Positions 1 through 64,000 of a DNA stretch of 64,000 bases are shown in pieces (the first letter of the stretch is position 1; each line of letters begins with the position of its first letter). Source of the DNA: Massalongia carnosa (Eukaryota). The translations under genes and the position numbers were made by a program. The notes beneath the pieces were generated by a model. That model had not been told where the DNA came from. It saw only the letters and a list, made by a program, of their open reading frames with translations, and ran no database searches. Location: NCBI GenBank assembly GCA_965645245.1, contig OZ287078.1, positions 930,001-994,000 on the forward strand. Reading direction: 5' to 3'.

Positions 1-898
<898 letters not shown>

Positions 899-1741
899 GC
901 AGGGTATTCCTCTTCCGCAATGTTTCAGAGATGCATTGGGAGCACTGGGACATGTGTGTAGCTTACGGCACGTGTAGACGGAAATAGCATCACCGAGTGA
1001 CTGACTAGATGCCTACAAGCTGTTAATTATGTAGGGTCACGCGCACATGTCTTGTAAGGTTCAAAGGATGGGGATAGATGAGCAACGACAATGATGCAAA
1101 GGCAAAAAGTGACTTTAGACAACCTCCATATTGAGAGAGCTAAACCTAAGACTCTTGATATTGAAGATGCTTGCTATGGCAGGTTGATCCATCTATTCAT
1201 ACCTAAAGCTGCCTAACCCAATTTGAAAAGAAAAACAAACATACCATACCAAGGTCAACACAAAGCAAGTCATTTACTCACTCCGCGCTTGTGAACAGTC
1301 ATGCATAGCATCAACTACGGAATGTACGAAGCACAGTAGGTATCACTCCACCTGATTATCTGTCATCATCCCAACGTGCTTTGCGGTCGATGTTCCATAC
1401 GGACAAACCAGCTATTTGCACGCTGTACCACCTGACCATATTTATCAAATTAGCCGTGGGTGACTAACATTCTGAACCAGAAAGATTCATCATTAACTTC
1501 ATCTACGCGTGAAGCGGATAATCTCGCTGGGCAGCAGTCAACCAACCTGCTTGATTTTAAAACTCCATCTGCCTGGCATACCTAGTAGAGTGCATAAACT
1601 ATCCTGCGGGTCAGTTTGGACTGTTATCATTCGGTACAGATCTAAGGTGCAAACAATCAAAAAAAAGTCACAGCTCTGTGGAACCATTTCTAAAGCCTGG
1701 TTTCTTTACTTCTCTACGCTGCTGTTTTTTCAGAAAAGAAA

Positions 1742-3455
1742 ATGGAGTCGGAATGTCCATTTTGTCCTTTCAAAAGCCTGGATTCCTATTCCCTCATGGA
1801 GCATGTAGAGTGTTGTCATCCTGAGAATGGGTTTTCTCCATTCAACGTCAAAGAAGAAGCGACGATGCCGCGGTTGGCGGGGGGGCGTGATGATGAAGCC
1901 TCAGGCTCGTTTAACGCTCTTTCCCACGAAGAAGATTATTTTCAGTGTGCCTGTGGGGAGGTAGTGATGCTGCCTGAAGTTAACAGCCATTTCGCCCTGC
2001 ACGAGACGGAGCAAACCACAGTAGATGAAGCGGTACCCGCTTCCAGTGGCCAAGAAGAAATGTCGGCCACTCTAAGTGACGAAGCTGTTGCTCTAGCTTC
2101 CTTGGCGGATTCTGAAACTTATCCGGGCATTCACTCAAGCTCAAAATCGCACGTTAAGCATCGTTCTCGAGTCTCGAACCACAAATCTCATCATGGTGTC
2201 AAAGACTTCATGAATGTTCTTCTAGGTTCCAAGTCAACATCGGTTCGTCCAAAGGCTGCCAGAGCCAAACAGAAGCTCCCTCGTAGGCTTGGCGTGCGCA
2301 ACTCTTTCGTAAGATGATTTTCCGATGGCTGATGAGATGCACAGAAAGCCGAACTAGGCCCATATGCTCATGAAACTGAAATGCCCGGCTGGCTTCGGAA
2401 GCAGCTTGAAGCAGGTGCACCAGTCACAATCACTGACAAGATCGATTACAATGGAAACATAGTTAGTATGGAGTCTGTAGCTAATGAAATCCGCGGCACC
2501 ATGGGGGTCCTGGCGCAGCTCTGTGAACAAGATCGGACGCTTTCAAGAGCTTATCTGTGTCATCCAGATGTGCGGCATGTGGTCAAAATGAGCAAGGAAG
2601 GGGGTTTCTGCGGTTACCGAAATATTCAAATGATGTTATCTTTCGTCCAAGACGCACAGTCACAGGGCTATCAGCGCCTACAGGGAAAGCTACCGTCGAT
2701 ATTGCAGCTTCAAGACTCCATAGAGAACGCGTGGGACATGGGCTTTAATAGCACCGGAAGAGTAGAGACTGGAGGCATCAAGGGAACGAGGAAGTATATC
2801 GGCACACCTGAGGTAGGCAAATTAAGGGGAAATATAAACTTCGCTAACAAGCAAAGGCTCAAGCGTTGCTAGCAAGCCTGAACATCGGGTAAGCACTCTT
2901 CATCAGTACAATTTTGGAGGTTGCGTTCGTTGCTGAGAGATTATCCTAGCTGTGAGGCAAGCGCCTTTGGTGATACAAACAGCGCTGCAGCCTACCGGCA
3001 AGTTTTGGAATCTGTGGAAGAATATTTCCTTCCCGGAGTTACGGACCTGTCCCAAAAAATCTGTCGGACATCTCTTCCGCCCATTTACTTCCAGCATCCA
3101 GGTACACGAACACTATAACTTAGCCAACGAACAAGGCTAATAAGTTACTTTGAATAGGCCACTCTCTGACTATTGTTGGTCTGGAGAGACGTAAAAGCGG
3201 TTCCTGCAATCTTCTCGTCCTGGATCCTATGTTTCGTCCATCCCCTGCCATTACTAGTTTGATGAATGCCCAATTTCACACCACCGTCCCCGAGAAGTTG
3301 TTGAAAGCTTACCGCAGAGGAGAGTCGTATTTGAGCAAGTACAGGAACTTCGAGCTACTCAAGTAGGCGAGTCCTTCTACTTTGTTGATTTTTGCTGAGA
3401 CAGGAACCATCCCAGGTTGACGTGGCGGCTGCCGCCTAAAAAGAGCTGGAACTGA
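1742..3455 (+). CDS. Zinc-finger peptidase, family C78 (ZUP1/ZUFSP/Mug105-like deubiquitinase), spliced
   Basis: N-terminal CPFC..H..C.H zinc motif, catalytic GGFCGYRNIQM, TRKYIGTPE, PPIYFQHPGHSLTIVG and LLVLDP. About five GT-AG introns; last exon ends TGA at 3453-3455. Confidence 0.85.
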
Positions 3456-3910
3456 TACCGATGGTCTACTTTCCACAACGGCAACGGCTTCGGTTGGATT
3501 GTTTGAGAGCATTGGATGCTTGGACATGTATAGATAGGAGAGTGTATTGCATCCAAGGACCAGGCAGGCATAGCGTTGGGCGAAATTTCTGATTTGTACT
3601 CTCCCATGATTATCAGCTTGCAGCGGACTACAAAATTGAATCAAATTCGAGAGAGTTCTCTCCACATAAAAACTAGAACCGCCTCATTTTCACCACCAAA
3701 GTAAAGGGCACACCTAGCATGAAGACGCCAGGTATTCTTAAAGCCTTAAGCAGCGTCTCTCACGGTTTTCTGTTCTAAATTTTATGTCTTCTGAATAGGT
3801 ACTTATAGTCTTCCCTCCTCGGTTGATGTTATCACCCCAACACATTGAAGATCCTTCGGTGGCGGGCATCAGGAGATTTAATTAAGTTAGATACAATATA
3901 AAGCCATCAT

Positions 3911-4236
3911 CAGACTACCGCAAGCTAATCACCGAACCTAAAGCTCTCAAAGTAGTAACCGCGTGGCTCATGCGCACAGGTATTTTAACACAGTATTCCA
4001 TTGCCACGCAACTGCTTGAACAGCAGCCGGGCAGTCTCTCTTCAGTTTGAAAAACAGGTATCGCAAATTTTCGAGATACAGGAATCAATCCGCGGGAGCG
4101 GCGAACCCCCGATGAAGCGGATACGCAGGAGTAGTTTTTCACCTTTGGGTTTTCTACTTATTACCTAGCTTATATAGCATCTCCCGCATGGGCCGGCCTT
4201 CGGCCGGTGACACAACGGCGTAAGAATAATCAAATC
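3911..4236 (+). mobile_element. 5'-truncated Tad1-like LINE fragment (ORF2 C-terminus plus 3' UTR)
   Basis: 13-bp TSD ATAAAGCCATCAT at 3898-3910 and 4237-4249. Encodes DYRKLITEPKALKVVTAWLMRTGILTQYSIATQLL*, similar to the LINE end at 28170-28280. 3' hairpin CCGGCC-TTCG-GCCGG and AATAATCAAATC tail. Confidence 0.85.
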
Positions 4237-4796
4237 ATAAAGCCATCATTGATGATTCCGGGAAACAGCTAGGGGAGGGAAGAACACACTCCTTCTCATT
4301 CTGTCCAATACAACTAACTGGGTTAGCAGTATTGAAACTCTGCTGACTGGAAACACGCGCATGTGAGTAACTAGAATGTAGTATGCTCCCAAGAAAATCA
4401 AAGAACCAGCAACAGAATGATTTCCAGGCCGGCTGAGGTTCTTTCTCGGTTTTGCGACCAAAAGGGATGAGTATGTATCAATGGAAGGACTTTGACGAGC
4501 TGTAGGAAAGGTTGAGCATAGGAGGTAGTCCCGTAACATGAGAGATTCTTATTGAGAGAAGGTTTTCTTATGAATGAAATAATTTGCCGTACTCTTATGA
4601 ACGATACAAAAAGAAAAGCAAATACTCACTCCTTTTCACCGTGAGCGCGGATCAAATATTTCGATGATTCTTTCAAAGAATGGAAATCCAACGTTATAAA
4701 TCCATGGATGAACATACGGAACGCGCGAGCTTTCTCTCGCTTAAATTCAGTGTGAAAAATGCTCCCCGCTTCAGTGAGTTTATTAGTTTCGCTCCA

Positions 4797-5412
4797 ATGG
4801 CAAGAACGGAACCGAATATCATCATCACCGGAACGCCCGGTGTAGGCAAGACCAGTCATTGCGAGCTGCTTGCCCGAAACAAAGGGCTCAAACATCTGCC
4901 CGTCAACCAAATCGCGAAAGAGCGCGCGTGTCACGATGGTTGGGATGAAGAGTTCCAAAGCTGGATCGTTGATGAGGACAAAGTATGCTGCAGACCGAGT
5001 CCAAGTTACAAAGGAAAAGGAAAGAACCCATGAAAATGGCTGATAATTCCCTCCGTGAATCTAGCTCCTGGATGCGATTGAAGACGAAGTGAAGCAGGGC
5101 GGTTATATCATCGACTGGCACGCCTGCGACCTCTTTCCCCGAAGCTGGATCGATCTGGTGGTGGTCCTGCGGACGAACTCGACGATGCTCTACGATAGGC
5201 TCAAAGTGCGCCGGTACCCGGAGCGCAAGCTGCAGGAGAATATGGATTCCGAGATCATGGAGGTGTTACTCGATGAAGCGCGGCTGGCGTACGACGAGGA
5301 GATGGTGGTGGAGCTGCAGAGCAACGATCCCGACGATATCGACAGCAACGTTGAGCGCATAGAGACGTGGATCGAGAACTGGAAACGCGATCATGTTGAG
5401 GCTACCGCCTGA
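4797..5412 (+). CDS. FAP7: Adenylate kinase 6 / Fap7 (40S ribosome maturation NTPase)
   Basis: PNIIITGTPGVGKT P-loop, GYIIDWHACDLFP and YPERKLQENMDSEIM. One intron at 4983-5064. Confidence 0.93.
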
Positions 5413-5445
5413 CAGACCCTGAACCTGCTACCTATATGCTACGCT

Positions 5446-6417
5446 TTACTCCGCCCGCTTCAAAAACCAATCCCTCATCTGCGCTAGAGCTAGAAAACGA
5501 TGCGAAAGCCCATTCTTCTTCTTCGGGTCCATCTCGGCGTACGTCTCACCTTCGTACTCAAAAATCGGATCCCAACCTAGATTTCGTTAACGATTCCCCA
5601 TCAGCAAAGCGACGACCAGAGAAAACGCTTCTCGTAACAGGCATACCGAAACCCGGCGGTCCTCGAGCAGGTACGATCTTCCCCTTTTCAACCGTTTAGC
5701 CATACATATACGCACCCCCCTTAAAACTCGTTTCAGGACAACACCCAATAACAAAAAAAAAGCCCTTACCAAAAGTCTGCCTTCGAAAATAATAGGCTCC
5801 TGCATCGGCCCTTCGCAGTATGCAAAGGTACAAACGGCTTGGGCGCTTTTGTCTTCGTACGCCAGGAGGAGGTTGTTGAGGCCTTCGTGCCCTAGGGCTT
5901 CGAGGAACCATTTGCTATCGTCGAAATTGGTCCAGGGGGCAAAACCCATTGGGTGAACACCTTTGGGGGGGGGGAGACTTACATGTATGGGCCAGGAAGT
6001 TCCTTCAGAGCAGTAAAACAGAGACAAGTATCCTCCACGAGAACGGGGCCTTTGATCTTTAGGGGATCCCAAAATCATCATCAGTAGTAGCACTCGTAGT
6101 AGAATAATATCATCCATCCCATCCCATCCCATACCTACCACTACTACAAATTACCCACCTCCTTTCATACTATAGCAAAGCAAATCACCTTTCCCTTTCC
6201 TGCATACACACACCCAAACAACAACAACAACAAAACTTACAATCTCCGCCGCTCGCCGCCCCTTGTCGCGCGCGACGTCCCCGATCGTGCCCTGGATCTC
6301 GGGCAGGTCAGGGAGCGATCGGCTCCTCAGTGTCACCGTATCGCCCAGGATGGCGGTGACTTCGGCTAGCTTTTTGGCGTTGCCGGTGATGAAGTGGAGC
6401 TCTTTGGAAGTGGGCAT
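5446..6417 (-). CDS. HAM1: Inosine triphosphate pyrophosphatase (Ham1/ITPA), spliced
   Basis: [52 protein letters not shown] and SHR motifs across five exons; stop TAA at 5448-5446. Confidence 0.93.
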
Positions 6418-7241
6418 CTTTTACTGCTTCTTGTTGGGGCCAAGGGGGGGGATGTGGATGTATGTAGGTACTGTACGTATTTTGTAAACGAAGAAAGAAA
6501 GGGGGGGACAGAAATATATGGTGGGTTTTCCCAGTTTCCCCTTATGAGTCATTGTCCGTATGGATTCTCGCAATGGTTGATTTGAGCGAGAGTTTTTTAC
6601 AATAGTACTTACCTACAGAGTGTTGTTTCGTTCCTCCCTTTCCATCAATCTGCTGGTTGGACGGGTCCATCACATCATTGGCCTGTGCAACATACAGCAA
6701 AAATTGTTTTTATCACAGCTTTTCTGCACTAGGCTTTTACAACGTAGGAAACAAGTGGCGATAATTCATTCGTTATACTGATAAAGACTCCATATTTTAT
6801 ATATATTGCAGCGACTGGCCGGATCAGTAAAGGAGACTCGTAAGCTGAGAGAATCAGCTAAAACTTTTCATGCGTCCGTATTTTGGCCACACTCTACCAA
6901 CCAGTCCTACGCCCATCGTACACTAAAACCTCGGAATGCCGCCTTCACCCTCCCACCCAACGCAAAAAATATGCTCATGGAGATCATCGTAACCTGCATC
7001 AGGACGTGCCCATCGCGTCTAGAGTCTCTGCCAGATTATCCCATGCTTTATATCAGAGATCCAAACCAGCAAATGCGAAGAGAACAGCGGCCCGCTAAAA
7101 TCCAAGATGCGAAAAAAAAACCCTCTTTCCACCCCCTACGGAAAACGTCTACTCAAGATGATACATGAAAACACAAAGAAGGGTATCATCGAGTGCATAA
7201 TAGCTAGATCCTTCCGATTAATTCTCCAGAGAATGATTATG

Positions 7242-10200
7242 TCAAGTTCTATACAGTTCCATTTCGTCGGCTGGTAACATCTGGCTCTCGTCAGGATCCT
7301 GGTCGGGCACCTCGAATTCCAGCTTCTCTTGCTGAGCCATAGCCTGCGCCGAAACAATCTCCGCGAGACGCTTCAAGCGAGGCGTTTGCAACCAGGACGG
7401 CGTATACGTCTCCAGCGCTGTAATGACTCGAGGTTCGGCTATTTCATACGGTCCGCTGTCTTCCATATCGACGGCTGTAAGTAGAAGAACATCACCTTTT
7501 TCGGTAACACGAGAGGCAACGGCTTTCATGATATCGCCGTTGATTGGCTGCTCATAGTCGGCAACGAGATATTGATTCAAAAGCTTTTGTATCTGATTGG
7601 GGGATAGCCTATGGAGCATAATGTCAGCCAGTAAGCTAGTTGCAATGTTGTATCTCTCGACCTACATCCAGCAAATATCCTGGATTATCTCGATGTCATT
7701 TAATGTAGCCTTCTTAAGTTGCAATAGTTTGGTTGCTTGCTGCGGAAATATTAGCCCAGAAGCCTTACCAAAGGGACACAGGACGTTCTACCATAAGATG
7801 CTCAAGCTGTAGGGTACCCTCGGGCATATCGTGACTCTTACACCACTCTTCAATTCGGGTGATGTTGTAGTTGATCTGCAACCCGCGTTTCCAGGATAGG
7901 AAGTTACGCCGCATTAACAGGTCATTAAATGCTGTAACGCCGACCAATCTCAAAAGCTCCGTCAGGGTTTGTGTAATGATCGAATCTTCCAGGTAATACG
8001 CCTTCATCGCTTTAAAGGCATTGTTGAGCAAACTAAGAAGATTGTCCATACTAAACGCCGGGGTGTTATTCGACTGCAATAATTTTCCAAGAAATCTATT
8101 GCTCTCGCTAGTAACAAACCCGGGCAAAGATTGTGATTCAATGATGGCAGGGACTATCATCTTCTGTAGCTTCTTTTTGAGAACCTTCATCCACGTGTGA
8201 TAGATGTTGAACTCAAGACTTTCTAAATCATGCTTCACAATCTCCAGCAGCCGGTCATACTCATAATTATCAGTCTTTTGCGCTTCGTACCAATCTTCAG
8301 CAAGGAAGACAAAGGAAAGCATCTCATGTACATTGGACAGCCAGAAAGCCCCAGGGTTGATAGCATCTTCGCCTTCATGTTGCATAACTTCTTGCTGAAC
8401 CGATTGCATGACGTTCGCAAGGAATCGTTCCGACTCCTTGACGAATCCGTTGTTCCACATTTCCGATGTTACGAGATTGATTAGGTAGGCAGGGAACAAC
8501 ACCTCCTTGTCAGTGGGGGAAGGCGTCGTACCAGGAGCCGGGATTTTGAGGTTCTTAATGAGGCCCATGGTTACCTCTTCATTCAACCCATCCTCATCGG
8601 AAAGGAGATTCTCAAGCTCAAATTCAACGTTGTCGAGTATCGGACTAAAAGCCGATCCAGCTATGATTTGACGTTGAGCATTGGAACTATTGATTGCCAT
8701 CGACCCGGGACGAGGATTATACGCTGAGCTAAAGCGGTCAACCTCTACTCTCTCGGCTCCTGCACTTCGTCGTTTTGGCTTCTTTGATGACACCAGATTG
8801 ATCAAGCCATTGCTTTGAGGCTGAGGAGCATGTCCATTCTGAAGTTCGCCGTTGGTAGGTACCGCTCTCTTAGCAAGGTCGAGTTGATCTTGAAGGTCTA
8901 CGAGTTGCTGCCGTAGTGCCAATTTCTCATTTTCGTGGTTAATTCCAGCCTGTTTAGCATTCGCAAGCTCAACGTTAGTGGTACGTAGCGTCTCACGGAG
9001 ACTCTTTCCTTCTTCTTGAAGACGTTTGGTATTAATGATTGACTCTTCGTAGCTTTGTTGAAGTCTCTTCATCTCATTCTCCATAGCATTCAACTGTGCA
9101 GCAGTGATTCCAGCTTGATTCGCCTCAGCCTGCAGTTCCTTTGATCTGATCTCAAGAGCGTTATGCCGGGTCTTCCAAGATCTCAGCTGATTCTCGTAGT
9201 TGTCCACTTGAGCGATCAGAGCTTTATTCTCCCGTTTCATTGTGCCCAGCGATTGCGTTAATTCCACAACTTTATTTTCCAATTTATAGGATATTAGTTT
9301 GAGATCTCTGGCCTCTTCACGGATAACTTTATAGTCGCGCCTTGCTTTCTTTCCTCTCCGTAGGCTTTGAATAATGACCACCTTTTGGCGGTACTGCCTC
9401 CAAGCTCGTAATTGCCGCCTCGTACGCCATGAGCGCTGTATAATTACTGCAGCATTGCCAACCCTTGTCTCCATTATCTTCTTCCTATACAAATAACCCT
9501 TAGTAACGCCCTGGAGTAAGATAACGTTGTTTCGGATTTGTTGGAAGTGTTTCTTCTCCTTGAAACCACGCCAGACTTTTTGAATGCTCGTGGCTGCTTT
9601 GATCCGGCGAACTTCCTGTGCGATCCTCCGGGCATGGTAACCTCGAGCTAATGCTTGAACGAGAAGAACAGAATTTCTAGCCTCAAGATATTTCCTGCGG
9701 TAGTATTTGCAACGCAGATTCTTCTGTATCATGATAGCGCATTCAGTGAGTCTTGTCGTACGAAGGTTCTCCAGGAAAGCTAGCATGCCAGCGCGAAAGA
9801 ATATCTTCGTAAGCCCAAGTTGGTATTTATCAAGGCCCCTATTGGTTCCCTGCCCCAAGGCCTTTTTCAATATTGCATTTGCCATCTCCCTAATCTCAGA
9901 TGTCCAAGACTGGGACGGCACCAGCATGTAGTATCGCAAGGCAAACTCCTCATATGTCCATCGGGTTGGATAACCGGCACAGCTGATCCTCACAGTTTCT
10001 AATACACCGCATGCGCGTAGTTGGCTTAAAACCATTGGTCCTTCAAAACTCCAAGCCTGTTTGCCTTCATTTGGCTTAATGCAACGAATGTAATGCACGT
10101 CTGTTGAATTTATAGTTTGCATCAACTCTATCAGTGATAGCTTGAATATTCCTCCGAGCGTTGGTTTCCTATTGGCAGCCACCCCCATTCTCCTTCCAGA

Positions 10201-12274
10201 AGTTGCTACCGTCTTAGCGTTCGCTGCTTGTGCGGAGTCTTTTTCTCGGACCATCGAGGCGGCATCAAGAACTTCGCCAAGAAAGGTGTTTGTCGAAAGT
10301 CTGAGTACTTCCATATGCTCATCAGGGACAGTGTCTCTATTTTTTTCGATAAAACCATCCGATTCGTAAGTCACATCAATAGCATAATGGCAGACAGTAA
10401 AAGCAGACTTGCCAAATCGTGGCTTCTTGTAGAACTTTGACTTATCATTTGCAAAATTATGATGAAGTTTGGTAACAAATTGTTCATCAGAACCCATAGG
10501 TAGACGGGACTCCTCGTCAAGTAGCGACAAAACACCGAGCTTGGCTTCTATTAGATCGATACAAGGTTGATTGTCCGAAAAGTCGATGAAAGTCCAATCA
10601 ATTTCTTCTCGTAGATACTCTTCTTGTTCTAGCTTAAAAACGTGCTGGTTGAATTCCTGCTGTAGTTTCTCGTTGGCGTAATTGATGCAGAATTGCTCAA
10701 AAGAGTTCTTCGCGAAGTGCTCAAAGCCATATATATCAAGGACACCAATGAAAGAATTAGCGCGACTATTAACTTCCTCCGTAGATAGCCCCCCATTGAT
10801 ATTTTCAACAAGCCAATCAAACAAACTGGAGTACAGGAATTTTGCCACCGAATCCCGAACAACAACTGCTTGCTGCTGCGTTAGATTTGACATAATTCTC
10901 TCCCCCCTTGTGATAAGTTGCTTCTTGACGGTCCATTTTGCGAATTCATTAGCGTCAACGCCGAGCATTTTACAAGCCCGGACCAGTGAAGGCTCAGTAG
11001 TTAGAAGGACCGAATCTGTTCTAGTGGCCGTGATCCTGACATTTCCAAGATGAAGCAAAGCACTCAGCAATGCAAATATCTCGGATTGTTTGTCTCCGCT
11101 TACACCAATAGTGGTTAGAGACTGTCGAGTGGCTTCAAAATCGGCTTTGTCATCAACACCTTCGATTATGGGAGAGCCTCCTTGGTTAAGGTAATCGAAA
11201 TGCTCTACCGGAAGCAAGCCCCATTCATGCCGTTCTATATCACTGGCACCAGCAACAAGCTGGTAAAAGATATGATAGTTTCTCTCTTTAAGCGGTTGGA
11301 AGACTAGCCTAGACCGTTCCAGGAGATATGTCCGTATTCGAGCCCCGATAATCTCGGTCTTTTTGTCAAACATGATCTCTATGTATTTTCCAAACCTCGA
11401 CGAGTTATCATTTCGCGTAGTCTTAGCATTACCAAAAGCCTCCATCACTGGATTAGTCGCGAGTATCTGCTCTTCTGTTTCACTCATGGTGTCGGCAATG
11501 CCTTTTGCCCGTTTCCCTGGTTGATCGGGTGACTCTCGAGTTGCAAAATATCTCATAATGTACTTTGCGCTGACTGTCTTCCCTGCTCCCGATTCGCCCG
11601 ATACCACAATTGTCTGGTTGCTACTATCGCGTAACATATCCCTATAGATGTTAGTGTATATCTAATCGACTGATGGAAGATTCTCACGAGAATGCCTCCT
11701 CCGCAATCGCAAACAAATGAGGAGCCTGTGAGGACCGCTGTTTTCCTGCATAGACCTGTACCATACCAGGCACATACAAGGAATCAACTCTCGCAAACGG
11801 ATTTGTAGCTATTAGAACAATGCCGCTATAGGTGTAGATCTCCTTTTGCGAGTATCGTAACTTAATTGCTTGCAAGACTTAAAAGACATCAGCTACGTTG
11901 TCGAAGAAACTAGTCGAGGAAAGGACGACTTCTCATACCTGCAGGCTCATTAAGATGAGATAAATTTGTAAGATCATCGCTGGCCTCAAGAATAGCAGGG
12001 TTCATAAGAGGAGGTAATGAAGCATTATTGTCAATCTGTAACGCTCCCAGAGTAGTCTCTAATATTTTGGTCTTTGTGATTTCAAAGTCAGCAGCAGGTA
12101 GAAGAGGGAAAGTTTCTTAAAATGAATAAGGAGCCTAACCTCGCCATTTTCCAGGTGAAAAACTAGCTTGACTTTATCTCCTTGGATATCTTTGGATTGA
12201 ACCTCTGAGGCAATCCATCCTTCTATCGGATTAGGTTGCCATGCCCGCGTCCCGATATCATAATTGTGTGCCAT
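7242..12274 (-). CDS. MYO2: Class V myosin heavy chain (Myo2/MyoE)
   Basis: GESGAGKT P-loop, NDNSSRFGK, DIYGFE, about six IQ motifs, coiled coil and DIL domain (NFLSWKRGLQINYN). Short 5' and 3' exons flank a ~3.85-kb exon. Confidence 0.96.
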
Positions 12275-13109
12275 GGCACCTCAATAAGAAGAGATCCTAA
12301 TGGGCGCCAGTGTAGAGGAGCCCTTCTTGCGTTACGCAGGCGTTGCCAATCTTAGTGATCAAGCACGTAAACCCAGCAGCAAAGAAATAGAGGCTTCGAA
12401 CTCGTTAGATGCAAAAAATCAAAGAGGTAGCAGTGAGGAACAAGCGCTGGACATGTGTGACAAGTTTATCTATCGATGTCGAAATTGAAGAGACGAAGCG
12501 GCCCAGAGAAGAAACGCGGAGGACCAGCGCTAGTGCAGGAGGTAAGCCGAAGCAGGGGGCGTTGGAGGTGTCAATGTGTCTCCTTTATTCTGGACGGGAA
12601 GGACATTCGCTGCATTGTAAATATTCATAATATGATACTACACCTCGACCATGCCCAAATCTTCCCTAATATTCGGTCTATGTTTTGCCACTCTAAGGAT
12701 TTCATGAAGCAGTATGACTTCGACTGCTCCATTTTAAGAAAATCTTGCCAATGAAAATCTTTCACATTACAAACTAAGCTCGTTCATCAATTATATACAT
12801 CAGTATTTCTCTACCAATCGGTTGCAAAGCCAGCGCTATCGGCCGCTGACTAGGTTCTATTAAAATTATTCCTCGAAAGTAACCGCTGGCCAGTTTTCCT
12901 GCTTGTTCACTCTTTTCTACAACGAAGAAACAGATAAGCATTGATTACTTTGGATGGGGGACATACGGGCACATGACCAGGAGAAAAATGCGAGCAACAT
13001 AACACGAGAGAGAGTAAAGTTCAGTTTTACTCAATCACCCAAAGGCTGGTAACACAGCAGCTTCCCCAAACGTATGATCGAGGAGCTATGGAACGATAGA
13101 GGAGGAAAT

Positions 13110-14567
13110 CTAGCTTTGTTTGCATTCGGCAGCTTCTTGCTTGGGCTTTGAATTATCATCCTGGCTTCCTCATCAGTTCACCACAGCGGACGGAATATTG
13201 GGGCCTCAAGGTGCTTACCTCCTCATCTGACTCTTCATCGTCATCTCTTTCATCACTCGGATCATCATCTTCATCGTCATCCTCGTCCTCAAAATCACCT
13301 TCTTCCAACTCTTCATCTAGCTCCTCAAACTGCAAAGCTTCTCCAGTAAACCAGTCAATTGCGCGGGGAATGAGCTTCTCCTTGATGTCTTCCCCAAGTT
13401 GATAGTCCAGCTCCAAGCGCGCCTCAACATCATCAACGTCGGCTTCATCCTCATCTCCTTCGGGAGCCTTTGGAGGGTCAAAGAAATTGAAGAATGAATC
13501 TGTAGGAACAGTTTTCTTTACCACACGAGTTTGCTTGGTATCTGGTACAGCGTCAGTGTTAATGAAAGGTGCAGCTTAACTCGCTACACCTACTCTTATT
13601 CCGCTGCTTCTTACTCTCGACTCGTACTGTGAGATCTTTTCCAGCTTTCCAGTCAATTTTATCCCCCTCAGCGTGATCATATATGAAGTCACCCCCGTAA
13701 CCACTCTCCTCCTGGTAAAAATATGTTTTTGTGATAATCTTGTTGGAAAAGAACTCATTCTCCCCAAACTCGAAAATGAGACGAAAGCCAGGTTTCTGAA
13801 GATACTCCATACGGATGTCTGTTAGAGTTTTCAGAGCGGGCTCATCCCTATCTGTGATCAGCTCCGCCAGGGATTCCTGGTTCTTCATGGCAGATAGCCA
13901 GAATTCAGGGATGCCAGTGACGCTCTCAGCCTTCTTTCCTTCATCATTAGCTTCTTGCTTGGTAGCCTTCGCTTCATCACCCTCCTCATCTTGTTCGCCA
14001 ACCTTGACCTCCTCTTCGGTTGGTTCAGCAGCTCCGTTGACGATTTTTGCACGCTTTTCATAGAGCGGGGTGTACTTTGCGAAATATTTCTTCTCAAGGT
14101 TCAACACCTCTTCTTGAAATTCAACCTCAAGCTTGGAATGCTCCTTTTGGACACCTTTAAGGCCAGCAACACGACGACGAACTGCTGGTGGAAGAGACTC
14201 TATGTAGCCGGAGGAACGCCCTACCAGCGAACCAAGTTTTCCCTGAATCATGGACACTAACTTCGGGTTTTGAGCAAATATTGACGCTGCCGCTGCGCGA
14301 TCAAGATCCTCTTCCACCAAAGGTTAGTATAATTCATGGGGAAATGAGTCATTGGTAGAGTTGTCCATGTAGGCCGGCCCACAAACCTTCTTTGATACTT
14401 GCGACGCCAGGTTGCTGGGCATGAGAAGAAATAGGCGCATTGTTTGCAGGTGTGTTTTGTGGGGTCCTGAAAGGTTTAGTAAGCCTATTCATATTGTTGG
14501 TGTGGCATTGAGCGACTCACGGTGCACTTGCAAGATCAAGCTTTTTGTTACGAATTGGTTCCGACAT
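13110..14567 (-). CDS. NAP1: Nucleosome assembly protein 1 (histone chaperone), spliced
   Basis: [62 protein letters not shown], acidic tail and C-terminal CKQS (CaaX). Confidence 0.95.
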
Positions 14568-15245
14568 GATTTGGATCAGTATAGAAGGTGGACTGATTGG
14601 AGATGTGGAAGAAGTGAAAGAAGAGTCTTCAGAAAAGAAGTGGGTGAAAGTTATGGCAGGTTTTCTTTTTTTTTCATAGGCGATAACCAGGCTCGGTGAG
14701 AAAACCGTGGCGCAAAACACACTAAGGCAGAAGCTAGATTTAAGTATTGTGGTACCTATCTAAAGTTACAATTTGGAATGTATGATTGGAGATCCATCCT
14801 GCATGCCAACAATCCCCGTGAGCTCCAAATACTCTACCTAAGTATACTCTGTAACAAATGGGGGCAGTCACTGATTCCATAATACGATGTTTCACTCCAA
14901 TACCGTACGTTACTTATAGCCACCTATTCCTTTCACTTACTACCCCACATTGGTAACTAGGGTAGAACCCCACCATAAGGTTGTCACTTGCCTCATTAGG
15001 TAATGATTTAACTCGACAATCTGATATTCGTTTATTGCTTCTAGAAACCTAACTCGTTCGATTCTAACTTAGATATAATCATACATACGACACTCGTAAT
15101 TTTCCATGATCAAACTTCTATCGCCCTTGTTTTATTGCCTTTAAATAACTAATTATGAGGTTTAACCTAAAGCCTTCATTCAATTGACACCGATTAGCGG
15201 ACTTATTCCTTTCTATCCTAATTGACCCTGAAAATATTATAAGAG

Positions 15246-18200
15246 ATGGATAGCATACAAGCACACCCTAGCGGCGCACAATCACGTCCAAGGAATTCGG
15301 GCGGTAGAAGTATTAGCATAAGCGGCAATAGCCATCAATCTACCCGATTTTACCAGCAACGCTCAAATAGAAGCATGAGCAAGTCAGATAGTCCTACCTT
15401 TCTCCTTAATCAAGCTTCTGATGAAATAGTAGCGCTAGCTTTATATCAGATGTTGAGATGGCTCATGAGGAGGTTAGTCCATTCCACTGGCAAGTATAGT
15501 AGAACCCATGGTGTTAATTTTAACTTAGGTGTTTGCAGGACCAGTGTCAGAAAGCGTTCCCTCAAGCGTTACTAGTTTTGCCCACAGAAAATCCAGAGCG
15601 GACTCCTCTGCAAGCTTCACTTATTTCCAGCAAAATGATAACCTTCCTGAATGGCCTGATGATGAAGCCATTCAAGATGATAGCGACGAGGAGCTGAATC
15701 TGGGTGAGTTATCTGAGGACGAATTAGATGCACGCTCGTCATGGTCAAAGAGGCGCAGATCTTCTGCATACTCAGTTAGGTCTAGCCAACATCCTCTCCT
15801 GTATCACCATGGTTCAAGCAAGTCCAACGTAAGTATGGCTGGAAAAGAAGCTAGAATCTACCAAAAAATCTATGTTGTCACTGAAGATTTGACCTTTGTT
15901 GTTACGGGCTTTGGCACAAATCTGATCGGATTTCTTGTGTATGTTGCTTTCTGCACAATTACATTTGGACTGGGTTATTTAGTTCTTCGATGGTTACCTC
16001 GGTGGCGAGTTCGTTTGATAGGATCTCCCAAATCTTTACAAGACTGCGCGTGGGTTGTGACTGAGGTAAGATCTCTCCTTTGAAAGTAAAAATAGGATGC
16101 CACCTCTAACGGCGCTCAGAATCAATGGGGTGAATTTACAGTCCAAGAAATAATTAAATCTCGTTATGGGTACCCCGTTTCAACGGTTTTTGGATTAGCA
16201 GAGCAAGACCAGCCAAAAGACTTTGACGAGGATGACGATCCTGTGATGATGCAACTCCGTTTTCTGGATTACCGCTATATAAGATTTTGTTTCCATCCTT
16301 TAAAGGACAAGTTCATGCTTTGTAGCAATTGGAAAGACCCTGCTTGGACCGATGTACGGTCTATACGGGGTGGGCTGGACAGCGACGAGAGATTTCGGAG
16401 GGAACAAGTCTTTGGCCCTAACCAACTTGATATACAGCAAAAATCTATTCTACAGCTACTTATTGATGAGGTATCTCAACATCAAAATTTTACGGTAAAT
16501 ATCTTATATGAAACAGGCTTTTCATCCCTTCTACGTTTTCCAAATTGCAAGTCTTACACTTTGGACTTTCGATGAGTATTATTACTATGCTATCTGCATT
16601 TTCTTCATCTCGCTTGTCAGCATCACTACAACCTTACTGGAAACTAGATCAGTAAGAACCCGATCCTCAGCCACTTACCTAATGCTAATAGACAGACGAT
16701 GATACGACTTCGAGAGCTCTCGCGATTTGAATGTGAAGTGAGAGTTTTGCGCAATGGCTTTTGTCAGTAATAAACAGCACATCTCACCGACAACGTTAAC
16801 ACCTTACAGGGCGACAAGTGGCTAGCATTGAGCTCGTACCTGGAGACGTATACGAGATTTCTGATCCTTCATTGACCCAATTCCCAAGCGATAGTTTGTT
16901 ACTCGCTGGGGATTGCATTGTGAATGAAAGTATGCTGACAGGTAAGTCTATCCAATGGACTAAGGTAATAAAATATATGGGACTAACTTGGGTGCTCAGG
17001 CGAGTCTGTACCTGTGACAAAGATTCCAGCTACGAGCGAGTCCCTACAATATTTAGACTTAAATGCAAGTTCAATCAACCCTGAAGCTGCCAAATATTTC
17101 CTCTTCACTGGGACAAAGATTATCCGCGCAAGACGCCCCCAGGAGGGTCGTGATGATGAGGCTGTCGCGCTAGCAATTGTAGTTAGGACCGGCTTCAATA
17201 CCACAAAAGGGGCTTTGGTTCGTTCTATGCTTTTTCCAAGACCATCAGGTTTCAAGTTTTATAAAGATGCTTTTAGGTATATTTCAGTGATGGCAGGAGT
17301 AGCGGGACTTGGCTTTATTGCTTCATTTACGAATTTCGTTCGCCTTGGGGTGAGAACATTTCGCATTTCTTCCTCGTATATTGCTAAATCCTCCAGTTAG
17401 CGTGGCATGTGATCATCATCCGTGCTCTAGACCTAGTCACCATAATCGTGCCCCCGGCGTTGCCAGCGACATTGTCTATTGGAACGAATTTTGCGTTATC
17501 ACGCTTGAAGAAGAAGGAGATCTTCTGTATAAGTCCTCAAAGGCATGCTAATTATGATCTCAGCTTAATCATTGAATTAACGCTAACTATCACAGGGTCA
17601 ATATTGGAGGTAAAATAGATATCATGTGTTTTGATAAGACAGGCACTTTGACTGAGGATGGCCTCGATGTTTTGGGTGTGAGGGTTGTTCATAGACCAGC
17701 AATGCAGTAATATCAGGATCGAAAATATTTACACCCTTTACTAAAGACCCAATAGGTTTAGTGACATCCTCAACGATTCTTCCATTATGCTGCCTCTAGC
17801 TGTTTATGAGCGGGACCCTACGATCGATTATGAGATACACAAAGCCGTATTGTACACAATGGCGACCTGCCATTCACTCCATCAAGTTGATGGTGAGCTC
17901 TTGGGGGATCCTCTTGACGTTAAGATGTTTGAGTTCACACATTGGTCGTTTGAGGAAAGTGGCCGCATGATCAGTGCCGTTGAGGAAGAGGACATTGTCG
18001 ATACCCCATCTGCGGTAGCTAAGCCACCTGCAGGAATGGACTTTTGTTCTGACAGAAATGATGTCTCTAGAGGTGTGAGTTCAAATGAAACTGTTAAGTA
18101 CCTCATTGAGTTCGCTGATTGAATCTCTAGGTCTTACCAACGGAGCTGGGTATTTTGAGAAATTTTGAGTTCGTATCCCACTTACGCCGAGCTACTGTCA

Positions 18201-20313
18201 TTGTTCGTGCTTTTGGAGCTTCTGGCGGAGATGTCTATGTCAAAGGTGCGCCCGAATGTATGAAGGGAATATGCCGCTCTGAGAGTTGTGAGTGCTCGCT
18301 AGATCTCTAGCTCATCCCAAATAATTTTTTCAACTGACACACTTTTGACAGTTCCTGTGGACTATGACGAGCTTTTGGACTTCTACACCCATAGGGGCTT
18401 CCGAGTGATTGCTTGTGCAACTAAACACATCCACAGTCTGAGCAAAATGAAGGTACAGGCAATGAATCGCAGTGACGTAGAATCAAATCTTGATTTCGTG
18501 GGATTTATCATATTCGAAAACAAGTTGAAATTAGCTTCGACAGCAGTTATCACCGAGCTAAATGATGCAGGAATTCGGAAGGTAATGTGTACGGGAGACA
18601 ACATTCTCACAGCAATAAGCGTGTCTAGGGAATGCCATCTTATTGATCGGATGGCCCACTGTTTTGTCCCACACTTTTATCAAGGTATAGTCTTTATACC
18701 AAATTTATCTTATTACGCTTCTGCTGAACCATTCAATTTTTGCAAGGCGATGCTAGAGATCCTAATGCGCGACTCAAGTGGCAAAGTGTGGATAACTCAC
18801 TATTGGAGCTCGATGAAGATACACTTCTTGTATGAACCAACTGAAGTTATTATTTCAAAGCTTTTGCTGAACCTTTGTAGCCTTTGCCCCCACCTGCCGA
18901 AAGCGACGCTTCAATGCTTTATGAAGTATCTAGTCTTCGAAATTTCACTTTGGCAGTAAGTGGAGAGGTCTTCCGGTGGATTGTCGAATACGGGAGTGAG
19001 GACGTATTAAAACGTGTACGTTTATAGAAGCATCAGGGAAATTGCTACTAACCAAGCTCCCTAGATGCTTGCATGTGGTCAAATATTTGCCAGAATGTCT
19101 CCAGATGAGAAGCATGAGTTAGTAGAAAAGCTTCAGAGCATAGACTATTGTTGCGGTTTCTGTGGCGACGGCGCAAATGATTGTGGTGCTCTTAAGGCAG
19201 CTGACGTTGGAATCTCTCTATCGGAGGCTGAGGCGTCAGTTGCGGCCCCTTTCACCAGCCGAGTGTTTGATATTTCATGTGTGCCAGAAGTGATTCGGTA
19301 GGGCGTTTTACTCTATACTTCATCTAATACACTAAGCTGTCGTTTAGCGAAGGCCGAGCCGCTCTTGTCACAAGCTTTTGCTGCTTTAAATACATGAGCT
19401 TGTATTCTGCGATTCAGTTCACATCAGTTAGCTTTCTTTATGCATCTGCCTCCAACTTAGGGGACTTCCAGGTACGTGAACCATTCACCTAGAGCATTTA
19501 GATCTTCATCTTATTTCTGCTCAACAGTTTCTGTTCATAGACCTTTACTTGATTCTTCCAATCGCCATATTCAGTAAGTCGAAGCCCATGGAATGTTCTC
19601 CAACCACTGATACATACGTTACAGTGGGCTGGACCGGTCCATACCCCATCCTATGCCGTAAAAGGCCGACTGCCACTCTAGTCTCACGAAAGGTTCTTAC
19701 TCCGTTGATGGGGCAGATACTCATATGTGTCCTTATCCAGCTTCTTGGATTTGTGATCGTTCGGCGACAGCCATGGTATATTGTCATTCAGTCAAAGATC
19801 AGTGCGTGGTGGCTGATGTAGAACAAGGTTTCTTCCACCCTCATCAACCAACGAAATACTGAACATCGAGAACTCCGAAGACACAACATTGTTTCTAATC
19901 TCTTGCTTTCAGTATACATTCTCGGGAATTGTACTTAGCATTGGACCACCGTTCCGACAGCCTATGTCTAGCAATTGTAGGTTGAGTATACTGGCCAGTA
20001 AACTTCTAGAACTAAAAATGGAACAGTGCCATTCGTTGTAACTATTGTTGCAGCTCTCCTTTTCTCGCTGTACATGGTTCTCGATCCTGGAACTTGGCTA
20101 GTTAATATCATGCAGCTGACAGAGATCTCCCTCGATTTTAAATTTTTTGTTTTGATTTTGGCGCTTGGTGGATTTTTTGTTGCGTGGATTGGGGAGAAAC
20201 ATTTATTTATTTGGGTTGCCAGGCTGCTTGGGAAGGCACGTAGTGTGGTTTGGCCACAAAGCCGAAAAGTTCGCAAGCAGTACAAGATGATATTAGAAGA
20301 TATACGAATATAA
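15246..20313 (+). CDS. YPK9: P5B-type cation/polyamine-transporting ATPase (Ypk9/ATP13A family), multi-intron
   Basis: [18 protein letters not shown] (P5B signature), [24 protein letters not shown] and [12 protein letters not shown]. The start at 15246 is inferred through two short 5' introns and is less certain. Confidence 0.92.
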
Positions 20314-20568
20314 ACTGAGAATCGTACTATTGCTACACCTCCTAGCTGATACTGCTACATCCTCCTCCCTCTCCTTTCTGCTTCCTCAAGAGCGATAAAA
20401 TTTCAAGAAAACAATTAGAAAACCGAACTTATCAGACCACGTGGACAGAGATCAACGTTAGGTAAACCGGTTTAAAATGACTAATCGTCGGCTAGTCGCT
20501 CGCTTAATCCTCTCCCTCCAAGACGACAAAATAAGTGGCAGTCAGGTAATCTAGGTCGCGGCCATTTA

Positions 20569-20778
20569 CTGTCGCTTGCAAAAGGGTCTGCGCGGACCCT
20601 GAAATGGCCACGACACCTCAAAATTTAGCGAAAATAACGACCAACCAGCCAAACTTCCCTCACCGTCTATGTGATAACTATGCATTACTACCTGTTCTAG
20701 TACTGAAATTCGTAGCTGTAGAATATAGTCACTGCCATCCCCAGCTCCTCCGCCCTTGCCCGCTCTATTTTTCGTCAA
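20569..20778 (+). repeat. Left 210-bp TIR of the cargo-bearing Tc1-like element
   Basis: Reverse complement of 24910-25119. Subterminal hairpin AGGGTC-TGCGCG-GACCCT at 20583-20600. Confidence 0.95.
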
Positions 20779-20779
20779 G

Positions 20780-21819
20780 ATGCCTCGCCCCCTCAGTCCC
20801 GCCATGAGGGAGACAATTACCCTCAGATTTGTAAGAAATGACGATAACAAAAGAATAGCAGCTGTCACCGGAGTCAGTCTTCGGCAGGTGCAATTGATGA
20901 GGTCCAATTGGACGAATTTTGGAGACATCATCGCTCCACAAATAACTCTTGGTCATCGACCTAGAAAGTTGAGTCAGTATCATGAATTGCAACTGTTGGA
21001 ATTCCTGGAGCAACGCCCCCATGCCTACCTGGATGAAATGTGCTGGTTTGTCTGGGATGAATTTCAGATTTCCGTCGACGAATCCACTGTCAGTCGTGCC
21101 CTCAGACGACTTGGTTGGAATCGAAAGAAGGTGAGACGTCAGGCAGCTCAACGGAATCAAACTCTACGCGACGGTTGGATGCAACGACTAGGAGGTTGGA
21201 CTGCCGAGCAATTGGTCTTCCTAGACGAAAGTGCCGCGAGTGAAAGAACCGGTATTTATCTTCCTATCTTCTTCTCATCTTTCTTCTCATCTCATATATA
21301 GGTGATCGTCGATACGGCTGGGCACCGGCCGGTGTTCCTGCGACCATGGTTCAGGATTTGAGAAGGTCAAAGAGATGGAGCATTCTTCCTGCATTTACGG
21401 TCGATGGATATATAGCTTGGGAGGTGCATCAGGGCTCCATAACTGCATTGATCTTCAATGATTTTGTTCTAAATCACGTCCTTCCTCATTGCACTGCCGA
21501 CGGAGGTCCTAGATCTGTTTTAGTGTTAGATAATGCTCGAATTCATTGGAATGACGATCTCATTCAGATGTGTGAGGCTGCCAACGTCACCTTGGCAAGA
21601 CTACCTCCTTATTCTCCGGATTTCAATCCAATTGAGACGTCGTTTGCATTGCTGAAAGCATGGATTCGTCGAAATGGAGAGATGAGTCTCTCATATACAG
21701 AGGTGTATGGAGGGTTCGGACAATTTCTTCGGGATGCAGTCAAAGAAAGAAGTCGAATGGGAGACCCGGGAAATTTATTTAGAATGGCCGGTATTCAGTA
21801 TCCCACTATTCAGATCTAG
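20780..21819 (+). CDS. DD34E Tc1/IS630-like transposase, 329 aa, one intron (21252-21301)
   Basis: HTH region (AYLDEM..VSRALRRLGW), VFLDES, spliced TGDRRYGWAP, and VLDNARIH...LPPYSPDFNPIE with exactly 34 residues between D and E. No stops after splicing. Confidence 0.93.
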
Positions 21820-21870
21820 ATCTAGATTGCTGTCTGCAGACATCTTGTCTGTCTCATTTCGAAATCTAAT

Positions 21871-24800
21871 CTAATATTCTTCTTCGGCATAGTCGTATTC
21901 TAGATTATACGTATTTTCCAACTCATCCTCCTCAATGGCATCTTCCATTCTCGGATCAACCCTTTTTATCTCCCCTAGTGTCTCATCCACCTCTTCCTCA
22001 TCCACCTCTTCCTCATCCACCTCTTCCTCATCCACCTCTTCCTCATCCACCTCTTCCTCATCCACCTCTTCCTCATCCACCTCTTCCTCATCCACCTCTT
22101 CCTCATCCACCTCTTCCTCATCCACCTCTTCCTCATCCACCTCTTCCTCATCCACCTCTTCCTCATCCACCTCTTCCTCATCCACCTCTTCCTCATCCAC
22201 CTCTTCCTCATCCACCTCTTCCTCATCCACCTCTTCCTCATCCACCTCTTCCTCATCCACCTCTTCCTCATCCACCTCTTCCTCATCCACCTCTTCCTCA
22301 TCCACCTCTTCCTCATCCACCTCTTCCTCATCCACCTCTTCCTCATCCACCTCTTCCTCATCCACCTCTTCCTCATCCACCTCTTCCTCATCCACCTCTT
22401 CCTCATCCACCTCTTCCTCATCCACCTCTTCCTCATCCACCTCTTCCTCATCCACCTCTTCCTCATCCACCTCTTCCTCATCCACCTCTTCCTCATCCAC
22501 CTCTTCCTCATCCACCTCTTCCTCATCCACCTCTTCCTCATCCACCTCTTCCTCATCCACCTCTTCCTCATCCACCTCTTCCTCATCCACCTCTTCCTCA
22601 TCCACCTCTTCCTCATCCACCTCTTTTATGACCTGAGTATTGGCCTGAGTGGTCATTTGCGAAGTTGGCAGGTAACGTGGACGTCGAGACATTTGCCGAG
22701 ACGGGGGCGGAGGCATTCGCCGAGAGGAAGGCGGAGGCATTTGCATCTGCATCTGTCTTCCAAATTTGCTGACATCTCGTGCCAGCTGAATTCCGATACC
22801 GGGAGGAATACTCAGCTTCGACCAGAAGGACTGATGTATTGTAATAGAAGCTCTGCTGGCATAGTAAAAAGCTCACTTTTGAAACGATTGATCTTTCTAT
22901 CTACCTATCTAAGGACCGTGTTTATATAGATAGAAAAACATGCCGAAAACCGTTCTCCCTATGACTCACCTTCCTGCTTCCTAGAAATCTAAGATTGGTG
23001 ATTGACTCATATCCAATTTATGACTCGATGGGAATGTTCATAGAAGTTTTGCGGTGCTTCTCGAGGTCGTTATGTGTTGCCTAATGTTCTTACCAACGCA
23101 CTAATCCCAATGCGGTACCATGTGACTCTGAACACTTTACTAGGCATCAGCCGGGTGACTTTGCACATTACAACATGATGCTCAATACCCTTTAATGTCT
23201 GGATAGTCATTAAATCGTACCCACCTTCCATCAGTCGATCGTACGCATGCCTCAGTACGCCTTTCAGATGAGGTTTGGATTGGATATGCCAATTGACATA
23301 GTCTTCCAAATCTTCCTCCACTAGACTGCTCGGAGCGGCGGGAGGGGCGACGACGGAGGGGGCATAACTTCCTTGACGATCTCTTCGATCCACAGGCGTT
23401 TCGTCTCGATGACGTCCGAAGTCGGAAGCTTGAGAAGGAGAATAAGAAGGAAACTGGGACGAATGAAGCTGGGGAAGTGGTGAAGAAGGAATAAATGCCG
23501 AGGGGTTGGCAAATGCTGAGGGGTTGACAAACGTCGAGGGGGGGGCAAATGCCCAGGGGGGGAAGGATTGATACGCGGGATGCTGATAGATGGGATGCAA
23601 ATGTCTGGTCGAATCTTCCTGACTTTCCTGTTTCGGAGTCGATGATGCAGTCTTCCTTTTACCTTTTTGCGAATACATACTTTCCCTGATAGTCGATGGA
23701 GGCATCTGAGAAGTGACTCCCGAAACGTCATCATCCAATGCCTTATTCCAAGCCACGAACTGATGACTGCTGATAATGTAATGTTGATCTCTTTCTTCAT
23801 CGTTCCAACAGTATCGGCCGAAATTCTCACATGTCTTCTTCTTAAAGACATGCAGAGATTGTAGAGCCGTCATTCTTTCAACTGTCTGACCATGAAGAAT
23901 GGCCCTCTCCTCCAACTCCTTCTGCAATTTCAAGGTGGCCGTTCCCAACTTTTTGGAAACGGCAGCAGTCGGATCTTCTGGAATTTCACCGCTTTTGGTC
24001 CGAGCGAATTGATAGATTAGATCGATGGCCAAACTTTTTGCTCCATTCTCATATCGGAAAATCAAGACTTCTTCAATTGGAAGCCAAGACTCTTCCAACA
24101 TCAGAGACATACGTTCTTGATGTTTGATGCCATTCCATGCAACAGTGGCTTTGACATTTACTAGTCGACAAGCAAAAGTTTTGTCATCTGCATGACGTTG
24201 AGCCTTTAAACTCATCTCATTGAGATGAGGTCTGAAAAATAATCTCTTTTCGAATTCCGATTCCGAGTTAACTTTTCGAGTACTGGACATCTGATGAACG
24301 ACATCCTTTTCAAACAGCACCGTCACATTCAGCAGGTAGGTGATGACAATGGGCGAGTCTGACGAGGGCGTCTTCTTGGTCTTGGTACGTGGATTTGACT
24401 TTGGCTTTCTAGTAGTGGCATATTTGACAATCTTCTTTGCAGCAGAAACGAAAACATTCTCCTCAGCACTCTCGACTTCTTCCTCAACATTCCCCTCGGC
24501 AATCTCCTCGACATTCCCCTCGACACTTTCTACATCTACGTCATTCTCCGAGTCAATTGTATCATCTTCGTCATCCGGGACCATTAGGGATGCATAATAA
24601 TTCGAGCCGGGAGGCGGCCTGGGCTTGATAATGAGAGGGGGCTTTGCTTTGGGAGGCTTTGCTTTGGAAGACTTTGCTTGGGGGGGGGGCTTTGTCTTGG
24701 GAACGATCTTTTGCCTGCGAGATGCCTTCGGAGCTGAGGTTGGCGTCGATATGGGATCATCGTCGTCGACAGCATCTTTGCCCTTCGGCCCCGCCAAGGT

Positions 24801-24887
24801 CAGTTTTATCTTTGCCTTTACAGGCTCTGTCGAGGCATTTGGAGGCCCGGTATTCGCTCGTTTTGAGCGAGGACCTCTTAGTTTCAT
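21871..24887 (-). CDS. Transposon cargo gene of unknown function, ~890 aa reconstructed, interrupted by a solo LTR; C-terminal (EEEVD)n tail
   Basis: ATG at 24887 just inside the right TIR. Removing solo LTR 22837-23175 and one TSD fuses the 620-aa and 293-aa track ORFs in frame (..KGIEHQSFWSKLSIPPGIGIQLARDVSKF..): 2673 nt, 890 aa plus stop. Confidence 0.75.
21982..22625. repeat. Perfect 15-bp minisatellite (CTCATCCACCTCTTC), ~43 copies, encoding EEEVD on the minus strand
   Basis: 644 bp with no visible mismatch. Confidence 0.97.
22837..23175. mobile_element. Solo LTR (339 bp) inserted in the cargo gene
   Basis: 5-bp TSD TGATG at 22832-36 and 23176-80. Termini TATTGTAAT...ATTACAACA (inverted; TG changed to TA at one end). 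Internal TATA-like TATATAAA on the minus strand at ~22921-28. Confidence 0.85.
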
Positions 24888-24909
24888 GTCGAAGAATGTG
24901 GGGGAGAAT

Positions 24910-25119
24910 TTGACGAAAAATAGAGCGGGCAAGGGCGAAGGAGCTGGGGATGGCAGTGACTATATTCTACAGCTACGAATTTCAGTACTAGAGCAGGTGA
25001 CAATGCATAGTTATCACATAGACGGTGAGGGAAGTTTGGCCGGTTGGTCGTTATTTTCGCTAAATTTTGAGGTGTCGTGGCCATTTCAGGGTCCGCGCAG
25101 ACCCTTTTGCAAGCGACAG
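24910..25119 (-). repeat. Right 210-bp TIR of the cargo-bearing Tc1-like element
   Basis: Reverse complement of 20569-20778. Confidence 0.95.
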
Positions 25120-25232
25120 TAAATTACTATTACATTTACTATCACATTATTATGTTATTATCACAACATAAATCATTGCTATCTATATCTACAACGGATT
25201 CTGTATCCTTACAAACACGTATTAGTGATGCT

Positions 25233-25721
25233 TGTCACGGACAAGGTCCAGATAGGGAGATTTACAAGAGTTACTATTAGAAAGCTAGGTCTAGGGATAG
25301 TATACAAGACGTCCGACGAAGAGCTCCAAATACCTGAGAAACCACATAGGTTTTATAGCCATGGCTTCCAACCCCCCTATTCTTGACTTGCCCTCATCTC
25401 TGTTCCTGTTATAATTTCCTAACCATGATCGCTTTGACCTGTTCCGTCTTTCTCCATGCCGAAGCAATCTCTCTCTGCTGGGCAATCCCAGTCGTAGGCT
25501 TGGATAGTGGAGACGTTGAGATTGGATTCGGGATATAGGAGTTTGGGAGTGCACTAAAGGCAGCGGAAGAACGTCTGAACACATGGGGTGAGGTTTCAGG
25601 ATAGTTTGGAATAACGGGCCACGGTTCTATTCAATATGCAGGGCAGGTTTCACGGCAAGAGAGCCTGTTAAAATACTAACCCGATCAGGAAACGTGGGAG
25701 GTGCGACGTGATTCCATGCCA
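25233..25721 (-). mobile_element. Solo LTR (489 bp), diverged relative of the Gypsy LTRs at 29294 and 35513
   Basis: TGTCAC...CA termini; TSD ATGCT at 25228-32 and 25722-26. Shares blocks ACAAGACGTCCGA, GATAGTGGAGACGTTGAGATTGGAT and AAATACTAACCCGATCAGGA with the Gypsy LTR. Confidence 0.9.
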
Positions 25722-26067
25722 ATGCTAAAACACTCTTGTAGGAAAATCCTGACGAACGAACTGCATGCGCAGCTCAGATATTCAAAATTCGGCCTACAAC
25801 GTTGTACAGCTCTATTGCGACTGATAAGAAATCTTCTTTTTCTGATATGAAATCCTCCTCTAACAAGAAATCTTCTTCTAGTGCAAAAAGTGCAAGAGGT
25901 GGACAAAACAAGATACTTGAGGAGCATCAAGTAAAAGCGATTCATCACTTTATTCGATCCTTACTTGCACGTGGTATTCAATAATCGCACGGAGTTGTAT
26001 TCAATGCAATTGTCAGTTTAAAACGCGAGCACAATCCTGAGTCGAGTAGACCTACTCTACGCTATTA

Positions 26068-27371
26068 TGGTAGGTCGTTAGTGTCCGGATAGGCGAATTT
26101 AAACGAATTTCATAGCAGTATGAATTATCTATTGTTGCTGTTACAAAATCAACGTTTCAGTAAAATGATGCGATTATTTGTTTACATATAACTAATGTTT
26201 AGTATAACCTCCATTTGCATTCAGGACTGCTTGCACTCGACGAGGCATTGACCGCATTAAACTTTCCAAAAACGCCTCCGTTATGTAGTCCCATGCCTCC
26301 AAGATAGCATCAACAATGGCCTCTTGACTTTTTGGGGCACTTGCTGACAGAATGCGTAATTCGGGGTGTCTTCTAAAGACTATGTTCTTCACTTTCTCCC
26401 ATACCATCTCGATGGGGTTCAAATCGGGGGAGTAGGCCGGCCAATCCATGACCGTGTACCCCTTTTCTTTGAACTAGTCCATTGTCTCTCGAATTTTGTG
26501 TGTTTTAGCTCCAACTTGCATGAAAACAATGCCCGAATCGACATCGAGCATGGTAGGAAGATCTTCTTTATAAGCATCGAGTATAATCAACCTTGTGATA
26601 CCTTTCTTTCCCGTACGATCTGGATCGGGCTCCAACGAGATCAAACCACCCCGTCGATTGCCTGCAAAGCAGCCCCAGAACATCTTTGTGACTCTTGATC
26701 CATTGTTGACTGGTTCGAAGCATTCTTGATCCCATTTCTCATTTGGAAGTCGAAAAACCCACACGTTCTCACTCCCATCCTGTTTGCAAACTAATATCTC
26801 ATCAGACCAACACACTTGAGCCCACTCATCCTCCAAAACATCCTCATATTAACGTGCCCAGCCCAGCCAATCAACAATATGAGCTTCCGTTAACATCGTA
26901 CGATTGGCTGCGCGCCATTTGCGAACGTTTTAATCTCGAAGACGTCGTTTCATGGTGGTTCGAGAAACATCGGGCATAATGTTAGCTTGCAAACTCCCCC
27001 AGAGGCTGTCGACCACCCTTTGACCCCGATTTAATTGCTGCTCGTATCAAATGACGATCTTCTCGTACTGTGGTTATTTTGGGCTGACCAGATCGTACTT
27101 CCGATTTGTGGTCGTCGCGTGTTGTAGCCTTCTTCAAAGTGTCTCCTATGGTGGAACGACCCCATTGCGGAAACTTTTCGTGTATAGTACTAACGTAGGC
27201 GCCGGCGAGGCCCATACCGTACATTTCAGCTCTGATTATGACGGGCACTTCTTTGCGCGTAGTTTTGGGCTGTTTAGAGCTACGTGGTGGTGGCATGATG
27301 GATTGAAAGGTGGTTATTTACTTTTCAAAACGAAAAAAATTCTCGCCTATCCGGACACTTCTGACCCCGCA
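26068..27371 (-). mobile_element. Tc1-like DNA transposon, 1304 bp, defective
   Basis: Imperfect TIRs with core AGTGTCCGGATAGGCGA; TA on both flanks (26066-67 and 27372-73). Confidence 0.88.
26192..27296 (-). pseudogene. Tc1 transposase pseudogene
   Basis: RSGQPKITT, VCWSDE, MFWGCF, FMQ(V)GAKTH with the second catalytic D lost, and WPAYSPDLNPIE. Frameshift near 26980 and in-frame TAG at 26474-76. Confidence 0.88.
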
Positions 27372-27693
27372 TAAATAGTTCAGAACATGATGAAAAAAGA
27401 ATAACCTACACAAGATCAAGTTTAAGTCATTAGCAATGATACGATTCACCGCTGCACAAGAGAAGGATATACAAGCATGATTTGTAGATTATAGACAAGC
27501 TTTAAAGACGTTACAGGTCAAAACAAAGAAGAATATTGTCAATTTCGATGAGGCAGGCTTTCGTGTTGAGTATATGAAAGGGCATCAGATTCTGGCACTC
27601 ACAGACGTATTAGAAGTTAGATTCTATATTCTTATTTATTTATTCAGCAAGTTAAATATATATTTTAGTTCTATGCGATAAGTCCTGAAAATC

Positions 27694-28501
27694 CAATCCA
27701 AAAAACGCAAAAACGCATCCAATTGCACGAAACTCTAGCCAAAGCGGAGAGCGCGCTAGCCATTCAGATATGCTCAGAAAAGATAGGCCTAGCCGCCTTC
27801 CTATATAGACGCCGAGTCCCAGACGTCTCGTCCCCGAACTGCTCAAGTGGCTGGCACAAACAGACTGCAAAACATGTGATCATGTTTTGCAACTCAACGA
27901 CAACAGACAAACTCTGCTAAATACGATAGGCACAATATTGAACAGGTCTATGACTATGGCTATATGACTATGTAAAGATAGGGGCCTGTATGACCATGAT
28001 GTTAAGGATGCAGAGTTGCTACGGAGTGCAGAGCAATCTGTTCCCTTTATATTGGTCACCTCTGCTAAGCGAGATGATAATAGTTTATCCGAGCCTCTAT
28101 GCGATTAGATTAGATCTGATCTTATCTAATCTATCGGCTAGGCAATGCTGGTAGAAGTTGTACACAAACAACTATCGATTAATTACTGAGTCATCTAAAG
28201 CAATGAAATTAGTCACAAAATGGCTAATGAAGACTGGTTTGTTGTCACAATTTTCGCTGACAGCACAGCATCTGTACTAACAGTAGGCATGCTTTGTTTC
28301 ATTTTTTATACTTGTCTTGGGTCAAAGGTTTTTTCATGGAGCACACCGCTAGGACCCAAAGGGTCCTCGGCCGGACACAGGATTGCATGGTTTTTCTTCC
28401 TCAAAAGGGTTTCCATATACTATACAACTAGATAGACTCGCCCGCATTGGCCGGCCTTCGGCCGGTACAACATCGGAATAAGCATCATCATCATCATCAT
28501 C
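27694..28501 (+). mobile_element. 5'-truncated Tad1-like LINE fragment inserted in the pogo transposase
   Basis: 14-bp TSD AAGTCCTGAAAATC at 27680-93 and 28502-15. ORF2 end AIQICSEKIGLAAFLYRRRVP..C..GW..QTAKHVIMFC..KWLMKTGLLSQFSL*. 3' UUCG hairpin, AATAA and (CAT)n tail. Confidence 0.9.
27936..28162. mobile_element. Solo LTR (227 bp) inserted in the LINE fragment
   Basis: TSD CACAA at 27931-35 and 28163-67. Termini TA..TA, consistent with mutated TG..CA. Removal restores the LINE frame IGTNNYRL. Confidence 0.7.
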
Positions 28502-29755
28502 AAGTCCTGAAAATCGTAAATCTTTCACGCTATTTGAATGCATCAATGCAGCGGGCGACTATCCTTCACAACCTTTAATTCTTATACAAGGACATGAAAT
28601 CATGATGAACTAATTTTCAAAAGAGCTGCCAAAGGGAAATCGAATAATATCTTCAGAAAACGGATTTACTTCTGACAAGATAGCACAGATGGTTCTTCAG
28701 CATTATATTGATCATTCAGACTCTGGATCAGAAGCAGACTGGAAAATAATGCTCACGGATAACCATGGCAGTCATTGTACTCCTGAGTTCATAGCTCTTG
28801 CTAATATAAATCACATTTATTCTTATTCACTTATATCGAATCTTACACACTGTATGCAGCCGCTTGATGTTGGAGAATTTCAACCTTATAAATACTGACA
28901 TGATATGACAATTCAAGATGCTCTACTGGAATTCAGTGTTGAGTATACATTACAGCGATTTCTTGCGAATCTTACTAAGATACGTGATAATACTTTCAAG
29001 AAATGTACTATTCGAAGTGCTTTTGAGAAATCAGGAATGTGACCTGTTGTTAATGCTAAAAACTGCATCTCACTGCTTAAAACTTTCAAGCCGCCTGATG
29101 CTCAAGAAAAGCTACACAATAAAGAAAAAGAGCCTATTCTTTCAATCTTGCCTCATATTCAGTCAACATCCTCAATGGATGTTGAAATAGGACTTCAAAC
29201 ATGACAGAAGAAAATTCAACAATGTTGTGGAGTGATCCGGCTCGCTCAGAGCAATTTGAGTCGTTTGTTAATGATACAAAAACCGTTTGTACATGTCAGG
29301 GGAGGGCTGGAGAGATACAAGACTCTATCTTGCAGAACGCATATCTAGATATGCTAAAACTAGAAGTAGAGAATAATACACAAGACGTCCGATGAAGAGC
29401 TCTAAACACCTGGGAAACCACATAGACTTTATAGCCATGGCTTTCAACTCTCCTATTCTCGACTTGCCCCGTCTCTGTTCCTGTACTAATTTCCTTAACA
29501 TGATTGCTTTGACCTATCCCGCCTTTATCTGTGCTGAAGCACTCTCAGTCATAAGCCTGGATAGTGGAGACGTTGAGATTGGATACGGATTGTAGGAGAT
29601 TGATAGTGCGCTGAGGGCGGCAGAAGAACGCCTGAGCACGATGGATGACAGCAATGGGCCCTGTTAAATACTAACCCGATCAGGACAAGCGGGAGGGTGC
29701 GAAGCGATTCCGTGACAGTAGCTCCCCTCTTCAAGAACGAGCTCCTGCGAGTTGA

Positions 29756-32700
29756 CTAAATTTCTTGGCAACGACAGCGGGGAGTTGTACATGGGGTGAT
29801 GTGTGGTCCGGCGGCGGCAGGGTAAGCAGAATGAAAGTCGTCTAAGGCTTGCTGACAATTAGTTAGGAAGTTGAATGGTTCCCAAGTAGGGGTATGTCCT
29901 TCCCAATTGACGAAATACTGCAACAGAGGCGGCTGATAACGGCGATCGTATTTTGAGTTCAGAATGCTGTTTACATACCATTCCCGTTGCCCGTCTTCTG
30001 CGATAACAGGATCACGCGGTGCTGGGTGTTGACCGGGCAAAGGGTCGGCAGGGTCGTGTTGCAAGAGATTGACATGGAAAACAGGATGAATCTTGACAGT
30101 CTCTGGGAGTTCCAACTGTACGATTAAAGGATTGTTTGGGAAGACACGATTCACCCGATATGGTCCTATATTTCTGTCGTCCAATTTCACCGTAGGTCTG
30201 GCAGTCTGGATATTCTTTGTGTTTAACCAGACCATATCTCCGACAGAATAACGAGGGCAGGGACGACGATTTGCGTTGGCGTTGGATTCATATATGGCTT
30301 GGGCAATTAGCATTTCGTCACGCAGGTGAGAATCTAATTTCTGCATCCTGTCAGCGAATTTATTAGCAGCAATCAGATTTGCCCGGGCCTGGGTCGATAT
30401 ATTTTCCGGTAGAGGTTCTGCAGGTTCAAAGCCCATGCGGGGGTGTTGCCCTGAATTTGCTAAAAATGGCGATGCCAGAGTGCTAGATGAATCAGTGTTA
30501 TTGGCAGCGAATTCAGCGCCAGGAAGAAACTCGACCCAATCATCCTGCATATAATTCACATAAGCCCTAAGGTAATGCTCCATTGACGCATTTGCTCTTT
30601 CCGTTTGACCATCTGTTTCAGGATGATAACTGGTTGATAAACGAGCATCAATCTTTAGTCGTTTGCACAATGTTTGCCAGAAGTCCGATACGAATTGGGA
30701 TCCACGATCAGAAACTAGAACATCTGGCAGGCCATGGTGTTTCCATACATACCAATAGAAAGCTGTTGCGGCTTCTTCGACTTCCATCGTTATGGTAGGT
30801 GCGTAATGCTTTTGTTTGGATAATCGATCAACGAATACAAGAATGTAGCGATAGGTGACTCCCATAAAGGTACTTACGGGGAGAGGACCGACATAATCCA
30901 TGGATACGTCTCGCCAGCGGCGTTCTGGCGGAGGCAACGGTCGCAACCATCCTTGGTATCTTTCCCGCGATGGTTTAGACCGTTTACACACATGGCAGTT
31001 TCGCACGAATTGCTGAATGGTCTTATGCATACTGGGCCACCAATAGGAGCGGCCGATAATCTCGAAGCATTTCGCACGTCCTGGATGGCCACCTACCACA
31101 CTATCGTGGGCTAATTGCAGAATCCTGAGTCTCAATCTGTCTGATTTTGGTACATATCGTCGATTTCGGAAGTAAAGAACACCATCCCTGTCTTCGCATT
31201 CAGCCAACTGAATTCCGCTGTGATATCTGGTTCCGTTTTGCAGCATTACTAGAATTTTCGGGGCAAAGCGATCTCTTTGAATGGCTTGATTCCAAAGCTC
31301 GTCGGTAGGGATATCCATCGGGTCATTGTCAGAGGCGATCTGATCTGAATCTGGATCGAGTTGAGGTTCGTCGTTATGATTATCATCTTCGTTGCCTAGA
31401 TTTTCGGATTCATCGAGTTCGTGTTCCTGTTCTAAAAACGCAGGTGCTAGCCTTATGACTTCTTGTTCTAGGAAAGCGGGTGCTAATCTTATAGCAGGGC
31501 ATAAATTCAGGTCTCGGGCAACTCCTTCATCTATATTATGCGATTTGATGACAGTTTGATGTTGAAATTGTCGGCGTTCGTCTGTTTCATCCCCTTCTTT
31601 AGGGAGATCTCCTGATCTCCTTGTTAGGGCGTCTGGTTTCCCACCTGCTTTTCCAGGTCGATAGATTATTTTATAATCAAATCGGGATAAGAACTCGCTC
31701 CAGCGGGCTTGACGGCGGCTCAATTGCTTGGAAGACGTGAAATATTCTAGATTTTTGTGATCCGTGATTACATTGATTGGGTGAGCGGAACCCTCCAATT
31801 CGGGTCTCCATTCTTCGAAAGCCCGAACGATTGCCATTAACTCCTTATCATAGATTTCATAATTTACATTCCGCCGGATTGTGTTTCTTGGAAAAGTAAG
31901 CAATAGGTCTTAGAATACTGTTCTTGTCATATTGCGAAAGAATTCCTGCGGATATATAATCAGAGGCGTCTGTCTCCACGATAATTGGCTTGTCTGGATC
32001 GAAGTGCAATAAGACTACGTCTGAGGTGAAGGTTCTCTTCATAGTGTCGAAAGCTTGCTGACATTTATCAGTCCATAAAAATTTCACGTCTTTTCGTGTG
32101 AGGTTGGTTAATGGGCCAGCAATCATGCTAAACCTCAGAATGAATCGTCTGTAAAAGTTCGCAAACCCTAAGAAGCTCTGTACGTCTTTCACGTTTTGGG
32201 GAGTGGGCCAATTAATAACAGTTTCGACTTTGGCAGGGTCCATTTTTATCCCCTCTGTGGTCACGATTAGACCTAGATATGAAACTTCTTTCACATGAAA
32301 TGCGCATTTAGTGATGTCTGCTTGAAGGCCTGCCTCACGCAGTTTGATCAGAATTCTTTTAACGTGAATCTCGTGCTCTGATTCAACGTCACTGTATATC
32401 AGAATGTCATCCAAATATGCGGTGCAAAAGTCGTCCAGATACTCTCGCAGAGTATCGTTGATAAAGTGCTGAAAAGAGGCGGGTCCATTACACAACCCGA
32501 AAGGCATTACCAGGTACTCAAATAGACCAAATCTTGTGCGGAATGCGGTGAGTTCTTCGTCGCCTTCCTTTATGCGTAGGCGATTAAAGGCTGCTATTAT
32601 ATCTAATTTAGTAAATATTTTAGCTCTGGACAAGCGATTCAAGGTCTCGGCTATCAATGGCAACGGATATCTATTCTTGATAGTGACGGCATTCAGGCCT

Positions 32701-34200
32701 CTGTAATCAATACAGAAGCGAAGGCCCCCTCCGGGCTTTTTCACGATCATGACAGGAGACGCCGCATGCGAACGGCTGGTACGAATGAACCCCTTGGCCA
32801 AATTATCGTCTAAATACCGACGGAGTTCTTCTATTTCGTCGCGGCTCATGCCGTATAACGCTTGATTTGGAGGTTGGAAGCCATCTTTCAAATTGATGGC
32901 ATGGTCGTAGGGCCGGCGCTCTGGAAGCACTTCAGATTCTTTTCTAGAAAAAACGTCTAGGAATTCGTGATATTGTTTCGGTAAGATGGTGCTCGGGTCA
33001 ACGTTCTTTCGTTCCCGAATGGCTTCAAGCTCTTCTTGAGTTACGGATGTTTCTAAGGTTAGCTCCTTATTCATTTTGCAGATGGTCATATGCATATCCT
33101 TATCGCTAGGGCAGGCCTTCGGATTCAATGGTGGAAAGGCCTGCATCGCTATTAGGCTAATGGATGAGCTAGGGTCGGAATGACTGGGACTGGGACTGGG
33201 AGGTGCTTTTATTCCTAAAAAGCGATCGATTTCATGAAGTGAGATACTAAATATCTCGTGATTTTTCTTTCTAGCAAGGCGATCGAAAGTTACTGCGCTG
33301 ACTTCGCAAATTTGTGACGAATTGCTGCAGGATGTCTGAGTTGAGTTGATTGTCTGAACTGAGCTGGATATCTGAGTCTGATTGGGTTTCTGGATTGGAC
33401 TGAGTGTCCGAACTGATTGGGGTCTGACACGTACATAGCTTTGTGATCGTGGTCTGATTTTCGGAGTTGTGCCTCTCTGAATGGCGGTGAGTATTCGGCT
33501 TGGGCCATCTTCTTTTTGATATTCAAAGATGGAGAGCTCGGGTTGACTGGTCTGCAGAGCTGTTTCTTCTGATTGCCATACCTTCTGACTTTCGGCAGGC
33601 ATAAGGAATTCTTCTTCTTTCGTGGTGGCTGATTGCACTATTACAGGTGAAGGACAGCAGTGTGCAAGGCAAAAGGGGGACGATAGGGACAAGGTGTTGT
33701 TGGAAAAGTTTGTAATGACTCCGTGTCTGCGAAGCCATGGGTGGCCCAAAACAATGGGGTAATGTCTTAATCCTGTTACATAAAGAAAGAGCTTTTCTAC
33801 ATGCCCATTTAGGTCCATGGTAACTTCGGCGATGTGAGTTATGTTGCCAGTCAATGCTGGCTGGCCATCGAAGCCGGAAAGTCGTCTAGGATATTTCAAT
33901 TGGTGTAAGGGGAAGTTATGAAAACGCGCGAAATCTTGATCAATAAAGGAATATCCAGATGCACCACTGTCCACAAGAAGCAAAGCTTTTATTCTGTTTT
34001 GAAAACGACGTAATATACAAGAGATAACCATATGACTATCTCTAAATGTCTCATCAGTTTCAAAAAGAGTAAGAGCAGACGCCGCCGAAAAACGATTGCT
34101 AGACATGAGCTGCGGTGTAAACGATGTGGACAGCAGGCAAGAAGAAATCAAGAAATCAGGTTGTCTCTGCGCGCGACTATGCGCAGAGACTAAGCTTTTT
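29756..34200 (-). pseudogene. Gypsy pol (protease, RT, RNase H, integrase, chromodomain) with one +1 frameshift at ~31862
   Basis: [59 protein letters not shown] and chromodomain YFVNWEG..TWEP. TGTAAATTATGAA has one extra A relative to the C-N-Y-E reading. Confidence 0.92.
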
Positions 34201-35428
34201 CTACCTCCTGGACCTTAGATATCTGTGACGTTGATATCGGCGTTGATTGTGCATTTGATGATCCCTCATATAGGACAAGGGAGCGAACCGCGGTTGTCTT
34301 TCGATTCGGGCAGTCACCAATGGTACCCGGATGTTGACGTCGACAATAGAAGCATAGCTTCCAGTCATCACAGATCTTACGGACTCCTGGATCCGTCAAC
34401 TTATGACCTCGAACGGCGGCCATTGCTGAACTCAGATCCATGGGATCGCCGCCGGCAGCGGCGACAGGGGCAGCAGGTGTGGTGACGGCCGGGGTGATGC
34501 GTGTGGTCGTGTTGGAGGTGCTGGTCGTGGCAGGTGCGTTTCCTCGTCTAGTGGTCGGAGAATTGCTGGCATTGGCAGCAGGGGTGGTGCGAGAATGGCG
34601 ATGTTTTAACTGCCTCAGGTCCCAGTCGGTATCGGACCACATCTGCACATGATCGTCAAACGTAACGGGCCTGGACCCATCGGTTTTTCGCCACGAGATT
34701 GCGGCTGCCTGTGTGGCGTAGTTGACATTTGATCGCATGGCGTCGATTAGAGAGGCATCTTCCATTCCCGATCGTTCTTTCTTCTGTGTGAAGAGGTTAT
34801 AGTATTCTTCGAAACTTAGCGTACCCTGTTTGAGGGTGTCACGAAGATAGGTGCGTGCGTCTTCTTCCTCAAAGCGATTGCCACATGCCTGGCGCAATTT
34901 CATTCGCCAATCTTTTAGACTTGTCAGCGCGCACAAGCCATCCTTTCTATACCTGTTCATCAAGTTGTGTGCTTTTTTTCCGATGGTAAGTCGGGATTCG
35001 GCATAAGTTATCTTTTCGTTCTCTGTAGGATAGCGGTCATGGTTCACATGCATCCTCTGTATCAGACTCTGTTCCCATGAATCGAGATTGTCCATGTTGC
35101 CGTCGTATTCGGCAATGTCCGGCAGCTTTTCTGACTTGGCCGGTTTGTCTGTGGAGAGGTTCTTGGACATAGCAGCTGTTACGGCGGCCACGATCGAAGT
35201 AAGGAACTCGGGACTGAGAGAGGAAGAAGGGGAAGACGTGGAAGGTGGTGTAACAATGGTGGAGGCTTGTCGTGCTTGGGCTTCCTGTTCCAATTTTGCT
35301 ATTTGGTTTTGCAATCTCTCCATTTCTTGAAGGAATGGAAGGGGGTTGGCCTGCACGTAGGCAAGCTGTGCATCTGTGCTTTCAATGGGCTGCTCGGGCA
35401 TAGGTTGTCCTTGATCTTGGTTTGACAT
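34190..35428 (-). CDS. Gypsy gag, 412 aa
   Basis: [24 protein letters not shown] and zinc knuckle CFYCRRQH..C; located between the 5' LTR and pol. Confidence 0.9.
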
Positions 35429-36104
35429 GACTGATTATCTATAGGCAAAAAACGAAAAGAGAAAGGAAGAATAGTGCTTTGAAAAACACAAAAAAATATA
35501 GATCGGACGTAATGTCAGGGGAGGGCTGGAGAGATACAAGACTCTATCTTGCAGAACGGATATATAGATATGCTAAAACTAGAAGTAGAGAATAATACAC
35601 AAGACGTCCGATGAAGAGCTCTAAACACCTGGGAAACCACATAGACTTTATAGCCATGGCTTTCAACTCTCCTATTCTCGACTTGCCCCGTCTCTGTTCC
35701 TGTACTAATTTCCTTAACATGATTGCTTTGACTTATCCCGCCTTTATCTGTGCTGAAGCACTCTCAGTCATAAGCCTAGATAGTGGAGACGTTGAGATTG
35801 GATACGGATTGTAGGAGATTGATAGTGCGCTGAGGGCGGCAGAAGAACGCCTGAGCACGATGGATGACAGCAATGGGCCCTGTTAAATACTAACCCGATC
35901 AGGATAAGCGGGAGGGTGCGAAGCGATTCCGTGACAGCGATTACGAACCTTAGGTTCAGGATTAGGACTTACTAAAGAGAATGCTGAGAAAATGATTGCA
36001 GCAAAGGAAAAACAAGTTAAAGAAACAGAAACAAAGAAGCAGCATCAGACATAAATGAAGATTTGGCGTATGGAAAGAGACGCCAAATATGTCGAAGGAG
36101 TATC

Positions 36105-36600
36105 TATAAGAGGGACAGTAGACACTAGTCCTTATGGGTTATAATGCTCAGTGTGACTGCTAATAGATTGGTAGGTGCTAAAGCTAAAAGCTGATTCCCT
36201 GAAGATGGGAATCGAGCTTTCTATATACCCCTTGGGGTCCTATTTACTAACTACTTGTCTGGTTACCTGTCTGCCTTGTTGCCTTCAGCTGAGGTCTAGT
36301 AGATAGCCTTGCTGCCTTCAGCTGAGGTCTAGCAGATAACCTTGTTGCCTTCAGCTGAGGTCTAGCAGATAGCCTTGTTACCTTCAGCTGAGGTCTCCTA
36401 GGCGTCCCAGGCCTCCCATGAGATCGAGGCTTATCTGAATAGCTTCAGTTGCTGCCTAACAAACTGGTAAGGCTGATTGCTGATGGCTTAGTATTGCTAT
36501 CCGCCTTATCATGACTAAGCATCCGGATTATCAGTCACCCGGTCTTCTTGGGTGAGTCATCCCAGGAGCTAGCGCAGTCCTGTATTGCCGCGCTATTACA
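36105..36600. mobile_element. Solo LTR (496 bp) with internal 33-bp tandem repeats
   Basis: TSD GTATC at 36100-04 and 36601-05. Termini TATAA(TG changed to TA)...TTACA. About 3.7 copies of GCCTTGTTGCCTTCAGCTGAGGTCTAGCAGATA at 36273-36396. Confidence 0.85.
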
Positions 36601-36605
36601 GTATC

Positions 36606-36693
36606 CACCGCGATCTGCACCAAGGCCCGAAAGGGGGCGCTAGGTAGAGGCGCCGGCGGGAGTGACGGCGCCAGCGAGGTGCAGATCGCTGTG
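36606..36693. other. 88-bp GC-rich element with 16-bp terminal inverted repeats (MITE-like or structured RNA)
   Basis: CACCGCGATCTGCACC ... GGTGCAGATCGCTGTG (15/16 complementary) enclosing three small hairpins. No clear TSD. Confidence 0.55.
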
Positions 36694-37061
36694 TTTCCGC
36701 CAACCTTAGAAATAGAAGCAATACGAGGTCACATGAACTAGCCGACGATTAATCAATCGTTGTGTATGAACGTTTGCTTCACATCCGTCTGAACGTTCAG
36801 ACGTCATGATTTACTAGCTGAAACGTCGAATCATGTCTTGAGGAATTTTTTTCACTTTCTTCGTTTTTGAAAGATTATAATTCCAAAGCCCCTTTAACTG
36901 AGGAGAGGGAATTAGTGGGTGTAGCGATAGTAGGATTCTATATGCACTTAACCCTATTAATAGCGCCACAAGTAGATACATACCTATAAGTTTATGACCT
37001 TATCATGTCAACTCGCCAAGGATTATATCGTAAATTCTAGCTCTCCATATCCTCCAAAGAA

Positions 37062-38252
37062 ATGAACTACGGTGCTTTCTTCTAAATTCCCAGAGTGGAT
37101 TTCAAAACTGACCATGTTGAAGAATGGGTCCTTGACGGGGGTTACTTACCTCATGCTATCATACGCCTTGGGATTCGGCGTCAGCTTCAAGAACGTATCC
37201 GCATGATTCAAAGCACCTCACTTGAAGAAACCTATATTAAAAAAATGAAATATGTGAAAGCACTACGTACTCGACCAATTGCTATTGAGACTACAACCGC
37301 AAATACCCAGCACTACGAGGTTGGCACAGGAGTCCTCGAAGCCTGCCTGGGGCCCAGAATGAAATATAGTTCTTGCCTCTATCCTAATGGAGCCGAGACT
37401 CTCGGACAAGCAGAAGTTGAAATGCTCAAGACATATGTGGAGAAAGCAGAGCTTGCTAATGGAATGGAAATTCTGGATCTCGGGTGAGCGAATAAATCTA
37501 TGCGTGGGAAGAGAAAGAAACTAATAACTAGCCTCTGAAGCTGCGGTTGGGGTTCTAGTGCGCTGTTCTTTGCCGAGATCTTTCCCAAAGCGCGAATCAC
37601 AGCTTTCTCCAACTCAAGGACGCAGAAAGTATATATTGACGACCAAGCTACATTGAAGGGACTCAGCAATCTCCGGGTGATTACGGGGGATGTTGTAGAC
37701 TACGAATTTGAGCCAAATGCCTATGACCGCGTCCTGTCTGTGGAGCTTTTCGAGCACATGAAGAACTACGAGCTTCTCATGGCTAAGGTCGCTTGCGCTT
37801 TGAAGCCTCAGGGAAAGCTCTTCGTTCACATATTCACGCATAAGACAACTCCCTATGATTTTGAGGATGGATGGATGAGCACTCATTTCTTTACTGGGGG
37901 AACCATGCCAAGTGCGGATTTGCTGCATTATTTTCAGAGAGATCTTCAACTACAGGATCAGTGGTGGGTTAGCGGGAAGCATTATGCAAAGACATGCGAG
38001 GTATGATATGGTCCTGAGTCCTTTGATTTTTTCATAGTTGCGTCTACTGATACTAATGATCAGGACTGGTTATCGAATATGAATGCAAACAAATCTAAGA
38101 TATGGCCTCATCTAGAAAAAACATATGGCGCCAAAGATACGGCCATGTGGTTCTATAGATGGCAGATATTTTATATGGCTTGCGCAGAGTTATTTGCGTA
38201 TGAGGAAGGGCAAACCTGGGGAGTTTCCCATTACCTCTTCCAAAAGCCATAA
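37062..38252 (+). CDS. SAM-dependent methyltransferase, CFA-synthase / coclaurine N-methyltransferase-like
   Basis: [61 protein letters not shown] and [13 protein letters not shown]. Introns ~37072-37122, ~37484-37540 and ~38001-38064. Confidence 0.88.
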
Positions 38253-38523
38253 AATCGTCTTGACAGGAAGCTCCGCCATAGGAAGGAGATGCGATAAAGA
38301 AGTGTAATCTTTACTTAAGGCTTAGTTTCTTATAGCAAGCACCGACAAAGCTTTATGACCTTAATGTACCCAACGAAAGCAACATCTCCCCACTACTCGT
38401 TATCTCTTATGAGTTCTAAGCACAAATATTTCGTCCACGTTATGTAAGCGTGAGAGAAAATGTGCCTGATTCGAGATACATAAAGAACCCGCCCCCTAAA
38501 AGTAGGACTTTTAATAACTCTGC

Positions 38524-38780
38524 TCAATGATCCCATGGGTGCTTCCAACCCATCAATACAGGCCCGTCCTTCTTGGCGCGATACATCAACTATTATGATT
38601 AGGTGCTTACTTGGAAATGTAACGCTAGAGGAAGCTCACAAAGAACCACATCGAGGCACCTAGGAGCGTTGCAGAGTATCGGTACAATGGACGGACCTAC
38701 GGCTAGGTTAGTATTCGGACAGGTCCGAAGAAACAGAAGAAGCTAACCGGATGAATGTGGATTGGGTGATTGCCCGCCAT
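38524..38780 (-). CDS. NADH:ubiquinone oxidoreductase accessory subunit, NDUFB2-like (51 aa, 3 exons)
   Basis: Exons 38780-38748, 38696-38640 and 38589-38524 give MAGNHPIHIHPVRPLYRYSATLLGASMWFFLMYRAKKDGPVLMGWKHPWDH*. Both introns are GT..CTAAY..AG. Confidence 0.88.
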
Positions 38781-39299
38781 GATTACTGTTTCTAGAACCT
38801 ATTGATGGAGCTCCTATGCGGCACAAGTTTGCAGCAATCCATAGTCAGGGAGAGTTACTTGAGGTTAAGTTCTAGAACAACAATCTGTATGTAACTTGGG
38901 ATCGCAGCCGTTCCAGGCTAGAGCCTCTTTGGGTTTAGGTACCGTTATGTATCACATGATACAGACTTTACTCGGTTCCTATGTCATTGGTAGACTTCTT
39001 GGCCCATTCACGAATAAAATTATCTATCAATGGGACTGCTATGATCATTTTTCCTCCCATTCTTGCGCGCACGACCCTTAGCCATCTATTTTACTTTTGT
39101 ATCGCAATACATTGTTACATTGCGCCCCGTAACTACAGAACTTCATCATCGCTTCAATAGAATTTCCTAATTGGAAGCTCTCATACCGACAATATATTTC
39201 CTGAATGGACACAGCAGCGCACATCTCCGATACTCTATCAAATCTTACGGAGGAGGGTCTTTTCCACCGAAGAAATTAGGGCCCTGACCATCAAACGCC

Positions 39300-41027
39300 A
39301 TGGAAAGCAGTCCACAACCATCAATTGAACAGTCGCCGGGCGGTCTGCCAAACAACAAAGCACAAGTGGCAAAGCTATCTCTTGAGAAAAACTCGGAAGG
39401 GCTTGCAAGGTTTCATGGTTGTTCAAGCATAAAGAATTATGAGGTGTTAGAAAAACTTGGAGAAGGCACCTTTGGGGAGGTTCACAAAGCTCGCTCGTTG
39501 AAGACTGGACGCATTGTAGCTTTGAAGAAGATTCTCATGCACAATGAGAAGGATGGATTTCCTATTACTGCTCTTCGGGAAATCAAACTTCTCAAGATGC
39601 TGTTTCACCCGAACGTATTAAAGCTGGAAGAAATGGCCATGGAGCGCAGCAAAGGCGAACTGAAGAGGAAAGCAGTCATGTATATGGTTACACCATATAT
39701 GGACCATGATCTCTCTGGTCTTCTCGAAAATCCCTCCGTGCACCTTAAAGAATCTTATATTAAGTGTTACATGCTGCAGCTTCTTAAAGGACTTCAATAC
39801 CTACATGCAAATAAAATCCTGCATAGAGATATGAAAGCTGCTAATCTTCTTATCAACAATAAAGGGATCCTTCAGATTGCGGACTTCGGTCTCGCCAGGC
39901 CATATGATGATGCAGTTCCTCTACCAGGTAAAGGCGGCGGGGAAGCTACAAGAGATTATACCACGCTTGTCGTTACACGTTGGTATCGACCGCCTGAGTT
40001 GCTTTTACAGCTCCGCCGATACACGACGGCCATCGATATGTGGGGCGTTGGCTGTGTATTTGGTGAAATGTTCAAGGGAAGGCCGATTCTCGCCGGCAAC
40101 AGCGATCTCAACCAAGCGCAGATCATTTTCGATCTCGTGGGATCACCTAATGAAGAGAATATGCCAGGATGGAGTTCGCTTCCTGGCTGTGAGGGCGTTT
40201 CTTCGTTTCCGCACCGGCCTAGTACACTCTCGCAAGTTTTTCGCGAGCAAGGTTCTTCAGCCATATCTCTTCTCAGTGAGCTCTTGAAGCTCGACTGGCG
40301 AAAACGGATTAACGCAATAGACGCATTAGAGCATCCTTATTTCAAAAACCCCCCTTTACCAGCACAACCCCATGAGATTCCTCACTTCGACGACTCACAT
40401 GAGCTTGACCGCCGAAAGTTTCGGGGTCAAAAAGCAGCCTTGCCGCCAGCACCAGCTGGATACGATGTAGGGATGGGTCCGAATGGAGACTGGGCCCACA
40501 ACAGTGGTCTTGGCAACAATCCTAACTCGCAACGACTCCGAGGAGGGAACGTTGGGTTTAATAATGGCCAACAACCGTATCCGCCAAGACGAATTCCTTA
40601 TGAGCATCGACCTCCAAACACACAACAAGATCAGAGAAACCCAGGCCCTTCCATCCCGCCTGCCCATCGCCCAGCGTGGGCTCGGGATGCTATTGGCCTT
40701 CCACCGAGACCGCCTCCTAGCAACATGGGCTGGGGCGGCCCGGGTTGGACCAACGAAGGTCCTTTGGAGGCGAACCGAGGCAGACCTCCGCCAAGGGCAC
40801 TTCCGCCTAGGGGCGGAGCAGCTCCGATTGACACATATATACCTAGATACGCGAGCCGCGATGATGGATTCCGGGGTCGTGAAGATGGCCAACGGAGAGA
40901 CGACCGAGGCGAGCGAGCGCGCCATGGGGATCGACGGGAGCATGATCCCCGAGAACCTGGTAGGCGCCGGAGCAGAAGCCCAGATGCTCGAGACCGGGAT
41001 CGTAACAGGGAACTCTATCGGCGATGA
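39300..41027 (+). CDS. BUR1: Cyclin-dependent kinase Bur1/Sgv1 (CDK9-like), intronless
   Basis: [35 protein letters not shown] and [17 protein letters not shown]; low-complexity P/G/R/D tail. Confidence 0.94.
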
Positions 41028-41282
41028 TCACGTGTAATGCTTTGGGACGGGGTTTTACGGCGAGATTCAAAGTTTTTCCAATGCTTTAGCGCTATTTTGG
41101 TACCTTACCAGCGCCGGAATGGGGGATTATGTGGTGGTCAGGCTTTGATTAGAATAAGGAAGCAAAATCCGTAACCTTGATTATTGGGCCTGAATGGATG
41201 ACTGTACCTTATGCAGGCCTGAAAGTGTTTAATCTACGGATTCGTGTCATCTATCAGCTGCCACTAACATTCTATGTTTTCT

Positions 41283-41738
41283 CACGCGGGTGGGAAAAAA
41301 AACCGGACACCAAATTTCAGCCCCATCAACCCATTTTTACAATCACACAAACCTGACTTTCAACACACACGATTTTGAAGTCGCATGAAACACTACTTCA
41401 ACTGTGCATCTTCTTCTGATTTGTCTCCTATCGAGAACTGCTCACAGCCATCGAAACAGCATATTCGTAAATATCCTCATTGAGACGATGTTACTACTAA
41501 AGAGTTGATTTTCGAGGGCTGAAATCACGTTTCACAGAAATATATCAACAAAAAAATGATTGAAATGCCTGATCGTCTTCGAGCAGTGATAACAGGTGAA
41601 GGGAAAATGACTGATTATTAATGAGTTTCAATCGCATGTATAATGAGTTAAATCATCTCTGTACTTGTAATCAGTAGTAAATTTGATGAGGGAATGCGGG
41701 GACGATTTTGGTGTCCGGTTTATTTTTTCACCCGCGTG
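41283..41738 (+). mobile_element. Internally deleted Tc1-like element (456 bp)
   Basis: ~32-bp imperfect TIRs CACGCGGGTG..AAACCGGACACCAAA. Residual transposase C-terminus EG*NHVSQKYINKKMIEMPDRLRAVITGEGKMTDY*. No TA TSD seen. Confidence 0.75.
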
Positions 41739-41781
41739 GGGGGTTAAGGTAGACGATGATGTATTAGGTAGATACACTATC

Positions 41782-44700
41782 TGTAGGTACCAAAAGGGGG
41801 ATTCCAGAAGGGGATTCTAGGGGGATTCTAGAAGGAAGGGGACTAGCTAGATAAGGCTAGAATGGAATGGATCGGAAGGGCTAGAACAAGCGGGCACGTG
41901 CTTATCACGTGTTCGCCCACTATAGATAGTAGCCCTTCCCAGATAGAATCCATGCATCATCCACCAAACCAAGCACCAAGACGTAGTTATCGTATTACGC
42001 CAGGTGCAGGTAGGTGGACCCACACTGATCAGTTTTCGAATTCAGATCAGAAACCACCTTCGGAATCAACTTCTAGAAACCTTCTCTCACCTAGCCCTCA
42101 GATCAGAAACTTTTTCATCTAGTCGGCAAATCAGAAATCATCCAAAAATGTCGAAGCAACCAGACCCATCTCACGAGGAATCCAGTTTTCTTGAAGGAAT
42201 CAGCACCATGAATCTCGATCCCACCGCGGCCATCGCCGACATGACACTCTTTCGTAAATACACCACCAGCGCATTTAACGAGTACATCAAAGCCAACATG
42301 GAAGATTTTCGTCTTTGGGAAGCCATATACTACGACTTCCAGAATTGGGAGGAAAAACATTGGAAGTCACTGGACACCGTTACCTGGGCTCTCATCAAGG
42401 ATTGTTGCCTACCCCGCGGAATTTGGATCGATAACTTTGGCAAGAAGGGAAGTAGAGCCAAAATCATGATAAAAGTCGTCCAAGATGACTACGATGGAGA
42501 ATGGGACATAGAGAGAATTTTGTACGTGGAGAAGAACTATCATCGTTTGTCAAGGTATATCCAGAGTCGTAAAAATCATCTGCTAGGTAGAACTAGTGAT
42601 GCCTCTGCATCTGCACCTCCAAGTCCATCGATAGCACATGCAGGGGCACCGCCACTCCCACCTACCGAAAATCAACCCCTGGGTCAACCAATAGGGCAGC
42701 TTCATTTTTCCCCTGCTGCCCCGATACGGCAAAACCAACCTATGGCTCGACCAATCAGACAGCCTCGTTTACCACCTGCAACGGGAAATCCGATCTATCA
42801 AGATCGACCGACACCCTACAACGTCTCTCGGCATCCCGAGCCTTCATACGCCCCGCAGCGGCAAATGCCGAAACCTTACGAGACTGCCTATTACGAGCCA
42901 CCGGCACCTACATGGGCCCCAGGACCAACACCTGGACCAAGTCAATATCCCAATCCGACTCCTGGCCATCAGTCTCACTATTCCAGTCCGACCTCAGGAA
43001 CTCAGTATTCCAAAGAATTGACTCAGTTAGACAAAATCTACAAGTCCGAAGACAAATTTAGCGGTACCGGAGACAATTTCTCTTTTAAACTAACCATCTA
43101 CTATGACAAATGCAGACTGGTCGGATTGCCGCCAGAGGCCTACATTCAGGGAGCCTCGATCATGCTTTCTGGACAGGCTCAAAATCACTACTATGCAAAT
43201 CGGGGGGATGCTGCCTCATTTGAAGAATTCTGTCGGAAGATGCAACTCTTTTTTGAAGGTCCCGAATGGCAACGGTTGAATTTGGCTAAATGGCAAACAG
43301 TCAGCCTAAACGATACAATTGCGGCAAACCCCACCTTGAATACTACCGAATGCCTCCGGAAGATGTGTACCGAGATCGACACTATTCAACGAGGCATCGA
43401 TCCCGCATACCATGGACCAGTACACCTCCGAGAAAACATCATACGGGCCTGCCGCGGGCATCCCGCGCTCGCCGCCGGCCTCACCAATCCTGTCTCAGAC
43501 ACCTCCGGTCTGGTCAATAATCTATACGCATCAATTATCAATTACGAGGCGGTGCACAAACCCACTTCAACGAGTGGATACGTGCAATCTTACAACGAAG
43601 GGGATGACGAGGCGGAGGCATACTTCACCGACCGACGGTACCGAGGACCCGGTCGAGGCAGAGATGGGTTCAAACCCTACCTCTCAGGCGGACCTACACC
43701 ATCCCGACAGTTCGGAGTCCCGTCATCCCGAGGGTTCTCGCGTCGGAAGAAATGCTTCGTATGCGGAAAAGAAGGATGTTGGTCTAGTAATCATACTCAG
43801 CAAGAACGGGATGATTCCAAAAAGCGATTCGCTAATCGCTTTCCTCAATACAAGAATCGTTCGGGATACGATCAGTATCTTCAGCAATACATCGCTCACT
43901 GTGAGGGCGATGAAGATGAAAATGATGTAGCCTACTTTTTCGACAATCTATCAATTGATTCTATCAATGACCCCATGCCTGCGTCCGAGGCAGCGGAGAA
44001 TGAGCTATTCCTCACCTCTATTGGTCGAATCAAAATTCCCGAGTCCGAACAGATGACCAACTTACTAGCCGACAATTCTTTTAAACACCGAATTACATCG
44101 ACAGATGAAACGATCACTTCCATCGCTCCGATTCCCTACACGTTCAACACGTCATCCAATTCCCGATACGATGAATCAGAATTCAAGGGACTATTGATAG
44201 ACTCGGGGGCCGCCACCAGATCCACGGGTGGCATCGGCCAGTTAAAAGCTCTGCAGAAAATTGACGACTCGATAAAATTTAACGTCAGCACTGCCGGGTC
44301 AGCCAGTTTTACATTTGGAATTGGAAGCACCGCATCTATAGGGACGGTACTATTGGAGACACCCATGGGACCAATTACATTCTACATAGTGAAAGTTAAT
44401 ACACCGTTCCTACTATGTCTGGCAGACATGGACCGGTTGGGAGCATTTTTCAACAATACCATTAACCAAGTTGTCCAAATCGGGCCCGGCACCGGTCGTT
44501 CTCATCCAGTCATTCGGCGGTACGGTCACGCATTTCTTCTATGGCGTACATCTGCTTACTCGGTCATCACCGAGTCTCTCAGCCAGAATCCTTGCTTTCT
44601 GACCGAAATAGAATTACGTCGCCTGCACCGCCGCTTCGGACATCCATCAGTACGCCGCCTACATCAGATTCTAGAACGATCCGGACATGAAGTGGAAATG

Positions 44701-47696
44701 CAGGCATTGCAGCATTTGACCAGATATTGCGAGCATTGCCAAAAGTATGGAAAATCGCCTGGCCGATTCAACTTCAACATTAAGGAAGACGATATCAACT
44801 TCAATTTCAACGTCATAGTGGACATTCTTTGCATACAAGGCAAACCGGTTCTACATCTGGTCGATGAAGCTACTCGGTTTCAGGCGGGACGATGGTTAAA
44901 ATAAATCTCTGCCCGGCATGTTTGGGACCAGCTGCGGACCTGCTGGATCGATACCTATCTCGGCCCACCAGATATCATCTCCTCCGATGCAGGGAAGCAA
45001 TTTACATCTCGGGAATTTAAGCAATACGCGGCAAATATGGGAATTGTCATAAAGAATGTTCCAGTGGAAGCTCATCATTCCATTGGAATGGTTGAACGGT
45101 ACCATGGACCACTACATCGGGTATACAATATAATCACTTCTGAAATTCCCGGGATCGACCCTGCGCTGGCCCTGCAGATGGCATTCAAGGCAATCAATGA
45201 CTCGGTCGGTCCGAATGGACTAGTGCCCACTCTATTGGTATTCGGAGCGTACCCAAGAATGGTGGAGTCAGATACCACTCCGACAATTACTCAACGCGCT
45301 GTAGCCATGCGGAAGGCAATGGATGAGGTCAGAAAAAGCATAGCATCCCGTCAGATCAACGATGCGCTTAATACTAGAAATGGACCATCTACGGATTCCA
45401 TACATGGACTGTCACTAAACTCCCCTGTCCTAGTATTCCGAGAGGGTAATGCGGGACAGACGGGGTCATGGAAGGGACCGTTCCGACTCATCTCCATGCA
45501 GGATGAGTCGATCATCGTCGAATTGCCAAGTGGTCCGACCAAATTTAGAAGCACGTCAGTCAAACCATACTACCATCTAAATCCCGAGAATGAATTTCCC
45601 AATGCTGCCGAGAATGAAATTCCAAATAACGCAGAATCGGACCCGACAAATCATGAACCACAGAATCCCGAGTCCGATCCAATCTCGGAACCAGTCTCGG
45701 CACCAGTCAAACGTGGCCGCGGGAGGCCCAGAAAGCATCCAGCCCAGGCTAACCTTTGTTTCGTCATGAAAGAAGACGAAAATCAATTTCCCATGAAAAA
45801 GGGAAACCAATTTACCGCATCAAGGCAAAAAGAAATTTCCGGACTACTGGAAAAAGGAGTATTCAAACTCGTTCAATTCGAAGACATCCCGGCCGGTGCC
45901 CGAGTCTTCAATTCCCGATTTGTAGATGAGACAAAGAATGCCGGGACTGAAAAAGCATTCGAAAAATCGAGACTAGTGGTACAGGCCTACAACGATATCA
46001 ATAAAAGCCTGGTACTTACTCAATCACCGACAATCCAAAGGGTGAGTCAGCGACTACTAATCTGCCTCGCTACCACCATTTCGAACACTAAGCTCTACCT
46101 TCGAGACGTTACTCAAGCGTACGTTCAATCAACGTCAGATTTGAATCGAGACTTCTACATTCGCCCGCCTCATGAATTAGCTACGCTACTAGGTGCCCCA
46201 TCCGACTGCATACTTCAGGTCGTAAAACCACTATACGGGGTCCCGGAGGCAGGTAATCATTGGTTCGCTACCTACCACGGGCATCATCTGAATAGACTCG
46301 GGATGACGGAGTCGACATACGATCCGTGCCTACTGTATAAGACCAATTCATCGGAATTCGGAATCGTCGGAATGCAAACCGACGATACATTAATTCTAGC
46401 CAATGACATCTTCGCTACCAAAGAGGAAAAAGCCATCAAGGAAGCAAACATCCTGACCAAGCAACGGGACTGCCTCACCCCTGGCAGCCCAATCAAATTC
46501 AACGGAACCAAGATCGACCTAGGCCCAAACGGGGAAATTAAAGTCACGACCAATGCTGAAGGCATTTCATTAATAGCAAATCACAATGCCGCATCAACTA
46601 GCTCCAAGGGAAAAGTCCGGCCCAGGCTATCACCAAAAGACCAATATGTGGCCCAAAGGGCACGAGGTGCATACATCGCCTCAATCTGCCAACCAGAAGC
46701 AGCTTTTGATCTGTCCCATGCGGCGCAGTCCATCGAATTTTCATCAGATGATGTTGCCCTACTAAATAAGCGCCTGGATTGGCAATTGGAAAATAAGACA
46801 AGGGGTTTAAAGTATGTCCAACTAGATCAGAATTCACTTCAACTAGTCGTCTTCACCGACGCCTCATTTGCAAATAACCGGGATTTGTCGTCGCAAATTG
46901 GATTTGTCATCTGCATTGCAGACTCAACAGGCAAAGCCAACATCATTCACTGGTCGTCAATCAAGTGCAAACGAGTCACCAGAAGCGTATTAGCTGCGGA
47001 ACTGTACGGCATGGCACATGGCTTTGACACCGGCGCGGTGGTCAAGGCTACTCTAACAAAGATGCTCGGGTCGTCTAGATCTAAACATGAGATTCCGTTG
47101 ATACTGTGTACGGATTCCAAATCATTATATGATTGTTTGGTCCGATTGGGAACGACCAATGAGAAACGTTTGATGATCGATGTAATGAGCCTCCGACAGT
47201 CATATGAAAGGCGAGAAGTGACAGAAGTAAAGTGGATTCATGGTCAGAATAACCCGGCAGATTCAATGACCAAATCCAAACCATCTTCGGCACTAAAGGC
47301 AGTCATCGACATCAATCAGATCAACCTGGACACTTCCGAATTGGTAGAACGGGAGTTCAAAAAGGGAGCTGGGAATCAGGGGTAGGAATCGAGGCAAAGG
47401 GTAAATTCCGGTCAAAAAGCGACCATTTTTTCCATCTTTCAAAGAGTGCCCAGTGTAGGTACCAAAAGGGGGATTCCAGAAGGGGATTCTAGGGGGATTC
47501 TAGAAGGAAGGGGACTAGCCAGATAAGGCTAGAATAGAATGGATCGGAAGGGCTAGAACAAGCGGGCACGTGCTTATCACGTGTTCGCCCACTATAGATA
47601 GTAGCCCTTCCCAGATAGAATCCATTCATCATCCACCAAACCAAGCACCAAGACGTAGTTATCGTATTACGCCAGGTGCAGGTAGGTGGACCCACA
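41782..47696 (+). mobile_element. Ty1/Copia LTR retrotransposon, probably GalEa clade, full length (5915 bp)
   Basis: 243-bp LTRs at 41782-42024 and 47454-47696 (~3 differences); TSD CTATC at 41777-81 and 47697-701. CTGATCAGT directly after the 5' LTR; domain order gag-PR-IN-RT-RH. Confidence 0.96.
42148..47385 (+). pseudogene. Copia gag-pol polyprotein with one in-frame stop (TAA 44902-44904)
   Basis: CFVCGKEGCWSSNH knuckle, LIDSGAA protease, HRRFGH..CEHC integrase, KSRLVVQAY, RDVTQAY, KPLYG, QTDD, FTDASFA and CTDSKS. The two track ORFs are in the same frame. Confidence 0.92.
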
Positions 47697-48024
47697 CTAT
47701 CCGTATCCACGAAAGAAAACCGGTTCCTTTCAAAGCAACGTAGGAGTTCCCGAGCCCTTCTTGGAACCCGTCCAACTTTGGAGATATTGTTTTGAAGTCC
47801 GACATTTTACTTTTTCCATAGAACTAACGGAAAAAGAAGAAAAAAAGCTAGCATGTAGATAGGAGGGATAAAACCGCTTAATGAAGGAAATTGGAAAATT
47901 TCCGCCAACATATATCTTAAGTAGGTGGTTATCCGGTTCAGCCAGGCCCGACCAATGCGCTTTCCGCAACACGTGGGGTTTGTTCATCAGGGTAAAAGAG
48001 GTTCAAGAAAACACCTCAAAAGTC

Positions 48025-48031
48025 TGACTCA
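48025..48031 (+). promoter_or_regulatory. Putative Gcn4/CpcA binding site TGACTCA
   Basis: Perfect consensus ~340 bp upstream of an amino-acid biosynthesis gene. The motif is short, so chance is possible. Confidence 0.5.
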
Positions 48032-48372
48032 TCCTCCACAAATATATATTTTTTCTCTTTCTTTTCACACTCGATCGTTTGTGCTAGCTTGATCACTAAA
48101 GATTTTTACGCAATTTAGTAGAGTAAAGATAGATTTCTCGCTGCAAAGCATGCTTGGGAACTAGATTTGCTTCGAGGACAAGAAAAAAATCCTAAGTCTC
48201 GCAATATCTCTCAATTGGTGGAAGCTCGGCTGGTTGCTTGATAGTTGAGAGCAAGGCGTCGAAGAAGTAGGCCGGTGTCGGTCCTAACTATCCGAGGGAT
48301 CTAAGACGAGGTTAGAAATTACCAATCACTTCACGAGCTCGATTTGTTGATAAGTACTGGTATTCATGGATT

Positions 48373-50191
48373 ATGGGCTCGCAAGTTCCTCTGGTCAATG
48401 GAGATAGCACTGCTTCAAGTTTACCGCATTACAATAATCCGTCCAAAACCTGGGTGGTCCAAAAGTTCGGTGGCACTAGCGTAGGGAAATCCGCCGATAA
48501 GATCGCCGAAGACATCGTAAGGTGCGGGAGCAAAACCATCTTTCAGTGTATGTGTGCGCAAAAACTTATTGCTAACTGCGGGTAGGGCAAGCCTTTCTGA
48601 TCATCGCGTCGCAGTCGTCTGCTCCGCCCGTAGCAGTAACTCAAAGATAGAAGGTACCACGAACAAGTATTGACGTCAAATTTTCTCTGATGATTATGGA
48701 TTTCTTTGCTGATACAGGCAACAGGCTTCTTCGAGCCGCACGAGAGGCGGAGCACTCCCATTCTCGAGGGTACGAAGATATAGTGGATTCAATACAAGAT
48801 GACCACATCCAGGCCGCAGAAACTTTTATCAGGTCTCCTAAAATTGTCGGAGATATCTCCAAAGCTATATCCAATGAGTGCCAAGAGCTGAAGGGATTTT
48901 TGGCAGCAGCCCAAAAAGTGGGCGAAATAAGTCCAAAATCGATTGACAAAATCATCAGCCGAGGTGAAAACCTTAGTGCTCGTTATGTCACGGCGTTGCT
49001 GCAGGATCGCGGCGTTGACTCGCAGTTCATTGACCTGTCCGAAGTTATGCGATTTGGCACGGTTCACGGATTAGATCAAGATTTTTATGATCATTTAGCG
49101 AAGACACTGGGGAAAGAGATAGAGAAATGCAAGGAGAAAGTGCCGGTCATCACCGGGTTTTTCGGACCTATTCCTGGGGGCTTGCTTGACCAGATTGGTA
49201 GAGGATATACGGATCTTTGTGCGGCTTTAGTGGCCGTCGGCGTTGGGGCAGAGGAGCTTCAAGTATGGAAAGAAGTTCCGGGGATTTTTACAGCTGGTCA
49301 GTTTTCCAAAACCCCAGCAATCAGACATTCTGACATCTCCAAGACCCTGGAAAGGTGCCTACAGCACGACTGATTAGTAAGATTTCTCCTGCTGAAGCTG
49401 CGGAACTTACATTTTATGGCGCGGAAGTCATACATCCTTTCACGATGCAGCAGGTCATCCAAGCAAGAATACCCATTCGCATCAAGGACGTTACAAACCC
49501 ACGTGGTTCCGGCACTCTAATTTCGCCCGATGCTTCGGGGAAACTAGACGCATCAGTCTCCAGCCTTGACTCCAATATCTTTCGTACTCGAAGTGCTAGT
49601 ATTTTATCGGAAAACCAGCGTCCCAAGCGGCCTACTGCACTGACAATCAAGCACAAAATCTTGGTGATCAATGTTCATTCTAATAAACGCAGTCTATCTC
49701 ATGGCTTCTTCGCCAAAATATTCTCGACTCTGGACAAGTGGAGATTATCCGTTGATCTTATCTCCACGTCTGAGGTGCACGTGTCGATGGCTTTGCACTC
49801 TGAATCTGCCGTGGTCGCCGGGGGCAATCATGAGGATGAGCGAGAGATTGTGGATCATGACCTTCGAGGAGCAATCGAAGAGCTGAAGGGCTATGGCACA
49901 GTGGATATCATCGACGGCATGGCCATCCTAAGCCTAGTTGGCAAGCAGATGAAGAATATGATGGGAATCGCAGGAAAAATGTTTTCAACGTTGGGAGAAA
50001 ATAATGTCAATATTGAGATGATATCCCAAGGTAGGGTGTTAGCCTGTCTTCTGGTTTGTAAAAGCGGACACGCAAGCTGAAGACACAATATAGGAGCTAG
50101 CGAAATTAATATTTCGTGCGTGATTGAGGAACGAGAGGCTGATCGAGCTATCAATATACTGCACACGAATCTTTTTACATTTCTGGATTAG
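48373..50191 (+). CDS. HOM3: Aspartate kinase, spliced
   Basis: WVVQKFGGTSVGK, VAVVCSARS, GRGYTDLCAAL, QVWKEVPGIFTADP, AAELTFYGAEVIHPFT and ACT domains (NIEMISQGASEINISCVI). Stop TAG at 50189-91. Confidence 0.95.
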
Positions 50192-50575
50192 AGGTTTGAA
50201 GAGGTATATAGCAGAAGTGTTTAATATTTGAGCCTGAGAAAGTGGCGCCAGCTGCCCCTACATTTTATAGTGAGATTGTGTTCTATACGAGATCTCCAGG
50301 GGGGGGGTTTCTGTCTGCATGATGTACAAAATTTGCTGCAGGGAGAAAAAAAGATACCTAACGAGAATAAAGCACAAAGTACACCTTGGAGGACTTTTCT
50401 TTTGCTTGTTCCCTGGTTCGTGGTCAGCAACATTTTTTTGGGAACCCAACAGTTTTCCTGCTTCAACCTAGAGCCAAATGTGCTGATCATTCGATACTAA
50501 TGCTGGTTTCAGATTGACATCTCTGCCACGTAAGTACGGTCACAGGGCAAAAGAAAACCCAGAAAGTACCTACTA

Positions 50576-50608
50576 ATCGCGTGGCGGACGCGGGTCAATG
50601 TCGCGTTT
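50576..50608. promoter_or_regulatory. Cluster of three CGCG cores (MCB-like, MBF/SBF type) upstream of the forkhead gene
   Basis: ATCGCGT, GACGCGG and TCGCGTTT within 33 bp, ~850 bp upstream of the ATG; fits G1/S control known for yeast HCM1. Confidence 0.35.
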
Positions 50609-51454
50609 GACGTGTATCCGAAGCGCTTTGGATGACAAGGGGTGACAAGGAACCAAAACCGACACGCCCTACCCAATCGTTCGTTATTCCCAAGACAGAA
50701 ATTCATGACTCGCTGGAGTTTTGTGCAGTGCCAGTTGATACCCAGCCATGATGGATTGATACCCAATCCTCATGATACTCTATCTCCTACGTCACCTCAG
50801 CTCAAGGCGTATTTCTTCTTTTCCACCTTTCAGCCCAAAGCAGGTTAGCTCACAGCATTAGTTACCTAGCGTGCGTACCCAGAGTAATTACCCCTCACTT
50901 CCAACCCACACCCTACTCCTTACGTAAGCAGAGTCTTCTCATCCCTCGAACAATCTTCATCTTGCTCACATCTTCAGATATTCAAAAGTGTTCACACCGT
51001 AAGAGCTGGCAACCTCCTTTCTAACATCCCAAGAAAAACTTCATTAGCTCTCATTGTCAATTGCTACCATCGCTTCTGCATCCACCAACATCGCTTTGCT
51101 GCATTGCTTCCCCTACCATCGCCGCTTATCCTCGGTTTTCACAGATTGCGTTCAAGAACGGGCCCATAGTTACACGTATAATAGTCGCCTTCCAACAGGA
51201 TATCTCATACACCACCTATACTCTGTTCATTATTACATCCCGGATTGATAGCTGTCGTGCAACGGTTGACATCGAAAATCTCAGTACGACCTCATCGCAG
51301 ATAACGATGAGGTAGCGGCTCGGAGATTGCTCTAGCTTCGTGAACTCTCCCATATCTTCAACCTTCGCCACTACGCTCCTCTTCTGTCAGACTTCTTCGA
51401 AACTTCCCAGACACGTGTCATACCTCTGTCTAAAGTCAAATTGCATCTTGGATA

Positions 51455-53662
51455 ATGTTTGCGATGCCAGGATCGATGGCGTCGACGCGTCGCTTGGAAA
51501 TCTTCCAAGATCCAATTTCGTGCGCCAATAGCGATATGTCACCAGAGGCTCCTCAGAATCACATAACACCACTCCCGCTCGATCGACAAGCACTTGTCGA
51601 TAGATTTCCTTCAAACGAGATTGTCTTTGATCCCCCATTTATTACATCGACTGGACGATCGCCGCTCAAACCCGCCCGCCAACCAAACAAAACTCCTCCA
51701 AAATACCTTATTGATGGAAAGTCAATCATCTCGCTTCCCCATCCGCGAGAAACTGCATTCACCACCGACTCTCCCTTGAAAAAACTGTCTGCTACAACAT
51801 TTCAGGCCATTGCTCCGCAAAAGCCTTCAAGAGCCGATCCCAATTCGGTCTCTAATGCTAGATCAGTCGACAAGGAGAACTTCAATCCTAAATTTCACAA
51901 CGATAACTTTGCCGAGTTTCCTAAACCGCCTTACGACTTCAGTGCACCATTGAAAAGAAAACTACTCGACGCTGCACCGCTTCGAGAGGGGCAATCTAAG
52001 AAACCGAGACTAGAACCAAAGCTTGATACAAGACCAGCTCCGAAATCCGAGCAGGTGGTAGTGCAGCAGATTCCAGAGCCTCATGACATGCCAGCATTGG
52101 ATGACAACGGGTCCAAGCCACCTTATAGCTATGCCGCACTTATTGGAATGTCGATTCTTCGAGCCCCTGGCCGGCGTCTCACCCTTGCTCAGATCTACAA
52201 ATGGATATCCGACTCGTTCTCATACTATCCAGCCTCTGATGCTCGATGGCAAAATAGCATTCGTCATAACCTCAGCTTAAACAAAGCTTTCATCAAGCAG
52301 GAAAGGCCAAAGGATGATCCTGGAAAAGGCAATTATTGGGCAATCGAGCCAGGGATGGAATCACAATTTGTCAAAGACAAACCAACACGTCGGCCAATTT
52401 CATCCTCGGGACCCAGTATGAGGATCTTTCAACAACCTTCGAACGAGGGCCATCATAGTTCCTGCCCAGCTCCGAATGACCTTACTCCTAAAGCGAATGT
52501 GGGGGTGTCTGATGTTTTAGAGCCATCTTCCGATGCAACAATTCCGGCCTCTGACGCTACTTCCCATGAGGAAGATGCATCTGAAATACTTCACATGCCT
52601 CCACCTTCTTTGCGACTTCCACCTTCTTCGCCTCTGCAGATGATTCACTCATCGCCGCCGGTGGCTTATCATCCACACAATGCCGAAGATACGTCACCAC
52701 TTGCCCCTCAAATTTCGCTCCCTTCAAGTCGTTTATCAACGAAGAAGCGATCTTCTGCAGCCATGGATGATAGTGGTTATTTTTCCTCGATCGATTCGTC
52801 TGCTACCAGACCATATCATGATGGTAAAGTTTCTTTCACCGAGCTCAGCGGAGACAAAAAACGCATGCGGCGAGGCCGGGCGGAAGAGGAGATTGCTCGT
52901 ATCCGGTCCTCATCCCATGATATCAGCCCAACCAAAGGGCGCTATCTTATGCAACCCACGCCACAATTTGCGTCATCATCTCCTCTCCGCCATTTCAATA
53001 GCTCCAATATGCTCCCACCCTTGACACCCGCGGTCACTTTCAAAATTCCAGCGAAACCTCCTGCGTCGATTTCGCCCAACACTAACCTACGAAATCACCG
53101 CAACAAGATCAGAGAGCTTGTCGGTTCTCCAGCGAAAACCCCTAGCTTGCTCCATGATGCGATTCCTTTCAGTCCTGCTTTCCATATTGTCGAAGACGAG
53201 CATTCTACTTTCAGTGATGCGCTCGGTTCCGGTTTTGATATATTTACCGACGACACTGGGGATGGGTATCTCCAGCTCTCACCAACTTCTCTCAAAAAGC
53301 GATCTGTTCGACGATCTCGTATGGATCGGGCTAGTAACACTGGCTATATCCTTGCCGATGTCACAGGAAGCAGTCTGAACAACAAAGTCACGTCTTCAGC
53401 TTTACACGTGCCGTTTCTAAATTCGCCCACATGTCGAACTCCAGGCAAGTCATCAATTGCACTCGATGACGACTTTATTAGAACAGATAAGGAGGATATT
53501 TTTGGCCTGGATTTATTTGCGGACGAAGCGCCTGACGACATCGGTGGTCTAGACCTTCTACAAGGCTTCCAGAAAATTGGGGGCAATAAGAACTTGTCTA
53601 CCACACCAAGCAAAATGTCAAGGTCACCACTTGGAAATCGCAGCCAAACATCGCGTTTCTAG
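51455..53662 (+). CDS. Forkhead transcription factor (Sep1/Hcm1-like)
   Basis: [37 protein letters not shown] and [11 protein letters not shown] box and many S/T-P sites. True start may be 51464 or 51476. Confidence 0.92.
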
Positions 53663-54720
53663 GCTTGGCTCCTGGACACTAAAATTTAAAGTGGTCGATA
53701 CGATGTTACTTTCTTCTACTAAAACAAAACTTCAATTGACCTGTAAATCGGAATCCCTAGGGGGAAAGCTTCCAACGCCTAACAACCCAGACTCTGGAAG
53801 TCTATTTAGGCAGCTTTACTCGGTCGATCTTCAGTCTTACAAATTCCGAGCTAAATTTGTTCGCCATGGCACGTTCTGTTCCCTTTTCTTTTCTTATGTT
53901 ATGTTATTTTGTTTGTTCCGGAAAAGCGGGTGAAGACCTTACCTAGTTGGAGTTCCAGAACTGTGATCGGAATCTCAGCCTTAGCTGGCCCTTGATCAGC
54001 GCGTCCGTATGGCCAACAGAGGAGGGGGTTCAGGTGGGGATATGGGGAATGCATAGATGATACACGGCCCCAATACCCAAAATGATTAATGATTCGGCCA
54101 CTCAGGGGAGAACGCTTTTCTTTCGTGGAATCTGGCAGTTCCAGGAAACCAGGGAGTTACAAGGGGAGTTGGCTGGGAATCTTTCATGCAACGAGATGAA
54201 GCACATGAATGGGGAAACCGGGGGGGCGGCGGGGGAGGGGAGGAGGAGACAAGTGTCGCCGCAATCTTAATTTTCTTTTTCCATCAAGGTAGCCATCTCG
54301 CTATCGGCAAAATCACCGATCGTATGAGAGACATATTTTTCGTGCTGATGTGCGCCTGCTTGATCATGGACAATACATAACTCTGACTCTGGCTGTGAAA
54401 GTCCTCTGGTTCGCTGGTCGTAGGAAGACGAGGAGGAGCAGCCAAGGTAAATTCGAGGTGTACATAATACCTCACCACCGCAACAACAACAATAACAATA
54501 CGCCCAATACCGCTACGCCTGTGATAGGTACTCGGGGATTGCATGTTCCCAACGCGTCTAGTGTGAAATGGGAATGTCTATCACCAATAAATGACCCATG
54601 GACCTCAAGCAAAAATGCCACCAGCCAGCCAGACAGCCCCATTTATGCACTGAGCCCCTTCTCCAAACCCCCCCCCGGGTCTCTATGACGGCCACTGAAG
54701 CAGGAGGGGAGGCTCCTCGC

Positions 54721-55989
54721 TCAACGGGTCCATCCCGCGAGCAAGACGCCGCCTCCTTCTCCCTCGTCGTCGTCGTCGCTAGGCACTACGCCGTCCGAGG
54801 TCATGTCCCCCTGCCCCTTGTCCCAATCCCATCCCCAGCCCGCATCGACCTCGAACCTCCTCTGCTTGACGAACGCGCTGACGTCCGCCCACCGCCTCGC
54901 CTCCTCCAAGTAGCCCACCACCTGCGCCAAGACGTCCATACCCTGCGTCGTCTCCGCGCCTCCGCCCTCGGCGACAAACTCCGGGATCTGCACCAAGTTG
55001 TGCGGCTGCGCGCTTGCTTTCAGACGGCTGTCATCGATCAGCAGCGTGTTTGCTTGGCTCCACTTGACCTCTTGGCGCGCCTGCGGATGCGTCGTCGACA
55101 GGCTCGCGTTGTTCCAGATGCGGTCGAGGCGCTTGTAGACCTGCACCCTGGAGGTGTATTGGTCCGGCGTGAGGCCGAGGGTGTCACGCGCCCATTCACC
55201 GAGGAGGCTCTTGCGGTCTTGCGGCCGAAAGAGCTGGCGGCAGATGGCAGAGACGTTGGTGGGAGTGGCGGAGGACCAGACGAGGACGGTGTGGTTAGCG
55301 AGGCAGTAGGCGAGGAAGTTGGAAAGGGAGGGCCGAGGCAGGTAGGTGGAGCTGGCGTAAGGGCGGTGGAGGAGCGTACCGTTTAGGTCTAGGACGAGGA
55401 GGAGTCGCTGCGGGGTTGGAAGTCGGGTGAGGGGAAGCGACGCAAGGGATAGGTAGCTGGGTAAGGGGGTTGGGGCGGGGAGGTGTCGCAGAGGAGCTTG
55501 GTTAAGAGTTTTTGGTTTTTTGGCTTTTGCCGGGAGGGGTTTGGTGGGTGAGGGGGTAGCATACGCGGTGCTCGAACGGGCTGCGCCTAGCCATCGGTCA
55601 AAGGACATGGGAGCTGAAGCTGGAGGGGTCATGGCTGCATATCTAGAGCACTTGTCAACTCGTCATGGGGGCACTTGGCGAAACCGTGGCACTACTGACG
55701 CTGCAGGGTGAGGCGGTGCATCTTCCCCTCTGTGAGCGTTGTCGAACTTCTTCTTAGGCCGACGAGTAGCGTTGCGACCATGTTTCACCTGGCCCAAGGA
55801 CAGCTGGTTCAAGTTCAAAGCATCGATAGCCTCTGCCGCGGATCCCGGGGCTGCCATGGTGGGAATCGTGAGCTTGTTCCTCCTGAGCGACGGCCGAGAT
55901 TGAGCCCAAAGGAGAATGCTTGATCTGATGGAGAGCGGAAATGTGAAGAACGGACGAAGGCAGTTTGATGATAGCACTGGCGACGTCAT
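54721..55989 (-). CDS. NIF/FCP1-homology HAD phosphatase-like protein
   Basis: LLVLDLNGTLL, RP.L..FL, VWSSA, YKRLDRIW and NTLLIDDS..K. Upstream exon joined by an inferred phase-2 intron (~55699-55643); start uncertain (55989, 55857 or 55632). Confidence 0.8.
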
Positions 55990-56220
55990 TCATTCGATGC
56001 GTAGCGGAGCACAAGCGAATGTGAATTTGATGAAGATGAAGATGAAGATGAAGATGAATCGAGGCTAACCAGTGTGACGAAGAGGCTCTGTGATTGTTTG
56101 TCAAACAATTGATGATGATGGATACGAATACGACTTTTATCCACTTAATTGAGCCACACACACCTACATCGCTTTCTATTTCCTCGCCGCCCCTCCAAAA
56201 AAAACCCCCCAATTTCACCA

Positions 56221-57158
56221 ATGGGCCTCTCAGAGACCCTACAAAGGCGCATCAAGCCGCTGAAATACGAAAGCGACGATGAACCCGCCTCGGAAGATGA
56301 AGAACCCCCAGACCCCGAACGGCCGGCCGACGACTCCCAAGCCCTCGACGCATCAGACAATAGCGAAGACGCAGAAACCGTAAGATCGTAATCTATCTAC
56401 GCTCGTAACCCGCATAAACGCTAAGACAAGCCCAAAAGGAGGACTCAAACGAGGACTCAGCACCCAGCGAGCAAGACTTCCGCACCATCTCCTTCGGTGC
56501 CCTAGCCCGCGCCCAAGAAAGCCTCAGCCAGCCCAACCGCAGCAGCGCCGGCGCCCGCCCATCGTCCCCCAATGCCGAAGCGGCCGAGCGCAAAGCCGGA
56601 AAGCTAGACAAGCGGGACTTCTCGCGCTCCTCGAAACACGCGCCGGCGGAGCGCTCGTCGAAAAAAGCCGTGTCGCGACGCCGCGCCGTCGTCGCGGTCC
56701 CCAAGCCCGACGCTCGCGACCCGCGCTTCGAGCCCGTCAGCGGGCCCCTCGACCCCGCGCGTACCACGCGCAACTACGCCTTCCTAGCCACCTACCGCGC
56801 GTCGGAAATGGCCCAGCTCCGCGCGGACGTCCGCGCGAGCGCGCCGGCCGCGGACGCCACGTACCCGCTCCAGCGCGCGCTCCGCCGCATGGAGTCGCAG
56901 CAGCGCGCGCAAGAGGCCAAGGACCGCGAGCGTGAGGTGCTGCGGGCGCACCGGACGGCGGAGAGGGAGCGCGTTCGCGCCGGCAAGAGGCCGTTTTATC
57001 TGAAAAAGGCCGAGCGGAGGAAACTGGCGCTGGTGGAGCGGTTCGCGGAGCTGGCCCCGAAGCAACTGGACCGGGCGATTGGGCGGCGCCGGAAGAAGAA
57101 GGCGGGGAAGGAGAGAAGGGGGATGCCGGCTGCGAGAAGGGGAGGGTCGGATGGGTGA
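56221..57158 (+). CDS. RRP36: rRNA biogenesis protein Rrp36
   Basis: ISFGALARAQ, RSSKHAPAERSSKKAVSRRR, RDPRF, NYAFL..YRASE and GKRPFYLKKAE. Intron ~56380-56426. Confidence 0.9.
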
Positions 57159-58348
57159 AACTCTATTTTTGGAAAGAATAATAAAATAAAAAATAAAAAG
57201 AAAAAGAAAAAGAAAAAGAAAACGAGGATCACTGCCCGTTTAACCTACCAATTTCCCCCCCCTCAAACTCTATCCCGGTTTTTTAAAATCAATCTCAACC
57301 TCGGCGGTTCTTCTTTCCTTTATTTTTCAGCCATCGTCTACCTAGTTTTCCCCCCCCCCCCATCTTTTTTTTTCGTTTCTTTTTTTCCATTTCTCACTCT
57401 CTCTTTTCTTCTTTCAAGAAAAGGAAAAAGAAAAGAAAGAAACCCCCCTTTTGTTTTCCACTTCTTATTCTACCTCTCTTCTTCTTCATACAAATCAAAG
57501 CTTAAATCTCAACTCGTAAAACTCCCAAACCGAAACGAAAGAAATTTCATCCACCTCCAGTCTGAAATTTCCCCCGATGCCACTTTCTTGTTTTCTCGTT
57601 CTCGTATCATTTCCCTTTTTTTTTTTCAAGTATCTCTCTCTCCTCACTAATAACTAACCCCTTTACTAACCTCATCTCCTGTACCTTCTCCCCTCTCCCC
57701 TCTTCCCAATCCCCATCGAATCGAACAAAAAAGAGCACGTCCCACCATCCTTGTTTTCCGTTATTGTTGTTGTTGTTTTTTTTTTGGGGGGGGGCCTTTT
57801 CAAAGAAATGAAGAAACGAATAAAGGAAATGAATTGGTTAGATAGATAAACATTCCGTTCTTTCGGGTACCGAGCAATTACCTCATGCTGCAAACATCAT
57901 CATGAGAGACATATATATCGAGAGAGATGGATAAAAGGTCAATCCTTTCGCTATATCGTATCGTATCGAACCTGCCTACGTACATAGATAGCCTTGCCTT
58001 CGCTCGCGGTCTTCCATGCCTGTGCACTCACTCCCCCGCTTCCCCCCTGCCTGGGTCTTTAAACCCCAAAAGTAAAAAATCACAAACGAACCCGCCATGA
58101 CGTTGATGCACACCCGAAGCTCATCCACTCCGTCAACGCCCAGTTCAGCGCCTATTAGATGAAAAACGTACGCGGCCAGATGCCAATCACACAGCCAAAA
58201 ATGATGGAGAAGGGGAGAAGGGGGGGGGGGGGGGGGGTGTTGGGAAAGCTACATACATGTCCTCATGCGTCGATACGTGGTCCCATTAAATTTTCCTTCC
58301 CCAAAATACCGAGAAACCGTGCCGTCGTGCTGTCCCAAGGTGGGCGGT

Positions 58349-59900
58349 TCACGAATGAAACAAATCCCAAGCGCGTGCGCACAGCCCCAAGAACTCATCC
58401 TTCTTCTTCCTTTGCACCTCGGGAGTATCGACGCCCTCCCCAAACGGCCCCCGTCTGCTGGGGTCCGGCCCGCTGCCCAGGGGCGGCGTGCCCATGTCTC
58501 GTTCGTACTCGGCTCGAGGCCGCCTCCGGGCCCCGCCGTGGCCGAGGGAGCCGCGGCCGAGATCGCCGTTGTGATGGCTCGGGGCCAGCTTGTTGGGGGT
58601 GAGGCCGCTGCCCCCCGTCACCGGGGAGGGCGGAGTGGGCGGTTGCTGGTGGCTGGTGTAATGCACGATTTTGGGGAGCAGCTCCTCGCGCCCCCCGGCC
58701 AACTCCGCGACCACCTCCTCCGCGGATCGATAATCTCGCGATCGACTGGTCGGCGGCGGATGGGACGACGGAGGCGGCAGCCCGGGCGACGGGAAGGTCG
58801 GACGATGGTTCGAATGCGAGGAGTTGGAGTTGGAGTGGTAGAATCCGTTCCGGTTGGGGTTCTCGCGGTGAACGCCCAGCCCTTCCCCGGCGAACACGTC
58901 GGAGATGGGGGGCAATCGGTTGTTGGTTTGCGTCGCCGGCACGTGATGGATGTGCGAGGTGTTGGACAGGTTGGACGGCTGATTCGCGACATGCCGGGTC
59001 ATGGGGTGAGGCTGATGCCGGCCGGTGAAACTTTGATGCAACGGCGCCGACTGGATGACCCGCTCGTTGGCAAACTGTTCGTGCGACGGGGGCACAATGG
59101 ACAAGCCGGCGGGAGGTCTCTTCTTGGCCGAGGGCGTCTTCAGGCCCGCGCCGAAGGGGTTGAGTTCCGCCGTCCGGGCGCCGTCGGGATCGGTCGGTTT
59201 GGCGGTTTTTTGCAGCCGCGACTCGATGATGTGTCGTTGCTGATCGCGCACGGAGATGCTTCGCTGCAGCTGTTCTCGCATGGTCGGGTCCTGGGTCTGG
59301 AAGCCGGGCGACAGGCAGGCCAGGCCGACATCATGCATCGCCAGACCCCCGCTTTCTCGGGCCGTCAAGGGCGCCGACGGTCGTGATGAGGTTGCGCCCT
59401 GGCTGTGCGCGATGCTCGACGACAAGTCCAACTTCCGCGGTCGATGGCGGGACGTCGCCGGGACCTCCGGGGAGGACGGAGGCTCTTTCTTCACGATGAT
59501 CTTGGGAGGAGGACCATGCCGGGCACTGTACGTGGTGTGAGCCTGACGGTACGTTTTCCGCATTGACATGTTTCTTCTCTTTTTTTTGGTCTTTTTTTTC
59601 TTTTTCTTTCTTTCGTTCTCTTCTCGATCATGCAGGGGTGCTCGCGATGTGGTCAACTTACGAGAGAGGCGATCGTTTGCCATCCGGAGTCACCTTTTGC
59701 TGCGCCGTGCCTTCCTCGAGGCCCACTGGACCGTTGTTGGATGTCGAATAGGGTGTCGCTGACGTGGAGTTTCGCTCGCCGTGATTCGGTGTGTGGACGG
59801 AGGGAGCCAGCGTGGGATACGAGGACTTGGGACTCACGTCGGCTTCGGACGGTGGCGGAGCCAACGGTGGCGCTAGAGCCGGTGCAACCGCTGTAGACAT
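58349..59900 (-). CDS. Uncharacterised S/P/H-rich protein
   Basis: Exon 1 at 59900-59662 (MSTAVAPA..), intron 59661-59526 (GTAAGT..CTCAC..TACAG), exon 2 to stop at 58349. Blocks IIVKKEPPSSP, RPRKLDLS, GLACLSPGF and KKDEFLGLCARAWDLFHS; strong GC3 codon bias. Confidence 0.8.
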
Positions 59901-60418
59901 TAGACGTGGATGTGCACCGATCTGGTGGTGTATGCGAAGTCGATGGTTCGAGTTGCGAGCAAAGCGTCCTAGCAGTTGAGCGCAAAGACCACAGGCAAAG
60001 CGCTGCCGTCAATGCTCTGTCCAGCAGTCTGTCGTGCTGCGAAGCCTAGTCGTGGTTATCGGGGTTGGTCAGGCTACCCTTTTCGGACGTCTAAGTGGCA
60101 GCGATCAGGCCAGGTTTTTGGGTTTGTGGGGGGGGGGGAGGTGGTTGGTTGGTTGGTTTAGGGGGGGGGAGGTGGGAGGTTGTGAGGTGGATGTGTAGCG
60201 GGAGAAAGGTTTCCAGGTCCACCAAAATCCGATACTCGGATGCAACGGGAGGAGGGGAGATTTTCGCACAATGTTTCGGTTTCAGGATTGGTCGATTCTC
60301 GGGTCCGAATGTAAACTTTCTAGATTCTGATTTGATTTACTTGATGGAAGGGAATGCAGGACGGTTCCAATCCGAGTGATACGAGGAAGCGTGAAAGTTG
60401 GTCAGAAGGGATCTAATC

Positions 60419-60910
60419 AATTAACGAATTAACGAGTTAACGAGTTAACGAATGAATGAATTAATGAAGCAACGAATTAATGAAGTAACGAATTAATGAA
60501 TAACGAATTAATGAATTAATGATTCGGAAGAGGAGTCGGGGGAATTGTTTCGAGAGCACAGAGCCAAGTATAGAGTCAAGTACCGAGCAAGTAGTGACCC
60601 GTGGAGCGGGTTAACTATAATGAATGGGCGAATGGTTGACGATGGATCATGCTTACTCGGTACAGATACAACGGGTGATAATCCGTATCGAGTAAAATCA
60701 TCCATCCAAACGTCATCCAACCCTCATCCAACCTCATCCAACCTCATTCAACCTCATTCAACCTCATTCAACCAACATTAATTCACATCAATTCCACATC
60801 GTTCCACATCGTTCTACATCGTTCCGCATTAATCCACGCTCCGCTCGAAAGGTTACCAACGACCTTGTCCCTTGTCCCTTGCCCCTTGTTCCCTTGTCCC
60901 TTCCTTGTAC
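60419..60910. repeat. Cluster of short imperfect tandem repeats in a large divergent intergenic region
   Basis: (TTAACGAR)n and (AACGAATTAATGAA)n at 60419-60522; (TCATYCAACC)n at ~60708-60775; (TTCCACATCG)n at ~60790-60830; (CCTTGTC)n at ~60864-60910. Confidence 0.8.
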
Positions 60911-63328
60911 CTACCCTAGCGAACGGAACTATACCGTGTTCGACGATCCGTTAACCCGTTGTGGTCGACACTCTGTACTTGCTATCCCCTCGTTCGAGAC
61001 TAGTGAGCGAAGATGACACAAAAGCCTCGGTAGTCGGTACTCGCCCGTTCAAATCATCATTTTGGCGAGTTAGCCAAGCCCACCAGCCATGGCATTGTGG
61101 AATATGTGATACGTGATATAGAATGAAATACTCCGTACAGAGTAGTGAAATAGGTACCCACGTAGTCATACCGAGTACGGAACATGAGGATCGTATTGGA
61201 CAAGAAGGATCACGGTCAGAAACAAACAAGTGTCGACAGAGAGTGTACTCGGTAGTCTTCTCGAATTCATCCCCCCGTACTCGGTACTCGGTACTCGACT
61301 GGGTCATAGGGAGTGCTTTAGTGCTCAGTCAGACGGCTGAGACATGCGTTTCGCCAGTCTCGTCGTCCCTTTTCATCATCCATGTCCTGCGAACAGAGTA
61401 TCCGTGTTACGAATTCCGCCCCCGCCCCCCCCCCCGAAACAGAATAAGAATGGGGGTTCGACGTGACGGACCGACGTCTTCTCCGCGTGTGTGAGCCTCG
61501 GGGTCATGGAAGGAAACCACGCCGGATACTGGAGCTGCCCATAGTGATCCCTAATCCCAAGGACTTCCCGCCGCGTAAAACATTCACCGTTCCTGGACCG
61601 GATCCCCCCCCCAAGGACGTTTGCTGTACCGAATGTTCTGCACTCCACCGGAATCATGACAAACTCGACGTGTTATGCGATGATGATCAAAAGGGTCGGA
61701 TATGCTGCCGAGCCCTCGCATGACCGACGTGTGGTGTGTTCCGGTCGACTCTGGTCTGGCCCATACCGCGGCCCGCATGGATGATATGTACGTCTGGAAT
61801 CCATGCGCCAACCAGATGTCACGCTCCGTCCTCGTTGCATGCGCAGGCGAGCATCATGGTAACACAGCGTGTGTGAGTGACATGATACTGCAGATGGGGG
61901 ATGGAGAAATCCATCATCGTCAGCATGAGGATAGGTATCATGCCATGTACGAGTACAAAGCACCAAGAGGCGTTGTGTGTTTCCACAAGAAGCTTCCGTC
62001 CTGTTAGGTAGAACCCGAATCCGTCTTCAGGCTACGATACGGTTCAGGAGTGATGCTTCGGAGAGGAGACACCCACTCGACCAATGACCACGCGTTTGAG
62101 AACCGACGATCCTGAATCGCCTGGAAGATCGGCCTTTTTCCTTCCTTGGGGGCGTTCCTGCCTAAGCGCTCATGAAACATCGGAAACCAAGCGTGCGCTA
62201 TCAAACGCAAAATACTCACTGTACGTACTGTCTCAGCATCCTGAAGATCAATCATCGTGGATGGTCGAAATGGAAAAACCTCGACGAATAAATAAAGATC
62301 AAGCACGACGGGCATAATAGGCAACCAGATGTAACTACTGTCTGTACGCCGGTTCCATTTGCATGCGACGGGAAAGTAAGCCGTGCAGTGAGTGGCCTTG
62401 GCCCCAAAAAACCAAAACAAAAAAAAAAAAAACTCCCCCCCAAACGTTCTTTCGAACCACGAACAAAAACCTCCCTGCAGCGTTCAACCCGCGAGGCATC
62501 CCCGGCACCATGCTTTCGATAGTCTGCTGCAGTAGTCTCAGACCTCGTCTCAAAGAGGATGGAAAGCAACGGTGCAAAGCCGCGCGCCTGTGTCTGTCTG
62601 CACCAGCGCAGGCTTTCGTTTTTCCATCTCCTTAGCGACGCGCTGCAGAGGTTTCGGTGAGACTTTTGGCAAAACCCGGTAAAAGGAGAGAGTCAGAGAA
62701 TCCATTCCAGGTCGTCTGGAAGGTACTTTTTTATATCACCATGCGTCAATACCCCACGTCCACCTGGCGGTTTCGCGCATCACACTGTATCAAGCCCGCT
62801 AATTACCTCAGCTCCTCTTTCCCAAAGCAGTCGGATGTCTGCTCTTCATCAACTTCACCACCACAGAAATCCGTATCATTGCTTTTTACCCCCCCTCAAG
62901 TCATCTGATCGGAACACCTCCCCCTTTCTACCTACCTAAATCATTCAAGATGAAGTAGTTACGTCTCCGAAGCAGAAGATGGTGTATGCCCACTAGCACC
63001 CCGAACACCGTCCATATAATTTCCCATATACGTAATTATAGATACCTCGGTCTTTCTAAACCCCCTCCCCTTTCCCCCAAATGGCACCTTTTATGCCCGT
63101 AGCAATGCATAATTATCGATACAATTAATCACTAGTTACTTAGTTAAGCGAAAACCTCCCCTCCCCCCACTCTGAAGCTATGTAAGAATGTAATTTTTCT
63201 TACTCCGTCGTACCAACCAACCAACCAACCTATCTGTCTATCTTACCTATACACGTTGAAAAAAATAAAACCCTAATCCATCTTCTTCATCCACCTCCTC
63301 TTTCCCCCATAAGCACAAACACATTGTT

Positions 63329-64000
63329 ATGTCCTCCCAACAACAACCCGCCGAGAACGGGCACGGGAAAGAAACCCCCCCGCCCCCTTCCTTGGCATCA
63401 GCGTCCGCTTCAGCTTCTGTGCCTACTTTCCAGGATCAGGTTCGGGATGGGGATGGGGATGGGGATGGGGATCGGAGGATTCGTGTTGTAGGTTTTTTGC
63501 AAAATTTTTTTTTTTTGCAAGAATCTTCCTCGCGCTATCAATCAATAGCGTCTTTGGATGAATTTGACGGATTTTCGTGTTTTTGGGGGGAGGGGAGGGT
63601 TGAGGTTTCTTCTCCTCTCTTACGATCCTATTTTTACCTCTCTCTTCATCTACCCAACCTACAAGCCACTCACTCCCTTTATTTCTTCTTTTTTCCTTAT
63701 CTTGTTTCCTCCTCATCCATCCATCCATCCATCCATCCACCTAACTCATCCAGCAAGCAAGCTAACAAGCCCCCCAAACAGTTACCCGGCGCCAGCGACA
63801 CAGCCGCCTCCTTCGAGTTCGAGGGCGAGGACCACACGCTCGGAAACGCCTTGCGGTGGATGATTATGAAGAAGTAAGCAAGCCGCTCCTATTATTTCCC
63901 CTTGTCAGTGAGGTATAGGAGCCCGTTTGGGGAGATTTGTTCCAGAGCCGCAGCTTTCTACTCCACCTCCTCCTTTCACTTCCCCTTTCGAAGCTCCTTC
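63329..64000 (+). CDS. RPC19: RNA polymerase I/III subunit AC19 (5' part; runs off the window)
   Basis: RIRV|LPGASDTAASFEFEGEDHTLGNALRWMIMK after intron ~63489-63781; next donor GTAAGC at ~63874. Confidence 0.88.

Follow-up and report, generated by a model that had tools for sequence, protein, structure and literature searches.

The transposon described here carries, besides its transposase, a second gene that we interpret as a dedicated accessory gene of the element, with a probability of roughly 0.93. It lies in a window of 64,000 nucleotides (the whole stretch of DNA that was analysed) and is a young copy, about 0.5% diverged, of a 3.6-kb IS630/Tc1-type cut-and-paste transposon whose two genes have stayed linked from one subfamily and fungal lineage to the next. 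An initial annotation, made from the letters alone, had already taken the second gene for a dedicated accessory gene and not a random host capture, and this view is supported by linkage to the transposase, by dN/dS and by the recurrence of the layout, as set out below. The parts of the element, in window coordinates, are as follows.

20567 to 20568, no strand: left TA target-site duplication, flanking the outer end of the TIR
20569 to 20778, plus strand: left TIR, 210 bp, stopping 1 base short of the transposase ATG; presumably the promoter and the end bound by the transposase
20780 to 21251, plus strand: transposase exon 1, with two HTH regions and the first catalytic Asp, D149
21252 to 21301, plus strand: predicted transposase intron, GT-AG, 50 nt, phase 1; the spliced reading matches intronless relatives
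21302 to 21819, plus strand: transposase exon 2, with D234 and E269 (DD34E)
21820 to 21870, no strand: gap between the two stop codons, 51 bp (15 bp in subfamily 2)
21871 to 22831, minus strand: accessory gene, 3' part, with the end of the SAM domain, a P/R/M-rich stretch and an acidic tail
21982 to 22626, minus strand: in-frame 15-bp minisatellite coding for EEEVD, 42 units in the window copy
22750 to 23318, minus strand: SAM domain, residues ~532-604 of the intact copy; split by an LTR in the window copy
22837 to 23175, no strand: Ty1/copia solo LTR, 339 bp, interrupting the SAM domain; absent from sister copies
23176 to 24887, minus strand: accessory gene, 5' part from the ATG, with a K/P-rich region, acidic patch, beta-grasp domain, zinc module, P/S linker and start of the SAM domain
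23664 to 23939, minus strand: long helix and C-x3-5-C-x4-12-C-x5-16-H-x8-12-W module, residues ~322-413, a putative zinc finger
24003 to 24344, minus strand: beta-grasp domain (ubiquitin/PB1-like topology), residues ~187-300, from the structure model and fold search
24910 to 25119, minus strand: right TIR, 210 bp, its inner end 22 bases before the accessory ATG
25120 to 25121, no strand: right TA target-site duplication, flanking the outer end of the TIR

The genes are convergent, with the start of each at the inner end of its own TIR, and apart from the TIRs the element is nearly all coding sequence. As initially claimed, the TIRs are near-identical (204 of 210 bases) with a TA on both sides, and the stops, at 21819 and 21871, lie 51 bp apart; across 34 loci, 49 of the 51 element ends counted bear a TA target-site duplication. 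The promoter role of the left TIR is presumed from its position. Nine TIRs were searched for internal repeats without a significant result, and the outer 26-base sequence was not significantly repeated inside them (best p 0.07), direct repeats of the Tc1 IR/DR type being absent; inner copies of the terminal motif were rejected on the same ground.

The transposase proved to be, as had been read from the plus strand, an intact spliced DD34E enzyme: 329 aa without internal stop, with D149, D234 and E269 and a spacing of 34. In four sequencing runs, which behaved as DNA, the two exons were not seen joined. It matches Pfam DDE_3 and HTH_33 above cut-off. Against the IS630 model NF033545 (curated cut-off 100 bits) its exons, scanned separately, score 53 and 75 bits, and the full-length close relatives P0164 and P0167 score 149 and 141 bits; identity to bacterial IS630-like matches is 30-39%. 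A canonical Tc1-like element that neighbours it in the window is less close than this to anything in the set (best identity 21%) and has a very long branch, in a tree that comprises no named Tc1/impala references. The window also contains fungal host genes.

A confident structure model of the accessory protein comprises three folded modules of 114, 92 and 73 aa, set among disordered linkers that are basic, P/S-rich or acidic, with no recognisable catalytic domain. On this model it is an undescribed zinc-finger and SAM-domain protein, the zinc binding being putative. The SAM module, which follows an SSP motif that hardly varies, is modelled as a five-helix SAM fold (pLDDT >90). The initial reading of this helical segment as SAM-like is supported by structural Z-scores of 5.1-6.3 to the tankyrase, SARM1, EphA and Shank SAM domains, by a profile match to the Caskin SAM (E 3e-4; the profile includes two canonical-looking members) and by the distant relative L131, which passes Pfam SAM_1 (27.6 bits against a cut-off of 23); the accessory protein itself stays below the Pfam SAM cut-off. 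The beta-grasp domain gives Z 5.1-6.0 to the PB1 domains of NBR1, MEK5 and Par6 and ties with other beta-grasp folds, and inspection of 75 homologues revealed no columns corresponding to the conserved acidic OPCA motif or front lysine of PB1. None of the structural Z-scores reaches 8, and unrelated folds of the same class score equally well (RAD51 N-terminal domain 6.4, streptokinase 6.3). The Cys/His cluster that had been noticed does exist, but with three cysteines and one histidine instead of two cysteines; only two had been seen because the first is changed to Phe in the window copy. Its pattern occurs in 81 of 95 homologues, and we regard the module as a putative zinc binder belonging to no named family.

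Searches with the accessory protein, its domains and 32 homologues gave nothing above cut-off in Pfam, and the protein had no NCBIfam match. The best PDB sequence match of the full profile, a Lon protease (E 0.06), and a kringle match of the zinc module (E 0.009, the sum of two weak stretches) were judged to be due to chance. At an E threshold of 0.001, Foldseek matched neither PDB entries nor viral models, and the bacterial beta-grasp proteins heading its PDB results reflect the fold alone. In the ESM Atlas, unnamed basidiomycete clusters matched at 0.91-0.92, which is a lead only, and the zinc module had no named match. The last domain could also be read as a HhH (PGIG) DNA-binding domain, but the motif, occurring in just 12 of 51 homologues, was rejected as a family-wide feature. 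Word-indexed protein searches, with 2 and 4 matches, were too insensitive.

The window copy is peculiar in its length. Once the LTR is removed, its accessory frame has 890 codons, in agreement with the ORF of ~890 aa first described; this does not hold as a general length, since the product of the intact copy L072 has 690 aa and the EEEVD array, of 42 units here, has 1, 1, 25, 8, 1, 1 and 4 units in seven sister copies. Such tandem peptide arrays sit in variable regions of the protein. The LTR is flanked by a 5-bp duplication (22832-22836 and 23176-23180) and has at least 40 near-identical copies genome-wide, some of them paired around a Ty1/copia element. The gene is intronless, as first described, in the subfamily of the window; in several distant relatives the frames are split in a manner that looks like introns.

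The initial annotation had suggested looking for the gene in other copies and for convergent co-occurrence elsewhere, and both searches bear it out. The gene is present in 34 of 34 copies picked by their transposase (subfamilies 1 and 2) and is also linked to the transposase in subfamilies 3-5. In other fungi, homologues adjoin related transposases between TIRs, and the convergent two-gene layout occurs at 11 of 15 testable fungal-like metagenome loci as against 0 of 11 bacterial-like ones, in a test that was anchored on the transposase and whose reach excludes the frequency of stand-alone accessory genes elsewhere. The two-gene element has been kept in ascomycete-like and Glomeromycota-like lineages. 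The "two-component family" first proposed therefore stands in that the layout recurs in fungi, but the second gene is not obligatory: 4 of the 15 testable relatives have no detectable one, among them L117, a TIR element of 1.4 kb whose transposase frame, of 352 aa, is open. As some relatives lack it, the gene is not strictly required, and the transposase alone is probably sufficient for activity.

Between subfamilies 1 and 2, dN/dS is 0.16 for the beta-grasp domain, 0.14 for the zinc module and 0.07 for the SAM domain, and 0.06 and 0.18 for the transposase exons, at a dS of 1.4-2.3. Capture of genes by DNA transposons is generally frequent, and this is the sole point in favour of a passive Pack-type cargo, that is, a host gene fragment captured once. 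Such an origin is barely credible here: unless the loci are misassembled, it is refuted by these dN/dS values and by the same position and strand of the gene in distant fungi, and the domain order, identical in 26 of 28 long homologues, speaks against it as well.

The dN/dS comparison, also suggested at the outset, revealed purifying selection between subfamilies but drift among copies: in 18 subfamily-2 copies, pN/pS is about 1 for the transposase and the accessory core (0.88 for the latter). The accessory protein is thus, like the transposase, under purifying selection between lineages and subject to neutral decay after insertion, as is to be expected of selection that works through founding copies and not through host fitness. 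It is from this angle that we consider a host benefit or enforced retention, the transposon being a vehicle for a protein that would act as signalling scaffold or as a factor of addiction or drive. PB1-like and SAM folds are frequent in signalling scaffolds, as the fold-search matches illustrate, and the SAM domain has a pN/pS among copies of 0.31 (on 15 changes), but the value for the accessory core argues otherwise. Furthermore, complete accessory frames, defined by exact end motifs, are rare (1 of 8 subfamily-1 and 1 of 26 subfamily-2 copies, with three further open frames of 692-731 aa), Pfam indicates no catalytic or toxin-like family, and no intact stand-alone host copy was seen among the own-genome matches examined. 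We hold this explanation to be decidedly improbable.

The two genes also co-diverge (Mantel rho 0.71, p 0.0006, n=11 pairs; after thinning rho 0.72, p 0.005, n=8 pairs). The accessory protein changes faster than the transposase, as its identity is lower in all three comparisons (64 vs 81%, 37 vs 57% and ~20 vs 40%). A 2.6-kb subfamily-3 derivative, which shares a transposase stop and has lost the accessory core, still multiplied to at least 8 copies, so that action in trans is allowed. The same derivative could be taken as a sign that the protein is a self-limiting repressor, with transposition held down, to the benefit of the host, by a SAM polymer or by antisense overlap between the convergent transcripts: amplification went well without the accessory core, SAM polymers repress in several animal proteins, and with stops 51 or 15 bp apart the transcripts are likely to overlap. 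Codon-level purifying selection on three domains indicates, on the other hand, that the protein matters and not the RNA alone, and a repressor common to all copies would be weakly selected in the founding copy; we regard this role as improbable.

Based on these data, we infer that the accessory protein most likely helps the element to stay active and to move. In the model that we favour, the same TIR promoter would drive both genes, and the accessory protein would be nuclear and act in trans; its zinc module would bind the element ends or their chromatin, and the protein may spread or cluster by self-association of the SAM domain, perhaps also of the beta-grasp domain. TIR promoters and ends would thereby be kept open and available to the small transposase, a role of anti-silencing and end-scaffolding akin to that of Spm TnpA or Arabidopsis VANC, helpful but not indispensable. 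We place this full mechanism, from end-binding and clustering to promoters and ends kept usable in trans, a little short of even odds. It is favoured on account of the linkage, the co-divergence, the dN/dS, the derivative that permits action in trans, the VANC-like variability, the evidence for the SAM domain and the MuDR-like layout. Several observations count against it: the single-gene relatives, including L117 with its open transposase frame; the scarcity of non-coding DNA and the lack of significant TIR repeats, unlike VANC targets; and structural Z-scores tied with unrelated folds. Linkage alone would give co-divergence, and retention under the differing silencing systems of fungi fits a cofactor of the transposase at least equally.

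Such an integration or targeting cofactor, comparable to MURB or to a Harbinger ORF, would bind target DNA or chromatin as well as the transposase, aiding reinsertion or the choice of safe sites and leaving silencing unaffected. The co-divergence, the persistence in ascomycete-like and Glomeromycota-like lineages and the small transposase, no larger than bacterial IS630 enzymes, are in keeping with it, as would be matched expression of both genes from a shared TIR promoter. It is nevertheless unlikely, though worth weighing, given that single-gene relatives exist, that the target is a plain TA and that no fusion to a transposase was found among 150 homologues.

To return to the anti-silencing and end-scaffolding model, the accessory gene does not prevent RIP, since L180, which bears it, is RIP-like and degraded. 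In the host, no RIP signature was detected in these elements or in an unrelated gypsy element; the intact elements therefore say nothing about protection, and the lack of RIP was rejected as a sign of it. A bolder form of the model holds that the two-gene IS630-like branch dates back to the split between ascomycetes and Glomeromycota and that its partner polymerises on its own ends and defeats chromatin or RNA silencing, convergently with VANC and TnpA, as a new sequence-specific anti-silencing module. We find this doubtful, though a real prospect. An AU test of all partner-bearing elements as one clade gave p 0.36, which neither establishes nor rejects that clade, hhalign of the ascomycete profile with pieces of L148 was weak (probability 5.7 and 0.2), and the homology of the beta-grasp-like part of L148 rests on inspection.

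If such a long-lived branch exists, many "hypothetical proteins" (the accessory homologues form 188 clusters at 50% identity) would be transposon genes, and fungal DNA transposons would carry a helper gene; the protein would also add an unnamed, putatively zinc-binding domain. Young, near-identical copies in the genome retain an intact transposase (in the window) and an intact partner gene (in L072), so that the way in which fungal transposons cope with host silencing can be tested directly. Searches of published papers found no description of such an element. Tc1/mariner elements are the most abundant fungal DNA transposons (PMC5751038). Those of fungi are treated as one-gene elements.

Second genes are known from other transposons. 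The Spm element of maize encodes TnpA, a non-catalytic partner, and Fanzor-carrying mariner elements have a second large ORF inside an IS630/Tc1 element. Identity with Fanzor/TnpB was rejected: there is no RuvC nuclease, no Pfam match, and the three modules are otherwise assigned or too small. MuDR of maize combines a MULE transposase with a 9-bp duplication, whereas the present element has a DDE_3 IS630/Tc1 transposase and TA, and the second proteins are unrelated; what they share is two convergent genes (mudrA/mudrB in MuDR) and promoters, here presumed, in TIRs of about 215 bp in MuDR (PMC3440606), an analogy of layout only. VANC of the Arabidopsis VANDAL elements is likewise a non-catalytic partner encoded by its element, described as having conserved domains, variable regions with tandem peptide arrays and faster evolution than the transposase (PMC5735166). 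Its domains DUF1985 and DUF287 have no Pfam match in the accessory protein, and tandem target arrays in non-coding DNA, as in VANC targets, are absent here. The TBE/Tec elements of ciliates are of the DD34E type too; purifying selection acts on their additional ORFs, one of which, in TBE, is a zinc-finger ORF (PMC7325037). They are described as ciliate-restricted, with three ORFs and TIRs of ~80 bp or 700 bp, against two genes and a fungal host here, and the accessible part of that account, the basis of this comparison, reports no beta-grasp/SAM protein. Dici of Diutina catenulata is likewise a fungal DD34E element, of ~4 kb, with TA and extra CDSs (PMC13469147). As described there, Dici has three CDSs, a central transposase of 473-477 aa and TIRs of 8 or 33 bp. 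Besides CDSs of 143-146 aa, the extra ones include a transposase relic; the 22 relatives of Dici carry one gene each. The present element, set apart by description and not by sequence, has a 329-aa transposase outside the Dici range of 432-478 aa, 210-bp TIRs and one 690-aa multi-domain partner conserved across fungi. With the IS630-Tc1-mariner superfamily, which typically carries one CDS (PMC13469147), it shares the TA duplication, TIRs, N-terminal HTH and DDE/D triad (DD34E); the single transposase CDS is typical but not strict, and here a second, selected gene is present as well.

Every feature that the initial annotation ascribed to the element was located, including the intact spliced transposase on the plus strand and the minus-strand frame of about 890 aa that appears once an LTR is removed. 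Its TA, TIRs and DD34E residues place it in IS630-Tc1-mariner, and it is organized as follows.

20569-20778 and 24910-25119: TIRs, identical at 204 of 210 bases, with TA outside both
20780-21251 and 21302-21819 (+): transposase exons separated by a 50-nt GT-AG intron; 329 aa
24887 to 21871 (-): partner gene, facing the transposase; 890 codons after discounting a 339-bp insertion and a 5-bp duplication

The transposase has D149, D234 and E269, matches Pfam DDE_3 and HTH_33, and across its joined splice junction reads as its intronless relatives do. The 339-bp insertion, an LTR belonging to a Ty1/copia element, is represented in the genome by 40 or more near-identical copies. Because of this insertion and of changes at two positions (C353 and P527) out of the six that never vary across 32 homologues, the partner gene of the window copy is dead, while the transposase is whole. 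The two changes, at window 23323 and 23845, are among the few substitutions of this gene, and may have arisen by chance or through selection acting against active copies. Host genes in this stretch, read from their sequence as class V myosin-like, Nap1-like, P-type ATPase and forkhead, mark a filamentous fungus. Just downstream of the element lie a small remnant (25742-25984, +), which we take to be pogo-like, and a broken, unrelated Tc1-like transposase (26192-27317, -). Gypsy-type and copia-like retrotransposons with long open frames are found at 29756-35434 (-) and 41947-47385 (+); no RIP signature was detected on the gypsy element of the window.

The initial annotation had considered that other copies might lack the second gene. 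Instead, of 38 loci examined, 37 had a transposase match (34 chosen by their transposase end, three by the partner), and in all 37 the partner lay downstream on the opposite strand, in one case as the SAM part only. The partner gene is a component of the element. Subfamily 1, that of the window copy, has eight near-full copies and one end fragment, which differ by 0.4-0.6% and show substitutions of mixed type; only the window copy has the LTR insertion, and the sister copy L072 has an unbroken partner frame of 690 aa. The EEEVD array, an in-frame minisatellite, is hypervariable, with 42 units in the window copy and 1, 1, 25, 8, 1, 1 and 4 in seven others. The same layout is found in subfamily 2 (about 75% DNA identity; 26 loci retrieved) and subfamily 3 (transposase 55-58%, partner core 28-29%), whose elements are close to 3.5-3.7 kb long with TIRs of roughly 135-215 bp, and two further subfamilies share the transposase-partner arrangement. 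Among 20 further loci, L193, L195, L200, L205, L206 and L208 carry a related transposase with no partner within the retrieved stretch; for L195 a partner lies about 7 kb away, in L210. Partner fragments L108-L110 have no transposase within 4.5 kb. A non-autonomous 2.6-kb derivative of subfamily 3, present at eight loci (L194, L196, L197, L198, L199, L201, L202 and L207, in G000), lacks the partner core, retains half of the SAM and the acidic tail, and outnumbers its parent; its copies share one TAA stop in the transposase and are therefore mobilised in trans. One subfamily-1 copy, L071 (G000:C4:2132041-2135000), has a rearranged right end and directly abuts a subfamily-3 derivative, in inverted orientation. 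A second organism has an element about 99% identical to L072, at several-fold the depth of its flanks; in its partner gene 17 bp are deleted and there are new insertions.

The partner is a new multi-domain protein, for which Pfam and NCBIfam hold no family. AlphaFold, using 105 sequences, modelled three modules, each with pLDDT above 90, and disordered linkers between them (pTM 0.41). Residues 187-300 have a beta-grasp topology, and their matches to PB1 domains, to streptokinase and to other beta-grasp folds are tied at Z 5-6; the PB1 acidic motif is not conserved in this domain among homologues. Residues 322-413 contain a C-C-C-H-W module alongside a long helix; the module is found in 81 of 95 homologues and is most simply read as a putative zinc finger; sequence and structure-atlas searches returned no named relative. 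The SAM-like reading proposed earlier is supported: residues 532-604 form a five-helix bundle resembling the SAM domains of tankyrase, SARM1, EphA1, Shank3 and PHC3 (Z 5.1-6.3), and also the RAD51C N-terminal domain (Z 6.4), a 12-member profile matches the Caskin SAM at E 3e-4, and the relative L131 exceeds the Pfam SAM_1 cut-off. An SSP motif precedes the SAM in 49 of 51 homologues. The first 105 residues contain 25 K/R and 23 P, and the last 45 contain 21 D/E.

A profile search for the partner gave 188 clusters at 50% identity. The three domains kept their order in 26 of 28 matches of at least 500 aa, and none of 150 homologues was fused to a transposase; the only two named relatives came from the lichen-forming ascomycetes Brigantiaea and Gallowayella. 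We also scanned metagenomes from the transposase, keeping the best 80 of at least 582 confirmed stretches, with hosts named from neighbouring transposases in the tree and GC content. Fifteen of these 80 had a fungal-like transposase and at least 1.2 kb downstream. Convergent co-occurrence held in 11 of them: ten had partner domains by HMM (L111, L112, L114, L115, L120, L121, L122, L136, L172 and the degraded L180), in every case on the opposite strand downstream of the transposase, with the SAM closest to it, and L148 had weaker zinc and SAM matches in the same order. No partner domains were found by HMM in L116, L117, L118 and L123. With shorter flanks, L131 and L132 had the partner and six other fungal-like loci showed none; it was absent from all 11 bacterial-like loci with at least 1.2 kb of flank, and one stray match (E 0.79) occurred elsewhere in the best 80. 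TIRs of 63-144 bp flank eight of the positive loci; they lie 2.8-3.9 kb from each other and mostly have TA at their ends. The L148 partner gene (2502-3572, -), the version of an early-diverging fungus, carries an additional Cys-rich region before the beta-grasp-like part and appears, from its sequence, to contain several introns. In an independent comparison, four of 68 partner contigs matched one of 75 transposase contigs in size (0.38 expected), and three of these matches are credible (4066, 10484 and 50441). Distances between transposases co-vary with those between partners (Mantel rho 0.71). In the transposase tree, one set of partner-bearing elements falls in an ascomycete-like clade (99/98) and the others group with Acaulospora and Ambispora transposases (100/100), separate from bacterial-like rows (96/95); a single origin was neither rejected nor shown.

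The selection analysis proposed in the initial annotation revealed constraint between subfamilies 1 and 2. The partner as a whole has a dN/dS of 0.28 (95% interval 0.21-0.35) and its three domains have 0.16, 0.14 and 0.07; the transposase exons give 0.06 and 0.18. All these values are rough because synonymous sites are near saturation. Among 18 subfamily-2 copies, the transposase gave pN/pS values of 0.93 and 1.39, the partner core 0.88, the linker 1.15 and the SAM 0.31, the last from 15 changes. When a gene is constrained between lineages yet drifts among copies, this marks it as serving the spread of its element; a factor that benefits or addicts the host is quite improbable, and passive capture hardly credible. 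As a separate observation, dS between the subfamilies is 0.46 in transposase exon 2 (window 21302-21819 against L094) and 2.4 in exon 1, which suggests recombination between subfamilies in the catalytic half.

The ATGs of transposase and partner sit 1 and 22 bases inside the abutting TIRs. In subfamily 2 a TIR-internal ATG opens both frames (L094 752-800 and 4037-4097), so both proteins could start with nearly the same short peptide. Each TIR is a predicted promoter of the gene it abuts. Repression of the element by its own partner is improbable. We rather propose, with a probability of about 0.45, that the partner is nuclear, non-catalytic and trans-acting, that its zinc module would bind the element ends or their chromatin, and that clustering via the SAM would hold promoters and ends open for the minimal transposase. 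Against this stand the single-gene relatives, such as L117 (4321-5724), a 1.4-kb element nested among accessory-bearing ones, with TIRs 79% identical and a transposase frame open over 352 aa. Nor do nine TIRs contain a repeated target motif; L180 carries the partner gene yet is RIP-like, and RIP is absent from every repeat tested in this host. The data poorly separate open promoters and ends from a cofactor of integration or targeting, which we consider the less likely of the two. The mechanism is testable and unproven.

Systems that invite comparison include Spm TnpA, the role of MURB, the second protein of Harbinger, Ant1 and Fanzor-bearing mariners. The two-gene family is real and widespread. 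The earlier suggestion that it is undescribed apparently stands, as we found no published description, in a search mostly outside subscription papers, Repbase Reports and supplements, where it might be listed; as a strictly two-component family it is qualified by the four of 15 testable fungal-like relatives without the partner. The available portions of PMC11544213, PMC9977792, PMC5751038, PMC13004909 and 10.1101/2025.06.16.659975 contain no such element. Multi-gene members of IS630-Tc1-mariner have been described: ciliates have TBE and Tec (PMC7325037), and a yeast has Dici (PMC13469147). By those descriptions, none matches our element in its number of genes, the size of its transposase, its TIRs or its partner. 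Without homology to it, as far as the available text of each account goes, MuDR has a layout that works alike (PMC3440606), and VANC, likewise not homologous, has evolved in a manner similar to the partner (PMC5735166).
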